Source of the DNA: an uncultured virus (IMG/VR IMGVR_UViG_3300044630_001353)
Taxonomy: Duplodnaviria; Heunggongvirae; Uroviricota; Caudoviricetes
DNA length: 64,000 nucleotides
IMG/VR virus record: IMGVR_UViG_3300044630_001353
Direction: 5' to 3' (one strand)
A program made the position numbers and the translations under genes. Below the pieces are notes generated by a model, which ran no database searches, had not been told where the DNA came from, and saw nothing but the letters and a program-made list of their open reading frames with translations. The stretch's first letter is position 1; each line of letters opens with the position of its first letter. This document shows positions 1-64,000 of this stretch, piece after piece.

Positions 1-93
1 TGTCACCGTGCCAAGACCAAGGTCGGACGCGCATTTGTGGCAGAACGCGATGATCGCGTTGCGGAATTCAAAGCCTTTGTATTTTGCTTTCAT
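1..93 (-). CDS. 5' end of a gene truncated by the window edge; probably the CobT/VWA-type partner of the adjacent AAA ATPase
   Basis: ATG at 93 with GAGGAGGG RBS; reads MKAKYKGFEFRNAIIAFCHKCASDLGLGTVT open to the edge. Function inferred only from its position after a MoxR/CobS ATPase. Confidence 0.5.
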   Translation of the reverse strand, partial: MKAKYKGFEFRNAIIAFCHKCASDLGLGTVT

Positions 94-103
94 GATGCCC
101 TCC

Positions 104-1525
104 TCAGAGCCAAGACTGAATGTCGGTTTTGTTGATGTAAGCCTGCTTGATTGCCTCGATGGCAGGGGCAGACTCGGAAGGTTGACGGCTGGCGATGGTC
201 ATTGCCCAAGCCTCGTCAACAGAGAGAATTTCAAGCGCCCGAATGAAGTACAGGGCTTGTCGAATGGAAGGGGCGTCCACAATGTCCGCTGTTTCCACTT
301 TTGCACGTGCGGCACGTATTGCCTTGAGCACGTGAGTAGCGAGCGCCTGATGGCACCCAGTGTGCTTGATCACAGCATCAACCTCTTGATCAAGGCTGAG
401 GTAAGCGCATTCGACTACGCTGGAGAAGCGCTCCATCAGGGCGCTGTTCATGGTGCGAGTGCCAGCATAACGCTGGGTCTCATCGCCATTGCCAAGCGTG
501 TTGTCAGCGGCAAACACCAGCACCCCAGCGGCACGTCTACGTACAGCGCCACCGATGGTCACTGCGCAGTCCGGTTCGAGCAGGGCGTTCAAGGGTGCCA
601 GTTCTCCCGCATCGCAGTTCGTTGGCTCATCGAGCAAAATCACTGTCGAGGGTGACGCGAAGGCGCGGAGAAAATCGCCTGCCTTGTAGCACGTTGCGTT
701 GTTCTCGAAAGCGAAGGAGCCGATGTAATCCTCGGCTGTCGTGTGCTTGCGGAAGTTTATGCGTTTAAACGCACGTCCAGTCTTTGCCGCAAACTGGGAG
801 GCGAGGGTTGATTTGCCAGTGCCCCGAGCACCGCCAAGCCAAGTGTGGCTGGAGGTGTTTTGTGCCAGCAGGCAGACCTTGAGCATGCGCTCGTCCCAAA
901 TGAAGCAGGGGTCAACGGCTGGAGCCTCGGGGGAATTCCAAATGTCAACCATGACAGGATTGCCCTGCGCGTTGCGCACGTCAATGCCGAACACGTCCAG
1001 CGCAGACTTGCGAGCTACGGTCATCACCGAAGAAATGTTGGCGATAACCTCCTGCGCACCAGCCGCAATGACTGCCTGTTTAAACGGTGCGAATGCATCG
1101 GCAACCGTCTTGGCAACCACGTCATTGACCACGCTGGGGTCAACAGCCGCAACCTTGTTGAGGGCGATGGACAGGGTCTCGATCTTGTCATCGAGCTTGG
1201 CGAGGCTGGTTGCCTGCCCCTGCAAGGCACCCGCAATTGATGCGGTGCGGGAGAGGGACTCGATGGCGTTGTCATTCGCCTTGTTAACGACAGCCTTAAT
1301 GCTGTCCAAGGTCTTGGCGTCCACGCCAGCGCTGACGGTAGGGGCTATGCCCTTGACCTCATCGAGGGTGATCGAGCCGCTGTCGATCAGGTCAGTGATG
1401 CGGTCAACCACGGTGAGGGAATTGGTAGGGACGCTCTTGGGGTCAGCGTCAATGTGCTTGAGCCAAATAGCGCGAAGCTGGTAGTGGGGGGTGCGTGAAA
1501 CGCTGAGGCGAATTGCTTGTGTCAT
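104..1525 (-). CDS. MoxR/CobS/CbbQ-family AAA+ ATPase
   Basis: Walker A GARGTGKS, Walker B ILLDE, AADNTLGNG..YAGTRTMNSALMERF and SIRQ motifs; start moved to MTQAIR (GGAGA RBS). Confidence 0.85.
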   Translation of the reverse strand: MTQAIRLSVSRTPHYQLRAIWLKHIDADPKSVPTNSLTVVDRITDLIDSGSITLDEVKGIAPTVSAGVDAKTLDSIKAVVNKANDNAIESLSRTASIAGALQGQATSLAKLDDKIETLSIALNKVAAVDPSVVNDVVAKTVADAFAPFKQAVIAAGAQEVIANISSVMTVARKSALDVFGIDVRNAQGNPVMVDIWNSPEAPAVDPCFIWDERMLKVCLLAQNTSSHTWLGGARGTGKSTLASQFAAKTGRAFKRINFRKHTTAEDYIGSFAFENNATCYKAGDFLRAFASPSTVILLDEPTNCDAGELAPLNALLEPDCAVTIGGAVRRRAAGVLVFAADNTLGNGDETQRYAGTRTMNSALMERFSSVVECAYLSLDQEVDAVIKHTGCHQALATHVLKAIRAARAKVETADIVDAPSIRQALYFIRALEILSVDEAWAMTIASRQPSESAPAIEAIKQAYINKTDIQSWL

Positions 1526-1539
1526 GGTGAGTCTCCGAG

Positions 1540-2139
1540 TTACAGGGTGAAATGTGAGCCGCAGGGGCATGAGGGCAGGCGGGGGTTGCCGTGTGGGTCA
1601 AACGCCCACTTGGCAGTGAGCCTGATGGTGTAGTCGCAGGCAGGGCAAACAGCCTTGAGCATGCGAGTAGATTGCACCTTGCGGGTAGCGAGTGAAAGCT
1701 CGCCATGTGGGTACTCACCCAGCGCTTGAATGATGCCGTGGTATGCCTCGATAAACGTCAGGGCTTGACCTGTGGACTTCCAAGGCTTGGAACTGTTGGA
1801 CGTGGGCACCAGCAACATGTCAGCGGCAATGCGCTGGAAGGCGGTGCCGTGGTTGAAGGCACCCTTTGTTGTGTGGCACAACTCATGAATGAGCACGTCC
1901 AGCACACGTGTAGGCTCAGCCAGTGTGGGGCTGATGAAAATCTCATAGTGCTTGTCGCTGGAGGCGGTGTCGGCAAAGCATTCACCGATGGCACCCGAGC
2001 GCCTTGCATTGGAGGGCAGGGCACATGAAACCCTGATGGCTTGGGGAAGTTCAGCACCGTTGATGATGAAGCTAGAGCGCAGTTCAGCGACTGCAGAATT
2101 GAGCCACTCTTCACGTGTGGCATGGGTAGCATGGGACAT
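1540..2139 (-). CDS. SprT-like zinc metallopeptidase with C-terminal Zn ribbon
   Basis: HELCH (HExxH) then HGTAF; C-terminal CPAC...CPC; GGAGA RBS before MSHATH. Confidence 0.75.
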   Translation of the reverse strand: MSHATHATREEWLNSAVAELRSSFIINGAELPQAIRVSCALPSNARRSGAIGECFADTASSDKHYEIFISPTLAEPTRVLDVLIHELCHTTKGAFNHGTAFQRIAADMLLVPTSNSSKPWKSTGQALTFIEAYHGIIQALGEYPHGELSLATRKVQSTRMLKAVCPACDYTIRLTAKWAFDPHGNPRLPSCPCGSHFTL

Positions 2140-2168
2140 GGATGTTCTCCGAAGTGTGGCGAAATTAC

Positions 2169-2203
2169 CACTGCAATACCCTGACCAGCAGGGCATCACG
2201 GTG
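2169..2203 (-). other. Intergenic RNA hairpin, copy 1 (possible RNase III processing site)
   Basis: Minus strand caccgtgatgccctg-ctggt-cagggtattgcagtg, stem with G.U pairs; similar to copy at 2537-2565. Confidence 0.55.
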
Positions 2204-2207
2204 AAAA

Positions 2208-2504
2208 TTACAGGGCGTATTCCTTGAGTGCGGGGGCAAGCTTCATGTTTAAACAAGCCTCGCAGATCAGGTCACCCCAGTTGTGATCCTTGTCATTGGT
2301 CAAGGCTTGCAACAGTTCAGTCTTTTGCTCATCACTGCGAGCAATTGAACTGAAAAAGTAGAAGGCTTGCTGGTAGACAAAAGCGTGGCGCTGTTGAAGG
2401 TTCCAAGCCATGGCGTTGGGGTATTCGTTGAAAGCCTTTTGGGCACCCTTGAGGCTGAGTTTGAGGTCAGCTAAAACTTCTGTTTGATTGAGTCGGAAGG
2501 TCAT
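2208..2504 (-). CDS. hypothetical early protein
   Basis: ORF MTFRLNQ with GAGAG RBS; first gene after the leftward promoter. Confidence 0.7.
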   Translation of the reverse strand: MTFRLNQTEVLADLKLSLKGAQKAFNEYPNAMAWNLQQRHAFVYQQAFYFFSSIARSDEQKTELLQALTNDKDHNWGDLICEACLNMKLAPALKEYAL

Positions 2505-2536
2505 GGTGAGGGTCTCTCTAAAGAAGTGCAAAAGCG

Positions 2537-2565
2537 CACTGCAATGCCCCGAGGGCATCACATTG
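2537..2565 (-). other. Intergenic RNA hairpin, copy 2
   Basis: Minus strand caatgtgatgccc-tcg-gggcattgcagtg. Confidence 0.55.
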
Positions 2566-2719
2566 AACTCTTTCTTTCTGCCACGGTGCTAGACCATGCA
2601 CTGGGCTTGTATTGAATGCGCACTGTAGAGGTGTTGCAAAGATTTGCCCTCTACGTCCATCCTTTCGGGGAGGACTGCCTGTCTTTTCACGACAGGGTCA
2701 AAGCGGTAGGTCTGAGCGA

Positions 2720-2748
2720 ATTATGCACCACTTGTATTGTCGTGTAAA
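2720..2748 (-). promoter_or_regulatory. sigma70-type leftward (early) promoter
   Basis: TTTACA-17 bp-CATAAT on the minus strand; the -35 overlaps GTTTACAC. Confidence 0.6.
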
Positions 2749-3089
2749 CACTATCAATATTAACCTGACTAAAGTGTAGGGTTATTAGATCATGTGGGTA
2801 CAACGGTCATGCTGGGTTTTTAACTGCATTTATATTAGTAGAACTGGTATCGCGTGGTTGGACTAAAAAGTATTCAATTCGCAAGCAAAGTAGTACTGTT
2901 TTGAAAAGTATTAAAAAACGCTCAGAATCGCTCAGGAGACGCGATCAGGAGGGGGTCAAGGGGTAGGGTGCTTGGAGGGTCAAAAACCGCGTGGTGAGCG
3001 TTTAAATCGGTCGAAATCTCAGTTTTAGGGTTCACCTTTGTGATGGTTTTGTAGTACTAAGGTAAGCTGTTTGTGTGTTGTTTTTATGC

Positions 3090-3186
3090 ACTGTATAACG
3101 GTTGTATAACAAATGTATAAGCTGTGGATAACCTGACTTATCAACAGGCTGTGGATAACTTGGGGTTGTGGACAGTTTGTGGATAA
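3090..3186. promoter_or_regulatory. DnaA-box cluster (oriC-like)
   Basis: TGTGGATAA at 3123, 3150 and 3178; TTATCAACA at 3138; TGTGGACAG at 3167; TGTATAA at 3092, 3103 and 3114 (11-bp period). Confidence 0.8.
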
Positions 3187-3267
3187 CTTACAATGCGAAC
3201 AGTTGGGGGCTGGGACGTGAGGTCTTGGCTATGTTGGTCAGTGCTTACTACAGAAGGGGAAACGGTC

Positions 3268-3933
3268 ATGGGAAAGTCGATGGGTGATGAGTACAGGGAG
3301 TTGGTGCAAGGTGCTGGGGCTGGCGCTGTTCATGAAAGCCCTGCTGGGGACGGTGAGGCACAAGGCGAAGCCGAACGGTTAGCCGCTCTCGCAGAGGCAC
3401 CTAGAAGACGCAGGGATGGTGAACCTGTAGGGAGTAAGACACCAAGAGCAAAGCCCTTGACGCAAGCTCAGGAGAGGTTCTGTGCACTGGTTATCAGAGG
3501 CAACACACTGAGGTCTAGCTATAGGCAAGCGTTCAACAATCAAACAGCAAGTGACAGCACGGTGAGCGCGAATGCCAACAAGCTGATGCGTGATGAGAGG
3601 ATCGCCAAGCGTGTAAACGATGGCTGGGCTGAGACAGTCGAACACCTGATAGAGGACGTCCAAGCGTCCAAGAGGTACGTGCTGAAGGGACTGTTGGCAC
3701 TGAGTAAGGAAGCCAACCAAGAGGGCACTAAGTTAAAAGCACTGGAGATGATGGGCAAGGCAGTGGGTATGTTTGTACATCAAGAGACAGTGGCGAAGGT
3801 AGAGGTGAGCACTGAGCAGTTGCGCAAGGAGCTAGCCTCGCACCTCAAGATGCTGGAGCGTGTGAAGCCTACAACGGTCATCGCAGACGCTGAGCCTGTG
3901 CGCACTGTCGAGCGTGTAAACGCTGTCGTGTAA
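3268..3933 (+). CDS. terS: terminase small subunit
   Basis: LTQAQERFC..SYRQAF..ANANKLMRDERIAKRV and KLKALEMMGKAVGMF motifs typical of TerS; upstream of TerL. Confidence 0.8.
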   Translation: MGKSMGDEYRELVQGAGAGAVHESPAGDGEAQGEAERLAALAEAPRRRRDGEPVGSKTPRAKPLTQAQERFCALVIRGNTLRSSYRQAFNNQTASDSTVSANANKLMRDERIAKRVNDGWAETVEHLIEDVQASKRYVLKGLLALSKEANQEGTKLKALEMMGKAVGMFVHQETVAKVEVSTEQLRKELASHLKMLERVKPTTVIADAEPVRTVERVNAVV

Positions 3934-4115
3934 ACGCGGTGTCGTGTGCGTGGCGTGCCGGCGACCCCACCCGCCCCCGACGCCCACTTGTACGATGCAA
4001 CACCCGCCCGCGTATTACGCTCTAATTCACTCACCCCATTACATTCCCAGAAACACCCCCCTTCACTTTCCTTTTCCAAACCACCCCCCCCCTACATAAA
4101 AATTTGTTTAAACAC

Positions 4116-4144
4116 TTGCGAACGTTCGTATTGTCGTTTAAACT
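4116..4144 (+). promoter_or_regulatory. sigma70-type promoter with a palindromic operator, upstream of the LexA-like gene and terL
   Basis: TTGCGA-17-TAAACT; contains CGAACGTTCG (4119-4128); GTTTAAAC at 4106 and 4136. Confidence 0.5.
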
Positions 4145-4236
4145 CACATTGTTGGTGGGTGCCGCCATCAATCGTCTTGGACACGCAGACGTTAAAGCAA
4201 AGTGGGCCTTGGTGGAAACCCGGGGACTATTAATTT

Positions 4237-4464
4237 ATGACTGAAAAGAGAAAGTTAGTGTTGGACTTCATTAGGGCTTACGTGCGGTTGTACGGAGTCC
4301 CGCCTTCTTACGAGGTTATTGCCAAGGGGATTGGGTTGAAGTCTAAGTCAAACATCCACAGGATTGTTCACAGGTTGAAAGAGGATGGCCAGTTGAAAAC
4401 GCAGCCGTACAAGTTCCGGGCCATTGAGTTGGTTGATGGTTCTATTTCGTTTAAACGCCTATGA
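4237..4464 (+). CDS. stand-alone LexA-type winged-helix DNA-binding domain
   Basis: MTEKRKLVLDFIRAY..GVPPSYEVIAKGIGLKSKSNIHRIVHRLKEDG..RAIEL matches the LexA N-terminal domain; no peptidase domain. Confidence 0.85.
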   Translation: MTEKRKLVLDFIRAYVRLYGVPPSYEVIAKGIGLKSKSNIHRIVHRLKEDGQLKTQPYKFRAIELVDGSISFKRL

Positions 4465-5981
4465 CACAGCTTGTTGACGGTGTGGAATTGTTGACGGCCA
4501 GAGAGGTTCAGGACCTCATTGAGTTGGCGGAGACCGGGGATGCATCCACCCGCAGTAAAGTGTTTGAGGTGTTGAAGAGGGATAGGTATGCACGGTGTCA
4601 GGTTGACTTCCTGTACTTTGTCCAGCAAATGTGGCCAATCTTTATATCGGGTAAACACCATGCAATCATGGCTGACGCCTTTGAGCGTGTAGCACGGGGT
4701 GAGTTAAAGAGGCTGATCATCAACATGCCGCCAAGGCACACTAAGTCAGAGTTTGCTTCTTTTTTATTGCCCAGTTGGTTTCTTGGACGGTTCCCGCACA
4801 AGAAGATTATTCAAACTGCCCACACCGCAGAGCTTGCTGTGGGCTTTGGACGGAAGGTAAGGAACCTTGTCACCTCAGAAAATTATCAAAACGTTTTTGA
4901 AACAAAGTTATCAAGTGATTCAAAGGCCGCAGGTCGCTGGAACACTCACATGGGTGGCGACTACTTTGCTATCGGTGTTGGCGGCGCTGTTACAGGTAAA
5001 GGTGCTGACCTTTTAATCATCGACGACCCGCATTCTGAGCAGGAAGCCAAGCAAGGCAACGCCGCCGTGTTTGATAATGTGTATGAGTGGTTCACTTCCG
5101 GACCCCGTCAGCGTCTACAGCCGGGCGGAGCCATCATTATTGTGATGACACGGTGGTCAAAACGGGATTTAACCGGTCAAATTATAAAAAATTCGGCTAA
5201 AGACGGTGTAGATCAGTGGGAAACCATTGATTTCCCGGCAATTTTGCCCTCCGGCACCCCCTTGTGGCCCGGGTTTTGGTCTTTACCGGCCCTCGAAGCC
5301 CTGAAATCCGAACTCCCAGTCTCAAAGTGGGAGGCTCAGTACCAACAAAACCCCACCTCCGAGGAGGGGGCGATCATTAAGCGGGACCAGTGGATGATTT
5401 GGGAGGAGAAACGCGCCCCGCCGTGCTCCTACATCATCCAGTCTTGGGATACTGCGTTTGAAAAGAACAACCGCGCTGACTTCTCGGCCTGTACAACGTG
5501 GGGCATCTTCGACCACCCCGATAAACACGGCAACCTTAGACCAAACATTATCTTGTTGGATGCGTTTAAAGAGCGCATGGAGTTCCCTGAACTCAAAGGC
5601 AAGGCTTTGGAAATGTACAAGGAGTGGGAGCCAGATACATTGATTGTTGAGAAGCGTGCAGCCGGCGCTCCACTGATTTATGAGATGCGCAAAATGGGAA
5701 TACCGATGTCAGAGTTTACGCCGGGCAAAGGAAACGATAAGATCAGCCGTGTAAACGCAATCTCAGACCTGTTTGCCTCTGGCATGGTGTGGTGTCCTGA
5801 AACCCGTTGGGCTGAAGAAGTGATGGATGAATTAGCTTCCTTCCCTAACGGCGACCATGATGACCTAGTTGACTCAAGCAGTCAGGCTTTGATGCGGTTT
5901 CGACAAGGCGGCTTTATCACCATCGACAGCGATGAACCCGATGAGCCTCTCTACCATCGCAGAAAAGTACCGTATTACTAA
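4461..5981 (+). CDS. terL: terminase large subunit
   Basis: MPPRHTKSE Walker A, LLIIDDPH Walker B, MTRW, QSWDTA and HDDLVDS nuclease motifs. Confidence 0.95.
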   Translation: MTQLVDGVELLTAREVQDLIELAETGDASTRSKVFEVLKRDRYARCQVDFLYFVQQMWPIFISGKHHAIMADAFERVARGELKRLIINMPPRHTKSEFASFLLPSWFLGRFPHKKIIQTAHTAELAVGFGRKVRNLVTSENYQNVFETKLSSDSKAAGRWNTHMGGDYFAIGVGGAVTGKGADLLIIDDPHSEQEAKQGNAAVFDNVYEWFTSGPRQRLQPGGAIIIVMTRWSKRDLTGQIIKNSAKDGVDQWETIDFPAILPSGTPLWPGFWSLPALEALKSELPVSKWEAQYQQNPTSEEGAIIKRDQWMIWEEKRAPPCSYIIQSWDTAFEKNNRADFSACTTWGIFDHPDKHGNLRPNIILLDAFKERMEFPELKGKALEMYKEWEPDTLIVEKRAAGAPLIYEMRKMGIPMSEFTPGKGNDKISRVNAISDLFASGMVWCPETRWAEEVMDELASFPNGDHDDLVDSSSQALMRFRQGGFITIDSDEPDEPLYHRRKVPYY

Positions 5982-5989
5982 GGAACATT

Positions 5990-8479
5990 ATGAGCATCGA
6001 CAAAGCAGTTAATCAAGCACCCATGGGTTTAAACGATCTAATGGAGGGGGACGGTTCTGTAGAAATTGAGATTATCAGTGAGTCCGGCATGCCGTTGGAC
6101 AGCGAAGGCATTGAGGTTGAAATTGAGGAGTCCAGTGAGGATGAGTTTGGCGACAACCTTGCCGAATACATGGAGGAAGGTGAGCTGCAAAAGATTGCCA
6201 GCGAGCTTCTTGAGTTAGTGGACGCTGACGTCAACAGCCGCAAGGACTGGACTGAAATGTATGTCAAAGGTCTTGAAGTACTGGGGATGAAGTATGAAGA
6301 GAGAACGGAACCTTGGGACGGAGCTTGTGGCGTATTCTCAACTGTACTCACAGAAGCCGCAGTACGTTTCCAAAGCGAAACTATCATTGAGACTTTCCCG
6401 GCTCAAGGCCCTGTCAAAACACAAATCATTGGTGCCATTGATAAACTTAAAGAGGAAGCTGCGGAGCGCGTCCGGGAGGACATGAATTACAAGCTCACGG
6501 AAGGTATGCCTGAGTACCGCCCTGAGCATGAGCGCATGCTGTACTCCTTGGGACTTGCCGGCGCAGCATTTAAGAAGGTTTATTACGACCCCGGTATGGG
6601 ACGTCAAGCAGCCATTTTCATCCCCGCAGAGGACGTGATTATTCCTTACGGGGCGTCAAGCGCTATGACCTCCGAGCGTGTTACGCACATCATGCGTAAA
6701 ACTGAAAACGATGTCAGGAAGCTGCAGGTTTCTGAATTCTATTTGGATGTTGAACTTGGTGAGCCGCTCTCCTTTTATACCGACGTAGAAAAGAAAAAGG
6801 CTGAAGACCAAGGCTACACAGTCAGTGAAGACGGTCGCTATCAAATCCTAGAAATCCACGTTGACTACGACCTCCCCGGTTACGAGGACGAGGACGGCAT
6901 CGCACTGCCTTACGTCATCACCATTGAGCGCGGTACCAGTAAGATTTTGGCAATCCGCCGTAACTGGGACGAGGCCGACAGCAAGCGTTTAAAGCGCCAG
7001 CACTTTGTCCAGTACACCTACGTCCCCGGCTTCGGAGCTTATGGCTTAGGTCTCATTCACCTGATTGGTGGATACGCCCGCGCAGGTACATCGTTGATTA
7101 GGCAACTGGTTGACGCAGGTACCTTAAGTAATCTGCCCGGAGGTTTGAAAGCCCGTGGCATGCGTATCAAAGGGGACGATACACCTATCCAGCCCGGTGA
7201 GTTCCGTGACGTTGACGTGCCAATGGGCACACTGACCGGCAACATCATGATGCTTCCGTACAAGGAGCCATCACAGGTTCTGTCAGGCTTGCTCGACAAG
7301 ATTACCGATGAGGGTAGACGTCTAGGCTCTATTGCTGACATGAACATCAGCGACATGAGTGCTAACGCCCCCGTGGGCACAACCTTAGCGTTGCTTGAGC
7401 GCCAGCTTAAGACAATGTCTGCGGTGCAGGCCCGTGTCCACTACTCGATGAAACAGGAGTTTAAACTGCTCAAAGACATCATTAGGGACTACACCCCCGG
7501 TGAGTATGAGTATGACCCCTCATCAGGTCAGCCGCAAGCCAAGCAGGCTGACTACGACATGGTCGATGTCATCCCAGTGAGCGACCCTAACTCTGCAACG
7601 ATGGCCCAGCGCATCATGCAGTATCAAGCTGTCATTCAGTTGGCCCAAGGTGCCCCACAAATCTACGACCTCCCACAGTTGCACCGTCAAATGATTGAGG
7701 TCTTGGGTATTAAGAACGCCGACAAGCTGGTGCCGGTAGAGGACGACCAAACACCACGCGATCCAATCTCAGAAAACATGGCCTTCCTTACGGGAAAACC
7801 CACGAAGGCATTCATTTTCCAAGACCACGACGCACACATTGCCGTACATACATCCATGATGCAGGACCCCATGGTCATGGGTCAAATGGGCCAAAACCCC
7901 ATGGCTCAGCAAATGCAGGCATCCATCATGGCTCACGTTGCCGAGCACATCGCGTTCCAGTACCGCTCTAAGATTGAACAGCAGTTGGGTGCCACGTTGC
8001 CTCAGCCAAACGCACAGCTCGACCCTCAAGTCGAAGTGCAGTTGTCCAAACTTGTGGCTCAGGCTGCGGCTCAGTTGTTGCAAATCAACAAAGGTCAGGC
8101 AGCCCAACAGCAAGCGCAACAAACGCAGCAGGACCCTCTGGTTCAAATGCAACAGCAAGAGTTGCAAATCAAGGCGCAGGAAGCTCAAACCAAAGCGCAG
8201 AAAGTCCAAGGGGACTTGGCTATCAAACAGGCAGAGCTTCAGCTCAAAATGCAACAGGCCGCAGGTCAGCAAGGGGAAGACCCAGTGCTTGCGGCCCAGC
8301 GCATTCAGCAAGAGATTGCTCAGGCAGAGCAACTCCACCAGTCAGAGCTTGCCCGCAAGGACCAGCAGCACGCTCAAAACCTAACACACAGCCAGCAAAC
8401 ACAAGACCTGCTGGCCAAGCAAAAGATGTTGCAAATGATGCTTAGTGCATCGCAGCAAAAGCCTAAGAAGGAAGATTAA
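5990..8479 (+). CDS. portal protein (P22-like, Q-rich C-terminal barrel)
   Basis: 829 aa directly after terL; GAAFKKVYYD and YGLGLIHLIGG motifs; Q-rich coiled-coil tail. Confidence 0.88.
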   Translation: MSIDKAVNQAPMGLNDLMEGDGSVEIEIISESGMPLDSEGIEVEIEESSEDEFGDNLAEYMEEGELQKIASELLELVDADVNSRKDWTEMYVKGLEVLGMKYEERTEPWDGACGVFSTVLTEAAVRFQSETIIETFPAQGPVKTQIIGAIDKLKEEAAERVREDMNYKLTEGMPEYRPEHERMLYSLGLAGAAFKKVYYDPGMGRQAAIFIPAEDVIIPYGASSAMTSERVTHIMRKTENDVRKLQVSEFYLDVELGEPLSFYTDVEKKKAEDQGYTVSEDGRYQILEIHVDYDLPGYEDEDGIALPYVITIERGTSKILAIRRNWDEADSKRLKRQHFVQYTYVPGFGAYGLGLIHLIGGYARAGTSLIRQLVDAGTLSNLPGGLKARGMRIKGDDTPIQPGEFRDVDVPMGTLTGNIMMLPYKEPSQVLSGLLDKITDEGRRLGSIADMNISDMSANAPVGTTLALLERQLKTMSAVQARVHYSMKQEFKLLKDIIRDYTPGEYEYDPSSGQPQAKQADYDMVDVIPVSDPNSATMAQRIMQYQAVIQLAQGAPQIYDLPQLHRQMIEVLGIKNADKLVPVEDDQTPRDPISENMAFLTGKPTKAFIFQDHDAHIAVHTSMMQDPMVMGQMGQNPMAQQMQASIMAHVAEHIAFQYRSKIEQQLGATLPQPNAQLDPQVEVQLSKLVAQAAAQLLQINKGQAAQQQAQQTQQDPLVQMQQQELQIKAQEAQTKAQKVQGDLAIKQAELQLKMQQAAGQQGEDPVLAAQRIQQEIAQAEQLHQSELARKDQQHAQNLTHSQQTQDLLAKQKMLQMMLSASQQKPKKED

Positions 8480-8676
8480 TGAGACATCAAGTCCTTGAAC
8501 TTTTGAACGACAAGCTTGAAGAACATCTCAAGCTGTTGCAACAAGCCGTTGGTGATGGAAGTGCAAAATCCTTCGATCACTATAAGGAGCTGTGCGGAAA
8601 TATCCGAGGTCTACAGACCGCACAGTTAGAAATTGCAGACCTCGTGCGTAAACTTAAGGACTCAGACGATGACTGA
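8479..8676 (+). CDS. hypothetical protein
   Basis: Translationally coupled (TAATG); helical, YKELCGNIRGL. Confidence 0.7.
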   Translation: MRHQVLELLNDKLEEHLKLLQQAVGDGSAKSFDHYKELCGNIRGLQTAQLEIADLVRKLKDSDDD

Positions 8677-9073
8677 ATTTGATGTTAGTGCGGTTAATCT
8701 CAGCGGTGTGCTTAATACCACTGCTGAAGAGAAAGCCAAACAACTTCCAGACCCGGCCACGTACCACTTGTTGTGTATGTTGCCAAAGGCGGAAGAAGAG
8801 TTTAGCGAAACCGGCATTTTGAAGTCGGCTACCGCTATGCATTATGAGGAGTTACTCTCCCCAGTACTATTCGTGGCCAAAATAGGCTCCGATGCGTTTA
8901 AAGACGAAAAGCGCTTCCCTTCAGGCCCAGCCTGTCAGGTCGGAGACTTTGTGTTAGTACGTCCTAACACGGGAACCCGCATGAAGATTCATGGTACTGA
9001 GTGGAGACTCATTGCCGATGACTCCGTGCAGGCTGTTGTGCAAGACCCTCGCGGTATCCAACGCCCTAACTAA
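8669..9073 (+). CDS. GroES/Cpn10-like co-chaperonin
   Basis: P.TYHLL..ETGIL..VAKIG..CQVGDFVLV..GT.MKIHGTEWRLIADDSVQAVV follows the Cpn10 pattern. Confidence 0.8.
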   Translation: MTEFDVSAVNLSGVLNTTAEEKAKQLPDPATYHLLCMLPKAEEEFSETGILKSATAMHYEELLSPVLFVAKIGSDAFKDEKRFPSGPACQVGDFVLVRPNTGTRMKIHGTEWRLIADDSVQAVVQDPRGIQRPN

Positions 9074-9082
9074 GGAGGTTCT

Positions 9083-10051
9083 ATGGCTGATTTTGAAAAA
9101 GTTGAGTTTGAATTTCCTGATGAAAAGGAAGAAAAGAACCCCCGACAGGGCGGCAGAGTGGTTGATGCTGAGCCTGAAATTGAGGTCGAAAAGCCTGAAA
9201 TTGAGGTGGTTAGCGATGTCCCGGAGGATGATAGGGACCGTGAACCCCTTGGTTTTGACCCCGCAGACCCCACCGATGAGGAGCTGGAAAGCTACACCGA
9301 GAGCGCCCGCAACCGTATAAAGCTGTTTACCAAAGGTTTTCACGACCAACGCAGAGCAAAAGAGTCTGCAGAGCGTGAGAAGGACGAAGCTTTACGCATT
9401 GCACACGCAATTGCTGACGAAAACAAGCGTTTAAAGGGCTCACTCAGCCAAGGGCAGAATGCCTTGCTGGAGCAGGCTAAACGCACTGTTGAGCAGGAGC
9501 TTAAAGATGCGAAAGCGATGTTTAAAGAGGCTTACGAAGCCGGCGACTCGGACAAGTTGTTGGAGGCGCAGGAAGCGCTCACTAACGCTAAAATCCGCGC
9601 CGATAAAGTAAATAATTTTAAGCCAGCCCCTTTACAAGAGCCAGAAACTCCTGTACAAATCACACCGCAACCTCAACAAGTTGCTCCTGTTGACGAAAAA
9701 CTGCTTGCATGGCAAGACCAAAATCAGTGGTTTGGAAGCAACAAGCGCATGACCTCATACGCCCTCGGGCTGCATGAGGAGCTTGTAGAGAGCGGTATAC
9801 GAGTTGGCAGCAACGAATACTACAAACGTATCGATGCTGACATACGCGAAAGATTCCCTGACCAAGTTGGAGCCCGGGAGTCCGTTGATGCAAAACCTCA
9901 ACGTACCAAATCCAATGTTGTTTCACCCGCAACTAGAAGTACTGCACCTAGAAAAATCGTACTGACAGAAACGCAAGTGAATATCGCCAAGCGGTTGGGA
10001 GTTCCGTTGGAACTGTACGCCCGCAAGGTGGCTGAAGAAATGAGGAAATGA
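9083..10051 (+). CDS. putative capsid scaffolding protein
   Basis: Acidic N-terminus, coiled coil, C-terminal IAKRLGVPLELYARK; upstream of the capsid genes. Confidence 0.7.
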   Translation: MADFEKVEFEFPDEKEEKNPRQGGRVVDAEPEIEVEKPEIEVVSDVPEDDRDREPLGFDPADPTDEELESYTESARNRIKLFTKGFHDQRRAKESAEREKDEALRIAHAIADENKRLKGSLSQGQNALLEQAKRTVEQELKDAKAMFKEAYEAGDSDKLLEAQEALTNAKIRADKVNNFKPAPLQEPETPVQITPQPQQVAPVDEKLLAWQDQNQWFGSNKRMTSYALGLHEELVESGIRVGSNEYYKRIDADIRERFPDQVGARESVDAKPQRTKSNVVSPATRSTAPRKIVLTETQVNIAKRLGVPLELYARKVAEEMRK

Positions 10052-10506
10052 AAATGGAAAAATCATCACGTCCTAGCCGTGCCCTTGAGACCCGCGAAGC
10101 TGTAGAGCGCCCAAAACAATGGATGCCTCCACAATTGTTGCCCGACCCTACTCCCGAGGAAGGTTATGCATTCCGTTGGATTCGAATTGCGACACAAGGT
10201 AAAGATGACCCCACTAACATTTCCGGCAAGCTTCGCGAGGGCTGGGAACCTGTTAAGGCTTCCGACCACCCTGAGATTCGTTTGTTTGGACAGCCCGCAG
10301 GGAACTTTCCAGACAGCATTCAAGTGGGCGGTTTGATGCTTTGCAAAACACCTGTGGAGTTTACTGTGCAGCGTGACGAGTATTACCAAAATCAGGCTAA
10401 TGCTCAAATGCAATCAGTGGACAACACTTACATGCGTGAAAATAATCCAAAGATGCCTCTCTTCCAAGAGAAAAGCACCCGGGTTAGTTTCGGTAAAGGT
10501 ATTTAA
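10048..10506 (+). CDS. hypothetical head-module protein
   Basis: Coupled ORF in the head operon; GYAFRWIR..EGWEPV. Confidence 0.7.
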   Translation: MKMEKSSRPSRALETREAVERPKQWMPPQLLPDPTPEEGYAFRWIRIATQGKDDPTNISGKLREGWEPVKASDHPEIRLFGQPAGNFPDSIQVGGLMLCKTPVEFTVQRDEYYQNQANAQMQSVDNTYMRENNPKMPLFQEKSTRVSFGKGI

Positions 10507-10524
10507 CTTTTTTAGGAGTCTTAA

Positions 10525-11370
10525 ATGGCTTATCCCACTGTCTCGGCCCCATACGGCCTAAAGCCAGTGAATTTGATTGGTGGTCAAGTGTTTGCGGGTT
10601 CTACCCGTAGCCTTGCAATCCCTTACGGGTACGGCACCAACATTTTCTATGGCGATTTCGTGCAACTTAATCGTGGTTTTATTAACCGCCTGTCAGTGAC
10701 TGCTGGTTCTAGCACAATTTTTCCAGTTGGCATTTTTCTAGGTTGTTCATTTACCAACCCTGTAACTAAGCAAAAGACTTTTAGCCAATTTTGGCCTTCA
10801 AGCACTTTAGCTGGTGACGCTGTGGCCATCGTTTGCGATGACCCTGATACCATTTTCCAAGCAGCTATCTGCTCAAGTGGTACAACAATTGGCTCCGCCG
10901 CTACCGCGATGGTTGGTCAAAACATGCAAATGTTGAACAACACTGGTAACATTAACACTGGCAACTCAGCTAACGCTGTTGCTGGCGTGACTGCTACCCC
11001 TGCAACAACATCTACCTTCCCAGTTCGTATCGTTGGCGTAGTGCCTGACACTGCTGTTGCTCAGTCTTATACTGGTTCCTCTTCAGGCACCACTATTACT
11101 TTGACAACACCATTGGCTTCCACTGGCGCGGTCATCGTGGGTTCAGAAGTTGGTTATATTGCCGGCAACGGCCAAGTCATCGGTTTGGGTTCTTTTGTGG
11201 CTTCTGTCACAAACACCACAACCGTTGTTTTGAACCAACAAGGTTTGGTTTTAGGTTCCGGTAACGACATCCCGGCTGCTTCAACTATTGTGTTTACACA
11301 GTATCCCGAAGTGCTCGTGAAGTTGAACATGGGCCAACAAGCCTATTACAACAGCCTCGGTGTGGCATAA
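10525..11370 (+). CDS. putative capsid decoration/minor capsid protein
   Basis: Strong RBS; Thr/Gly-rich beta protein immediately upstream of the major capsid gene. Confidence 0.6.
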   Translation: MAYPTVSAPYGLKPVNLIGGQVFAGSTRSLAIPYGYGTNIFYGDFVQLNRGFINRLSVTAGSSTIFPVGIFLGCSFTNPVTKQKTFSQFWPSSTLAGDAVAIVCDDPDTIFQAAICSSGTTIGSAATAMVGQNMQMLNNTGNINTGNSANAVAGVTATPATTSTFPVRIVGVVPDTAVAQSYTGSSSGTTITLTTPLASTGAVIVGSEVGYIAGNGQVIGLGSFVASVTNTTTVVLNQQGLVLGSGNDIPAASTIVFTQYPEVLVKLNMGQQAYYNSLGVA

Positions 11371-11380
11371 GGAGTAAATC

Positions 11381-12292
11381 ATGGCTATTTCACGCGCACA
11401 ACTACTTAAAGAACTCCTCCCCGGCCTGAACGCATTGTTCGGCTTGGAGTACGCCCGCTACGGTGAAGAGCATAAAGAAATTTATGACACTGAAACCTCC
11501 GAGCGTTCCTTCGAAGAGGAAACAAAACTGTCAGGCTTCTCAGCCGCTCCTGTTAAAAACGAAGGCCAAGCCATCGCTTATGACAACGCGCAAGAGGCAT
11601 GGACTGCACGTTACAACCACGAAACAATCGCGATGGGTTTCTCCATCACCGAAGAAGCCGTGGAAGATAACTTGTATGACAGCTTGTCTTCACGCTACAC
11701 AAAGGGCTTGGCTCGCGCCATGGCTTACACCAAACAGGTGAAAGCTGCTGCAACTTTGAACAATGGTTTTAGCTCCGCCTTCACTTATGGCGACGGCGTA
11801 GCATTGTTCTCAACTGCACACCCCTTGGTCAACGGTGGTACAAACAGCAACCGTCCTTCCACAGCCGCTGACTTGAATGAAACATCGTTGGAAAACGCTG
11901 TTATTCAGATCGCAGCTTGGACTGATGAGCGCGGTTTGCTGATCGCCGCTAAGCCCAAGAAGTTGATTGTTCCACCAGCACTGATGTTCGTTGCAACTCG
12001 TTTGCTCGAAACTGAATTGCGCGTTGGTACAGCCGACAACGACATTAACGCATTGAAGAACAATGGTTCCATCCCCGAAGGTTATTGTGTCAACCACTAC
12101 TTGACAGATACCAACGCATGGTTCTTGACAACTGATGTGCCTAATGGTTTGAAGCACTTTGTCCGTACACCGCTGTCTAACAGCATGGACGGCGACTTTG
12201 ACACAGGTAACGTTCGTTACAAAGCCCGCGAGCGTTACAGCTTCGGTGTGTCTGACCCGCTGGGCATTTACGGCTCACCCGGTTCGTCCTAA
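11381..12292 (+). CDS. major capsid protein
   Basis: MAISRAQLLKELLPGLNALFG..., PKKLIVPPAL, RYKARERYSFG; AAGGAG RBS; followed by a terminator. Confidence 0.9.
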   Translation: MAISRAQLLKELLPGLNALFGLEYARYGEEHKEIYDTETSERSFEEETKLSGFSAAPVKNEGQAIAYDNAQEAWTARYNHETIAMGFSITEEAVEDNLYDSLSSRYTKGLARAMAYTKQVKAAATLNNGFSSAFTYGDGVALFSTAHPLVNGGTNSNRPSTAADLNETSLENAVIQIAAWTDERGLLIAAKPKKLIVPPALMFVATRLLETELRVGTADNDINALKNNGSIPEGYCVNHYLTDTNAWFLTTDVPNGLKHFVRTPLSNSMDGDFDTGNVRYKARERYSFGVSDPLGIYGSPGSS

Positions 12293-12303
12293 TCGACGTA
12301 AAG

Positions 12304-12331
12304 AAAAAGGGAGCTTCGGCTCCCTTTTTTG
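12304..12331 (+). terminator. intrinsic terminator
   Basis: aaaaagggagc-ttcg-gctcccttttttt. Confidence 0.9.
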
Positions 12332-12360
12332 TTGCATTGGTTTAAACGGAGTGGTATAAA
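12332..12360 (+). promoter_or_regulatory. sigma70-type promoter
   Basis: TTGCAT-17-TATAAA with extended TG; GTTTAAAC in the spacer. Confidence 0.65.
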
Positions 12361-12365
12361 TAGAC

Positions 12366-12446
12366 ATCCGGGCTTTCCGGTGCATTAGACAGTCCCGGCT
12401 GACGACATACAGACTAATGCACTTAACTTGTATGTAAGGAAAAATC
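12366..12446 (+). ncRNA. candidate cis-regulatory leader RNA with a kissing-loop pseudoknot
   Basis: P1 ccggg/cccgg, P2 acataca/tgtatgt; loops gtgcattag and ctaatgcac are complementary; abuts the SD. Confidence 0.6.
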
Positions 12447-12770
12447 ATGGCATCGACCACCTTCTCCGGCCCAGTAACGTCCACAAATGGCTTTATTGGC
12501 GCAGTAACCGGCAATATCACTGGCAACGTAACAGGCGACGTAACCGGTACAATCACAGGTAATGTAGACTCAACCGCAGGCTACATCCAGCTTCGCACTG
12601 CTACTACAACACAAATTGCTTCTGCAACAGACTCCGTAAACACTGTTGGTAAAGCCGCAGGTACTATTGTGTTTAACACCACTTTAGGTACATTGAAAAT
12701 TGCTACAGGCGCAACTGCTACTAGCACTTGGGTGAATGCTGACGGCACTACCGCTGTTACACCATCCTAA
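12447..12770 (+). CDS. hypothetical virion protein (Thr/Gly-rich, GNVTG repeats)
   Basis: AAGGA RBS; VTGNITGNVTGDVTG repeat. Confidence 0.7.
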   Translation: MASTTFSGPVTSTNGFIGAVTGNITGNVTGDVTGTITGNVDSTAGYIQLRTATTTQIASATDSVNTVGKAAGTIVFNTTLGTLKIATGATATSTWVNADGTTAVTPS

Positions 12771-12786
12771 TTAGGGGCATCAAATC

Positions 12787-13065
12787 ATGATGCAATATGA
12801 CGTAAAAGCGGCGCACACTGAGGCGACAGGCACGGTAGTGTCTCAACGAACACGTTTGAAAGCGTATCACTGCATATCAGGCGGTACTGCTGGGGATGTA
12901 ATCTTTCGTGACGGCGGATCAGGCGGCACCATTCTTTTGCAATTTAACATTGGTACTGGTACACAACCAATCACTATGTCAATTCCCGGAGAAGGTATTT
13001 TGTTCAATACCAATATCCATGTGACATTACCTGCAACTGCCAAAATCACGGTGTTTTATGGCTAA
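12787..13065 (+). CDS. hypothetical virion protein
   Basis: ORF in the late operon, beta-rich. Confidence 0.7.
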   Translation: MMQYDVKAAHTEATGTVVSQRTRLKAYHCISGGTAGDVIFRDGGSGGTILLQFNIGTGTQPITMSIPGEGILFNTNIHVTLPATAKITVFYG

Positions 13066-13303
13066 GAGTCCAGCATGGCAGAGGAAAGAAGGGAAGAACC
13101 CCAAAGGCGGTTTAAACGCCAAGGGTCGAGCCTCCGCCAAAAAGCAAGGGATGAACTTGAAACCGCCCCAGCCAGAAGGAGGCTCCCGCAAGGACTCTTT
13201 CTGTGCGAGGATGGAAGGCATGAAGTCGAAGCTGACGTCCGCAAAGACCGCAAAAGACCCAGACTCTCGTATTAACAAGTCTTTGAGGGCATGGAAGTGC
13301 TAG
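13058..13303 (+). CDS. small basic hypothetical protein
   Basis: K/R-rich, SFCARM..SLRAWKC. Confidence 0.7.
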   Translation: MAKSPAWQRKEGKNPKGGLNAKGRASAKKQGMNLKPPQPEGGSRKDSFCARMEGMKSKLTSAKTAKDPDSRINKSLRAWKC

Positions 13304-13539
13304 ACATCAACACCATTTGGTCGGCAGCGTTAACCCTGTTTACGGGGCTGCTGACCTATGTTGTCAAGGATAAGTTTGATGAACTCCAACGCCTTGGCAT
13401 TCTGCTAAACCGCACCCGAGAGGAGATCGCACGTGATTACACAACTAACGCAGAAGTGCAAAGAATTACTGACCACATTGACCAACGTTTTAACAAGCTG
13501 GAAGCAAAAATTGACCAGCTTATTCAATCGGGAAGGTAA
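13291..13539 (+). CDS. small membrane-anchored coiled-coil protein
   Basis: N-terminal hydrophobic helix followed by a coiled coil. Confidence 0.65.
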   Translation: MEVLDINTIWSAALTLFTGLLTYVVKDKFDELQRLGILLNRTREEIARDYTTNAEVQRITDHIDQRFNKLEAKIDQLIQSGR

Positions 13540-13545
13540 GTAACC

Positions 13546-13920
13546 ATGGCACTACCATTGCTAGCAACACTTGGTAAAGCCTACCTAACTGGTAAGGCTA
13601 AGGACTATGCCTCAGCTAAAGCAGAGGATGCCTTGGGACTGCCAAAAGATTCAATTGCCCTGCTTGCTAACCCCACCGGCTTTGCAAAAAATATCGCTAA
13701 GGGTATAGCAACAGACTACGCCAAGGATGCTTTTATGGGGCGTGATGCTATCCCCGAAGAAGACCGCAGCTTCACATCTGGTAGCAATAAGCTTCAAGAG
13801 CTAGACGCCATGGAGTATGAAGGTGACTACAAACGCGGTGGCAAGGTTAAAGCCAGCAAAGCTTCCCGCCGTGGCGATGGTATTGCCCAGCGCGGAAAAA
13901 CTCGTGGTAAGTATCTGTAA
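13546..13920 (+). CDS. hypothetical protein with GG..RxDGxAxxGKTxG tail
   Basis: C-terminal YKRGGKV..RRGDGIAQRGKTRG. Confidence 0.7.
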   Translation: MALPLLATLGKAYLTGKAKDYASAKAEDALGLPKDSIALLANPTGFAKNIAKGIATDYAKDAFMGRDAIPEEDRSFTSGSNKLQELDAMEYEGDYKRGGKVKASKASRRGDGIAQRGKTRGKYL

Positions 13921-13958
13921 CACAGCCAATAATGGCTAAACTTTAACAAGGGTAAATC

Positions 13959-14153
13959 ATGAAACATCAAGACGTCAAAATGGACAAATCCATGATGCAA
14001 AAGGCTGTGAACAAACACGAAGGCCGTTTACACAAAGGTGCAGCCAAGACTAAATTGTCTGCTGGCGGCTACACCCGTGCGGCTGATGGCGTTGCTAGCA
14101 AAGGCAAAACCAAAGGCACCATGGTCAAAATGATGGGCGGCGGTAAGTGCTAA
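13959..14153 (+). CDS. small basic protein with RxDGxAxxGKTxG motif
   Basis: LSAGGYTRAADGVASKGKTKG. Confidence 0.65.
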   Translation: MKHQDVKMDKSMMQKAVNKHEGRLHKGAAKTKLSAGGYTRAADGVASKGKTKGTMVKMMGGGKC

Positions 14154-14162
14154 GGAAATATC

Positions 14163-14525
14163 ATGGCTACTAAAAAAAGCAAACCAGCTAACTACGAGCA
14201 CTTGGTAAAAGGCTCCGATATGGCATCTGATGAGTACGCCCCCGACAGCACGGTGTCTTTCTCAGCCGATAAACCTGTTAGCGGAGCAAATCGCTATGTT
14301 GGCCCTAATGCCTCTAAAGCTGGCGCAGGTCGTGGCAAGCAAGGTGGCCCCACAGCCAAAGAACTTCAGAGGTACGAAGAAAAGCAGGACGCTGGTATTT
14401 TTACCAAAGGCAAGCGCCTGCCACCTTCCCCCCGTGAAATGGCTAGTGGCGGTAAAGTTGCGTCAGCCTCTAAACGTGCTGATGGTTGTGCCACTCAAGG
14501 TAAAACGCGAGGTAAATTTGTATGA
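14163..14525 (+). CDS. basic protein with RxDGxAxxGKTxG motif
   Basis: MASGGKV..KRADGCATQGKTRG; AAGGA RBS. Confidence 0.7.
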   Translation: MATKKSKPANYEHLVKGSDMASDEYAPDSTVSFSADKPVSGANRYVGPNASKAGAGRGKQGGPTAKELQRYEEKQDAGIFTKGKRLPPSPREMASGGKVASASKRADGCATQGKTRGKFV

Positions 14526-14770
14526 TGAACAGTCGTGGCATGGGTGCCGTAATGCCCAGTAAAATGGCCGGCGGGAAAAAGAAAGCTCGCCGTGATAATA
14601 CCGACTTTACGCAGTACGCTGAGGGAGGTCCTGTTGGCTTGTATGCCAACATTAACGCCAAGAAAAAACGTATCGCCGCTGGCTCTAAAGAGAAGATGCG
14701 CAAGCCCGGTCAGAAGGGCGCTCCTACTGCTGACGCTTTTGTTCAATCTGCAAAGACTGCTAAAACATGA
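14522..14770 (+). CDS. small basic protein
   Basis: YAEGGPVGLYANINAKKKR; coupled to both neighbours. Confidence 0.7.
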   Translation: MMNSRGMGAVMPSKMAGGKKKARRDNTDFTQYAEGGPVGLYANINAKKKRIAAGSKEKMRKPGQKGAPTADAFVQSAKTAKT

Positions 14771-15693
14771 CCACCACCGGCACCACCCTCTTTAATCTTG
14801 ACTTCACGGATATTGCCGAGGAAGCGTGGGAGCGTGCCGGTCGTGAACTGCGTTCAGGTTATGACTTGCGTACAGCACGCCGGTCAATGAACCTGATGAC
14901 CATTGAGTGGCAAAACCGTGGTATCAACATGTGGACGATGGAGCAGGGTGTAATCACACTGACTGCTGGTTTAAACACCTACGCCCTGCCCACTGACACC
15001 ATTGATTTGCTTGAACATGTAATTCGTACTGGTCAAAACACAGCCTCCACGCAGGCTGACTTAACCATTACCCGTATTAGTGTTTCTACTTATGCAACCA
15101 TCCCAAACAAGTTACAACAGGCGCGACCGATTCAGGTATGGGTTCAAAGGTTATCTGGTGAGACAAATCCTACAAGCATTACGCTCTCGGGGACGATTAC
15201 ATCGACAGCCACCACCATCACATTAAGTTCAGTGACTGGCTTGGCTGGGTCAGGCTTCATTAAGCTTGACAGTGAAATAATTTATTACGGGTACCTGTCC
15301 GGCACAACCTTGGGTAATGTGTTTCGTGGGCAGGCTGGTACTACCGCCGCCGCTCATACAACAGGTGCCGCAGTATCTGTTCCCCAGCTTCCTGCAGTGA
15401 CTGTCTGGCCAACACCTGACAACACCACAACGTATCAATTTGTGTATTGGCGTTTGCGCCGAGTGCAAGACGCTGGCTCAGGTCCTGAGACGGCGGACAT
15501 GAACTTCCGCTTCCTGCCCGCACTGACTGCGGGTTTGGCCTATCACATAGCCATGAAGGTGCCTGAGATGGCAAACCGTGTAGACATGCTTAAAGCGGCT
15601 TACATGGAACAATTTGATTTAGCGGCTGGTGAGGACCGGGAGAAGGCTCCCATTAGGTTCGTACCCCGCAGAATGTTTATTGGTGGCTCGTAA
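14767..15693 (+). CDS. putative head-tail adaptor/connector
   Basis: DIAEEAWERAG..TARRSMNLM..EWQNRG helical adaptor-like N-terminus; VWPTPD; position after the capsid module. Confidence 0.6.
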   Translation: MTTTGTTLFNLDFTDIAEEAWERAGRELRSGYDLRTARRSMNLMTIEWQNRGINMWTMEQGVITLTAGLNTYALPTDTIDLLEHVIRTGQNTASTQADLTITRISVSTYATIPNKLQQARPIQVWVQRLSGETNPTSITLSGTITSTATTITLSSVTGLAGSGFIKLDSEIIYYGYLSGTTLGNVFRGQAGTTAAAHTTGAAVSVPQLPAVTVWPTPDNTTTYQFVYWRLRRVQDAGSGPETADMNFRFLPALTAGLAYHIAMKVPEMANRVDMLKAAYMEQFDLAAGEDREKAPIRFVPRRMFIGGS

Positions 15694-16076
15694 TGTCTAA
15701 TCAGTTTGCTTCGGGTAAACGGGCGATTGCCATGTGTGATCGCTGCGGTCAGCAATTTAAGCTGAAAACCCTGCGCACTGAAATCATTAAAACTAAGAAG
15801 TATCAACTTCTGGTGTGCAATGAATGCTGGGACCCTGACCAGCCTCAATTACAGTTGGGTATGTATCCGGTATATGACCCGCAAGCGCTTCGCAACCCAC
15901 GTAAAGACACAACGTACGTAACTGCAGGCGTCAATGCAAATAACAATTCCACAGGTGGTTCTCGGGACATTCAGTGGGGTTGGAGTCCGGTCGGTGGATC
16001 AAGTAGTTTTGATGCTTATTTAACGCCAAACTACTTGGTAGCAACGACATTTGTTGGTACAGTTACAGTTTCATAG
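15693..16076 (+). CDS. hypothetical protein with CxxC...CxxC
   Basis: CDRCG..VCNECWDPDQPQ. Confidence 0.7.
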   Translation: MSNQFASGKRAIAMCDRCGQQFKLKTLRTEIIKTKKYQLLVCNECWDPDQPQLQLGMYPVYDPQALRNPRKDTTYVTAGVNANNNSTGGSRDIQWGWSPVGGSSSFDAYLTPNYLVATTFVGTVTVS

Positions 16077-16085
16077 GAGCTTAAA

Positions 16086-16271
16086 ATGGCATATACACGA
16101 TCAGCAGACGGCATTGCAAAAAAAGGCAAGACTGAAGGCAAAAATTTGGGTGACAGCGGTCCAAAAGTTAAAATTCAAACTGGCGGCAAAAAGTCTGCTG
16201 GTGTTACTGGTATGGAAATGCGTAAAGTAGGCCGTAATCTGGCTCGCGCAAACAATCAAAAGCGAGGCTAA
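16086..16271 (+). CDS. small basic protein with RxxDGxAxxGKTxG motif
   Basis: MAYTRSADGIAKKGKTEG; AGGAG RBS. Confidence 0.7.
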   Translation: MAYTRSADGIAKKGKTEGKNLGDSGPKVKIQTGGKKSAGVTGMEMRKVGRNLARANNQKRG

Positions 16272-16272
16272 T

Positions 16273-16530
16273 ATGTATAGCAAAAAAATGATGGGCAAAG
16301 AAGTTGGCGATGCCAAAGTTTACGCCACCCCTCACACGATGAAGGGTAAAAAGGTTGCCATTTCAGAAAATCCCGGCTCTGGCAAAAACTTAAGCCGTGC
16401 TGATACGGTGGAAATGACTATTGGAAATGTTAACAAGTCTTCTGGCGGTGCGCCTAAAACATCTGGTATTAAAATGCGTGGTACTGGCGCGGCAACTAAA
16501 GGCGTAATGGCAAGAGGCCCGATGGCATGA
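16273..16530 (+). CDS. small basic protein
   Basis: K/G-rich, RGTGAATKG tail. Confidence 0.7.
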   Translation: MYSKKMMGKEVGDAKVYATPHTMKGKKVAISENPGSGKNLSRADTVEMTIGNVNKSSGGAPKTSGIKMRGTGAATKGVMARGPMA

Positions 16531-17177
16531 ACTACAACGAGCTTGTCTCAGCGGTAAACGATTACTGCGAAAACTCTTTCCCAACTGTGGATATGAATAT
16601 TTTCATTAAGCAGGCGGAGCAGCGCATTTATAACACTGCGCAGCCTTCCAATTTGCGAAAGAACATGACAGGCGTGTTGTCTACCGGCAATAAGTACTTA
16701 TCAGCTCCCGGCGATTTCTTGTCCACATATTCGTTGGCGGTTGTTGATGCAGCCGGTGACTACAAGTATTTACTGAACAAAGATGTGAACTTTGTGCGTG
16801 AGGCGTATCCAAGCGCTTCTGCTACTGGACTTCCAAAACACTATGCCATATTTGGGCCGTCTACGTTAGATTCCACAGAGTTGTCGTTTATTCTTGGCCC
16901 TACGCCAGATTCCAACTATGTGGTGGAGTTGCACTTCTACTACTACCCCGAGTCTATCGTGACGGCTACTACGACATGGCTAGGTGATAATTTTGACTCT
17001 GTGCTTTTGTACGGAACCATTTGCGAAGCTTACACCTACATGAAGGGTGAGGCTGATATGGTTAAGTTGGCGCAGGATCGCTACGTCCAAGCTATTGCTT
17101 TGTATAAAAACTTGGCAGACGGCAAGCAGCGTATGGATGCTTATCGTGATGGTCAGGTTAGGGTGTCTGTTGCATGA
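16527..17177 (+). CDS. putative tail adaptor/tubular protein
   Basis: FIKQAEQRIY..GPTPD..LLYG pattern of podovirus adaptor proteins. Confidence 0.6.
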   Translation: MNYNELVSAVNDYCENSFPTVDMNIFIKQAEQRIYNTAQPSNLRKNMTGVLSTGNKYLSAPGDFLSTYSLAVVDAAGDYKYLLNKDVNFVREAYPSASATGLPKHYAIFGPSTLDSTELSFILGPTPDSNYVVELHFYYYPESIVTATTTWLGDNFDSVLLYGTICEAYTYMKGEADMVKLAQDRYVQAIALYKNLADGKQRMDAYRDGQVRVSVA

Positions 17178-17590
17178 GTTACATCCTACAAACCCAAACC
17201 ACCAGCTTCAAAACGGAGCTGTACACGGGCGTTCACAATCTGTCCACCAACACATTAAAGATTGCTTTATACACGGCCAACGCTAATTTAAACGAAGCCA
17301 CGACCGTGTACGATGCAACCAATGAAGTAAGTGGTGGTGGTTATCCTCCGGGCGGCGTTCCTTTGACCGGCGTGACCATTAACTCATCTGGTTATACCGC
17401 TTATGTAAACTTTGCGAACGTTGTGTTTAACGCTGCGGTGACGGCTCGTTGTGCTTTGATCTACAACTTTACCCAAGGCAATAAGTCTATTGCCGTGTTG
17501 GACTTTGGGTCTGACAAAACTTCTACCAATTTCACTATTACGATGCCCGCCAACACAGTGTCAACGGCGTTAATTCGTAGTTCTATTTAA
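17174..17590 (+). CDS. hypothetical tail-associated protein
   Basis: LKIALYT..NEVSGGGY..ARCALIYN..VLDFG. Confidence 0.65.
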   Translation: MSYILQTQTTSFKTELYTGVHNLSTNTLKIALYTANANLNEATTVYDATNEVSGGGYPPGGVPLTGVTINSSGYTAYVNFANVVFNAAVTARCALIYNFTQGNKSIAVLDFGSDKTSTNFTITMPANTVSTALIRSSI

Positions 17591-17598
17591 AGGTTTTT

Positions 17599-18177
17599 AT
17601 GTCACACGAAAAAGTTACAAGTCAAGATGTTGTGGACGCAGGGCTGGTGTGTGGCACACGTTCGGGCGAGTCTGCTCTGGCTATGGGCCGTTTTACGATG
17701 GAGTGTGTGGGTGCTGACGGGCAGGTGAAGTGGACCGCAACAGAACACAACTTGGTGGTGAATACGGGCCTTCAGTACATGGCGGGCAGTGCCCTGACTT
17801 CGGTTACACAGATCACAACTTGGTTCTTAGGTTTGTACGGGGCGGCTGCTTCTAATACACCGGCGGCTAGTGATACAGCATTATCACATATTGGTTGGAC
17901 AGAAATCACGCCATACAGCAACGGTGTTCGTCCTACATGCTCGTTTGCTACGGCAACGACAGCTAACCCCTCTGTGGCTACAAACGCGGCTTCTGTGGCA
18001 ACGTTTAACATTAATGCACCTGCTGTTGTGGGCGGGGCATTCTTAATTAGCAGTGACGTAAAAGGTGGCACAGGAGGCACACTGTTTTCTGCCGCTGATT
18101 TCCAATCACCCGGCGACCGGACGGTTGTATCTGGCGACACACTGAACATTACATACACACTTAGCTTGGCAGGTTAA
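17599..18177 (+). CDS. hypothetical tail-associated protein
   Basis: NLVVNTG..GDTLNITYT; beta-rich. Confidence 0.65.
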   Translation: MSHEKVTSQDVVDAGLVCGTRSGESALAMGRFTMECVGADGQVKWTATEHNLVVNTGLQYMAGSALTSVTQITTWFLGLYGAAASNTPAASDTALSHIGWTEITPYSNGVRPTCSFATATTANPSVATNAASVATFNINAPAVVGGAFLISSDVKGGTGGTLFSAADFQSPGDRTVVSGDTLNITYTLSLAG

Positions 18178-18179
18178 AT

Positions 18180-21100
18180 ATGGCGCTTGTCCTTGCCGAC
18201 CGTGTTAGGGAGACGACAACTACCGCAGGCACAGGGACAATCACCCTGCTTGGGGCAGTACCTAGCTGTCAAAGTTTTGCTGTTGTAGGCAACGGCAACA
18301 CCACGTACTACACCATCGTAGCCTATACAGGCACTGAATACGAGGTGGGCATTGGCACGTATACATCTTCTGGCACGACACTGAGCCGGGACACCGTGCT
18401 GGCATCTAGCAATGGTGGATCGCTGGTTAACTTTTCCATAGGCACTAAAGATGTATTTGTTGACTACCCCGCAGGTCGGGCTGTTTATGAAGACGCAGCA
18501 GGCAATGTAGACGGCTACCCCATCACAGGCGGCACGATTAACAACACGGTCATCGGCGGCACAACCCCTGCGGCTAGTACGTTTACTACTGTAACAACAC
18601 CTATTGTTGGGGCGGCATCTGGTTCATCTACAACTGGACTTGATTTAAACGTCAATAGCAAAGCACAAGCAAGAGTTGTTGAAATCGGTGATGGAACTCG
18701 ACCTTTAGTTATCAATGGTGGTTCAGCAGGTGGCTCTCAAAGTCCCGGATTATCAGCGCCTGTTAATTTGCATTTAAGTTCTGGAACTTCGGCTAGAGTA
18801 ATTTTCTACACTAATGGGCGTTCAGCTACACAGCAAGCAGAAGTATCACACACCGCCTCCGCAGTCAATTACCATCAACTAACAGGTTCTGCTACAGGCT
18901 CTGGCCCTATTCATTCTGTTGCTGGCTCAGACACCAACATAGACCTAAACCTGACTACCAAGGGTACTGGTAACCACGTTTTTAATTCAGGTAATGGTAC
19001 GCAATTCCGCATTGTTAACGCAAACAGTTCTGTAAATTATTTTCAAACAAATGGTGCGGCAACTGGCGGTCAACCTGGCTTTAGGGTGGATGGTTCAGAT
19101 ACAAACATCTCAACTGCTTTTACTACTAAAGGAACTGGAAGTCATTTTTTCCTTACCAATGGTTTTTCTCAAACACAACTTGTAGTAGCCCACACAGCCT
19201 CTGCTGTTAACTATGTACAAGTAACGGGGGCGGCTACTGGTGGAAGACCGACTATTATCGCACAAGGTAGCGACACAAACATAAACTTTGTCGTTGCAAG
19301 TAAAGGTTCTGGTTCTGTGGGCCTTAGAACTGACTCAAGCACAACGCAAGTATCTGTAATTCATACTGCAAGCGCAGTTAACTTTTTAACAGCAACTGGT
19401 TCTGTCGCAGGTTCAGGCCCTATATTTAGCGTTGCTGGCACAGACACCAATATAGACCTAAACGCAACGTCTAAAGGCACTGGTAACATCAACCTTGGTA
19501 CTGGCAACGGTACGCAATTTAGGGTTGAATCTTCAGGCTCTGCGGCAACAGATTTTGTAATGGTCGGTGGTTCAAACACTGGTCGCCCTTTTATACGTTC
19601 TGCTTCTGCCAGCGGAAATATTGATTTAGCCGTAAGCTCACAAGGAACTGGCGCTGTAAGGCTTTACACAAACTTTGTAGGCCAAGAGCAAGCCCGTGTT
19701 TCCCACACAGCCAGCGCAGTCAACTACCTACAAGCCACAGGCGGTGCTACAGGTTCAGGCGTTACCTTATCAGCGCAAGGTTCAGACACAAACATTGACA
19801 TCAACCTAGTACCAAAGGGTACAGGCACTACTGTTTATACAGGCGGTGTAACTGTCAATGGGTTGCTTACTGCTCAGACAGAAGTGTTAAAGGGTAGTGG
19901 TCAGAATTTCCTACTATGGTCTGCTGACTTTTCCAATGCAGTTTGGGGCGGAGTTAGTTCTAATGTCACAAGAACTACAACGACAATTGATTTTACAAAT
20001 GCTTCGGCTTACGCATATCAACTTGCAGACCCTGCTGTTACGGGTAGTACATATACATTTTCTGTAACTTTATCAAGCACTAATAAGACAGCGATTGCAA
20101 TTAGATTAGTTGGTAGTGCAACTAGTGGTGGAAATCAATCTTTAATTACATTAACCGCAACACCAACCCGATATTCTGTAACCGCAACTTTACCATCAGG
20201 TAACACAGCATTTATTGCTGGCTTTGAAAATAGGGTTGCACAAGGCGGTGATGGTTCTTTAGGTTCAATTACTGTAAGTAATGCACAACTTGAACTAGGC
20301 TCGACAGTTAACACATACATTGCAACAACGACAGCTAAAGTTTACGGAACTCCTACCCTATCCTTTTCAGGTGTTTCAACAATAGGATTAGAGTCTAACG
20401 GCTCACTCTTTGTTCAACCCGCTGGTACTGGTGCATTACAAGCACAAGCCACTACGTCATCCACGGTTGGTGGTAATGCCCGTGGTGTTAATGCTGTTGA
20501 TTGGCAGACTGCTAGAAGTGCGGCAAGTCAAGTTGCTTCAGCGCAACTAAGCGTTATAGGCGGTGGAACAAACAATACAGTCACAGGCCCAATAGCTGGT
20601 ATTTTAAGTGGTGGTTTTAATTCAGTATTTGCACAATATGCTGTAGTTGCTGGAGGTGCGGCAAATGCCGCTGGTCAGTACGCTTCTGGTATTCTTGCTG
20701 GTCAATCAAATCAAGCGTTAGGATATTTTAATCTTATTGGTGGTGGATTTACTAATAGTGCAACATCTGGTTCTGCTGTAACCACCCAATCTGCCACGAT
20801 GAACGCAACCACGGCAGTAACGCTGTCAGGTAGCAACGCTAACATCAAAGTTGGTCAGTACATCACAGGCACTTCCATAGCCTCAGACACCTATGTATTC
20901 GCTATCAGTGGCACATCACTTACGCTGTCTAAGGTAGCAAGCGGTTCATCAACATCAACCCTATCTTTTTTTACACCACACGGAGTAGTAGTAGGAGGTG
21001 GAAACAACACCGCAACAGGTAGTTACAGCTTCATAGGGGGAGGGGGCGACGCCGGAGCGGTTTATCAACGAAACGTAGCATCTGGTGATTGGTCTACTGT

Positions 21101-21887
21101 TGTTGGCGGAATAGATAATGTTGCGTCTGGTATCGCATCTTTTGTTGGCGGCGGAGGAACTTATACTGGCGGTTTTATTAACGGTAATACTTCCAGTGGT
21201 GATTTTTCTGTAACTGGCGGCGGGTTACAAAATTTTTCAAGTGGTTTTGGTTCAGCAGTTTTAGGTGGATTTTTAAACTCTGCAAGCACAACTTATACCG
21301 TTGTAGCTGGTGGACAACAAAATTCCGCCAGTAATCTTTATGCATTTGTTGGTGGTGGAGTTGCCAATGCCGCAAACGGGTATGCATCTACTATTGCAGG
21401 TGGCTTTTATGGAATTACCAGAGGCATTACAGGCTACTACGCATTCCCTGCGTGTGTTCAGCCCATTGCTAATGCGGCTGGTGTTTCACAAGGCGGCTTG
21501 TTAATTTTGGGTCGGCAAACAACCGATGCAACAGCCACCCGATTAACTTCTGATGCAAATTCGGCAGGTATTGTCAACCAAGTAATCATGCCAAACAACT
21601 CAGCCTATGCGTTTAGAGGAACTGTTATTGCTAACGTAACAGGTGCGGCTAATGGTGCTTCGTGGTCATTTGAAGGTGCAATCATGCGAGGTGCTAATGC
21701 GGCTTCGACTGTGCTGATGGGAACACCCGCAATTAACCGAGTGGCGGCAACAGCAGGGGCTACTGCGTGGGTTATCGCTTTAACTGCTGACACTACGAAT
21801 GGCGGCTTGGCAGTAACAGTAACAGGCGCGGCATCTACAACTATACGTTGGGTCTGCAAGGCCGAAACAACTGAGGTGACTTTCTAA
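18180..21887 (+). CDS. tail fibre protein 1
   Basis: MALVLADRVRETTTT anchor; repeated HTASAVNY..GSDTNI..KGTG units; Gly-rich beta-roll repeats near the C-terminus. Confidence 0.8.
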   Translation: MALVLADRVRETTTTAGTGTITLLGAVPSCQSFAVVGNGNTTYYTIVAYTGTEYEVGIGTYTSSGTTLSRDTVLASSNGGSLVNFSIGTKDVFVDYPAGRAVYEDAAGNVDGYPITGGTINNTVIGGTTPAASTFTTVTTPIVGAASGSSTTGLDLNVNSKAQARVVEIGDGTRPLVINGGSAGGSQSPGLSAPVNLHLSSGTSARVIFYTNGRSATQQAEVSHTASAVNYHQLTGSATGSGPIHSVAGSDTNIDLNLTTKGTGNHVFNSGNGTQFRIVNANSSVNYFQTNGAATGGQPGFRVDGSDTNISTAFTTKGTGSHFFLTNGFSQTQLVVAHTASAVNYVQVTGAATGGRPTIIAQGSDTNINFVVASKGSGSVGLRTDSSTTQVSVIHTASAVNFLTATGSVAGSGPIFSVAGTDTNIDLNATSKGTGNINLGTGNGTQFRVESSGSAATDFVMVGGSNTGRPFIRSASASGNIDLAVSSQGTGAVRLYTNFVGQEQARVSHTASAVNYLQATGGATGSGVTLSAQGSDTNIDINLVPKGTGTTVYTGGVTVNGLLTAQTEVLKGSGQNFLLWSADFSNAVWGGVSSNVTRTTTTIDFTNASAYAYQLADPAVTGSTYTFSVTLSSTNKTAIAIRLVGSATSGGNQSLITLTATPTRYSVTATLPSGNTAFIAGFENRVAQGGDGSLGSITVSNAQLELGSTVNTYIATTTAKVYGTPTLSFSGVSTIGLESNGSLFVQPAGTGALQAQATTSSTVGGNARGVNAVDWQTARSAASQVASAQLSVIGGGTNNTVTGPIAGILSGGFNSVFAQYAVVAGGAANAAGQYASGILAGQSNQALGYFNLIGGGFTNSATSGSAVTTQSATMNATTAVTLSGSNANIKVGQYITGTSIASDTYVFAISGTSLTLSKVASGSSTSTLSFFTPHGVVVGGGNNTATGSYSFIGGGGDAGAVYQRNVASGDWSTVVGGIDNVASGIASFVGGGGTYTGGFINGNTSSGDFSVTGGGLQNFSSGFGSAVLGGFLNSASTTYTVVAGGQQNSASNLYAFVGGGVANAANGYASTIAGGFYGITRGITGYYAFPACVQPIANAAGVSQGGLLILGRQTTDATATRLTSDANSAGIVNQVIMPNNSAYAFRGTVIANVTGAANGASWSFEGAIMRGANAASTVLMGTPAINRVAATAGATAWVIALTADTTNGGLAVTVTGAASTTIRWVCKAETTEVTF

Positions 21888-24800
21888 TGGCTATCAATCT
21901 TGACCACGTAACGGAACAAATCACAGTAACTGATACTGCGGCTAATGCATCGTTGACTGTTAATCCTAAAGGCACAGGTGCGTTTAACGTAGCCGCTGGT
22001 AGTTCAGGGGTGAACATATCTAATGGTGGTACTGTTACTGCTATTACGAGGACTGCTGTAGGTTCAGGCTATACAAGTTTTCCTTCAATTGTTATTTCAG
22101 CCCCTACGACTGCTGGTGGCGTACAAGCAACTGCGGTTATCAATCAGATGCTTGCAAATAACCCAACAACTGCTGCATCTGGAGGAACTGGATACACGGT
22201 TGGCGATGTATTAACTGTTGTTGGTGGAACGCCAACTGCTGGTGGCGCAACATTTACAGTTACTTCGGTATCAGGTGGGGTTGTTACTGCGGTCACCGCC
22301 ACAAACTTTGCCAACTATTTTGCGTTGCCAACAAACCCCGTTACAACTACTGGTGGCACTGGCACAGGCTGCACATTAAATGTCACATACGGAACGCAAA
22401 CTGGTGGCTACACCATCACCAACGCGGGTTCAGGTTATGTTGAGCAACCCGCAACCACATTTAGCGGAGGTGGTGGTTCTGGTGCGGCGGCTTATGCAAC
22501 GGTGGGTATCCCTCCAATTATTCGCAGTCTTGCGGGAGCGGGCGCTGGAGCGCAATCATTATCTTTTTATAGTTCTTCAGGTGAAGCCTTTAGGTTAAAC
22601 ACATCTACAACAAGTTTGCCTGCAATAAATTTTGGTTTTGTATCACCCGGCGCTCAAAACAACGGCATACAAATTGGTTCTCTAGGTGCAGATTCAAATG
22701 TATGGTTAGGTCTTGTCACTAAAGGAACAGGTAACTTTCAATTTTTATCTAATACGGGCAATAGCGAACAAGTAAGAATTGCACACACAACCAACACAGT
22801 CAACTACGTCAATATGACAGGTGCGGCTACAGGCTCAGGGCCAACGATAAGCGCACAGGGAAGTGATACAAATGCTGATTTGAACTTGACTACCAAAGGT
22901 ACTGGTAATATTAAATTTAATAATGCTGGCGGCACATTTGCAAACTTTACATCTACTGGTGGAACGCTTGTTTCTTATCCTGAGTTTGCTGGTTCACAGT
23001 TTCCAAATGTAGCGTATTACGGGGTTGGTGGTACTGGCGCAAATATTAGTTTGCAAATTGGCTCTAAAGGAACTGGAGCTGTAATTTTTCAAACCGCCTT
23101 TGCAACACAATTTCAAATAGCTAACACAGCCTCTGCTGTTAACTATGTACAGGCTACAGGAGCAGTAACAGGTGGTAATCCTGTTATTTCAGCGCAAGGT
23201 TCAGACACAAACGTAGGATTAGCATTTTTAAACAAAGGTACATCTGCTTTTGGATTTAGGAATGATGCAACAGCAGGCGCATTAGGGCTAGAACTTGCTG
23301 ACAATACAACTGTTGATAAAACTGTTTACATTGACTTTCACTCATCTGCAAGTACAGATTTTGATTACCGCCTTTCAAGAAATCCCGGCGTAAATGGTAA
23401 TGCGGTATATCAAATTGCAGGAACTGGCTCTCATGTTTTTTATACAGGAACAACTGCTAATCAATTAACTGCAGTTCATACAGCATCAGCCGTTAACTGG
23501 GTACAAGTTTCTGGAGCGGCTACTGGTGGTAATCCTTATGTTTCAGCACAGGGTTCAGACACAAATGTTAGTTTGACATTGTCAACCAAGGGTACTGGTG
23601 GATTTCAGTTGGCCGCCAATGGAAATTCTGTGTTTACAGGTAATGGCGGAACGCACTTCCGTGTTCGTACTGACCTTGCTAGTGCTACTGGTTTTTGGGA
23701 AGTGTTTGGTACTACTGGTGGGCCAATATTTCGTTCAACAGCAACTACTGGCTTAATTCAAACTTCTGGTGGACAGTTATCACTTCAAACAGATACATCA
23801 GGCACAACACAACTTGCAGTAGCCCACACAGCATCTGCTGTTAACTACGTACAGGTTAATGGGGCAACTACAGGCAACAGGCCGACCATTTCAGCGCAAG
23901 GTAGTGATGCCAACGTAGCCTTAGCGCTATCCGCAAAAGCTGGCGGTAATATGTTTTTTACCGCTTCTAGTTTTTTTGATTTTACGTTATCTGGTGGGAC
24001 TCAATTTAGAACTACAAACACAGCCTCTGCTGTTAACTATGTACAGGTAAACGGTGCTGCAACCGGGGACCGACCCCTTGTGTCCGTGCAGGGCAGCGAT
24101 GCAAACATAAACATGGGGGTGCTTGCTAAGGGGTCTGGTGCTGTGTATTTGCAGAGCGGCTCTGGAGCAGCCCTTGAGGCGACTGCAACAGGCAGTGCTA
24201 ATTACTTTGCAATGGTTGGTACTGCCGCTGGAATTGCTCCAGTTTTATCTGTTAAAGGCTCAGACACCAACATCTCCCAAGTAGTCCAATCCAAAGGCAC
24301 GGGAGCAATTAACCTAGCCTCTGGTATTTCTGGGCTGAACCTGAGCAACGGTACTACTGTTACTGCGATTACGAACACAGCAACGGGAAGTTACACAAGC
24401 ATTCCGTCTGTAGCTGTTTCTGCACCGACAACAGCAGGTGGTGTTCAAGCCACAGCGTCTGTCTCGACCATGACGCCAACTGGTGTTATTGCAATTGTTG
24501 CTGGAGGCACTGGTTACACAGCCGGAGATGTGTTGACGGTTTCTGGTGGAACGCTTACCAGCGGAACAACGCAGATTACTGTTTCAACTGTTTCTGCGGG
24601 TGTTATTACTGCGGCCACAGTTAGCAGTTTTGGCGTGTACAGCGCATTGCCAGCCAACCCCGCAAGCGTTACTGGCGGAACAGGTTCTGGCGCTACGTTT
24701 ACGGTTAATTACCGTCTGTTTGCTGCCCTTACCATCACCAACGCAGGTAGCGGTTACGTAGAACAACCTTTAGTAACCTTTAGCGGTGGCGGTGGTTCTG

Positions 24801-26881
24801 GTGCGGCGGCTTATGCGACTGTAGGCTCAAATGTAAATGTTCGTAGTCTTGGCGGCGGATTTCAGTTTTATACTACATCGGGAGTTTCTGGCCATCCGTC
24901 TTTTGTAGTTGGTGGTGCATCTGCTGGAACAACATCAAACTATCTACTAACACTTGCTGGCGGCCCCGGTGGTGGTGTATTTGTGGGCGCTAATGGAATT
25001 GATACAAATATCAATACGGTTTGGTATTCAAAAGGTTCTGGAACGCAATATTTTGCTTCTGGTGGTGGCGGAACAAATCAATTCCAAATAACTCACACAG
25101 CCTCTGCGGTTAATTTCGTGCAAGTAACGGGGTCGGTTACTGGCGCATCACCAATAATTTCAACGCAGGGTTCTGACGCTGTTGTTAGTTTGGTGTTAAG
25201 AACTAAAGGCACAGGATCAAACATTGTTCCGCAGTTTGATGGCGGCATGTATTTTCAAAACTTGTCCTCACGAAATCAATTTGTTGTACTTAACACCGCC
25301 TCCGCTGAGAACTATATCCAAGTGACCGGTTCAACCCTTTCTAACGGCCCCACTATTTCTGCGCAAGGTGCTGCTGGAAGTGTAGATTTAAAGTTGGCTA
25401 GTAAAGGCTATGGCGGACTTCTGTTTTATGCAAACGCTACTGACTTACAGTTTTCTATAGGACTAACTTTTTCTCCTGTTAACTTTTTTAGAGTAACTGG
25501 TAGCACCGCTGGAGTTGGTCTTGTTTTAACTGCCCAAGGCTCTGACACTAATATCCCAGTGGCTATTCAGCCCAAAGGTACTGGTGCGTTACAGGCTCAA
25601 TTAACAGACTCTACAGCAACAGGCGGTAATGCTCGTGGTGCTAATGCAATAGATTTTCAAACAAGTAGAAATGCTGCTTCTCAGGTTGCAAGCGGCTCAA
25701 ATTCTGTTGTTGGTGGTGGATCACGGAACACCGCATCTGGCTCACTAACATCTGTAGTCGGAGGCTTTAGTAACAGTGCCACTGGCTACGCAGCAACTAT
25801 TGTTGGCGGAATTAGCCACACTGCGGCAGGGTACTACAACTTTATTGGCGGTGGTTTTACAAATAGTGGTACTTCTAGCACGGTGGTAACAAGTCAAAAC
25901 GGAACACTAACTTCGGGATCACAATTTGTTACTTTAACCGGTAGCAATGCAAGTATTAAAGTTGGTCAGTACATTACTGGAGCACTGGTTGATACTGATA
26001 CATATGTTCTATCAATTAGCGGTACAGGTTTACTATTAAGCAAGCCAGCTTTAGCTGCTGGAAACGTGGTTTTATCTTTCTTTACCCCCCACGGCGTGGT
26101 GGTCGGCGGCGGTAACAATACCGCTACCGGTTCATATTCCTTTATTGGCGGCGGTGGTGATGCGGGAGATGCGGCTAATAGAAACGTAGCTTCTGGTGAT
26201 TGGTCATTTGTTGGCGGTGGAAAAACTAATACTTCAAGTGGAATTTTATCAACAATAGCAGGTGGTTGGAGTAACACAGCAAGTGGTCAAAATTCATTTA
26301 TAGGTAGTGGTTTTGGAAATGTAGCAAGTGGATTTTCTTCTTCTATAGTTGGCGGCAACTCAAACATTTCTAATTCTACTTATTCTTATTCATCAGGGTT
26401 TTATGCTACTACTAGAGGTATAGGTGGCTATCATGCTTTTGGTGCTAATGTTGCGCCAATAGCAAATGCAAACGGAGTATCGCAGTCAGGATTACTTGTT
26501 CTTGGTGTTCAAACTACAGATGCAACTGCAACTGTATTACGTTCAGATACAGCAGCCGCAGGCACAACCAATCAAGTCATCCTACCCAACAACTCTGCCT
26601 ATTTCTTTACAGGAGAAGTAGTAGCAGGTAAGACCGCAGGTGGCGATACTAAAGGATGGACTATTGAGGGTGTCATCAAGCGTGGTGCTAATGCCGCCAG
26701 CACAGCCCTAGTAGGAACACCAACAGTCACCTCAACATACGCAGATGCAGGGGCATCAACTTGGGTGATAGCAGTAACAGCAGATACTACAAACGGTGGT
26801 ATAAAAGTTACATTCACAGGGCAAGCAAGTACTACAATACGAACCGTTGCGCAAATCCGCACAACCGAAATGACTTATTGA
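21887..26881 (+). CDS. tail fibre protein 2 (paralogue of fibre 1)
   Basis: Same ~55-aa repeat many times; same C-terminal module. Confidence 0.8.
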   Translation: MAINLDHVTEQITVTDTAANASLTVNPKGTGAFNVAAGSSGVNISNGGTVTAITRTAVGSGYTSFPSIVISAPTTAGGVQATAVINQMLANNPTTAASGGTGYTVGDVLTVVGGTPTAGGATFTVTSVSGGVVTAVTATNFANYFALPTNPVTTTGGTGTGCTLNVTYGTQTGGYTITNAGSGYVEQPATTFSGGGGSGAAAYATVGIPPIIRSLAGAGAGAQSLSFYSSSGEAFRLNTSTTSLPAINFGFVSPGAQNNGIQIGSLGADSNVWLGLVTKGTGNFQFLSNTGNSEQVRIAHTTNTVNYVNMTGAATGSGPTISAQGSDTNADLNLTTKGTGNIKFNNAGGTFANFTSTGGTLVSYPEFAGSQFPNVAYYGVGGTGANISLQIGSKGTGAVIFQTAFATQFQIANTASAVNYVQATGAVTGGNPVISAQGSDTNVGLAFLNKGTSAFGFRNDATAGALGLELADNTTVDKTVYIDFHSSASTDFDYRLSRNPGVNGNAVYQIAGTGSHVFYTGTTANQLTAVHTASAVNWVQVSGAATGGNPYVSAQGSDTNVSLTLSTKGTGGFQLAANGNSVFTGNGGTHFRVRTDLASATGFWEVFGTTGGPIFRSTATTGLIQTSGGQLSLQTDTSGTTQLAVAHTASAVNYVQVNGATTGNRPTISAQGSDANVALALSAKAGGNMFFTASSFFDFTLSGGTQFRTTNTASAVNYVQVNGAATGDRPLVSVQGSDANINMGVLAKGSGAVYLQSGSGAALEATATGSANYFAMVGTAAGIAPVLSVKGSDTNISQVVQSKGTGAINLASGISGLNLSNGTTVTAITNTATGSYTSIPSVAVSAPTTAGGVQATASVSTMTPTGVIAIVAGGTGYTAGDVLTVSGGTLTSGTTQITVSTVSAGVITAATVSSFGVYSALPANPASVTGGTGSGATFTVNYRLFAALTITNAGSGYVEQPLVTFSGGGGSGAAAYATVGSNVNVRSLGGGFQFYTTSGVSGHPSFVVGGASAGTTSNYLLTLAGGPGGGVFVGANGIDTNINTVWYSKGSGTQYFASGGGGTNQFQITHTASAVNFVQVTGSVTGASPIISTQGSDAVVSLVLRTKGTGSNIVPQFDGGMYFQNLSSRNQFVVLNTASAENYIQVTGSTLSNGPTISAQGAAGSVDLKLASKGYGGLLFYANATDLQFSIGLTFSPVNFFRVTGSTAGVGLVLTAQGSDTNIPVAIQPKGTGALQAQLTDSTATGGNARGANAIDFQTSRNAASQVASGSNSVVGGGSRNTASGSLTSVVGGFSNSATGYAATIVGGISHTAAGYYNFIGGGFTNSGTSSTVVTSQNGTLTSGSQFVTLTGSNASIKVGQYITGALVDTDTYVLSISGTGLLLSKPALAAGNVVLSFFTPHGVVVGGGNNTATGSYSFIGGGGDAGDAANRNVASGDWSFVGGGKTNTSSGILSTIAGGWSNTASGQNSFIGSGFGNVASGFSSSIVGGNSNISNSTYSYSSGFYATTRGIGGYHAFGANVAPIANANGVSQSGLLVLGVQTTDATATVLRSDTAAAGTTNQVILPNNSAYFFTGEVVAGKTAGGDTKGWTIEGVIKRGANAASTALVGTPTVTSTYADAGASTWVIAVTADTTNGGIKVTFTGQASTTIRTVAQIRTTEMTY

Positions 26882-26899
26882 TTGTTAACAGGAGAACCT

Positions 26900-27064
26900 A
26901 TGAGACTTGAATTATCAGATGACGAAGTAAAATTTATCATGGATGTTTTGGGCGAAATGCCGTCTAAAACAGGTGCTTTTCTGGTGATGAACAACATTGC
27001 CAAACAGCAACAAGAAGCCGCTCAATTTGAGCAAGTCAAGGCGCAAGCCATCACACAGGAGTAA
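26900..27064 (+). CDS. hypothetical protein (possible fibre chaperone)
   Basis: AGGAGA RBS before MRLELS. Confidence 0.6.
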   Translation: MRLELSDDEVKFIMDVLGEMPSKTGAFLVMNNIAKQQQEAAQFEQVKAQAITQE

Positions 27065-27067
27065 ATC

Positions 27068-27370
27068 ATGGCATTTGTATGGACAATTAACTCACTTCAG
27101 GTAATGAACACGCCTGAACCCCAAACCGTGGTGATGAGTAACTTCACCATTGCTAAAGACGGCCAACAGGTCAACTACTCGGTTAACTTGCTACCTGCAA
27201 ACCCCGATGACTTCACGCCATTTGACCAAATTACACAGGCACAAGCCCTTGAGTGGACACAAGCCGCCCTTGGCCCTGAACGTGTAGCCGCCATGGAAAA
27301 CGAAGTGGACATGCTTATTGCACAGGCCGCTATTCCTACGCCCCAGCCTGCTCCTTTACCTTGGAACTAA
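27068..27370 (+). CDS. putative tail fibre assembly protein
   Basis: FTPFDQITQAQALEW..PLPW, typical of small fibre-associated proteins. Confidence 0.65.
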   Translation: MAFVWTINSLQVMNTPEPQTVVMSNFTIAKDGQQVNYSVNLLPANPDDFTPFDQITQAQALEWTQAALGPERVAAMENEVDMLIAQAAIPTPQPAPLPWN

Positions 27371-27374
27371 CATT

Positions 27375-27644
27375 ATGGCCCTCAAGATAACAGCCATTAA
27401 CAACACCAATGGTCAGTCTGAAACGCAGGCTTACGCTAGGATTACAAACTTTTTTGGCACTAAAGACCAGCTTCAAGTGCAGGTCGAGATTCACGCCACG
27501 GAAGAAGCCCGCCGTGCAGGCTGGCCCAGCATCCAACAGCAGGCCCACTATATCAACATGGAAGACCTGTCGGGCGATCTAATCCCTGCGATTTACGAAG
27601 TGTTGAAAACGTTTACTCAGTACGCTCACGCACAAGACTGCTAA
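27375..27644 (+). CDS. hypothetical protein
   Basis: ORF MALKITA in the tail operon. Confidence 0.65.
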   Translation: MALKITAINNTNGQSETQAYARITNFFGTKDQLQVQVEIHATEEARRAGWPSIQQQAHYINMEDLSGDLIPAIYEVLKTFTQYAHAQDC

Positions 27645-28310
27645 ATGTTTGGGTTTAATGCTTTCTCGCAGGCACCCATATCGTCTCTATTACTGAGCGC
27701 GTATGCGGCTGTCCTTGCGGAAAGCGCTGTAGCAACTGATGCCGCCAATGCCCAAAGAGGGCAGGGTGCACTGGTAGCCGAATTTGCTATAGCCACAGAC
27801 AGTTTAAACGCTGCAGCAGGATTTAAGCCCGTCATTGCCGAATCTGCTACAGCAACGGATAGTTTAAACGCTGCCGCCGCCTTATTAGCTGCTATTAGCG
27901 AAAGTGCAACAGCAACGGATACTACCTCTGCCTTTGCTACATTTGTAGCAGCCTTACAGGAAAGCGCGGCAGCTACAGATTCTGTGCTGGCTACCATGAC
28001 ATTTGGCGCGGTGGTCAGCGAAAGCTCTTTTGCCACGGACGACTACAACCCTGCGGGGAGTATCTATAACGTCACCCTGCTGACCAGTCTGACCGCATCC
28101 GATGCGTTCTTTGCTACGTATCTGTGGGAGCCGGTGGACGACAGTCAGATTGCTAACTGGGGTGACATTAACAATACCCAATCTGCGGGCTGGACAAATG
28201 TAGATAACAACCAGACCATAAACTGGCAAAATGTAGACAATACGCAGAACCCCGGTTGGGGTGATGTAGACGATTCGCAAACACCGGGTTGGTACCCGGT
28301 CATTCCGTAA
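27645..28310 (+). CDS. Ala-rich repeat tail-associated protein
   Basis: MFGFNAFSQAP start; ~20-aa ESATATDS repeats; W..VD..Q repeats at the C-terminus. Confidence 0.7.
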   Translation: MFGFNAFSQAPISSLLLSAYAAVLAESAVATDAANAQRGQGALVAEFAIATDSLNAAAGFKPVIAESATATDSLNAAAALLAAISESATATDTTSAFATFVAALQESAAATDSVLATMTFGAVVSESSFATDDYNPAGSIYNVTLLTSLTASDAFFATYLWEPVDDSQIANWGDINNTQSAGWTNVDNNQTINWQNVDNTQNPGWGDVDDSQTPGWYPVIP

Positions 28311-28385
28311 AGGCACAAAATGCCCACAGTCGCAATGTTTCCGAGTTTTGCTAGCGCTTTTTTTGATTTTTTTTGAGGACTTATC

Positions 28386-30089
28386 ATGGCTTCACCAAAC
28401 CTAAACCTAGCTGAACCAACCGATGGCAGTTTTACCGGCTCGTGGGGGCAAATCGTCAACAACGGCATTACCGAGTACGTGGACATTGCCATTGCTGGGA
28501 CGTTGTCGCTAACTGCGGATTCTGATGTTAACCTTGTGCAAACGACCGGAAGTACTTCTAGCTCTGGAGTTACTTCAACCACCGCGCAGTATGCAATCCT
28601 AAACTGCTCCGGCGCACGCACAGTAACTCGGTACATCAACACGCCTAAGATTTCCAAGTCTTACATGGTGATTAACAACACCTCGCAGTCAATTGTGATT
28701 CGCGGAGGTCCAACATCCCCAACAACTGGTGTCACAGTCCTAACCAACACCAAAGTCTTGGTGGCTTGGGATACATCGTTGGCAACCCCTGATTTTGTGC
28801 AAATCAGTACCAGTGCGGGTGGTGGCGGGGGCGTTACCAGCATCACCGCTGGCACAGGCTTGACCGGCGGAACTATTACAACCACCGGCACAATTGCTTT
28901 AAACAACACAGCAGTGACAGCCGGCACCTATACCGCAGCTAACATTACCGTAGATGCTCAAGGTCGATTGACTGCCGCAGCCAACGGCACCGGAGGGGGT
29001 GGAGGTACGGTCACCAGTGTCACCGCTGGCGCTGGTTTAAGCGGTGGAGTTATTACCACCACCGGAACCATTGCTTTGCCCACTACCGGAGTTACCGCCG
29101 GCTCATACACTTTGACCAGCTTGACTGTCGATGTGTATGGTCGCATCACTGCGGCTTCTAGTGGAACTGGCGGTAGTGTCTCAACGATCTCTGTTGCAAA
29201 TGCTAATGGTTTTAGCGGCTCAAGCAGCGGCGGCGCAACCCCTACATTAACCTTGAACACAACCATTAATGGAATTGTTAAAGGTAACGGCTCATCACTC
29301 TCTGCGGCAACGGCCAACACTGACTACTTAGTGCCGCCCTCCGGCACATCTATCCTGAAGGGTGGCTCTGGCGGTGCGTTGTCTAATGCAACTGCAGGTA
29401 GTGATTACCTTGCGCCCAATGGCGCACTGGGAACCCCTACGTCAGGCAATTTCACTACCGGCTCCTTTTCATGGCCCACGTTTAACCAAAGCACAACAGG
29501 TCAGGCTGGCTCTGTCGCAAGCTCCTTAACCTTTAGTGATGGTGGAGGTGGTAATGCTTCCGGCTCTACCTACAACGGTGGCGGTGCTAGAACCATTTCC
29601 TACAACTCTATTGGTGCTCCCAGTACTAGCGGTGCTAACGCATCCGGTACATGGTCAATCAACGTAACCGGTAGTTCAGGCTCAGCCTCAACAGCTACAA
29701 CAGCCAATGCGTTAAATACCGGCAACGCTTACACAATTGCTGGTTTAACTTGTAACGGAGCCATTACAGCCACTGGAAACATTACCGCGTATTTTTCTGA
29801 CGACCGTTTAAAGACGCGTATTGGCAACATTACTGGCGCTTTGGATAAAGTCCGCAGCTTAGATGCCTTCTATTACGAAGCCAATCAAACTGCGCAAGGT
29901 TTGGGGTATGAAGCCGTTCGCGAAGTCGGTGTATCAGCCCAGCAAGTGCAAGCTGTGTTGCCTGAAATTGTTGCGCCAGCCCCTGTGGATGCGCAATATT
30001 TAACTGTGCGTTATGAGCGCCTAGTCCCGCTGTTAATTGCAGCCATTAAGGAGTTGGAAGCTCAAGTCAAAGAACTAAAGGGAGCTTAA
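28386..30089 (+). CDS. tail fibre/spike with C-terminal intramolecular chaperone (peptidase S74)
   Basis: VTSITAGTGLTGG and ITVDAQGRLTAA repeats; FSDDRLK..GVSAQQVQAVLPE..YERLVPLLIAAIKEL. Confidence 0.85.
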   Translation: MASPNLNLAEPTDGSFTGSWGQIVNNGITEYVDIAIAGTLSLTADSDVNLVQTTGSTSSSGVTSTTAQYAILNCSGARTVTRYINTPKISKSYMVINNTSQSIVIRGGPTSPTTGVTVLTNTKVLVAWDTSLATPDFVQISTSAGGGGGVTSITAGTGLTGGTITTTGTIALNNTAVTAGTYTAANITVDAQGRLTAAANGTGGGGGTVTSVTAGAGLSGGVITTTGTIALPTTGVTAGSYTLTSLTVDVYGRITAASSGTGGSVSTISVANANGFSGSSSGGATPTLTLNTTINGIVKGNGSSLSAATANTDYLVPPSGTSILKGGSGGALSNATAGSDYLAPNGALGTPTSGNFTTGSFSWPTFNQSTTGQAGSVASSLTFSDGGGGNASGSTYNGGGARTISYNSIGAPSTSGANASGTWSINVTGSSGSASTATTANALNTGNAYTIAGLTCNGAITATGNITAYFSDDRLKTRIGNITGALDKVRSLDAFYYEANQTAQGLGYEAVREVGVSAQQVQAVLPEIVAPAPVDAQYLTVRYERLVPLLIAAIKELEAQVKELKGA

Positions 30090-30090
30090 G

Positions 30091-30972
30091 ATGCCTTTAA
30101 ACAGTACCGGACCAATTAGCCTTGGTGGCTCTACCACCGGCCAATCAATCAACATACAGCTTGGCCAAGCAGCCACTGCGCAAGTAAGTTTAAACGACTC
30201 AAACGTTAGAAGCTTGGCCGGTGTTAGTTCGGGTCAAATATCAATGCCTGCAGACTTCTGGGGTAAACCCTCATATACCCCGCAGTTGTATTTCTTTGGC
30301 ACTATAGGCACAACAACGTTTACAGTGCCTTCCGGCATGACTTCAATTAATGTGGTGGTCGTGGGTGGCGGTGCGGGCGGTCGCAATGCTAACTATAACT
30401 CGGGTCTGCCACATGGTGGCGGTGGTGGAGGTGGTGGGTCAGCGCAAAACGCCTCTTACGCGGTGTCTGCTGGTCAAACGTTAACCATGACTATTGGTGC
30501 CGGCGGTGTTGCCGCCGCCGCTGGGGCTGCTACATCCATTACAGGCGGGTCTGGTGGAACATTATCTTGTTCTCCCGGTCTTGCAAGTGCCTCGCAATAT
30601 GTAGGTGGCGTGAGTGGTACGGGTTTTGTAGGAGGCACAGGTTCTAATGCTGTAGGCTCTGGCGGTGGCGGCGGCGGAGGTGGTGCTGGATTGGCTGGCG
30701 GCTCCGGTGAAGGTGGAGATGGCGGAACCTCTGCGGCATACACCGTAAATGGTGTTATTTATTATGTAGGCGGCGGTGGCGGCGGTGGCGGTATTGTGGG
30801 CGGATTAGGCGGCGGCGGTAACGGTGGCGACGGCGGTACGTATGAGTCTGGTGGACAGCCCGGCTTGGCCTATAACGCTGGCGGTGGCGGCGGCGCGGCT
30901 GACTATGTTGGAACTGGCGGCACTTGGCTAGGCGGTCAAGGCGGTCAAGGCTGCGTATTGTTTTTTGGTTAA
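30091..30972 (+). CDS. glycine-rich adhesin/fibre tip protein
   Basis: MPLNSTGPISL N-terminus; poly-Gly segments (VVVVGGGAGG, GGGGGGG). Confidence 0.7.
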   Translation: MPLNSTGPISLGGSTTGQSINIQLGQAATAQVSLNDSNVRSLAGVSSGQISMPADFWGKPSYTPQLYFFGTIGTTTFTVPSGMTSINVVVVGGGAGGRNANYNSGLPHGGGGGGGGSAQNASYAVSAGQTLTMTIGAGGVAAAAGAATSITGGSGGTLSCSPGLASASQYVGGVSGTGFVGGTGSNAVGSGGGGGGGGAGLAGGSGEGGDGGTSAAYTVNGVIYYVGGGGGGGGIVGGLGGGGNGGDGGTYESGGQPGLAYNAGGGGGAADYVGTGGTWLGGQGGQGCVLFFG

Positions 30973-30983
30973 AGGAAAGTGTT

Positions 30984-31319
30984 ATGTATCCATACAAAGT
31001 ACTAGCATTTGACAGGGCAACAGGCTCTTTGGTCGTGGACTTTACAGACATTGAAAACGAGCCGTTAAATTACAACGCTCCACGTTTAAACGGTGTATAT
31101 TTGGCAGGTCAAGCGTTAGAAGATGCCATTCAATTGTTACGAAAACCAATTGATGACCTCACGGCAGCGGAGTATCAACTGCGTTATCCAGAAGACGACC
31201 CCTCAACAATTACAGGCGGCGAAGACATTGAAGCAAAAATAGAAGTTCACCCACCCGAAACAGGCATGCTTGTTGGGGAGGCAGCTTTAGCAATACTGGA
31301 AGTGTTTAAACGGCCTTAA
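30984..31319 (+). CDS. hypothetical protein
   Basis: AAGGA RBS, MYPYKV. Confidence 0.65.
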   Translation: MYPYKVLAFDRATGSLVVDFTDIENEPLNYNAPRLNGVYLAGQALEDAIQLLRKPIDDLTAAEYQLRYPEDDPSTITGGEDIEAKIEVHPPETGMLVGEAALAILEVFKRP

Positions 31320-31323
31320 CATC

Positions 31324-31815
31324 ATGATTGACCCAATCACCGCACTAGCCGGTATTCAGTCCGCAGTAAAACTGATTAAGCAGGCTTCCAAGACGGTGGA
31401 TGATGTGGCCTCGCTTGGCCCGCTGTTGGGTAAGTATTTCAACGCTAAAGCAGAAGCTAACAAGGCGGTTGCAGAGTCAAAGAAAAAAGGCGGCTCTTCT
31501 ATGGGCACGGCCTTGCAGATTGAGTTAGCTTTAGAGCAAGCCCGTGAGTTTGAAAAAAGCGTGGAGTTACTGTTCTTCCAAGCAAACAAAATGGATGTGT
31601 GGGCTAGGATTAAAGCCAGAGCCGCCGCAAGTGACGTAGAAGATGCGCACAACGCTAGGCGTGAAAAGGAAGCGGCAGCAAGAAAGAAAAAAGCTGACCA
31701 AGAGGACTTGGAGCTTGGCTTGTTGCTTGGTGGGTTGGTTTTAGCTATTGTTATGTGTGCTTACGGGATTTACGAAATACTAGACCACTGCGCTCAAAAC
31801 AGGTGTGGTCGATGA
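31324..31815 (+). CDS. hypothetical protein with C-terminal TM helix
   Basis: MIDPITALA.., coiled coil, hydrophobic LGLLLGGLVLAIVMCAYGIY. Confidence 0.7.
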   Translation: MIDPITALAGIQSAVKLIKQASKTVDDVASLGPLLGKYFNAKAEANKAVAESKKKGGSSMGTALQIELALEQAREFEKSVELLFFQANKMDVWARIKARAAASDVEDAHNARREKEAAARKKKADQEDLELGLLLGGLVLAIVMCAYGIYEILDHCAQNRCGR

Positions 31816-31901
31816 CATATTTTGATGTATTGCTTTGGGCTGCTGTTCCGTTAAATTACTTTTTTTGGATAGTGGTTTATCCATATTTGGTTGATGAATG
31901 A
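31812..31901 (+). CDS. 29-aa hydrophobic peptide
   Basis: MTYFDVLLWAAVPLNYFFWIVVYPYLVDE; ATGA-coupled to the upstream gene. Confidence 0.45.
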   Translation: MTYFDVLLWAAVPLNYFFWIVVYPYLVDE

Positions 31902-32043
31902 GTACCAGAAGACCGCTGACATGGTGTTTAAGATTGTTGGCGCTTGGTGGGCGGCTAACTTATTTCTGGATGTGATTACAGTGTTGCCAAACTTTATTTC
32001 AGACCGCATTGTGAATGCGCTACTTGGAAGGATGGGATTGTGA
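31894..32043 (+). CDS. 49-aa membrane peptide
   Basis: MNEYQKTADMVFKIVGAWWAANLFLDVITVLPNF..; its stop overlaps the next start (GTGA). Confidence 0.55.
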   Translation: MNEYQKTADMVFKIVGAWWAANLFLDVITVLPNFISDRIVNALLGRMGL

Positions 32044-32651
32044 GTGAAGAAAAGCCAGCCGATGTTCTAGGCAAGGTGCTGTCCTATGTGGATAGCCCGT
32101 TTAAACTTTTTGCTTTGGTGCTCATGGCGGTGTTTGCGTTTTCTGGGTACTTTATTTGGCAGAACCAAGCGTTCCTATTTGAAGCTTACAAGGAAAACAA
32201 GAAGCTTCCAACCATTGCAGAAGACAGGGCAGAAGATGTTGCGGCGCATTTGTTTAAGAACACCAACGCAACGGTGGTTGCCATCTTCAAAGTTAACCCT
32301 TTGTTTGGGACAAGGGTGTTGTACCGTGCATACACCCGCGAAGGCAGGGAAAGAACGCACGAAGGTTTGGATGTGGGGCTGTTTACACAGAGTGCGTCCA
32401 ACAACCGTGATGTGGTTGCGCTGATGGCTAATGATATTCCTTGCAGTGAATACGCTGTACCTCAGAGTGAAATCGGGCTTTGGTACATAGACAAAGGCGT
32501 GAGGTTTGGATGCCGCGTCAGTGTTCCTCCAGAGCAAGGCAGGTTCGTTGGGCAGATTACAGTGGGCTGGGATAAAGAACCCAAGGATTTAACCAAAGTA
32601 ATTGGTATGCTACAAATTGCCAGCAACATGCTAAGTAAAAGCAAACCATAA
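32040..32651 (+). CDS. single-TM protein with a GAF-like soluble domain (possible T4 T-like holin)
   Basis: One TM near aa 22-42, then CRVSVPP..FVGQITVGW; directly upstream of the endolysin. Confidence 0.5.
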   Translation: MSEEKPADVLGKVLSYVDSPFKLFALVLMAVFAFSGYFIWQNQAFLFEAYKENKKLPTIAEDRAEDVAAHLFKNTNATVVAIFKVNPLFGTRVLYRAYTREGRERTHEGLDVGLFTQSASNNRDVVALMANDIPCSEYAVPQSEIGLWYIDKGVRFGCRVSVPPEQGRFVGQITVGWDKEPKDLTKVIGMLQIASNMLSKSKP

Positions 32652-32661
32652 AGGACTAGAA

Positions 32662-33177
32662 ATGGCTCAGTTTGAACCTGCTTTTGAGCAAATGATTAGG
32701 GATGAGGGCGGCTACGTTCTTCATGAAATACCCGGCGACACCGGGGGTATGACCTACGCTGGCATTGCCCGTAACAAAAACCCGCAGTGGCCCGGCTGGG
32801 CACTGGTAGACAAAAAGGAAATGGGTGGCTCCTTAACGCCTATGGTGCGTGAGTTCTATCGTACTGAGTTCTGGGACAAAATGCGCGGCAATGAGATTAG
32901 TAACCAAGACGTAGCCAACAGTATCTTTAACTTTGGTGTAAACGCAGGAATGGGGATGGCCGTGAAACTGGCCCAGTTGGTTGTTGGCGCTACCCCTGAT
33001 GGCGGTATTGGTGTTAAGACTGTAGAAAAGCTAAACCAAATCACAGACGGACAGCGGTTTAAGGAGTCCTACGCTTTAGCCAAGATTGCCCGTTATGTGG
33101 AAATCTGCAACAAAAACCCCGTGCAGGTAAAGTTCCTCAAGGGTTGGATTAACCGCACATTGAAAGGTCTAGCATGA
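32662..33177 (+). CDS. endolysin, glycoside hydrolase family 108 with peptidoglycan-binding domain
   Basis: EGGY..DTGGMTYAGI, FNFGVNAG, DGGIG..T, FLKGWINR. Confidence 0.9.
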   Translation: MAQFEPAFEQMIRDEGGYVLHEIPGDTGGMTYAGIARNKNPQWPGWALVDKKEMGGSLTPMVREFYRTEFWDKMRGNEISNQDVANSIFNFGVNAGMGMAVKLAQLVVGATPDGGIGVKTVEKLNQITDGQRFKESYALAKIARYVEICNKNPVQVKFLKGWINRTLKGLA

Positions 33178-33611
33178 GCTTGCTTGCCGTAGGATCAATT
33201 ATTGAAGCCGTGGGTAAGGTTGCTGGCGACCTGATTACCACCGACAAAGAAAAAATGGAAATGGAGATTGAGCAACGTAAGCTTGATCTTGAAGAGAAGC
33301 GCATTGACCAAGCCACAGACCTCGCCCAAATTGAGGTCAACAAGATTGAGGCGGCGTCCTCTAGTGTGTTTGTGTCAGGCTGGAGGCCAGCCATTGGATG
33401 GATTGGTGTGGCCGCAATGGGGTATCAGTTTTTGCTTTACCCGCTGTTTCAGTGGGCATGGAAATACCTGCAAGCTATGGGTTGGGTTCCCGTGGGAATG
33501 GACCCTCCTCCAGTACTAGACGCAGACCAGCTTTGGGTGATATTATCAGGCATCTTGGGCATTGCCGGTATGCGTTCTTTTGAGAAGACTAAAGGCGTTG
33601 CCAGTAAATAA
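33174..33611 (+). CDS. holin (GTA 3TM-type)
   Basis: FVSGWRPAIGW..LGIAGMRSFEK; adjacent to the endolysin. Confidence 0.8.
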   Translation: MSLLAVGSIIEAVGKVAGDLITTDKEKMEMEIEQRKLDLEEKRIDQATDLAQIEVNKIEAASSSVFVSGWRPAIGWIGVAAMGYQFLLYPLFQWAWKYLQAMGWVPVGMDPPPVLDADQLWVILSGILGIAGMRSFEKTKGVASK

Positions 33612-33620
33612 GGACTGCCG

Positions 33621-35795
33621 ATGCCGTTGAAAAAAATCCTCTTTAGGCCCGGTGTAAACAGGGAAAACACACGTTATGCGTCCGAATCCATAGGCGGAAG
33701 CCTTCCCGGCGTTAACGTTGCTGGCGGCTGGTACGAATCTGAAAAAGTGCGTTTTCGTGCTGGAACCCCTGAAAAAATTGGTGGTTGGCAGCGTCTTTCC
33801 GGTTCAACGTTTAACGGTATTTGCCGCTCTTTGTGGAATTGGGTTACCTTGACAGGTTTAAACCTCTTGTCAGTAGGCACTAACACAAAGTATTACATTG
33901 AAAGCGGTGGCCTGTATTACGACATCACCCCAATTCGTGAGACCACAGCGGCTGGCGCGTTAACGTTTTCAGCCGTTACGGTGGCCCCGTTTAGCTCTAC
34001 AGTTACTGTAAACGACACCGCCCACGGTTGTTTGCCAAACGACTTCGTCACCATCTCCGGCGCGGTAAGTTTAGGCGGGAACATCACAGCCGCAGTACTC
34101 AACCAAGAGTACCAAATTGTTACCACGCCAACAGCTAACTCTTACACTATTACGGCTAAGGACACATCTGGTGTCACGGTAACATCTAACGCCAGCGATA
34201 CTGGCTCAGGCGGTGCGTCTGCGGCTGGTGTTTACCAAATTAACACAGGGCCTTCATATCAACTACCAACTCTTGGTTGGGGTTCAGGTTCATGGAGTTC
34301 CGGCTCTTGGGGCACCAGCGGTGGCGGTGTGTCTTCCTTGCGTGTTTGGAACCAAACAAACTTTGGCGATGACTTAGTGTTTGGCTACCGTGGCGGACCC
34401 ATGTATTACTGGAGCGCCGCATCCGGATTAGCTACCCGTGGCAAGCTAATTTCTAGCCTTGGTGGCACCGTTACCTTGACTATTGCCTCGCCTTGCGTCA
34501 TTACCTTAACCACACCCCTAACTGCAGGCAATGAAATTACGTTGGCTACTACAGGGGCACTGCCAACCGGCCTAACAGCGGGAACCAATTACTATTTAAT
34601 TAATGTGGTTGGTTTGACTGCCAACCTTGCACTCAGTGCAGGCGGTACAGCTATTACAACTACTGGTAGCCAATCCGGTGTGCAATCTATTGCAAGCATT
34701 GTGTCTGTACCTATCATTCAGAATTACTTGTACGTATCAGATACCAGCCGTTTTGTGTTTGCCTTTGGCTGTAACGACTATGGTAGTGTTACACAGAACC
34801 CAATGCTAATTCGGTGGTCTTCACAGGAGTCGGTGACTGACTGGTGGCCTGCCTCTACCAATCAAGCCGGCAGTGTTTTGTTGTCTCATGGCTCTCAAAT
34901 TGTTACTGTTGTGCAAACGCGTCAAGAGATTGTGGTGTTTACAGATTCATCACTGTATTCACTGCAGTACATTGGCCCGCCAGTGGTGTGGCAGTCCCAG
35001 TTGCTTGGCGACAACATTTCAATCATCAGCCAAAACGCGGCAGTGGTTGCGTCCGGTAAAGTGTATTGGATGGGTGTAGAAAAGTTCTACATGTACGATG
35101 GCCGCATCCAAACACTCAACTGCGACATCCGCCAATACATTTTTAGTGACATCAACCTTAGCCAAAACCAGCAAGTGTTTGCTGGAACAAACGAAGGCTT
35201 CACAGAAGTCTGGTGGTTTTACTGCTCACAGAATTCAGACGCAATTGATAAATACGCAATTTTCAATTACGGTGAAAACATTTGGTATTACGGCACAATG
35301 GAACGCACGGCGTGGTTGGACTCCGGCTTAAGGGATCACCCTGTAGCCGCTACCTATATTAACAACTTAGTCAGCCATGAGGTGGGTGTTGATGACGCCG
35401 CTACAGATACCACCGTACCTATTGTGGCCTCTATTACATCGGCAGAGTTTGATATTGACGACGGTCATAACTTTGGTTTTGTATGGCGCGTTATCCCCGA
35501 CTTAACCTTCCGTGGTTCTACAGGTGTATTAACACCGCAATGCACCTTAACGCTGTTACCCTTGCAAAACTCCGGCTCAGGTTACACCAATCCCGCATCG
35601 GTGGGTGGCTCAAGCAACGCGACCATCCAGCGGATTGCTACCGCTCCAATTGAAGAGTTTACTGATCAGGTGTACATCAGAGTTAGAGGTCGCCAGATGG
35701 TGTTTAAACTAGACTCAACGCAACTTGGCACCACATGGCAATTAGGAGCGCCAAGGATTGACATCAAGACTGACGGTCGCAGGGGCAACTCATGA
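33621..35795 (+). CDS. tail nozzle / P22 gp10-like head-closure protein
   Basis: 724 aa, beta-propeller-like (IRWSSQE, TNQAG, VYWMG..FYMYDG, RVRGRQ). Confidence 0.7.
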   Translation: MPLKKILFRPGVNRENTRYASESIGGSLPGVNVAGGWYESEKVRFRAGTPEKIGGWQRLSGSTFNGICRSLWNWVTLTGLNLLSVGTNTKYYIESGGLYYDITPIRETTAAGALTFSAVTVAPFSSTVTVNDTAHGCLPNDFVTISGAVSLGGNITAAVLNQEYQIVTTPTANSYTITAKDTSGVTVTSNASDTGSGGASAAGVYQINTGPSYQLPTLGWGSGSWSSGSWGTSGGGVSSLRVWNQTNFGDDLVFGYRGGPMYYWSAASGLATRGKLISSLGGTVTLTIASPCVITLTTPLTAGNEITLATTGALPTGLTAGTNYYLINVVGLTANLALSAGGTAITTTGSQSGVQSIASIVSVPIIQNYLYVSDTSRFVFAFGCNDYGSVTQNPMLIRWSSQESVTDWWPASTNQAGSVLLSHGSQIVTVVQTRQEIVVFTDSSLYSLQYIGPPVVWQSQLLGDNISIISQNAAVVASGKVYWMGVEKFYMYDGRIQTLNCDIRQYIFSDINLSQNQQVFAGTNEGFTEVWWFYCSQNSDAIDKYAIFNYGENIWYYGTMERTAWLDSGLRDHPVAATYINNLVSHEVGVDDAATDTTVPIVASITSAEFDIDDGHNFGFVWRVIPDLTFRGSTGVLTPQCTLTLLPLQNSGSGYTNPASVGGSSNATIQRIATAPIEEFTDQVYIRVRGRQMVFKLDSTQLGTTWQLGAPRIDIKTDGRRGNS

Positions 35796-36445
35796 CGTAC
35801 TTGATTACCTCTGAATTTGAATTAAATAAGGTGGCGGCTCCCAACCTCCCGTTAGCCCCCACGGAATACGAGTCCCGTTATCAAGAGCAATTGAACAACG
35901 TGCTCCGTTTGTACTTTAACAGGCTAGACAGTTTGTTTGGACAGTTTACTGCGTCTACAGACATATCAGGATTGCGAGCGCCTTACGGTGCATTCTCCAG
36001 CGACCAAGACCAAACCACAACAGCCAACACGGCTACGTTGATGACTTTAAACACCACGGACTTTGCTAATGGTGTCAGCATTGCAAGCTCAAAAATTACT
36101 GTAGCTAATGCTGGTATTTATAACTTGCAGTTCAGTGCGCAATTGCAAAATTTAGATAACGCACCACAAGACGTTTATATTTGGCTTAAGCAAAATGGGA
36201 CAGATATTGTTGGGTCAACGGGCTTGGTTGGATTGCCTGCTAGAAAAAGTGCCGGCGTTCCTTTTCACGATATTAAAGGATGGAACTATTTTCTGTCCAT
36301 GAGCGCTAATGATTACGTAGAAATTTACTGGTCACCTACCATTGCCACGGTAACTATTGAAACCTATGCGGCTTCGGGTTCCCCAACCAAACCATCTACC
36401 CAGTCTGTTGTTGCAACAATGGCGTTTGTTTCAGCTTTGCCTTAA
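35792..36445 (+). CDS. hypothetical tail protein
   Basis: PNLPLAPTEY..LRLYFN; C-terminal beta domain (GIYNLQFSAQ). Confidence 0.65.
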   Translation: MTYLITSEFELNKVAAPNLPLAPTEYESRYQEQLNNVLRLYFNRLDSLFGQFTASTDISGLRAPYGAFSSDQDQTTTANTATLMTLNTTDFANGVSIASSKITVANAGIYNLQFSAQLQNLDNAPQDVYIWLKQNGTDIVGSTGLVGLPARKSAGVPFHDIKGWNYFLSMSANDYVEIYWSPTIATVTIETYAASGSPTKPSTQSVVATMAFVSALP

Positions 36446-36454
36446 GGTTTAAAC

Positions 36455-38371
36455 ATGGTAGATTATTTTAATCAACAATTTGGGCGGGATGACTTTGGGG
36501 ATGACGTTGAATCTCAAAACGCTGGCCTTGCCAACATCATTAACACTGCCCCACCTACCTCCACCAAGTGGGGTAAATATGATGTTCAAAATGACGTGGT
36601 AAACAACCTTGTTCAGCAATTGCAAAAGCAGCAGGCTGGCGGCATGGCAAAGTATTACCAAGGTGAAGGCTTTGGTTCAATTGATGCCAATACACTGGAC
36701 ATGGCTCGCAACCTTGCCGCCTCCGGTGTTACTGACATTAACCAAGTTGATAAAACAACCGTTACGGACCCCGGGTTCTACACTACCACTGAGGGGGGCG
36801 ACCAGTGGACACCTGAGCAAACCCGTGATGTCATTGTCAATAAAGCAACCGGCGAACCATTAATTTCCAATTACGCAGAGCGTACAGGTGGCAATCTGTG
36901 GTCAGGCACTTTTGCAGGTAAAGGTAACACGGGCTACGGTGTTGACTTTGATAGCCAAGGCAACCCACTGTTTTATACGCAGGGTGCATCATCTAATGAC
37001 CTAGCCGCCTTACTACAAGACCTTGGGCCGATTGCGCAGGTTGGCTTAGCGATTGCTACTGCAGGCATGTCATTACCTGCCACTTTGGCAACCAATTTTG
37101 CCTTCCAAGTGGCAAGCGGTGTGCCGGTTAACGATGCCCTCAAAGGTGCTGTGACAGGTTTGATTGCAAATCAAGTCCTTAATATGGACATGCTAAAAGA
37201 TGCCACCAAAGCAATTAACCAAATTGACAGCACCGGCACATTAGCAAAAACTTTTCAAGGGGCTACAGTTGGAGCAATTCAAGCTACCGCACGCGGCACC
37301 GACGTACTTGAAGGCGCATTGGCTGGAGGCAAAAATGGCTTAGCTTCTGGTGTTGCCACGACAGGTTTAAACTCCATAGATGATTTCAAAGCACTCAGCC
37401 CTGCAGAGCAACAAATTTTTGCCAACATTACTGGTGGCGTGCTAAGTGGTAAAACCGGAGAGCAAATTGCTTTAAACGCTATTTCAACTGCAGCGAATAC
37501 CAACGTTGCAGAAGAAAAAAAATACGGCCCATTAAATGCTAAACAGCTTTCTGAGCTAGAGGCTGACGAGTTAGCAAAATACAACGAGGGCGGCACTAAA
37601 GCGCTTTTTGACTACCAAAGAGACATTAGAAATTTGGAAAGTTTGACTAATAGCGGTCGCACTGGCGATGACATGGGCGGCAATGTAACTGAGGTTGGCC
37701 AAGGAATTGAACAAGACATTTTGTACAACTTAGAAAATGCTGGGTTAGAACAAAAAACTGCCGCCGAGTCTGTGGGATTAGACCCTAACGCAGTCAATAT
37801 TACGGGTAACAAAGAAAACCAAGTTACACAAAACCTTGACGACAGCCTGCTGTTGCAAAACTTAATTAGCGCTGGTGGGGATAGTAGCGATCTCAACAAA
37901 GACCGGGTAGTTATCACCGATAAAAAAGACGGTACGCAAACCAATGCGCTCACTGGTTTAAACGATGCTGCTGACTTTATTCCACCAGTTGGCAGTGTGG
38001 TCAATAACAACCTAGAGGAACTTGTTATTACCGGCAAAAACACGGACAACACTCTCAACAATAACGCCACCATTAACACCAACAATGACATTGTTACCAC
38101 TTTGCTTAACAACAATAACAACATAGTTAAGGATAAAGTGGATGACAAGGTGGCCGTTAATGTTACTTTGCCCGTGGACCAAAAGACTACAACCGCAACA
38201 GGCGGTGGTGGTGCTGGGCGGCCCTCTGGTAAAAATGCAACAGGGCCTTTACAATTGATGCAAGATTACTTTGGTACTGATGTTTCACGTATAAACAGCA
38301 CTCCTGCAAGTGCGTTTAAACTATCCGGTGGCGGCGACATTGACGAGCTGCTGCGACTTTTAAGGGGCTGA
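36455..38371 (+). CDS. putative internal virion/ejection protein
   Basis: 638 aa; Ala/Gly-rich hydrophobic segment; located between the nozzle and DNA-transfer genes. Confidence 0.55.
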   Translation: MVDYFNQQFGRDDFGDDVESQNAGLANIINTAPPTSTKWGKYDVQNDVVNNLVQQLQKQQAGGMAKYYQGEGFGSIDANTLDMARNLAASGVTDINQVDKTTVTDPGFYTTTEGGDQWTPEQTRDVIVNKATGEPLISNYAERTGGNLWSGTFAGKGNTGYGVDFDSQGNPLFYTQGASSNDLAALLQDLGPIAQVGLAIATAGMSLPATLATNFAFQVASGVPVNDALKGAVTGLIANQVLNMDMLKDATKAINQIDSTGTLAKTFQGATVGAIQATARGTDVLEGALAGGKNGLASGVATTGLNSIDDFKALSPAEQQIFANITGGVLSGKTGEQIALNAISTAANTNVAEEKKYGPLNAKQLSELEADELAKYNEGGTKALFDYQRDIRNLESLTNSGRTGDDMGGNVTEVGQGIEQDILYNLENAGLEQKTAAESVGLDPNAVNITGNKENQVTQNLDDSLLLQNLISAGGDSSDLNKDRVVITDKKDGTQTNALTGLNDAADFIPPVGSVVNNNLEELVITGKNTDNTLNNNATINTNNDIVTTLLNNNNNIVKDKVDDKVAVNVTLPVDQKTTTATGGGGAGRPSGKNATGPLQLMQDYFGTDVSRINSTPASAFKLSGGGDIDELLRLLRG

Positions 38372-38372
38372 T

Positions 38373-40154
38373 ATGTTTGAATTTGAAGAAGAAAACGCCG
38401 CGCCAAACGATTTAAATTACTGGAATGACCAGCAAATGGGCAATGTTGACCCCAACATGAGCTATGACGCATTTGGTACGCCAGTTACAAGAGGTAGCGC
38501 CGCCGCTACACAAGCAGACCCCACAGGTCTAGCTGAAATGTATTTGGACGCCCAGAAAAGCGGTAAAAGTGGTAAAGGTTTATTGGATGCTTTGTTTAAA
38601 GACTCCAAAGGCAACATTGACCTTGGCAAATTGGCGACATTGATGATTGGCGCTAAAACCTTAAAGCAAGGCCCACGCGCTTTGCCTAAAGCTGGCTTTC
38701 AAGGCACCATCCCTAAGTACACCGCTACCCGCAAAATGGTTACCGCACCTCCCGCTACGTTAGTGGACGCTATTACTAAACGCCGCCCCGGCTCTAGTGC
38801 TATCGATTATAAGGGTGACGTTTTATATGGCAAAGCCGCAGGCGGACCTATTGCAATTCCGAAAATGACAGCCACCCGCTCCATGATGACCGCACCTCCT
38901 GCCATGGTGGGTGGTATTGCTCGCCGACCCGGCTCCTCTGCAGTCCAGTATAGACCCGGCGTAACCTTTGCCAAAAAGCCTATGGCTGAGGGCGGGCTTG
39001 CTGACTCCCCTTACTTACAAGGTGAAACCGATGGTATGGCTGATGAAATCCCAGCACAAATTGACAACGATCAGCCTGCCGCTTTAAGCCATGGTGAGTT
39101 TGTAATCCCTGCAGACGTTGTGTCTCATTTAGGCAACGGTAACTCTGATGCAGGCGCTAAGAAGCTGTATGAGATGATGGATCGCATCCGAGAGGCCCGC
39201 ACCGGCACTAAAGAGCAGGGCAAACGTATTGACCCCGATGAGTTTACTTCCGGTGGTTTGGCTTACGCCGCAGGCGGAAATGTAAAGCACTACTTGGCAG
39301 GCGGCGACATTACCAGCCAAGAAACTACTTTGTCGGACTGGTCGGCTCCTTACGTTACCGATATGCTTGCCAAAGGCCAAGCTCTATCAGAGATGCCTTA
39401 TGAGCAGTATTCCGGCCCATTGACGGCTGGCGCTTCTGCATTGCAAGACAAAGCTTTTACTGGCCTGCAGAATGTCAACTTCCCCGGCAACTTTGGCGCT
39501 ACTTTTAGCGCTCAAGGAGCCCCTCAGACTCCTGCTGCAGGTGGTTTAAACACTGCCGGCATGAGCGGCACTACTACAACTGTAGGTGCTGACGGCAAAC
39601 CTGTAACGCAAAACAACGGTATTGGCGTGGCTCAGCAATACATGAACCCGTACCTTGACCAAGTGTTACGCCCCCAGCTTAACGAAATGACGCGGCAGTC
39701 GCAAATCAATCTACAGCCCGGCTTGGCTAAGCTGACTGCGGCTGGTGGTTATGGCGGTGGTCGTCAAGCCATCATGGAAAGTGAAGCTGGACGCAACTTG
39801 TTGCAAGAGCAGAACACAACCATTGGCAAGGGCTACGCCACTGCTTACGATAAAGCGCTTGATCAATTCAACAAAGAGCAAGACCAAGGTGTGGGCTTGG
39901 CTAACCTGTTAGCTACTCAAGGCGCTACACAGCGTGACATTGAACAGCAAGGTCTTACAGCCGACAAAACCGCCTTTGAAGAGGCCAGAGCAAACCCCTT
40001 CAAAATGGTTCAATTCCAACAGTCTTTGTTGGATAAGTTGCCTCTTGAGACCACTAACTATGGTGGCATTACGCCCAGCAGGTTAGAAGCAATCTCTGAA
40101 AACATGAAGACAACCAATGAGTTGTTGAAAACACTTGGTCTTACAAAACCTTAA
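38373..40154 (+). CDS. putative DNA transfer/ejection protein
   Basis: YMNPY..GGYGGGRQA and several AxGG motifs; DGMADEIPA..LSHGEFVIPA domain. Confidence 0.65.
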   Translation: MFEFEEENAAPNDLNYWNDQQMGNVDPNMSYDAFGTPVTRGSAAATQADPTGLAEMYLDAQKSGKSGKGLLDALFKDSKGNIDLGKLATLMIGAKTLKQGPRALPKAGFQGTIPKYTATRKMVTAPPATLVDAITKRRPGSSAIDYKGDVLYGKAAGGPIAIPKMTATRSMMTAPPAMVGGIARRPGSSAVQYRPGVTFAKKPMAEGGLADSPYLQGETDGMADEIPAQIDNDQPAALSHGEFVIPADVVSHLGNGNSDAGAKKLYEMMDRIREARTGTKEQGKRIDPDEFTSGGLAYAAGGNVKHYLAGGDITSQETTLSDWSAPYVTDMLAKGQALSEMPYEQYSGPLTAGASALQDKAFTGLQNVNFPGNFGATFSAQGAPQTPAAGGLNTAGMSGTTTTVGADGKPVTQNNGIGVAQQYMNPYLDQVLRPQLNEMTRQSQINLQPGLAKLTAAGGYGGGRQAIMESEAGRNLLQEQNTTIGKGYATAYDKALDQFNKEQDQGVGLANLLATQGATQRDIEQQGLTADKTAFEEARANPFKMVQFQQSLLDKLPLETTNYGGITPSRLEAISENMKTTNELLKTLGLTKP

Positions 40155-40163
40155 AGGCTGAAC

Positions 40164-41897
40164 ATGCTTCAACGTCCTACCGCCAGTAAAATTGCATCTG
40201 CGTACACCGGTAATGCGCCTGCATTGGATGCTCGCATTAAGCAGGAGCAACAGGCTGACAACAGCATTTCTCCTGACCTGCGTAAGCTGTTGGCCCTGCA
40301 AGACCTGACCTCCGATGAAAAACACATGGGCATCGACCAAGCTCTGAAGACACCCATGAACCCACCAACTGTGGCTCAAAGTCTGCAAGACAGAGCTAAG
40401 CAGATTTTGGCGGCTCGCATGACGCAAGCTCAACAAAACGCAGGGATTGCACAAGACCAGCAAAAGCAAATGATTGAGCAAGGACGTCCCGGCCCAGTGC
40501 CACAAGGTGTTGCACAGCCTGAGCCACAGCCTGAAGGTATTGACCAGCTTCCATCTAACGTCGGTGATGCTTACGCCAATGGCGGCATTGTTGCGTTTAG
40601 CTCTGGTGGTTATGGCGAATGGTTGCGTAGCATGTTTGAAAGCAACATAACGGATGCTGAAAAGAAGCGTAAAGCCGCGCTTGAAACCGCAGCTCAACCT
40701 GCCGCCAAAGAAGCCTCAGCTAAACAAGCCGCAATTTCTAAGCGTTTAGACGAAGAGCGTGCACGCAATTACGCCGAAGTCATCAACCCAAAGCCCGAAG
40801 GCGACCCCCGCTTACTGCGTGCTCCTAAAGGCGAAAGCGTAAGCACGGCGGCAGAAGATGCCGAAACCGTGAAAACTCAAGCCCCTGCGCCTAAACCGCC
40901 ACGCATTACCAAGATCACTGATAAACCAAGTATTGCTAACTTGCCCACATTACCCCCTGAGCTTCCAATTCCGGTGGCTGGGTCACCTCGTGACATCATG
41001 GGTAAGTCCATGACTTTAGACCCTGATGCTGAAGCCAAGCGTATTTTGGCGGCACGTGAAAAGTTAGTGGGCGCTCCGGATACATCGCAGTACCAAGCTT
41101 TGATTGACGAGTTGCGAGGCCAAAAAACCAAGCTCCAAGAGAAAAAAGAACCCGGCTTTGAAAGCCTTATGGATTACCTTGGAGAAATTGCCGCAGGCCC
41201 AACCACAGGCCGTTCAGGTAAGGCTGGCTCTCAAGCTTCCGAGCGTTTGCGTTTACGTGGACTGGAGAAGGAAAAGCAAGCCAATGCACTGTCTGAGCGC
41301 ATGATTGAAGCCGCGCAGAAACAGCAAGATGCTATTTACGGTTACAAGAAAGAAGGCTTTGCACTCAGCGAAGGAGAGCGTTCACGTGTGTTTAAAGAGC
41401 GCTTTGATTCCGCCAAAGCTGCTGGTGAGTCTGATGACCGCGCTAGACAAATGGCTCAAAATGCCGTGATTGAGCGTGAAAAAATGGCGGTGGAGCGTGA
41501 AAGAATTGCAGCCACATTAAAATCGGCTGGCATGAATCGCCAAGGCCAGCTCATGGACATTGCTGAAGCGCTAATGAAGCAAGACAAAACTGGCAAGTTA
41601 GATTTGCCAGCCGCATTGCAAAAAGCCGCGCTACTCATTGGCTCTACACAGATAGCTGGTCAAGACGTTAAGTCGCGTGCTGATTACCAAAAAGCTAAAG
41701 ACAAAATTACGGAACAAAATCCGGAGTGGATGCGTGTGGGTCAGACTCAGTCCGCAATTGCTGCAAGGAGAAGTTTTGAGAAAGCAATGGCGGAACTGGA
41801 CCAGACCTATGGCGTTACTGGCGGAGCTGGTTTAAACTCTTTACCAGCCACCAATGCTGGAGTTAAAATTCTCAGCATCGAACCCTCCAAACCATAA
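40164..41897 (+). CDS. putative ejection protein
   Basis: Helical, charged; YANGGIVAF motif. Confidence 0.6.
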   Translation: MLQRPTASKIASAYTGNAPALDARIKQEQQADNSISPDLRKLLALQDLTSDEKHMGIDQALKTPMNPPTVAQSLQDRAKQILAARMTQAQQNAGIAQDQQKQMIEQGRPGPVPQGVAQPEPQPEGIDQLPSNVGDAYANGGIVAFSSGGYGEWLRSMFESNITDAEKKRKAALETAAQPAAKEASAKQAAISKRLDEERARNYAEVINPKPEGDPRLLRAPKGESVSTAAEDAETVKTQAPAPKPPRITKITDKPSIANLPTLPPELPIPVAGSPRDIMGKSMTLDPDAEAKRILAAREKLVGAPDTSQYQALIDELRGQKTKLQEKKEPGFESLMDYLGEIAAGPTTGRSGKAGSQASERLRLRGLEKEKQANALSERMIEAAQKQQDAIYGYKKEGFALSEGERSRVFKERFDSAKAAGESDDRARQMAQNAVIEREKMAVERERIAATLKSAGMNRQGQLMDIAEALMKQDKTGKLDLPAALQKAALLIGSTQIAGQDVKSRADYQKAKDKITEQNPEWMRVGQTQSAIAARRSFEKAMAELDQTYGVTGGAGLNSLPATNAGVKILSIEPSKP

Positions 41898-41908
41898 GGT
41901 AAGTTGCC

Positions 41909-44900
41909 ATGGCGATAGCTCGTATTCAGTTGCCGGATGGCAGGATTGCTACTGTTGAAATCCCTGACGGCCTGTCTGTACAGCAAGCCCAAACGCTACT
42001 TAACCAACAGTTTGCGCCTAAAGCTGAAGAGCCAACAGTTGGCCCCGCTGGCTTTTCTCTTAAAGATACTGGACGTGCCGCTCAACAAGGCTTCTATGGT
42101 GGCTTACAAACCCTAACTGACCTGTTTGGTGCCGGTAATGCCGTATCCAAAGACTTGACTGCGCTTCAACAGGAGGCCGCAGGCAAGATGTCTGAAGAGC
42201 GTAAGGCTGAGATTGCTCGCCGAGAATTGCTCAAGAAGAAAGCCGAAGGCAACACGTGGGAAGAAATTAAAGCCACGGTTGGTGGCTTTACAGAAGCTCC
42301 CTTTCAAACTTCAGTGGGTGCCTTGTCGGGTAGCGTCCCAGTTATTGCCAGCGCATTTTTGCCGGGTGGTCAGCCTGCCGCTGTTGCTGGCTTAACAGGT
42401 AGAGCCGCACTAGGTGCAAGAGCCTTAGCCGCCGCCAAATCACCAGCCGCCGGTGTCGGTGCGTTGATGGGTGTTGGTGGTCAGAAAGGCCAAGATTACG
42501 AAACCGTCAAACAGGCATTGCTTGAAAAGAATTTCTCAGAAGCTGATGCGGAAAGACTTGCTCAGCAAGTAAGTGGTTACTCACTTGAAAATGCGCCGCG
42601 CCAATTAGCCTCCGGTTTGATGGGTGGTTTAGAAGGTGTAACTGGTATCGAGGGCTTGCTTGGCCGTGCTGGCCGACTGGGCAAAGCGTTGCCTAAAGTT
42701 GATAAAGCGGGCAACTTACCTGAGCCAACGTATGGTCAAGCATTACGTAGAGGTATCCTCAGTGAGGCGGCTCCTGAAGCCGCACAGGCCGCTACAGGGC
42801 AAGTGGGCACTAACATCGCTCTTAACCAAGCCGGCATTCCTACCGACTTGATGTCAGGTGTGGCGGCTCAGGTTGTACACGATGCATTGGTTGGCGGCAC
42901 GCTGGGTGCGGCTACATCACCACTCAAGATGCGTGAGATGCGTCAAGAGTTTGTCAACGAGGAAGTTGCACGCAAGCGTGAAGAGGACGAGCGCTTTGCA
43001 CAAAGCCGCAGGGATGCGATTGCACAACGCCAGAAAACTAAACAGCAGATTGTTGGTAACCAGCCTTTGCTGTTGGCTGGGCCAAGCCAAGAGCTAGAAC
43101 CAACCAAAGAAAAGCCCCCGCTTCAGAACCCCATTGGTAACCTGACTCCCGACGAGTTAGGCCCTGAAGTTACCAGCTACCTTAATCAATACCGCAAGTC
43201 CAATAGCTTGCCACGCCTGCAGTCCTACTCTATTGAGGACGTCAAGGACGCAATGACTGCGGTTAATCCAGAGGGCGAGAAAGCCGCGCTGGACTCCATC
43301 CTTGCCGCTAAGACGGGCTACACCGGCCAGCAGAACTTCACAGCCAAAGACGTTGAGAACGCCGCCATTGAGAAGAATGTTGCCACCGGCACCAAAGGCT
43401 TCAGCGATTTCCTTGCACGCACTACTGGTGTAAACAACCTTCAAGAGATGTCAGAGCCGCAGCTCTATGCCGCGTTTACAGCGCTGACTGACATGCCCGC
43501 CAACACGACCGGGCAGCAAATGGTTTTGCCCGAAGGTACAAACGCATCACGGTTTACACAGAAGCAATACGACAACGCAGTCAAATTTGTTGGCATGACG
43601 TTTGACGATAATAATGGTAAACCCTTATCCACAGAAACCATTCTGGCCGACATCAAGGACTCCACCAACTTGGAGACTGACCGCGATGCCAAAGCATTGT
43701 TGGATACCGCAATCAAAAATGGCGACCTTGAGCAGAGTCAGCAAGTTGTTTATCGCACGTTTAAACCAGACACCGACCAAATGGTGGCCACGTACCCAAC
43801 CCGGGAGCGTGCCGCTGCTGCAGCTAAAAAACAAGGTTTAAACGTTAGGGAAGCTACCCTTACGCAAGTTGCTCCCAAGGCTCCCGTTACACCACCTACC
43901 GCACCACGTGCTGGTTTGCCTGCTGGTTACGACATTACTGAGCGTCAGTTCAAGGAGGGTGAGGAGCCTGAAGGCTACCAAATCACTTCCGAGGCTGGCG
44001 GTAAGCCATTCCCAACGATTTTGAACCAAGCCGAAGTTGAAGGCAAGATTCAACAGCTATCCGCAGACCGCCAAGAGATTGCCGCCACAAAGCTTCAAGA
44101 GGTAATGAAGTACGAGGATACGGTTAATGAAGGTAAGCGTGAGCTTGAGAAAATGGAGGCGGCTGGTGAGTTTGACACCGATGCTTACAAGCAAAAGAAA
44201 GCACGTCAAGCCGCTAAGGAAGACCTCCTTGGTAAGCGTATTGACGCTCTCTATGCTGAGATTGAAGGGCTAACAGCAAAACTCAAGTCTAAGGCTGTTG
44301 GCTCCAAGCCAATCGCCCGTAAGGGATATACGGTCACCAAAGAGGGCAAAGAGTCCGGCACATTCCCCACCCGTGAAGCGGCTGAGGAAAGCGTTTTGGC
44401 TGGCCTGTCTGATGCTGAGTTAGATGCGTTGGTATCCGATAAGAAGTTTGGTGGCCTAGCCAACCGTGCGGCGGCTGAACAAAACCGTCGCCGTAGCGCT
44501 CCCCCTACTAAAGGCAAGAAGGTCTCTGAAGTATTGAAGGACCTTGAGTCAGGCCCCCCCCTGAAGGAAACCCCTGAGCTGTTGGCGGCTACAAAACCTT
44601 TGCGCGACATGCTTAACAAGTTTGGCTTAGGTGATGTTGCCTTAAAGCTTGTCAAAGCCATTGAAAACAAAGCTGACGGTTCATACGCTGGAAAGCTAAT
44701 CCAAATTGCCTTGGATGCTAAGTATCCCATTCGCACCCTGCGTCATGAATCTCTCCACGCCTTAAAAGAGTTAGGCTTTTTTACCGATGCGCAGTGGAAG
44801 TCCCTTGAGAAGATGGCACGCGATAAGTGGGTTGACCAATACCTTAAGTCTAGTAAAGCGTTGCTGTCTAACGGTAAAACTGTAACCCGCTATGAAGCGT

Positions 44901-47900
44901 ATCAGTTGCCTAAAGACCAAGGTGGTCAGGGTTTGACGGAAGCAGAAATTTTTGAAGAAGCTATTGCGGACGCCTTTGGTGACTTTGATGTAAACAAAGC
45001 GCCGCCCGGCATGTTGTCTGCGCTGCTGAACAAAATGCGTGGCTTCTTTGAGAGTTTAAACAACTACCTTGAAGGCCGTGGTTTTCAGAACTCACAGGAC
45101 ATCTTTAACGCTGTTGAAGCAGGCAAGCTTAAAGCCAAAGGTACTGCCGCCCCAGCCGGTACGAAGTTAAGTGTAGCGCCTGCCGAAGAGGGCAAGCCCG
45201 TCAAGGAAGTTGACCCTAATGACGTAGGCAACATTGTTCAAAACAGCCCTTACAAAGATGCCGGCATCAATGTACTGAGCTCACCAATTGTCCAGACCTC
45301 CAAGAAGTTAAAGGTTGATGAAGTTGGTCAATTGTTTGACGACGCTTACCAAGCAGAGTTTGGTAAACGCGGTGACTGGCGTGATCCTAATGACTTTAAA
45401 CGCGCAGTTGGTCAGGCGGTTGATGAGTTGAAGTTTCAGATGCAGCAGGCAAAGTCCGGCCAAGACTGGTACGACGAAGACATTGCGGAAGCGTTTAAAG
45501 CAACAGAAGCAATTATTCCTAGCCTCAAAGACCCACAGAAAAGAGCTTTCTTTTCAGTGCTGGCCGGCATTATGTCCCCCAGCACCAACGCACGTGAGAA
45601 CTGGGTTATTGCCGCAGAAGCGTATCAACATTACGAGCAGACCGGTATTGTCCCCGGTCGCAATCCAGCCAACGGCAACCTTTGGATGGGCGGCTTAACG
45701 TCAGCCACCAAAGAGAAGCAACTCAACATGCTCAACAAGATGATGCAACCTGTTGCTCAGGGTGGCATGGGTGAGAAGGCAACTATTGAGTGGATGCAAG
45801 GCACACACCCTGTTAAAGAAATTAATCAGATGCGCCGCCAGTACGGCAACATGGGCGGCATCGATGGTAAGGCAACAGACTTAAAAATGGGCCTTACTGC
45901 TTTTGGTCCCAAGGTGGGACCTTTTGTGATGAACATTAACGGTATCCACGAGGTAACGGTTGATGTGTGGATGACACGCACATTCAATAGATACTTTGGA
46001 CAGATGATGGGTCCGGACGGTAAAATGACTGAGGCCCCCACAGAGCCTCAACGTGTGGCAGTTAAGAACCTTGTCATCAGCGCTGCTCAGCAAGTCAACC
46101 TGAAGCCGTATCAGGTGCAGTCAGTGTTGTGGTTCTATGAACAGCAACTCTTTAACAAACTTGGAACAGGAGCGAAGAGCTATGGATTCAGTGACGGTGC
46201 AAAAAAATTCGTTGAAACGCAAGGAGCTGGAAGCGGAAAAGTGCCTCCTCCAACTGGGGGTGGTAATGCGCCAGCGAACAAACCAGCCGGACAGCGAGCA
46301 GGACAGGCAAGCGCTCCAGCGAGTCAACAACCTGCTGGCAAACCTAAAAAGCTAAGCTTAGGTGTGGTGGGCGAAGTTGCCCCCAACCCTGACCACCCAA
46401 CCGCCGCACAGTGGCGTGAGATGACGCAATCAGAACGTTTAAACGCTACAACTGCGGTGGCCAGAAAGGTGATGAACGGCATCTTTGACGAGCTGAACCT
46501 TCAAGGCTACAAGTTTAAATTCTCTACCGGTACTTATGAAGGTGAAATGAACCCCAACATTATTGTTGAGGCACCTGCAGACGCCAGCCTTGAGGAGCTT
46601 AATGAGCTAGCACGTGTCATGGGTTACGCCCTTGACCAAAAAGCCATGGTCGTGTTTGATGATGAGAACACCAGCTCTGAAAATCAAGAAGGCCATGTCA
46701 TGATAAAAGTGCCCGAGGGCATGAGCGAGGAAGTTTTTGACGCATTACGCGACCACATTGGTCGTGCCGTACCACAAGTTGAAGGCGACACCTTGCGTGA
46801 TGGCATGTTGTATTTTGGCAATTTTTCCGCTTACAACGACAACATTGAAACGGTTACTGACAGACAGTATTATGATGCTATTAAAGATGCTGTCGCAACA
46901 TTTGACTACGATGGCGACATTGAGATTTACGAGCCTCAGCGGTTCCACAGTGAATTGATTTGGCCTGCAAACAGAGAAGCCTATTTAGAGGGGACACGCT
47001 ATGGCGCGAGTAATCGAGAAGAAGTACCAGCAGGGGCAGAGGCCGTTCGGGGGTTCGGGGGTCGCCGTCTTCAGACCTTATCGGAAGACGCAATCGCCCT
47101 CAGAGACCGTTGGATTGACGCCCGAGGATCGGCTCGCCTCGGCGGCAGAAGCCAGCCTAATGCGACAAGTTATGGCGAACCAACAGCCGAGTATGGCACA
47201 GCAACGCCCGACTCAACCTCAGTCACAGGCGTCCACTTCAGCAAGCAAGCAAGAGCCTCAATAAACTCTGGCTTTTACGGCAACGGACTGCGCGGTTTAG
47301 AGTCCGAGCGTTTAAATGACCCAGCTAATTCCGACATCCGCTCACGTGCGTATTTTTACGTAGACACCGGAAAAGGTGTACGTCCGGAGGCTGGTGTTGG
47401 TGGCGTACCACACGTCATTCAACTAAACAATCTGTACGATGCGCAGAAAGACCCGTTGCAGATCGTTAAGAATGTACGTGGTACCACAGCCGAGGAACGC
47501 GCTGACAGGCTAGAGCGTGGCATTATGAATGCTGGCTTTGATGGTTACGTGACCCGCGACCCAATCATGAGCCAAGGTTTTGCGGTGTTGATTGGCAATC
47601 ACAACATCAAGACTGGTCAAAAATACAGCCTGCAAGAAGCCCCAGATACGCCTGAGTTTAAACGGTGGTTTGGTGACAGCAAGGTTGTGGATGCTGATGG
47701 CAAGCCTTTAGTTGTTTACCACGCAACATCTGATGACTTTGATAGCTTTGACCCCTCCCAAGACAGAAGAGAAAATGGTTTAATTTTCTTTGCCGAAGAT
47801 TCTGCTAATGCAGAAGCAACAAGATTTTTTGACAAGAGAGAAGCAACGCAGGTTATGCCTGTGTATTTACAAATTAAGAAAATGTTTAACGGACTTCAAG

Positions 47901-50900
47901 GAGTTCCCAAAGAACTGCAAAACTGGATATTGTCAAACAAAAATAATTTAAAAAAAGAGCTAAACCAATACGAGCAAGATTGGGGCTTGGCACTGAGCGC
48001 CTTAGACTATCTTGACAAGGATGACACGGGCAATTTCAACCCTAAAAATTACATCAAAGCAATAGCCAGTGGCGAATGGCAGGCAATTGAGGCATCCAAG
48101 TCTTTAATTAACAAAATTAAAGAGCTTGGTTATGACGGCATCAAGATGTATGAAGACGGCAATACCTACGCCGTATTTAAACCTACGCAAATCAAATCAG
48201 CCACAGGCAACATTGGTACGTTTGACGCCACCAACCCCGACATTCGTTACAGTCTTCGGGCAGTGGAGGACACACCTAACTTTAAACGCTTCTTTAAAGA
48301 GAGCAAGTTCGTGGACAACAACGGCAACCCGTTGACGATGTACCACGCAACCAACGCCGACATTGTTGAGTTCAACAGCTCTGAGGACGGCAAGCTTGGC
48401 GCTGGCATTTACTTGTCATCAGCCCCTGACTATGTGACGCAGTACGCCCCCGAGGGCAATGTAATGCCTTTGTACGCAAGCGCACAGAACCCTTACGTTT
48501 TAAACATCCGCAGTGAAGCTGTTAAGAGCACCTTGCAAAGCAAGTTGCCTTTTGTCAATGGCATCAACAAGCAGATGGAAGAGGCCGTCACCAAACTTAC
48601 TGACGGTAAGAAACGTTTAAAGGACCTAAACGGGGAGCAGGTTCGTAATTTGTTTAAACGCAATGGCTACGACGGCATCATCGCCCGGGACGACGCGGGC
48701 AACATCATTGAAGCTACAGTGTTTAAACCTCAGCAGGTAAAGTCTGCGATTGGTAACGTTGGAACCTTTAGCCCAAAGAGCAAAGACATCCGCTACAGCT
48801 TGCGTGATGCCACCGATATGTTTACCGGCAAAGAACTCGACAAAGCTTCCAAGACTGAATATAAGGGCCGCTACAAGCTGGTCAACATGCCTATTGATGA
48901 CTTCTTAAAGTTGTCAAAAATTGCTGGTCAAGACGCCGGTGCGCAAGGCAGGGCTGATGAAAGAGTGCAAGCTGGTACACCATTTACCAGTGTGCCTTAC
49001 TTGTACGTAGACCCTGACGGTACTGATTTGCGTGTGACCGGACACGATGGCAGACACCGCGCCCGTGCTTTAAAGAGTGCAGGCTACGACACCATGCCAG
49101 TCGAATTGCGTAGCATGATCCGCTGGTCGGAGCAGGCTGACCCTGAGAGCGCGGATTACCAAGAGACTTGGCCTGAGCGCATCTATGCCGAGGAAGGCGC
49201 TCTGCGTGAAGGCGCATCTATCCCCATGCCGGTTACACGGGAAGAGTCGCCAAAAAACTACACAGCGCCAACCAAGAAACTGAGCGTGCGCAGTGTTGAA
49301 GACAGAATTAAGGCTCTGCCTAACGGTGACAAAATGCACCAAGCGGTATCCAGTAAGACTACGGTCCGCGAGGAGAAGAGCATTGCTCAGCGCATCCTTG
49401 ATGCATTTGCAGGCGATAGCATTGCATCCATACGCCAGCAGGCGTTTAACCGCTACAACCAACTGAGCGTCTATGACAAGCGTTTGGCTGATCAAATGGG
49501 TGGGGTAGAGTTGTTGGCTGACTCCAGCGCGGAGGCGGCGGCGTTGCTTTCAGATACCGCATCAGGCGTAGCGGCGGCGGCCTTTGGTGTAAACAATATT
49601 GGCGGTGCCCCCGTGTATCGTAACGGCGTTACAGTCGTAGATAACTTTGACGGCAAAGTCAAGGGCTTGATGGACATCCTCATGCCGTTGGCTGAGTTAA
49701 AAGACCCATACGCTTACCGCGCCTTCCAGTTCTATGCGGCATCCAAACGCGGTACCCGCTTTGACAATGACGGCAAAGAGAAGTTGTTTGACAAAGATGA
49801 TTTTGCTCACGCAGCGGCATTGGAAACAGAATTTCCTATGTTTAAACAGGTACACAAGGACTGGATTGCGTACAACGACAAGCTTGTTGATTACATGGTG
49901 GCTACTGGCATCATTAGTAAAGACAAGGCTAAAGAGTTCACCAAGTACGCTGACTACATTCCGTTCTACCGCCAGCTTGAAGGTCAGGACACCATTGGCC
50001 CTAGAGTCTTCCAAAGCATCTCAGGCGTCAAGACTCCTAAAAAGCTCAAGGGTGGCGAGGCCCCGTTAGCTGACTTCATGGAAACCATTGTCCGCAACAC
50101 TCAGTCCATCATCCAAGCAGGCATGAAGAACACTGCCGGTCAAAAGGCTGTGGGTGTGGCAATGCAGTTGGGTGATGCCGAGTTACTGCCCAAACAGTCA
50201 AGCGCTCCCGGAACAATTACCATCATGCGCAATGGTGAATACGAATCCTACGGTGTGGCCGACGAGCTGTTTGTAAACTCAGTGAAGAGTTTAAACATGC
50301 CTGATGTGCAGCTTTGGGGAATTTTTGCTGGCCCAGCCGGGTTACTGCGTAGCATGGTTACCAAAGACCCCGGCTTCATGTTAGCCAACTTGTTGCGTGA
50401 CTCGATGTCAGCCTACGTAACGAGCGGTGTCAAGATGACCCCTGTTGCTGACACCGTAGCTAATTTTGGACGCGCATTGGGCGGGGAAGACCCAACATAC
50501 ATAGCGCTGGTAAAAGCCGGCATTTTGGGTGGATACGACTACGCCCAAGGGGTAGAGAGAAGTGGCAGTCAATTGTCCGCAGACCTTCGCAAACGGGTGG
50601 GCAACCAATCGCTAAGTGAACGCGCCATGGATGGTTTTGGCTTGTGGAGTGCGCTTGAAAAAGGAACCTCTGCGTCCGATGCCGCTACCCGCATGGCTGT
50701 TTACAACCAAGTCCTTAAAGACACAGGCAACGAGGCTGAGGCAATCTTCCGCGCACTTGAGGTGATGAACTTCAACCGCAAGGGTGCTAACCCTATGATC
50801 CGTCTACTTACTGCCGCAATCCCCTTCCTAAACGCACGTATGCAGGGCTTGGATATTTTCTACCGCGCAGGCATCCGACCCTCCTTTGAACAGAACCCAA

Positions 50901-51850
50901 CCGAGCGTCAGAAAGCAATACAGAAAACGTTTTGGACACGTGGTATGTACCTCACCTCATTGAGTGTTGCGTACTGGGCAATGACCCATGACGACGATGA
51001 CTACAAGAAGCAAGAGCAAGAGACCCGCGATAACAACTGGCTGATCCCATCGTTGGGTGTAAAGATTCCAATCCCGTTTGAGGTGGGTGTGCTGTTTAAA
51101 GTAATACCTGAACGCATGCTGGGTTACTACTTAGGCGACGATACAGGCAAAGACTTTGCAGACTCAATGGGACGTGCGGCTTGGAGCACCTTTGGCTTCT
51201 TGCCAGTGCCTCAGACTGCGTTGCCAATGCTTGAGGCGGCAACCAATTATTCTTTCTACACAGGTAGAAACATTGTCGGTGCCGGCATGGAGGGGGTCTT
51301 CCCTGAGTTCCAAAAAGGTCCAAGCACCTCTAAGGTTGCAACGCTTTTGGGTGAACAACTGGGTATTTCCCCCATGAAAGTGGATCACATGATCAAGGGG
51401 TATACCGGAACGATTGGTACCTACATGGTGGACGTCATTGATTCGATTGGTGATTTAAACAGCGAGTCTCCTAAAGCTGCCAAGCGTTTTGAGCAGATGC
51501 CTGTGATTAAACGCTTTGCTGTAGACCCTGAAGCCAAAGGTCAAGTTACCGCTTACTACAAGTTAAAAGACGCAGTCGATGAAACTGTCCGGACAATTAA
51601 CTTGTTGGAAAGAACTGGACGGTATGAAGAGCTAGCGGAGTATGGTCAGAAAAATGCCAAACTCTTTGCCTCTCGCCAATACATTTCCGGCATGGAAAAG
51701 CAAATGAAGCAAATGCGTGAAGCCGCACTGCAAGTTAACAGTTCCACTATGAGTGCTGAGGAGAAGCGGGCAACCTTGAGCGCAATCAATCAGGCTCAAA
51801 TTAAGCTGACCGAGCACGTTCAAGGTGTTAAGAAGATGTTGTCAGAGTAA
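41909..51850 (+). CDS. giant polyvalent virion protein (metallopeptidase, HhH-like, ADP-ribosyltransferase-like x2-3, ParB-like and LPD38-like domains)
   Basis: LRHESLH..EEAIAD; GPKVGPF..VTVDVWMTR; FKRWFGDSKVVD..VYHAT and FKRFFKESKFVD..MYHAT; DGRHRARAL; C-terminal RDNNWLIP..KIPIPFE. Confidence 0.8.
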   Translation: MAIARIQLPDGRIATVEIPDGLSVQQAQTLLNQQFAPKAEEPTVGPAGFSLKDTGRAAQQGFYGGLQTLTDLFGAGNAVSKDLTALQQEAAGKMSEERKAEIARRELLKKKAEGNTWEEIKATVGGFTEAPFQTSVGALSGSVPVIASAFLPGGQPAAVAGLTGRAALGARALAAAKSPAAGVGALMGVGGQKGQDYETVKQALLEKNFSEADAERLAQQVSGYSLENAPRQLASGLMGGLEGVTGIEGLLGRAGRLGKALPKVDKAGNLPEPTYGQALRRGILSEAAPEAAQAATGQVGTNIALNQAGIPTDLMSGVAAQVVHDALVGGTLGAATSPLKMREMRQEFVNEEVARKREEDERFAQSRRDAIAQRQKTKQQIVGNQPLLLAGPSQELEPTKEKPPLQNPIGNLTPDELGPEVTSYLNQYRKSNSLPRLQSYSIEDVKDAMTAVNPEGEKAALDSILAAKTGYTGQQNFTAKDVENAAIEKNVATGTKGFSDFLARTTGVNNLQEMSEPQLYAAFTALTDMPANTTGQQMVLPEGTNASRFTQKQYDNAVKFVGMTFDDNNGKPLSTETILADIKDSTNLETDRDAKALLDTAIKNGDLEQSQQVVYRTFKPDTDQMVATYPTRERAAAAAKKQGLNVREATLTQVAPKAPVTPPTAPRAGLPAGYDITERQFKEGEEPEGYQITSEAGGKPFPTILNQAEVEGKIQQLSADRQEIAATKLQEVMKYEDTVNEGKRELEKMEAAGEFDTDAYKQKKARQAAKEDLLGKRIDALYAEIEGLTAKLKSKAVGSKPIARKGYTVTKEGKESGTFPTREAAEESVLAGLSDAELDALVSDKKFGGLANRAAAEQNRRRSAPPTKGKKVSEVLKDLESGPPLKETPELLAATKPLRDMLNKFGLGDVALKLVKAIENKADGSYAGKLIQIALDAKYPIRTLRHESLHALKELGFFTDAQWKSLEKMARDKWVDQYLKSSKALLSNGKTVTRYEAYQLPKDQGGQGLTEAEIFEEAIADAFGDFDVNKAPPGMLSALLNKMRGFFESLNNYLEGRGFQNSQDIFNAVEAGKLKAKGTAAPAGTKLSVAPAEEGKPVKEVDPNDVGNIVQNSPYKDAGINVLSSPIVQTSKKLKVDEVGQLFDDAYQAEFGKRGDWRDPNDFKRAVGQAVDELKFQMQQAKSGQDWYDEDIAEAFKATEAIIPSLKDPQKRAFFSVLAGIMSPSTNARENWVIAAEAYQHYEQTGIVPGRNPANGNLWMGGLTSATKEKQLNMLNKMMQPVAQGGMGEKATIEWMQGTHPVKEINQMRRQYGNMGGIDGKATDLKMGLTAFGPKVGPFVMNINGIHEVTVDVWMTRTFNRYFGQMMGPDGKMTEAPTEPQRVAVKNLVISAAQQVNLKPYQVQSVLWFYEQQLFNKLGTGAKSYGFSDGAKKFVETQGAGSGKVPPPTGGGNAPANKPAGQRAGQASAPASQQPAGKPKKLSLGVVGEVAPNPDHPTAAQWREMTQSERLNATTAVARKVMNGIFDELNLQGYKFKFSTGTYEGEMNPNIIVEAPADASLEELNELARVMGYALDQKAMVVFDDENTSSENQEGHVMIKVPEGMSEEVFDALRDHIGRAVPQVEGDTLRDGMLYFGNFSAYNDNIETVTDRQYYDAIKDAVATFDYDGDIEIYEPQRFHSELIWPANREAYLEGTRYGASNREEVPAGAEAVRGFGGRRLQTLSEDAIALRDRWIDARGSARLGGRSQPNATSYGEPTAEYGTATPDSTSVTGVHFSKQARASINSGFYGNGLRGLESERLNDPANSDIRSRAYFYVDTGKGVRPEAGVGGVPHVIQLNNLYDAQKDPLQIVKNVRGTTAEERADRLERGIMNAGFDGYVTRDPIMSQGFAVLIGNHNIKTGQKYSLQEAPDTPEFKRWFGDSKVVDADGKPLVVYHATSDDFDSFDPSQDRRENGLIFFAEDSANAEATRFFDKREATQVMPVYLQIKKMFNGLQGVPKELQNWILSNKNNLKKELNQYEQDWGLALSALDYLDKDDTGNFNPKNYIKAIASGEWQAIEASKSLINKIKELGYDGIKMYEDGNTYAVFKPTQIKSATGNIGTFDATNPDIRYSLRAVEDTPNFKRFFKESKFVDNNGNPLTMYHATNADIVEFNSSEDGKLGAGIYLSSAPDYVTQYAPEGNVMPLYASAQNPYVLNIRSEAVKSTLQSKLPFVNGINKQMEEAVTKLTDGKKRLKDLNGEQVRNLFKRNGYDGIIARDDAGNIIEATVFKPQQVKSAIGNVGTFSPKSKDIRYSLRDATDMFTGKELDKASKTEYKGRYKLVNMPIDDFLKLSKIAGQDAGAQGRADERVQAGTPFTSVPYLYVDPDGTDLRVTGHDGRHRARALKSAGYDTMPVELRSMIRWSEQADPESADYQETWPERIYAEEGALREGASIPMPVTREESPKNYTAPTKKLSVRSVEDRIKALPNGDKMHQAVSSKTTVREEKSIAQRILDAFAGDSIASIRQQAFNRYNQLSVYDKRLADQMGGVELLADSSAEAAALLSDTASGVAAAAFGVNNIGGAPVYRNGVTVVDNFDGKVKGLMDILMPLAELKDPYAYRAFQFYAASKRGTRFDNDGKEKLFDKDDFAHAAALETEFPMFKQVHKDWIAYNDKLVDYMVATGIISKDKAKEFTKYADYIPFYRQLEGQDTIGPRVFQSISGVKTPKKLKGGEAPLADFMETIVRNTQSIIQAGMKNTAGQKAVGVAMQLGDAELLPKQSSAPGTITIMRNGEYESYGVADELFVNSVKSLNMPDVQLWGIFAGPAGLLRSMVTKDPGFMLANLLRDSMSAYVTSGVKMTPVADTVANFGRALGGEDPTYIALVKAGILGGYDYAQGVERSGSQLSADLRKRVGNQSLSERAMDGFGLWSALEKGTSASDAATRMAVYNQVLKDTGNEAEAIFRALEVMNFNRKGANPMIRLLTAAIPFLNARMQGLDIFYRAGIRPSFEQNPTERQKAIQKTFWTRGMYLTSLSVAYWAMTHDDDDYKKQEQETRDNNWLIPSLGVKIPIPFEVGVLFKVIPERMLGYYLGDDTGKDFADSMGRAAWSTFGFLPVPQTALPMLEAATNYSFYTGRNIVGAGMEGVFPEFQKGPSTSKVATLLGEQLGISPMKVDHMIKGYTGTIGTYMVDVIDSIGDLNSESPKAAKRFEQMPVIKRFAVDPEAKGQVTAYYKLKDAVDETVRTINLLERTGRYEELAEYGQKNAKLFASRQYISGMEKQMKQMREAALQVNSSTMSAEEKRATLSAINQAQIKLTEHVQGVKKMLSE

Positions 51851-52124
51851 GATGATCCGTCTCAAAAAGCCAACCAATGGTTTTTCGGTGGGCCTCATCC
51901 CAAGCCTCAAACTTCTCCTGCTTGCTTAGGGTTTTCCCTTGGTCGATGTTTGCGTGGCATGTGTAGCACAGTGCCGCAATACGGTAGTCATGGGCTTTGA
52001 TGCCCATGCCTTTGCCGTCGCGCTGTTGGTTGGAGTGCGCCGCCACCACAGTACCGTCTTCAGCACCGCAAAGCTGGCAGGGGCACTCCCTGACCAGCTC
52101 TAGCAGTTTCTTATTACGGTACAT
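51828..52124 (-). CDS. DUF1364/YbcO-like Zn-binding nuclease
   Basis: PCQLCG..VVAAHSN..GMGIKAHD..LCYTCH. Confidence 0.75.
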   Translation of the reverse strand: MYRNKKLLELVRECPCQLCGAEDGTVVAAHSNQQRDGKGMGIKAHDYRIAALCYTCHANIDQGKTLSKQEKFEAWDEAHRKTIGWLFETDHLTLTTSS

Positions 52125-52323
52125 CTTGCTTGCTTAGGAAGTCAACGTAACGGGCAATTTCTTTTCCGGTGTAGTCGATGTCGCCATACCCCAGAAACCG
52201 CGCTGCAATCCGTTTAAACGCAGCCTGCTGCGCTGCCTGCCAAACTTCGTAGCTCCAGCCCCCGTCGTCCTCAAAGGCTTTAGAGCCAATGAAATCGCAG
52301 TATTCCTGTTTGCACTCAGTCAT
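52114..52323 (-). CDS. hypothetical protein
   Basis: Coupled ORF in the leftward operon. Confidence 0.6.
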   Translation of the reverse strand: MTECKQEYCDFIGSKAFEDDGGWSYEVWQAAQQAAFKRIAARFLGYGDIDYTGKEIARYVDFLSKQDVP

Positions 52324-52550
52324 AGGAGCGCCTGAAATTCTGCAAGCTTTTGTGCGTAGTGACGGGCTTTTTCGGAGTCATGAGAGCCGTCCTTGTGCCC
52401 CTGTCGCATAGCGTATTTAATGATGTTGCCCTTGAGGAATCCTACAAACTCCTCGGGCGTTAGTACTGCCTCCATCACAGACCATGGTTGCATCTCCATG
52501 TCTTTGTAATGGCGACCATCTATTTGGTAATCATCCGCTCTTTGAATCAT
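52320..52550 (-). CDS. DUF3310 (SaV/T7 gp1.7-like) protein
   Basis: GRHY..GFLKGNIIKYAMR..K..D.EKARHY. Confidence 0.8.
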   Translation of the reverse strand: MIQRADDYQIDGRHYKDMEMQPWSVMEAVLTPEEFVGFLKGNIIKYAMRQGHKDGSHDSEKARHYAQKLAEFQALL

Positions 52551-52719
52551 TTTGTTCCTTTAATTTAAGCATGTAGTACGGAGTTGAAAACTTTGCCTTT
52601 TTCTTGACAATGGTGCGGAGCCATTCAGCCCCGCCCAAGTCTTGCAACATCAGCCATTCAAGGTCTGACATTCTGACCTGACGACCTATTAAAGGCATTG
52701 GTGGTTTAGGTCTCGGCAT
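52531..52719 (-). CDS. small putative DNA-binding protein
   Basis: MPRPKPP..VRMSDLEW..LGGAEWLR; GGAGG RBS. Confidence 0.6.
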   Translation of the reverse strand: MPRPKPPMPLIGRQVRMSDLEWLMLQDLGGAEWLRTIVKKKAKFSTPYYMLKLKEQNDSKSG

Positions 52720-52897
52720 GCTTTGGCCTCCTTGTGACTCTGTTGGTCCAACACCCAGCACAGTACCACTTGTTTAAACTCATCTGGATGCCGCCCTCCG
52801 GGGGTTTGGCCAGATCGCATTTGCCGCACTGTTTAAACTGATGTGTGTTGGCCGGCATACCATTTAAAGATAATTGTTGTTTAACAAAACCGTTCAT
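52706..52897 (-). CDS. Zn-finger hypothetical protein
   Basis: CGKC..WYCAGCW. Confidence 0.6.
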   Translation of the reverse strand: MNGFVKQQLSLNGMPANTHQFKQCGKCDLAKPPEGGIQMSLNKWYCAGCWTNRVTRRPKHAET

Positions 52898-53193
52898 GTT
52901 TTCATGTTCCTTATGTAGACTGCAAAGCTTGCCGTTGTATTGCCACCATTTTTCATGCGGTCAAACTCTTGGGCAACTTGTTCCAGTACTTGGTTGCGAA
53001 CATCGTACTTTTTAGGATCAATGGCTAATTTCAGTGCATCATTTATTTGACGGTACACCAAAGCCTCCTCTAACAATTGCTCCATCTCTTTGGCGGCTTG
53101 CAAATGAAAGGGGCTGATTGGCACATTGCTAGCAATTGAGCGCATCATGCCAATGGTTTGTCTTACTGTGGTTTCACTTAAACGTTTAGGCAT
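52894..53193 (-). CDS. hypothetical protein
   Basis: [20 protein letters not shown]. Confidence 0.65.
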
Positions 53194-53569
53194 GTGGCAC
53201 CCTTAACGCTAAACCAATTTCAGCCAACTTTTCACTTACTTCCTTTTGGCTCTTACGCCCTAAGTTTGGAAGCTTAAGCAGTTCATTAGCTGTCCACTGC
53301 TGTAGCTGACCAATGGTGTAAATACCAGCCGCCTTCAAGCAGTTCCCTGTTCTAACCGTTAACTCCAACCCCTCCACGTACTGCGATGGAAGTTGATGGT
53401 TGTTTAAACGTACCAAAGCATCCGTTCTGCTTTTGATCATTTCTTCGGCAAGTATGTACGCATTATTGGCGACGTGACTTAATTGGTTTCTATTAGAAAA
53501 CACTACGCCATTCATGGCGGCTTTCATTGCCTGTATAGCAAAATTGTCCATCATCTCTTCTTGTGTCAT
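53186..53569 (-). CDS. protein with an RNA polymerase alpha-subunit C-terminal domain
   Basis: [41 protein letters not shown] matches the RpoA CTD; GGAG RBS before MTQEEM. Confidence 0.88.
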
Positions 53570-53652
53570 GTTGGTACTCCCATAAAGAAAATTGCTCCCC
53601 AAAACATAATCACCGCAATGATGATGTATGTCCATATTGTTGAATTTTTCAT
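53566..53652 (-). CDS. 28-aa membrane peptide
   Basis: [32 protein letters not shown] overlaps on both sides. Confidence 0.55.
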
Positions 53653-53873
53653 GGCTTCGCCTCTGTTTTGTTTTGCTTAGCGTCCATACAACTTTTGCAA
53701 ATAAATAAGTGTAGCCCTGTGGATATGCGTAGTTTCCCGCCGTAAATAGGTCTGTCTTTTTGACATTTCCAACACATTTTCCAGCGGCGATTCATGCGCT
53801 TTTGGTCATTGATTTGTGCAGATGTTGCTGAAATGTTGTCAGCAATAATATTCCTAAATCCAGTTCCTCTCAT
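53649..53873 (-). CDS. Zn-finger hypothetical protein
   Basis: CWKC..ICKSC; AAGGAG RBS. Confidence 0.6.
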
Positions 53874-54022
53874 GACTTCTCCTTCAGCAAAGCTTCCAGT
53901 TTGTCCAAAGCCTTGTCCCAAGCGTCATAGTCAAGCTCGTTGCTAAAAGCTTTGACCACGGCATGTGCTGACTTCTCGACGCGCTCAAGGTAAGCCATGC
54001 GCTTTTTTTCTTCTTCAGTCAT
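53870..54022 (-). CDS. hypothetical protein (50 aa)
   Basis: MTEEEKKRMAYLERVEK..; fills the gap with coupled overlaps. Confidence 0.55.
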   Translation of the reverse strand: MTEEEKKRMAYLERVEKSAHAVVKAFSNELDYDAWDKALDKLEALLKEKS

Positions 54023-54225
54023 TCACCCAGCTCCTCAAATAGTTGATTAGTTAACTCCCTGACACGGGCAATAACCACGGCCATGTCAGCCTTGTGTGTA
54101 AACTCACCAGTCACAGCCATCTTGATGTTGGTCAGGGACTTGTACATGACAGGCCCCTTTAAAGCAAACAGCAAGTTGTCCTCGTCCTCGGGGTAGGTAA
54201 ACTCAATGATGGCTTTGGTTTTCAT
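54019..54225 (-). CDS. hypothetical protein
   Basis: MKTKAIIEFTYPED. Confidence 0.6.
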   Translation of the reverse strand: MKTKAIIEFTYPEDEDNLLFALKGPVMYKSLTNIKMAVTGEFTHKADMAVVIARVRELTNQLFEELGE

Positions 54226-54379
54226 GCAGGCGTCCCATCGGTTTAAACGTTAACCACTTGTCGCCCAATCTCAACACAGCCCGTACCCATTGGCGTTGGT
54301 TGTGTTGGTTGGTGTGATCGGGGGCAAATTCATTGTTAAAGAGTTTCCGTGCCTTCTGACGCAGTTGTTGTGTGTGCAT
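54203..54379 (-). CDS. hypothetical protein
   Basis: HNQRQWVRAVLRLGDKWL; AGGAG RBS. Confidence 0.6.
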   Translation of the reverse strand: MHTQQLRQKARKLFNNEFAPDHTNQHNQRQWVRAVLRLGDKWLTFKPMGRLHENQSHH

Positions 54380-54602
54380 TTTTGTCTCCTGAAACAGATT
54401 CAATTAATGATGTCGGCATCTTGCAAGTAATCCAATAGCCGTCCTTGTTTAAACTGTAACCACGCTCAGTCATTTCCTCGGGGGTACGGCAACGCCTGTC
54501 CACCCCAAACTTGCCAGTCCGGTGCCCGTCAAAGGCACCGGTGCTGTTGAAATACTCCTTACAGCCTTGGCATTGGTTGCGGTCACCTTTAAGGGGTTTC
54601 AT
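54336..54602 (-). CDS. FDxHR-type phage Zn-binding protein
   Basis: CQGCKEYFNSTGAFDGHRTG..RRC. Confidence 0.7.
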   Translation of the reverse strand: MKPLKGDRNQCQGCKEYFNSTGAFDGHRTGKFGVDRRCRTPEEMTERGYSLNKDGYWITCKMPTSLIESVSGDKNAHTTTASEGTETL

Positions 54603-54898
54603 GCAACCTCCCGCATCACGTGGGTACTCAACTCATCGCAGATCACATCAGCAAATGATTGCCCCGAGGGGAAACGCATCTGCCCTGCGTTGTGCGCCGT
54701 AATGACCTCGGAGGCTTTGTTTAAACCTTCGTTGAAGCCCTGCAGGTAAGGGTCACCTACGGTCATGCGTAGGCTAAGCCCCTCCCTGATGACCTGAGCC
54801 ATAGTGATGCGTTGCTTTTTAGCAAACTTCTTAAGCTTAACGTAGTCGTTGTCGTCGATGTACGTCATGAAAGGTTTTAGTTTTTTAGAAGGGGTCAT
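54599..54898 (-). CDS. ribbon-helix-helix-like DNA-binding protein
   Basis: KPFMTYIDDNDYVKLKKFAKKQRITMAQVIREGL. Confidence 0.55.
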   Translation of the reverse strand: MTPSKKLKPFMTYIDDNDYVKLKKFAKKQRITMAQVIREGLSLRMTVGDPYLQGFNEGLNKASEVITAHNAGQMRFPSGQSFADVICDELSTHVMREVA

Positions 54899-55274
54899 TG
54901 GTCGTCCCTGATTCAAATTCATGCACTAGCGCGTCAAACTTCACCTTTGCGTCAATGTTGCCATGAAGCTCGGTGCGGGATTGAATGCCACAGCGTTTAC
55001 ACAACATGTGGGCAGCGTCGGTTTCGTTGTCACACATCAGGTACTCTTGGAAGTCCGGATTGCGACACAGCATCCCAGCCTTCTGCACACGGTTATCGTA
55101 TACAGTGGCTGACTCGTCGTCTTGCAGGCGTACCATGACGCATGCATAACGTGCCCCAACAAAATCCCTGAGCAACTCTTCAGGGGTCTCGTCGGGGTGT
55201 ATGGCTAGCGTCAAGACAAAACCTGTCCGGTCTTGCTTGAGCGCTACTTTGCGGCATTCAAATTGCATGGGCAT
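54885..55274 (-). CDS. hypothetical protein
   Basis: AGMLCRNPDFQ..CGIQSRTEL. Confidence 0.65.
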   Translation of the reverse strand: MPMQFECRKVALKQDRTGFVLTLAIHPDETPEELLRDFVGARYACVMVRLQDDESATVYDNRVQKAGMLCRNPDFQEYLMCDNETDAAHMLCKRCGIQSRTELHGNIDAKVKFDALVHEFESGTTNDPF

Positions 55275-55797
55275 TGCGTAAACCTAGCTTTCTTTCAAGG
55301 TAAGCCTTCTCAATGCGCAACGTAGTCACCTCATTACGCAGTCGTGTAAGCTCATCGTCATCAGCCTTGATCACCTCACGCACTATCTCCTGACCTTTGG
55401 TCGGTTCAGGGGTCTCATGCTTTTGGGCAAGCTTCTCCGCAAACTCTGCCACCTCCTTTGCCTGCTCAGGCGTGGGCAAAGGACCTTTCTTGAGCTTGGC
55501 TTCCCAGCCCCTCTTAGCCGCCTTTTCAGCCGCCTCCTTAGACCTAGCTTGGTCAACTAAGTCCTGCTCTTTCCACGCGGCACGTACCGTGTCACCGATA
55601 GCGCAAAGCCTAGGGAATTTCTGTCTAGCTTTAGGGCTTCCGGTCATGCCGTATTGATACAACACAGACAGCACTTGTTGCCGTGTGTAGCCGGTAGCAA
55701 CTTCAATTTCCGTAGCAGAGGCATGTGCATGCTTCTCAAGGTAATTGAGTATGTCGTCGGTAGATTTCCTTACTGGGCGAAATTCTGTGCGTCGCAT
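55258..55797 (-). CDS. hypothetical protein, possible N-terminal HTH
   Basis: ILNYLEKH..SATEIEVATGYTRQQV; AAGGAG RBS. Confidence 0.6.
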   Translation of the reverse strand: MRRTEFRPVRKSTDDILNYLEKHAHASATEIEVATGYTRQQVLSVLYQYGMTGSPKARQKFPRLCAIGDTVRAAWKEQDLVDQARSKEAAEKAAKRGWEAKLKKGPLPTPEQAKEVAEFAEKLAQKHETPEPTKGQEIVREVIKADDDELTRLRNEVTTLRIEKAYLERKLGLRNAHAI

Positions 55798-55806
55798 GGT
55801 CACTCC

Positions 55807-56115
55807 TTAAAAGGGGATGTCCGAGTCATCCGCAGGGAATGACTGCGCCTGAGACTCCTGACGTATTCCGCCCTGCGTATTGGGTACAAAGCGGTCCACA
55901 GCAACAGACAGGTAGGTCTTACCTGACTTGGACACCTTCTTCCAACCTGACAGCTTGACAATCAGTAAACCGTTTTCGGTCTTGATGTTGGTCAAGTCCT
56001 TCATGTTTAAAGCGATACTGCCAAAGTAGTCAGGAGACTTGGGGGTCTTCTTGCTTTGGGTTGCGAAAAGCTGACCGGAGTCAGGCAGGGCTTTGAAATC
56101 AGAGTTGGTACTCAT
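55807..56115 (-). CDS. single-stranded DNA-binding protein-like
   Basis: SPDYFG..LSGWKK..TYLSV; acidic C-terminal DDSDIPF as in SSB. Confidence 0.7.
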   Translation of the reverse strand: MSTNSDFKALPDSGQLFATQSKKTPKSPDYFGSIALNMKDLTNIKTENGLLIVKLSGWKKVSKSGKTYLSVAVDRFVPNTQGGIRQESQAQSFPADDSDIPF

Positions 56116-56810
56116 TGTGTTTCTCCTTCAGAAAATTGCTTTTTAAGCTCTTGGAACTTTGATAAAACCTGTTGGTACAGGTCGGGGTGCGTCACCTTCA
56201 GCGAGTCAAGCTGAAGCTGATTGCTCTTCCAGTAGCTGTTTAAACCAGCTACGGTGGTGCAGTGGGTGGTGTACTCAACCATTCCATCTGCAAACAATTG
56301 GCGGCTAGCGTCCGAGTTATCCAATGACTCATCGGCCTTTGGTGCGGTCTTGGCTAGTATTTTTTCGTACTTAGGTGCGTCTTCCTTTTTGGTTAACTCA
56401 CCCATGGTGGTGGAGGCATCGTCTGACTGCGGAAGATCGTCTCCCGAATAGATGTATAGGCCAAGTCCATGGAGGGCTAAAGCTTTGGTCATGCAACGCA
56501 TGATGGCCGTGTTGACCTGAAACGCATCAGGGCTTTGGATGGGCTGATTGCGGTGGTTCATGATCGGCAACATGCAGGTCATTGGCTTGTTAAACATAGT
56601 GACCATGACCCAAACCATACCGGTACCGTTGACATTCATGTAGGGCATCTCAACGCCCTGCGCATCATGAAACGTCTGCACTTCAAAGGAGGCGGCAGGG
56701 TCAGCCTTCAAAGCCTCAGCCCATGCCCACGCCCATGAAAGGTACGTTAAGCCGTTTTTCTTTTCGGTGTGCTCATTGACATTGAGCTTCAATAAATCAA
56801 GCGGGGACAT
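56112..56810 (-). CDS. Sak/Rad52-like single-strand annealing protein (DUF1071)
   Basis: VNEHTEKKNGLTYLSWAWAW..NTAIMRCMTKALALHGLGLYIY.GDDLP. Confidence 0.85.
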   Translation of the reverse strand: MSPLDLLKLNVNEHTEKKNGLTYLSWAWAWAEALKADPAASFEVQTFHDAQGVEMPYMNVNGTGMVWVMVTMFNKPMTCMLPIMNHRNQPIQSPDAFQVNTAIMRCMTKALALHGLGLYIYSGDDLPQSDDASTTMGELTKKEDAPKYEKILAKTAPKADESLDNSDASRQLFADGMVEYTTHCTTVAGLNSYWKSNQLQLDSLKVTHPDLYQQVLSKFQELKKQFSEGETQ

Positions 56811-57663
56811 TGATTTCTCCTTGGTACTGTTTACACCACTTGCTGACTCCACAGAAATCTCCTGTGCAACGCTTTGGCTCGCCTTTGCGGGTTTCGACAT
56901 ATCCTTTTTCCTTTTCTGCCAACTCGGTGGCTTCTTCTAACGTTTTAAATACTCTGATCGCAGTCTTGCGACCCTCCCTCTTCGTTGCGTAAGTTGTTTC
57001 ACTCATCCAACGCTCTTCATCGGTGCAGGGCTGAAGCTCGTCACCAAAGTCATGTGCCACTCGGGCATTGCGGTGCATCTCAAGACGCTCCCGCACGTAA
57101 GTCTCAGTCCGGACTGCGTCCCACATTGGGATGTCAATCATGATTGCCTCAGCTTCAGGGTAACCCTCGCTGGTGTCATGGGGTGAGTAGTCCTTGACGA
57201 TGGCACAAATCTGCAGTCCCTTGACTTGCACCTTCTTGACGGTCTCAACCAGCCATTTGTAAATGTTTAACTGCGTCATCCAGTCATCCTTGCCCTGCTT
57301 GACTGACCACGCCTTGACAAACTTGTAGTCGATGATGATCACACCGCCATCGACGTGTTGCTGAAGGTCAATGGCACCGCTGATGATCACGCCATCAACC
57401 TCGGTAAAGATGCGCTCCTCATTGGTGTAGCCCTCAATCTCCTTGGCCTCAAGCTTGCCGTGCATGAAAGTCCCAAGCTGGGACGCAATCATTTTGGTGA
57501 CGTCGATGGTCATCGACGCATCGTACTGTTCGCGTAATCTGCGAATCTTTGGTGGCGACATTAGCTCTGTAACGCTATACTGTGAGGAGCCCTTACTGTA
57601 ATAGTTACGTGAGAGCAAAGCCACTAACGGTGCGGGTAGGTTCTGCTTGTTGGTTATTTCCAT
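56797..57663 (-). CDS. PD-(D/E)XK exonuclease (Cas4-like)
   Basis: SVTEL..GTFMH..SGAIDL..IIDYK..QLNIY; C-terminal Cys cluster. Confidence 0.8.
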   Translation of the reverse strand: MEITNKQNLPAPLVALLSRNYYSKGSSQYSVTELMSPPKIRRLREQYDASMTIDVTKMIASQLGTFMHGKLEAKEIEGYTNEERIFTEVDGVIISGAIDLQQHVDGGVIIIDYKFVKAWSVKQGKDDWMTQLNIYKWLVETVKKVQVKGLQICAIVKDYSPHDTSEGYPEAEAIMIDIPMWDAVRTETYVRERLEMHRNARVAHDFGDELQPCTDEERWMSETTYATKREGRKTAIRVFKTLEEATELAEKEKGYVETRKGEPKRCTGDFCGVSKWCKQYQGEINVPA

Positions 57664-57683
57664 TATCTCTCCGAGGTGTTGTT

Positions 57684-58112
57684 ATGAATGCGAACTTGAA
57701 TAATAGCGATGTTATCACAGAATTGCAAGAGCTATCATTAATTATTTTTGGTGAGCCGGCATCCAAGGCTAATTCAAGGCGTGTTGTGAGGTACGGAGGG
57801 ATGTCAAGGCTAATCAAATCTAAAAAAGCTTTGAGCTACAGTGATGTATTTTTACAACAGTGCCCAACACTTCCTACACTAATGACTAGTGATGTGCGAA
57901 TTACTCTCCGAATTTATTACGCGTCACGACGACCCGACTTGGATGAGACGTTGATACTGGACTTGTTGCAGGGGAGGGTGTATTTAAACGACCGGCAGGT
58001 GAAAGAGCGGCACGCTTTCTGGGGGTTGGATGTAAACAACCCGCGCACTGAGATGCTGATTCAGGAGATACCTGAAGTGGTGCCAAAAAAGAACCCCACC
58101 AAGCGAACCTAG
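57684..58112 (+). CDS. rusA: RusA-like Holliday junction resolvase
   Basis: GEPASKANSRR..RRPDLD..ILDLLQG..NDRQV..NPRTE; start uncertain. Confidence 0.8.
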   Translation: MNANLNNSDVITELQELSLIIFGEPASKANSRRVVRYGGMSRLIKSKKALSYSDVFLQQCPTLPTLMTSDVRITLRIYYASRRPDLDETLILDLLQGRVYLNDRQVKERHAFWGLDVNNPRTEMLIQEIPEVVPKKNPTKRT

Positions 58113-58238
58113 TGGGGTCTAAAGGAACCAACAATAGCAACTGCTGGAGGAGAGATGCCCTAAGTATAGCGCATTTCAGGACGTGTCAACACGTATCAAT
58201 ACGCTCCATTACCGTCCATTAACGTCCAAAGAAGTCCA

Positions 58239-58282
58239 GCAAAGGTACGTCTCGGCGGGTGCAAAGGTACGTCTCGGCGGGT
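58239..58282. repeat. tandem direct repeat, 2 x 22 bp
   Basis: gcaaaggtacgtctcggcgggt twice. Confidence 0.85.
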
Positions 58283-58435
58283 TTTGTTGTACGTTTAAAC
58301 ATGCTTGCAGCGGCTGCCCGGGGAACGCCGTAAACGTTTAAACGCAACATAACCGCTGCCCGGGAACAGGTACTTTAGATGGGTATCTGCTGTCACCTTA
58401 GCCGGCTAGCGTGACAAAATATTTTTGTGCAACGC

Positions 58436-58466
58436 TTGACACAGCCTGAGAAATTGTGTTTATAAT
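58436..58466 (+). promoter_or_regulatory. sigma70-type promoter
   Basis: TTGACA..TATAAT consensus hexamers with a long 19-bp spacer. Confidence 0.55.
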
Positions 58467-58471
58467 TTAAT

Positions 58472-58578
58472 CGTTGCCGTGAGAAGCGACAGATTTAGGC
58501 CACTTAATTCTACTCTCGCCCTTGGTTTTTGCCGCAGGGTTCTCACCGAGGGTAGAGCTAAGTGGCCTTTCTGTTTTT
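58472..58578 (+). ncRNA. candidate pseudoknotted structured RNA
   Basis: Loop gtgagaa pairs with ttctcac; long stem aggccactta..tctactctcg / cgagggtaga..taagtggcct; T-rich tail. Confidence 0.6.
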
Positions 58579-58668
58579 GAGACTAGGACTGTGCAATGGG
58601 TTAGCGCCATTGTGGACTGCCTTTCTATGTTTTGAACACACTGCTTAATGTGAGCAGTTCTAGTCTCA
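58578..58668 (+). ncRNA. candidate multi-stem RNA
   Basis: 14-bp closing stem tgagactaggactg/cagttctagtctca; inner hairpin gcaatgg-gttagcg-ccattgt. Confidence 0.55.
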
Positions 58669-58936
58669 CCCCTCCTACGACAACCGTACTCCACACGATA
58701 GCAAGGGGTAGAAATCTGCCTGCGTGGAAGCAAAGGGTTACGTGGTATGCGCAAGCTAGGGGGCAGTTCCCGAATAATCCACGGTGCTGGTCGTATCTGC
58801 AAGCATAGGGGTCAGCTAACGCTGACATGCAGAAGCTTTAACAAGCGGTGAAACCATCCCTCTCTACTCCTTGGGGTAGGGGGGTCTATGGGTGAAATAT
58901 TAACAAAGCCCCGCCAAGGGGCGTAAAGGAGAGAAG

Positions 58937-59167
58937 ATGGAAACAGTAAAAAAGTACAGTGACTCCAAGAGTTACAGGGACGCGCAAAGAGGTGTTCAGC
59001 ACCAAGGCATCGAGGATGCCACTCAAGAGGGCATCAGGGCTATTGGGTTGCTCCTAGACTTTGACAATGACCTGAGTCCGGTCGCAGAGAAAAAAATACG
59101 GGATATTCTGCGTTTGCTTGTAGTCATCAGGCACAAAAACAGAGTGATCAAGGAGCACAACCCATGA
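58937..59167 (+). CDS. hypothetical protein
   Basis: AAGGAG RBS. Confidence 0.65.
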   Translation: METVKKYSDSKSYRDAQRGVQHQGIEDATQEGIRAIGLLLDFDNDLSPVAEKKIRDILRLLVVIRHKNRVIKEHNP

Positions 59168-59382
59168 AATACAACGCAGAGCAAGTAGCATTTATGTTGG
59201 CCGAGGCCATAGACCAAAACCGTGAGTACCAGTCATGGCACTGCAGTACTCAGCACCTAATGACCCTTGTGGAAAGGGTTGTTGCTGAAGAGCGTGAGGC
59301 GTGTGCAAAGGTATGTGAGGATAGCGTTGAAGAGGCTGGCGATGAATTAGCATGGCAAATCCGAGCAAGGGGCAACTCATGA
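59164..59382 (+). CDS. hypothetical protein (EREACAK family)
   Basis: EREACAKVCE..IRARG. Confidence 0.65.
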   Translation: MKYNAEQVAFMLAEAIDQNREYQSWHCSTQHLMTLVERVVAEEREACAKVCEDSVEEAGDELAWQIRARGNS

Positions 59383-59612
59383 CACAAGCTGAAATCATTG
59401 CAATGCTGAGAGCATCGTGCGACAAAGACAAAGTAGACCCTGAGCAAAATGGCTTTTGGGTAATTCATACTCCAGAACTTGAAGCCTTTGCCAAGTTAAT
59501 AGCACAGCATGAGCGTGAAGCGTGTGCAAAGATTGCAGATGAGTGGGCAGTCGGCTGGCCTCATCCCGCAAAAACTATTGCTTTAGACATCCGAGCAAGG
59601 GGACAAGCATGA
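59379..59612 (+). CDS. hypothetical protein (EREACAK family)
   Basis: EREACAKIAD..IRARG. Confidence 0.65.
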   Translation: MTQAEIIAMLRASCDKDKVDPEQNGFWVIHTPELEAFAKLIAQHEREACAKIADEWAVGWPHPAKTIALDIRARGQA

Positions 59613-59812
59613 AGCAACGTGTTTACACGGTCGGTGTCGGTGATCAGGTCAGACTGGTCAGGGCATCCAACCGCAGGCAAGCCATCGCCCACGTATCACT
59701 GGGCATCATGACCATCAGGGTTGCCACACAGGAGGACATCATTCATCAACTTGACAAAGGAATCCCAATAGAAAACTACACCGCCCCCGAGCAAATTGAA
59801 CTAGAACTTTAA
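59609..59812 (+). CDS. hypothetical protein
   Basis: RLVRASNRRQAIAHV..RVATQED. Confidence 0.65.
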   Translation: MKQRVYTVGVGDQVRLVRASNRRQAIAHVSLGIMTIRVATQEDIIHQLDKGIPIENYTAPEQIELEL

Positions 59813-59830
59813 ACAACGTAGGAGAGAACC

Positions 59831-60133
59831 ATGGACTTTAGAAAATTATTCCGCAGAGAATCACGTCAAACATCCATCGATGCCGCAGAAAGCATCGTGC
59901 CGTCATTAACTGACATCCAAAACGCAGTGTTGCAATATGCCAACACTATGCCTACTGGTTTCACCGATGACCAAATGAATCGTCACTTCCAAACTTATGG
60001 GTCAACGTACCGCACCCGCAGGGCTGAACTCACAGCTAAAAATATAATTGCAGATTCGGGAAAACTCGCTCGACTGCCTAGCGGTCGGAATGCTACAGTT
60101 TGGGTTTTGGCTAAGTATATGGAGAAGTCATGA
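59831..60133 (+). CDS. putative winged-helix DNA-binding protein
   Basis: TSIDAA..GFTDDQ..RTRRAEL..DSG..SGRNATVW. Confidence 0.6.
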   Translation: MDFRKLFRRESRQTSIDAAESIVPSLTDIQNAVLQYANTMPTGFTDDQMNRHFQTYGSTYRTRRAELTAKNIIADSGKLARLPSGRNATVWVLAKYMEKS

Positions 60134-60381
60134 CCCGCAACTACAAGCAAGAATACGCAAACTACGATGGCACAGAGGCTGTGAAAAAGAAACGCGCCCA
60201 ACGCAACAAAGCAAGGCGCATGTTGGAGCGTGAAGGTGTAGTTCACAAAGGCGATGGCAAAGATGTTGACCACAAAAAACCACTGAGCAAAGGTGGGACT
60301 ACGGTCATGAGCAACCTGAAGGCGAAGCCGGCCTCCGCCAACCGTTCGTTTAAACGTAACTCGGACGGCTCGATGAAATGA
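60130..60381 (+). CDS. small HNH endonuclease-like protein
   Basis: DVDHKKPLSKGG..NL..ANRS. Confidence 0.7.
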   Translation: MTRNYKQEYANYDGTEAVKKKRAQRNKARRMLEREGVVHKGDGKDVDHKKPLSKGGTTVMSNLKAKPASANRSFKRNSDGSMK

Positions 60382-62069
60382 CCCCCGCATTTGTGGAGCA
60401 ATTCCATTTCAACGAAACCACTCGGGTGCCCTGCCCGTACTGCTCGCAAGAGCGTAGCAAATCAAATCAAAAAGACATGACGCTGACGCGCAAAGCGGAT
60501 GGTGCAGTCGTATTCCATTGCCATCATTGCCAAACCAGTGGCTCGGTGCAACCAACACAACAACAACTGGAGAGAAAATTGTCAGCAGTCCCACAAACCA
60601 CAATCATTTCCCATAAGCTGGGCGATGCTCATTATGCGTACCTAGCACAGCGGGGCATCTCAGCCGCAACCGCAGACCTGATGAAACTCTTTTCTGCTGA
60701 TAAATATTTCAGCAAGCTAGGGCGTCAATCGGATGCAATAGGGTTCCCTTACTTTCGCAACGGTGCCCTCATTGCCGCCAAGTACCGATCATTCCCTGAC
60801 AAAGACTTTACACAGGACGCAGGCGGGGCACATGATTTCTTTGGCATTGAACACGTCATCAAAGGTCAGCCCATCATCATCGTCGAGGGTGAAATTGATT
60901 GCTTGACGGCGATTGAATGTGGTTTAAACAACGTAGTGTCAGTGCCGGCAGGAGCGCCCATCAAGGTAGCGGACGGCAAAGTTCTACCCTCAGAGGACAA
61001 ACGCTTCTCTTACGTGTGGAATGCGAGGGAGTTATTGGATGCCGCACCGTACGTAATACTTGCAACTGATCAGGATACCGCAGGGCAGGCGTTAGCGGAG
61101 GAGTTAGCTAGACGCATCGGCAAGGAGAAGTGCCGGCTCGCCAAGTTCACGAAAAAGGATTTAAACGAGGTGCACTTGGGTGACCCGTCTCGGACAGGGG
61201 AGGTGCAGGCGATCATCGATGGCGCAACCGCGTACCCGATCAGCGGAATTTCCGACGCAGCAACATACTACGAGCGTTTAAACGATCTCTACACAAAGGG
61301 CACCGGCAAGGGATTCTCAACCGGCTACACCTCGGTTGATGAAATCTACACCGTGGCACCCGCACAGTTAACGGTGGTGACTGGGTACCCAAGCTCGGGT
61401 AAATCAAACTTCATCGATCAGGTCATGGTCAATTTAGCCAACGCCCATGATTGGAAGTTTGCTGTGTGCTCGTTTGAAAACCAGCCTGAAATCCACATCA
61501 GCCGACTCATGGAAATCTACACCCGCAAGCGCTTCTTTGAGGGTAAGGAGCGGATGTCGGAGGCGGAGAAGGAGAGTGCGTTTAAATTCGTTAAGGATCA
61601 TTTTCTTTTCATCGATACCAATGGGGAGGAGCCCAGCACCTTGGACTCCATCCTTGAGCGGGCACGTGCGGCAGTGAAGCGGATGGGTGTACGTGGGCTG
61701 ATCATTGATCCCTACAACTACATTGAGTTGCCCCGCAATGAGGGCACAGAGACAGCGGCAATCAGCGACATGCTGACCCGAGTGCAGAAGTTTTGCAAAG
61801 CGCACGATGTCCACACGTGGTTCATTGCGCACCCCTCTAAGATCACCCGACAGGGCGTTGAACAGCCGCGCCCTGATGGGATGTCCATCGCAGGCAGTAT
61901 GGCGTGGTGGGCGAAGACTGACTGTGGACTCACCGTGCACCGAAAGGATCACCACGTTGAGATCGCAGTTTGGAAGTGTCGTTATCGCTGGGTGGGAACA
62001 CAGGGTGAAACGACGATGCTTTATAACAAAACGGCTGGAACCTACTCGGAGAACCTAGATGCATTCTGA
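60378..62069 (+). CDS. T7 gp4/Twinkle-like primase-helicase
   Basis: CPYC..CHHC Zn domain, TOPRIM IIVEGEID and ATDQDTAG, SF4 helicase TGYPSSGKS, IIDPYN, IAHP. Confidence 0.92.
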   Translation: MTPAFVEQFHFNETTRVPCPYCSQERSKSNQKDMTLTRKADGAVVFHCHHCQTSGSVQPTQQQLERKLSAVPQTTIISHKLGDAHYAYLAQRGISAATADLMKLFSADKYFSKLGRQSDAIGFPYFRNGALIAAKYRSFPDKDFTQDAGGAHDFFGIEHVIKGQPIIIVEGEIDCLTAIECGLNNVVSVPAGAPIKVADGKVLPSEDKRFSYVWNARELLDAAPYVILATDQDTAGQALAEELARRIGKEKCRLAKFTKKDLNEVHLGDPSRTGEVQAIIDGATAYPISGISDAATYYERLNDLYTKGTGKGFSTGYTSVDEIYTVAPAQLTVVTGYPSSGKSNFIDQVMVNLANAHDWKFAVCSFENQPEIHISRLMEIYTRKRFFEGKERMSEAEKESAFKFVKDHFLFIDTNGEEPSTLDSILERARAAVKRMGVRGLIIDPYNYIELPRNEGTETAAISDMLTRVQKFCKAHDVHTWFIAHPSKITRQGVEQPRPDGMSIAGSMAWWAKTDCGLTVHRKDHHVEIAVWKCRYRWVGTQGETTMLYNKTAGTYSENLDAF

Positions 62070-62397
62070 CAGTTTAAACACAACCCCAGAGGGAGGCTCA
62101 GCAGGTGAGCTACCCGTTAACCAGAAACCGCGTTTAAACAAACGCGAAGAAATTGCCCAAGACTTTGATGGCGGTTTGCTTTTTTTAAGTGAGCCGGAAT
62201 ACGATGACGCAATCATTGGGGTTGCGCATAGGATTGGTATGGAGGATGTCGTGGCGTACGATTCCAACAAGGTCTATGAGGTTATCGGCAAGCTGATTAA
62301 CACCGAAGATCACATGGAGATATTCGAATACTTTGAGTTCAACATCTTGGGCGCGTACGTTGGCGAGCGGACACCCGTATTCATTGATGTTGTTTAA
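62059..62397 (+). CDS. hypothetical protein
   Basis: YDDAIIGV..EYFEFNILGAYVGERTP. Confidence 0.7.
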   Translation: MHSDSLNTTPEGGSAGELPVNQKPRLNKREEIAQDFDGGLLFLSEPEYDDAIIGVAHRIGMEDVVAYDSNKVYEVIGKLINTEDHMEIFEYFEFNILGAYVGERTPVFIDVV

Positions 62398-62472
62398 ACG
62401 CTCAGGACATGCAGGACATTAACTCTGCATTATTTACTGACGAAAGTGCGTTTAAACGCTCAACACCAAGCC

Positions 62473-62501
62473 AAAAAAAAGGGAGCGTAACGCTCCCTTT
62501 T
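62473..62501. terminator. bidirectional intrinsic terminator between convergent operons
   Basis: aaaaaaaagggagcg-taa-cgctccctttt. Confidence 0.85.
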
Positions 62502-62512
62502 CAATCCTCGTT

Positions 62513-62752
62513 TTAATCGTTAAGTCGTGCTAAGTAAACGGCTAGGTGCATGACCTTGTTGCGTCCACATAAACGCGGGTATCGGTCGCGGTCAAGTCGG
62601 TAGACTGACCACACACCATTGTTGTAGGTGATGTAGCGCTCTCCGGTCGGTATAAATCGTTCATGGTTGACAAGCTCCAGTAAGTGGTCGTGTTTGTAGG
62701 CGGTTTTAAGGAAGTCGGGCGCGTGATGCGTCACGGTTTTAATCTTGCGCAT
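62513..62752 (-). CDS. hypothetical protein
   Basis: Last ORF of the leftward operon. Confidence 0.6.
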   Translation of the reverse strand: MRKIKTVTHHAPDFLKTAYKHDHLLELVNHERFIPTGERYITYNNGVWSVYRLDRDRYPRLCGRNKVMHLAVYLARLND

Positions 62753-62991
62753 CAGTGCATCTCCTCGCTGGCGGGGTGAAGAAACTTTTCCATTTGATAG
62801 GTAAGCTCGACAACCTCCAGCACCTCCTCTTTAGGTATTTTGTTGGTCACTGCCAGCATCATGGCGGCTTTGAGCAACAGCCCGAGGGTATGCCTACCAT
62901 CGATGCCGTTGCCCTCTGCCCAGCCCACCAGCCCATCGTAGGCACCTGAGAGAGCCTCTAGCTCCTCCGGTGAGGGGTTAATTATTCGCAT
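62752..62991 (-). CDS. hypothetical protein
   Basis: GGAGG RBS; coupled to neighbour. Confidence 0.65.
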   Translation of the reverse strand: MRIINPSPEELEALSGAYDGLVGWAEGNGIDGRHTLGLLLKAAMMLAVTNKIPKEEVLEVVELTYQMEKFLHPASEEMH

Positions 62992-63230
62992 GCGTCCTCC
63001 CGATTCATGTAGCGCACAAGCTCCTGAGCCGCCTCATTATCGGCTAGACCCTGCAGTATTTCAAACATCTGCGGGGCGATGGCAATCAGTCGGGCGTTGG
63101 CTCGCATAGTCGCAACAGGGGTGTTCTTACTGTAGCAGTCGGCAACCATAGGTATTCCATAGTCGCCCTCGTAACCCCACACAGTCAGTCTGCTGACAGA
63201 CCATGGGTAAGTAGTGATGTGTTTAAACAT
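62982..63230 (-). CDS. hypothetical protein (ANARLIAxAP family)
   Basis: HITTYPW..ANARLIAIAPQMFEIL. Confidence 0.7.
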   Translation of the reverse strand: MFKHITTYPWSVSRLTVWGYEGDYGIPMVADCYSKNTPVATMRANARLIAIAPQMFEILQGLADNEAAQELVRYMNREDACE

Positions 63231-63322
63231 TAAGGTCTCCAGTAAAACAGGTCGAGGATGACCACAATCATCCCGATTAAAAGCAGTGCGCGTTCGAGTT
63301 TCTCCCAAGGGGTATGGTTCAT
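63230..63322 (-). CDS. 30-aa membrane peptide
   Basis: MNHTPWEKLERALLLIGMIVVILDLFYWRP; coupled at both ends. Confidence 0.6.
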   Translation of the reverse strand: MNHTPWEKLERALLLIGMIVVILDLFYWRP

Positions 63323-63666
63323 GGTAATTGCACCCCCGCCATTTTGTTTTCCCACCAATCAGGCTCGTAAGGCTCAGCCTCGGTGATGGTGAATTCGCCA
63401 TGGTCGGCTACGACAGGCTCACCCTCAGTGTAGAGGCTGATGCGCTCATCTGCACCGTCATCGATACCGTCCCACTCACCGTCACAAACTAGGAAGGTCA
63501 TGGGCTTGTGGTCGTCATTCCAGTAGCCCTTGCAATACCACAGTTTGCCCAGCCCCACGGTTTCGTCTACAACGAAATTGATAACCCGAAGTCCGTCAAA
63601 GACCTCGACTACCTCGTAGTCCACGCCTGCATCATCCAGCAGGGTATAAAGTTCATTCGGTTTCAT
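63319..63666 (-). CDS. acidic hypothetical protein
   Basis: GGAGG RBS. Confidence 0.65.
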   Translation of the reverse strand: MKPNELYTLLDDAGVDYEVVEVFDGLRVINFVVDETVGLGKLWYCKGYWNDDHKPMTFLVCDGEWDGIDDGADERISLYTEGEPVVADHGEFTITEAEPYEPDWWENKMAGVQLP

Positions 63667-63902
63667 TTCACCACCTCCGAGTCAGTTACGTATTGGTCAG
63701 TCACCACGATGTCCCAGTCACGGTCGCCCAGCGACAGCATGGCTTGGTCGTGTGCGGCATCGAGGCTGGTCGCCTCAACTTCAATCTCAACGTAGCCCTC
63801 TACAGCCACGGTGATGATGAATTTTTGGGTGCGGTTTTGCTCATCGAGCCTGCGCTCGTTAGCAACCCACAGGGCGCTGTTGTGTGCGTCTAGTCCTTGC
63901 AT
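63663..63902 (-). CDS. hypothetical protein
   Basis: VEIEVEATSLDAAHDQA. Confidence 0.65.
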   Translation of the reverse strand: MQGLDAHNSALWVANERRLDEQNRTQKFIITVAVEGYVEIEVEATSLDAAHDQAMLSLGDRDWDIVVTDQYVTDSEVVK

Positions 63903-64000
63903 GTTTAAACACCTCTTAAGAGTTCGATGGGAATAACCAGCGACTGCAAAACATCGCCCTGTTTGTTGTGCACGTAGATGTGCAATTCGCTGTTCTCCAA

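What the first reader, a model, noticed from the sequence alone, without database searches (positions are those of the whole stretch)
12332..12449. Kissing-loop leader RNA between the capsid terminator and the next gene
Seen: after the terminator a promoter would start transcription near 12366-12367. The ~80-nt leader has hairpin P1 (ccggg 12368-72 / cccgg 12394-98) and hairpin P2 (acataca 12405-11 / tgtatgt 12429-35). Their loops are perfectly complementary over 9 nt (gtgcattag 12380-88 / ctaatgcac 12414-22). P2 ends exactly at the SD (aagga 12436-40) of the ATG at 12447. Inference: a riboswitch-like or protein-responsive translational switch, or a small structural RNA, of a class I cannot assign.
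Basis: partly seen in the sequence, partly recalled or inferred. Interest (0 to 1): 0.75.

Follow-up and report, generated by a model that had tools for sequence, protein, structure and literature searches.

The report
Conserved pseudoknotted leader RNA in phages
The stretch between the capsid gene and the next gene encodes a small, intricately folded RNA leader that is conserved in a very abundant group of aquatic phages, matches no catalogued RNA family, and probably controls how much of a capsid-surface protein is made.

Summary
On this one sequence it is not beyond chance: the fold z-score is 0.35, and 9-nt inverted repeats are as common in shuffles. Comparison with relatives makes it real. 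A covariance model finds the element once in the window. It also finds it in 63 of 80 loci fetched by the capsid protein, in Pelagibacter phages HTVC023P and HTVC027P, and in lake phage DSL-LC04.

Of all cells, 93.2% pair, 21 of 23 pairs show compensatory changes, and 0 of 500 shuffles do as well. The fold is a double pseudoknot.

It begins 7-10 nt after a -10 box in 83 of 98 sequences. It ends against or inside the Shine-Dalgarno in 88 of 98. It always precedes the same hypervariable post-capsid gene, annotated 'cement' or 'minor capsid' protein in named relatives. Rfam 15 has no match.

My best reading is a cis-acting translational operator that may also stabilise the mRNA, with an unknown effector. 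A riboswitch, a purely constitutive leader or a ribozyme remain possible. It is a new RNA family of a known general kind.

The parts
11381..12292 (+). major capsid protein gene (303 aa), upstream neighbour
   Evidence: Pfam Phage_capsid_4, E 1.5e-14. PHROG 371 major head protein. More than 600 relatives in IMG/VR.
12304..12330 (+). intrinsic terminator after the capsid gene (GGGAGC-TTCG-GCTCCC flanked by A5 and T6)
   Evidence: Sequence read. Fold of -22 kcal/mol, z -5.53. Not listed by the scan.
12332..12360 (+). promoter: -35 TTGCAT 12332-37, 17-nt spacer, extended -10 TGgTATAAA (hexamer 12355-60); predicted start near 12366-67
   Evidence: Sequence read. A -10-like hexamer is present in 92 of 98 homologues and ends 7-10 nt before P1 in 83 of 98. 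HTVC027P has the same TTGCAC-N17-TATAAA layout, and both it and HTVC023P have 7 nt between the -10 hexamer and P1. The start site is inferred, not mapped.
12368..12398 (+).
   Evidence: A 5-6 bp helix abutting P3 in 96 of 98; the other 2 have a 4-bp P3. Nine distinct 3'-strand 5-mers occur, each with a complementary 5' strand. 92.4% of cells pair and all 5 pairs show double changes, on an alignment not fitted to P1.
12373..12379 (+). variable linker CUUUCCG; in one clade its 3' end (YCCG) can pair locally with the P1 5' strand
   Evidence: A local hairpin of at least 3 bp in 66 of 66 clade-I leaders but only 14 of 32 clade-II leaders; the shuffled-linker control gives 61% and 43%. RNAalifold instead pairs G12379 with U12423, paired in 28 of 28.
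   Evidence: 100% paired in 28 of 28 on the MAFFT alignment, 8 of 9 pairs compensatory. 98.4% paired and 9 of 9 pairs compensatory on 98 sequences. Predicted independently by RNAalifold.
12390..12401 (+). P3: CAG 12390-92 pairs with CUG 12399-401; its 6-nt loop is U12393 plus the P1 3' strand
   Evidence: 100% paired. The middle pair is AU 49, UA 40, CG 5, GC 3 over the 97 distinct sequences. It is 4 bp in L067 and L009.
12402..12413 (+). junction with near-invariant unpaired A12402, C12403, G12412 and A12413, flanking the P2 5' strand; A12389 is also conserved
   Evidence: Invariant columns in the 28-sequence alignment; kept in most of the 98 rows by eye.
12405..12435 (+). P2: ACAUAC 12405-10 pairs with GUAUGU 12430-35; its loop holds the H9 3' strand and a variable 7-nt loop (12423-29)
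   Evidence: 4 of 6 pairs compensatory on 28 sequences. 82.4% paired and 5 of 6 pairs compensatory on 98 sequences, on an alignment not fitted to P2. The seventh pair 12411/12429 is kept in only 8 of 28.
12436..12449 (+). Shine-Dalgarno AAGGA 12436-40, A-rich spacer and start codon 12447-49
   Evidence: Sequence read. The SD core starts within 1 nt of the P2 3' end, or inside P2, in 88 of 98 homologues; it lies inside P2 in 17 of 98.
12447..12770 (+). regulated gene: a 107-aa protein of a hypervariable post-capsid family with a conserved N-terminus (MxxTTFxGPV...)
   Evidence: ORF listed. Five or more subfamilies share the N-terminal motif. The DSL-LC04 homologue is annotated 'cement protein' and the positional counterpart in Pag-Yong1 'minor capsid protein'. 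Weak PHROG 486 'virion structural protein' match for one subfamily.

Best explanation
This is a cis-acting structured leader. It forms the first ~70 nt (about 12367-12435) of a late mRNA that starts at its own promoter just after the capsid terminator. It folds into a compact double pseudoknot of four helices: P1 12368-72/12394-98, P3 12390-92/12399-401, H9 12380-88/12414-22 and P2 12405-10/12430-35. I take it to act as a translational operator for the gene that follows, a hypervariable capsid cement/decoration-type protein. P2 together with H9 places a rigid pseudoknot directly against the Shine-Dalgarno, and in some variants over it. The folded state, and whatever recognises the conserved junction (A12389, A12402, C12403, G12412, A12413), would then set 30S access. 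P1 also buries the 5' end, which should slow 5'-end-dependent decay.

Shown: the four helices, their conservation, the fixed position relative to the -10 box and the SD, and the exclusive link to one gene family. Inferred: the transcription start, coaxial stacking of P1 on P3 with a 1-nt linker (U12393) crossing the groove, any effect on translation or stability, and the effector.

My odds within this reading are: a conserved trans-acting protein (phage or host) about 0.35, a purely constitutive stabiliser or translation tuner about 0.3, and a small ligand about 0.12.
For: Covariation: on 98 leaders 93.2% of cells pair, 21 of 23 pairs show changes on both sides, 0 of 500 shuffles reach this, and slid controls pair in at most 40.7%. 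Each helix was also checked on an alignment not fitted to it: H9, P3 and P2 on MAFFT alignment A1, and P1 and P2 on the covariance-model alignment A2, whose model held neither. RNAalifold finds H9 and P3 unaided.

Strand: G-U pairs are frequent, for example UG 17 at one H9 pair and GU 20 at one P2 pair. These would be A-C mismatches on the other strand.

Position: a -10 hexamer ends 7-10 nt before P1 in 83 of 98. The SD core starts within 1 nt of P2 or inside it in 88 of 98, and inside it in 17 of 98.

Gene link: the window has one copy. 63 of 80 capsid-anchored loci have a match at E<=1, all on the + strand downstream of the capsid gene. All 37 pattern-derived leaders in A2 lie 47-1243 nt after a capsid homologue. 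All 98 precede the same N-terminal-motif gene family.

Breadth: HTVC023P scores 42.5 bits (E 1.5e-9), DSL-LC04 E 0.003 and HTVC027P E 0.0046.

Expression: contigs from 4 metatranscriptome runs of 4 studies cover the leader, for example 12367-12446, 12367-12451 and 12386-12529. HTVC027P gp62, the gene behind the leader, is a 'Late' gene with a last average TPM of 28,568, against 11,866 for gp60 and 9,428 for gp63 (rows of Table S3 of PMC12753301 seen).
Against: No effect on expression has been measured. In 81 of 98 variants, the window included, the SD core is outside every helix. An unconstrained nested-only fold leaves the SD about 44% unpaired. No mutually exclusive ON/OFF pairing is universal; the local hairpin that competes with P1 is confined to one clade (66 of 66 against 14 of 32).

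Leader subtype and downstream protein family are shuffled: the CCCGG leader precedes five families. This argues against simple autoregulation by the protein body.

Only about five unpaired nucleotides are universally conserved. The single-sequence fold energy is unremarkable (z 0.35).

The promoter is not confirmed. One low-depth RNA-library contig spans 12320-12415, across the promoter. In HTVC027P the TPM is already high at gp61 (36,186), upstream of the predicted promoter. RNA-library contigs cannot exclude carried-over DNA.
Confidence: 0.55

Rival explanations
1. A purely constitutive leader. The knot is a 5'-terminal protective cap against RNase E/RppH-type decay and keeps the A-rich ribosome-binding site open. 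It gives stable, high, unregulated expression of an abundant virion protein.
For: P1 begins 0-3 nt from the predicted 5' end. The SD and AUG region is A-rich and lies outside the helices in most variants. The gene behind the leader is among the more abundant late mRNAs in HTVC027P. No effector or alternative structure was found.
Against: As far as I recall, known stabiliser hairpins are simple and poorly conserved. Here four helices, a 1-nt linker and invariant junction nucleotides persist from 33% to 62% G+C. In 17 of 98 variants the SD is drawn into P2, which would lower expression rather than raise it.
Confidence: 0.25
2. A new small-molecule riboswitch class whose pseudoknot aptamer is fused directly to the SD, as in the preQ1-II/III or SAM-II/V architectures.
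For: A pseudoknotted 5' UTR ends at or over the SD. There are conserved unpaired junction nucleotides. The helices vary freely while the architecture is fixed.
Against: No Rfam family matches at E<=10 on the window element or E<=5 on six divergent loci. The regulated gene is a virion structural gene, not a metabolic or transport gene. Very few unpaired positions are universally conserved.
Confidence: 0.12
3. A self-cleaving ribozyme or RNA-processing element that defines the 5' end of the downstream mRNA from capsid read-through transcripts.
For: A nested, multiply crossing pseudoknot begins exactly where sequence homology begins. One RNA-library contig spans the promoter region (12320-12415).
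Against: A -10 box at a fixed distance explains the 5' boundary without cleavage. The strand order (P1a, H9a, P3a, P1b, P3b, P2a, H9b, P2b) differs from the HDV-like order as I recall it. No ribozyme model in Rfam 15 matches.
Confidence: 0.04
4. A put-like or EAR-like RNA that modifies RNA polymerase just after the promoter, so that it reads through terminators in the long late operon.
For: The element lies immediately downstream of a promoter at the head of a long + strand structural operon.
Against: It is tied to the SD of one gene at 0-1 nt spacing, and it travels with that gene when other genes are inserted after the capsid gene. Terminator-like sites downstream are not enriched: 28 against 21.3 +/- 3.8 in shuffles.
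Confidence: 0.03
5. Chance inverted repeats, or a DNA-level protein operator, with no RNA structure.
For: In the window alone the 9-nt repeat and the fold energy are at chance level.
Against: Compensatory changes occur in 21 of 23 pairs across 98 sequences, with many G-U pairs that work on the + strand only. This excludes both chance and a double-stranded DNA palindrome.
Confidence: 0.01

Closest known systems
E. coli rpsO (S15) leader and thrS operator: protein-bound translational operators next to the SD (recalled from the literature, not read here)
   Same: A 5'-UTR pseudoknot or hairpin sits directly at the ribosome-binding site, and two hairpins can rearrange into a pseudoknot. Control would work by trapping or displacing the 30S subunit.
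   Different: There is no sequence or covariance-model similarity. Here the AUG and most SDs lie outside the knot. There are four helices with the 5' end paired into a hairpin loop. The effector is unknown, and simple autoregulation is unlikely given the shuffled protein families.
Phage T4 gene 32 mRNA 5' pseudoknot (autogenous translational repression; I saw only the search listings of PMC3014915 and PMC535899, the rest is recalled)
   Same: A phage mRNA leader begins with a pseudoknot and is used for translational control of a protein needed in stoichiometric amounts.
   Different: As I recall, the T4 knot lies tens of nucleotides upstream and nucleates cooperative binding along an unstructured stretch. 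Here the knot abuts the SD, and the gene is a virion protein.
SD-sequestering pseudoknot riboswitches (preQ1-II/III, SAM-II/V)
   Same: A compact pseudoknot, sometimes with an embedded hairpin, whose 3' strand reaches the SD.
   Different: None of these Rfam models matches. The gene context is not metabolic. There are far fewer conserved core nucleotides.
Intramolecular kissing-loop RNAs
   Same: Two hairpins, P1 and P2, have loops that pair over 9-10 bp, and all three helices covary.
   Different: A fourth helix, P3, crosses P1. H9 can equally be drawn as the closing stem of an H-type pseudoknot with P2. The topology is therefore a double pseudoknot.

Membership tests
Any Rfam 15 family | A covariance-model match at or near the family's gathering score | tested here: not met
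   cmscan at E<=10 on window 11800-13000 gave only weak sraA/STnc320 matches, all starting on the terminator; one minus-strand sraA match reaches 12375. At E<=5 on six loci with divergent leaders, no match fell on a leader.
   P1 pairs in 92.4% of cells with 5 of 5 pairs compensatory. P2 pairs in 82.4% with 5 of 6 compensatory.
   H9 pairs in 98.4% of cells with 9 of 9 pairs compensatory, and in 28 of 28 on the MAFFT alignment.
   This needs chemical probing or a solved structure.
Protein-bound translational operators (rpsO/thrS/T4 gene 32 type) | A structured element at the ribosome-binding site of the regulated gene | tested here: met
   P2 ends within 1 nt of the SD core or overlaps it in 88 of 98.
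Protein-bound translational operators (rpsO/thrS/T4 gene 32 type) | Specific binding of a repressor protein, often the gene's own product | not testable with these tools
   Leader subtypes and protein families are shuffled. This speaks against the variable protein body as the effector but is not a binding test.
Small-molecule riboswitch | A conserved ligand pocket, and a gene context tied to the ligand's metabolism or transport | tested here: not met
   The downstream gene is always a post-capsid virion-type gene. Only about five unpaired positions are universal.
Small-molecule riboswitch | A ligand-dependent change of structure | not testable with these tools
   This needs in-line probing or ITC.
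5'-terminal mRNA stabiliser stem | A helix within a few nucleotides of the transcript's 5' end | tested here: inconclusive
   P1 starts 7-10 nt after the -10 hexamer in 83 of 98, so it lies 0-3 nt from the predicted start. The start itself is not mapped.
HDV-like and other self-cleaving ribozymes | The family's helix order and catalytic core, as captured by its Rfam model | tested here: not met
   No Rfam ribozyme model matches. The strand order differs from the HDV order as I recall it.

The most novel reading that the evidence does not exclude
The leader is a new class of sensor RNA carried by the HTVC023P-type phages and their freshwater relatives. A double-pseudoknot aptamer, binding either a host metabolite or a capsid-assembly intermediate, would gate translation of the hypervariable capsid-surface (cement/decoration) protein. 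The virion's outer coat would then be made only when the cell or the assembly line is ready.
Probability: 0.15. Interest if true: 0.9.

Novelty: new variant of a known kind. Interest (0 to 1): 0.7.

Why it matters
Structured cis-regulatory RNAs in front of phage structural genes are, as far as I know, rarely described. This one is small and its fold is complex: four helices, two crossings, and the 5' end paired into a hairpin loop. It is strongly supported by covariation.

It is also widespread. The motif is present in cultured pelagiphages HTVC023P and HTVC027P. [quoted passage not shown]

It marks the boundary of a hypervariable virion-surface gene cassette. It could therefore explain how very different proteins are expressed at a fixed level after cassette exchange. 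It also offers a compact, testable model for pseudoknot-controlled translation in SAR11-type hosts. Because a cultured phage-host pair with published RNA-seq exists, the question can be tested directly.

Tried and rejected
- **Single-sequence folding.** The energy is no better than shuffles.
- **Near-identity DNA search in named phages.** No match. blastn with the leader found nothing for the window leader and only HTVC023P itself for its own leader.
- **Home-made four-helix descriptor scan.** It hit many random places in the window on both strands, so it was unspecific and I dropped it.
- **Local hairpin between the P1 5' strand and 12377-79.** My first coordinates were off by one, giving 68.8% paired. 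Re-analysis shows it is confined to one clade and only modestly above a shuffled-linker control. I treat it as an open side issue, not part of the core fold.
- **Structure prediction of the downstream proteins.** The L123 family gave pLDDT 52.0 and the window family 59.6. Both are too poor, so I ran no fold search.
- **Function of the downstream proteins.** PDB sequence searches gave no significant match. The ESM Atlas gave only unnamed viral clusters. Pfam and PHROGs gave almost nothing.
- **Second copy in one 65-kb contig (G006).** The two matches lie at the two contig ends, each beside a capsid or capsid-like ORF. This is most simply one locus assembled twice, not two copies per genome.
- **Host inference from bacterial genomes.** The 5 pattern hits, all confirmed by the model, lie in freshwater MAGs labelled as five different lineages, on contigs of 3.6-60 kb. 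Mis-binned phage contigs seem likely, so no host can be named.
- **Metatranscriptome cover.** Parts of the stretch without cover (for example 12556-12637) say nothing, and contigs cannot show a transcript start.
- **Earlier notes of this scan.** None exist for this genome.
- **Literature searches.** Searches for the phage names, for pelagiphage with riboswitch, and for phage leader/pseudoknot/decoration terms found no description of this motif. These cover only the held open-access library.

Full report
**Observation.**
- P1: ccggg 12368-72 / cccgg 12394-98.
- P2: acataca 12405-11 / tgtatgt 12429-35.
- The 9-nt complement: gtgcattag 12380-88 / ctaatgcac 12414-22.
- aagga 12436-40 and ATG 12447.

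The capsid gene (11381-12292; Pfam Phage_capsid_4) ends upstream. It is followed by a strong hairpin plus T run at 12304-12330 (-22 kcal/mol, z -5.5). Next comes TTGCAT (12332-37), 17 nt, and TGgTATAAA (hexamer 12355-60). The consensus scan listed neither the terminator nor the promoter.

Taken alone, the sequence is unremarkable. The 95-nt fold has z = 0.35. Perfect 9-nt inverted repeats with a 10-60 nt gap are as frequent in the window (10) as in block shuffles (mean 11.1).

**Relatives.**
- The capsid protein has more than 600 relatives in IMG/VR. The best 80 loci were kept, at 86-93% amino-acid identity.
- Named relatives include Pelagibacter phages HTVC023P and HTVC027P, phage DSL-LC04 and Planktothrix phage Pag-Yong1.
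- blastn of the leader against the 80 loci showed that homology starts abruptly at 12366-68 and runs to the start codon. In several loci the block lies about 900 nt further from the capsid gene, behind an inserted gene.
- A MAFFT alignment of 28 leaders (A1) was used to build covariance model R1. The model contained only a local hairpin, H9 and P3.
- R1 finds one match in the 64-kb window (104.7 bits).
- It finds matches in 63 of 80 capsid loci at E<=1 (58 at E<=0.01). All are on the + strand downstream of the capsid gene.
- A 17-nt core pattern scanned over IMG/VR gave 120 stretches, of which 80 were fetched. Of these, 64 were full-length model matches and the rest chance.
- With filters off, R1 also finds HTVC023P (42.5 bits, E 1.5e-9, before gp41), DSL-LC04 (E 0.003, before the 'cement protein' gene) and HTVC027P (E 0.0046, before gp62).
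- By eye, phage 023Pt_psg01 carries the element too, below the model's reach.
- Pag-Yong1, CRP-901 and the Alcaligenes phage gave no match.
- Of the 17 capsid loci without a match I read 14. L027 has a divergent copy and L045 a copy cut by the contig end. Most of the others have a different gene directly after the capsid terminator or end too early.

**Structure.** On A1, which is not fitted to any structure:
- H9 pairs in 28 of 28, with compensatory changes at 8 of 9 pairs.
- P3 (CAG 12390-92 / CUG 12399-401) pairs in 28 of 28. Its middle pair takes all four Watson-Crick forms.
- P2 is sound over 6 bp. The seventh pair is kept in 8 of 28.
- RNAalifold finds H9 and P3 unaided and adds a tenth H9 pair, G12379-U12423.

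I then aligned 98 matches to R1 (A2). The input was 100 of the 161 sources held at that point: the window, 62 capsid loci, and 37 of the 64 pattern loci, chosen to favour the lower scores. On A2 the four-helix structure gives the following:
- 93.2% of cells pair, against 73.0% in shuffles (0 of 500 shuffles reach it) and at most 40.7% when partners are slid.
- 21 of 23 pairs carry changes on both sides.
- P1 and P2 were not in the model, so their counts (92.4% and 82.4% paired) are not biased by fitting.
- Frequent G-U pairs fix the strand as +.

Anchoring on P3, the P1 3' strand is complementary to a 5-6 nt stretch near the 5' end in 96 of 98. The other two simply have a 4-bp P3. Nine different P1 sequences occur.

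In the more divergent leaders the local hairpin that R1 modelled is absent while P1 persists.

**Topology.** The strand order is P1a, H9a, P3a, P1b, P3b, P2a, H9b, P2b. H9 crosses both P1 and P2, and P3 crosses P1.

The P1 3' strand runs straight into the P3 3' strand (12394-12401). P1 and P3 can therefore stack end to end, with the single linker nucleotide (U12393) spanning P1. This is the geometry of loop 1 in an H-type pseudoknot. That step is inference from the sequence, not a computed model.

H9 and P2 form a second H-type pseudoknot with P3 embedded in its first loop. The universally conserved unpaired bases are A12389, A12402, C12403, G12412 and A12413.

**Context.**
- A -10-like hexamer is present in 92 of 98 and ends 7-10 nt before P1 in 83 of 98.
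- The spacing is 7 nt in the window, in HTVC023P and in HTVC027P.
- The SD core starts within 1 nt of the P2 3' end or inside P2 in 88 of 98. It is partly inside P2 in 17 of 98.
- All 98 leaders precede one gene family with a conserved N-terminus (M-x-x-S/T-T-F/H-x-G-P...) and very different bodies of 57-240 aa.
- The DSL-LC04 member is annotated 'cement protein'. By the paper's methods passage, that annotation rests on nr, conserved-domain and HHpred searches.
- The positional counterpart in Pag-Yong1 is annotated 'minor capsid protein'.
- Leader subtype and protein family are shuffled relative to each other.

**Expression.** Contigs assembled from four metatranscriptome runs of four studies cover the leader. 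They cannot show transcript ends or exclude DNA. One low-depth contig (12320-12415) spans the promoter.

In the HTVC027P infection RNA-seq (PMC12753301; I read the abstract, section 12 and rows of Table S3), gp62 is a 'Late' gene. Its last average TPM is 28,568. The neighbours are capsid gp59 at 74,585, gp60 at 11,866, gp61 at 36,186 and gp63 at 9,428. The leader-bearing gene is therefore abundant. The rise is already seen at the tiny gp61 ORF upstream of the predicted promoter, so the promoter is not confirmed.

**Interpretation.** A fold this elaborate is kept from 33% to 62% G+C and from marine to freshwater phages. It starts at a promoter and ends on the SD of one gene family. It is almost certainly a functional cis-acting leader RNA.

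I favour a translational operator that also protects the 5' end (confidence 0.55). The effector is more likely a conserved protein than a small molecule. The rivals are a purely constitutive stabiliser or tuner (0.25), a riboswitch (0.12), a ribozyme or processing site (0.04) and a put-like antiterminator (0.03). Chance or a DNA operator is excluded.

**Comparison and novelty.** No Rfam 15 family matches the element. The library searches I ran found no description of it. In how it would work, it resembles protein-bound operators at ribosome-binding sites (rpsO, thrS, T4 gene 32; recalled) and SD-linked pseudoknot riboswitches. It is a member of none of these families. I rate it a new RNA family of a known general kind, with interest 0.7.

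Noticed in passing
L202 3940-4010 (Planktothrix phage Pag-Yong1, OL906435.1): The leader of the positional counterpart ('minor capsid protein') is G+C-rich and not matched by the model. By eye it can form a simpler H-type pseudoknot (CCCGGGG/CCCCGGG crossing CCGTCTCC/GGAGACGG) whose second stem contains the SD. This is a single sequence with no covariation support.
   Followed up: partly
L032, L034, L035, L004, L060, L073 after the capsid stop; L209 (G006): In several relatives other genes sit between the capsid terminator and the leader-bearing gene. Some start with GIY-YIG-like motifs. Others share a cysteine/histidine-rich N-terminus (M-E/D-Y-P...H-Y-F-T-G-x-P-C...). They look like homing-endonuclease-type insertions.
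   Followed up: no
G006 contig ends (L080 and L209): Both ends of a 65-kb IMG/VR contig carry a capsid or capsid-like ORF followed by a leader and a different downstream gene. This is most simply a circular genome assembled with a diverged terminal overlap from two strains.
   Followed up: partly
L210-L214 (genome contigs): Five freshwater MAGs carry the leader on contigs of 3.6-60 kb. They are labelled Armatimonadetes, Caulobacter, Chloroflexota, Nanopelagicales and 'uncultured bacterium'. These are probably phage contigs mis-binned into MAGs.
   Followed up: partly
window 12447-12770 and relatives (A4): The window's 107-aa protein has tandem four-residue repeats (GNITGNVTGDVTGTITGNV) right after the conserved N-terminus. 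Relatives vary the number of such repeats and swap the C-terminal part entirely, so the gene is a hypervariable cassette.
   Followed up: partly
window 13058-13303: An 81-aa ORF matches DUF6321 (E 1.9e-19). In several PHROGs this domain is the C-terminal tail of much longer proteins.
   Followed up: no
L205 3262-3384 (HTVC027P gp61): This annotated 41-aa ORF lies just upstream of the predicted leader promoter. Its TPM (36,186) is higher than its neighbours gp60 and gp62. It may be part of an untranslated transcript region and not a gene.
   Followed up: no
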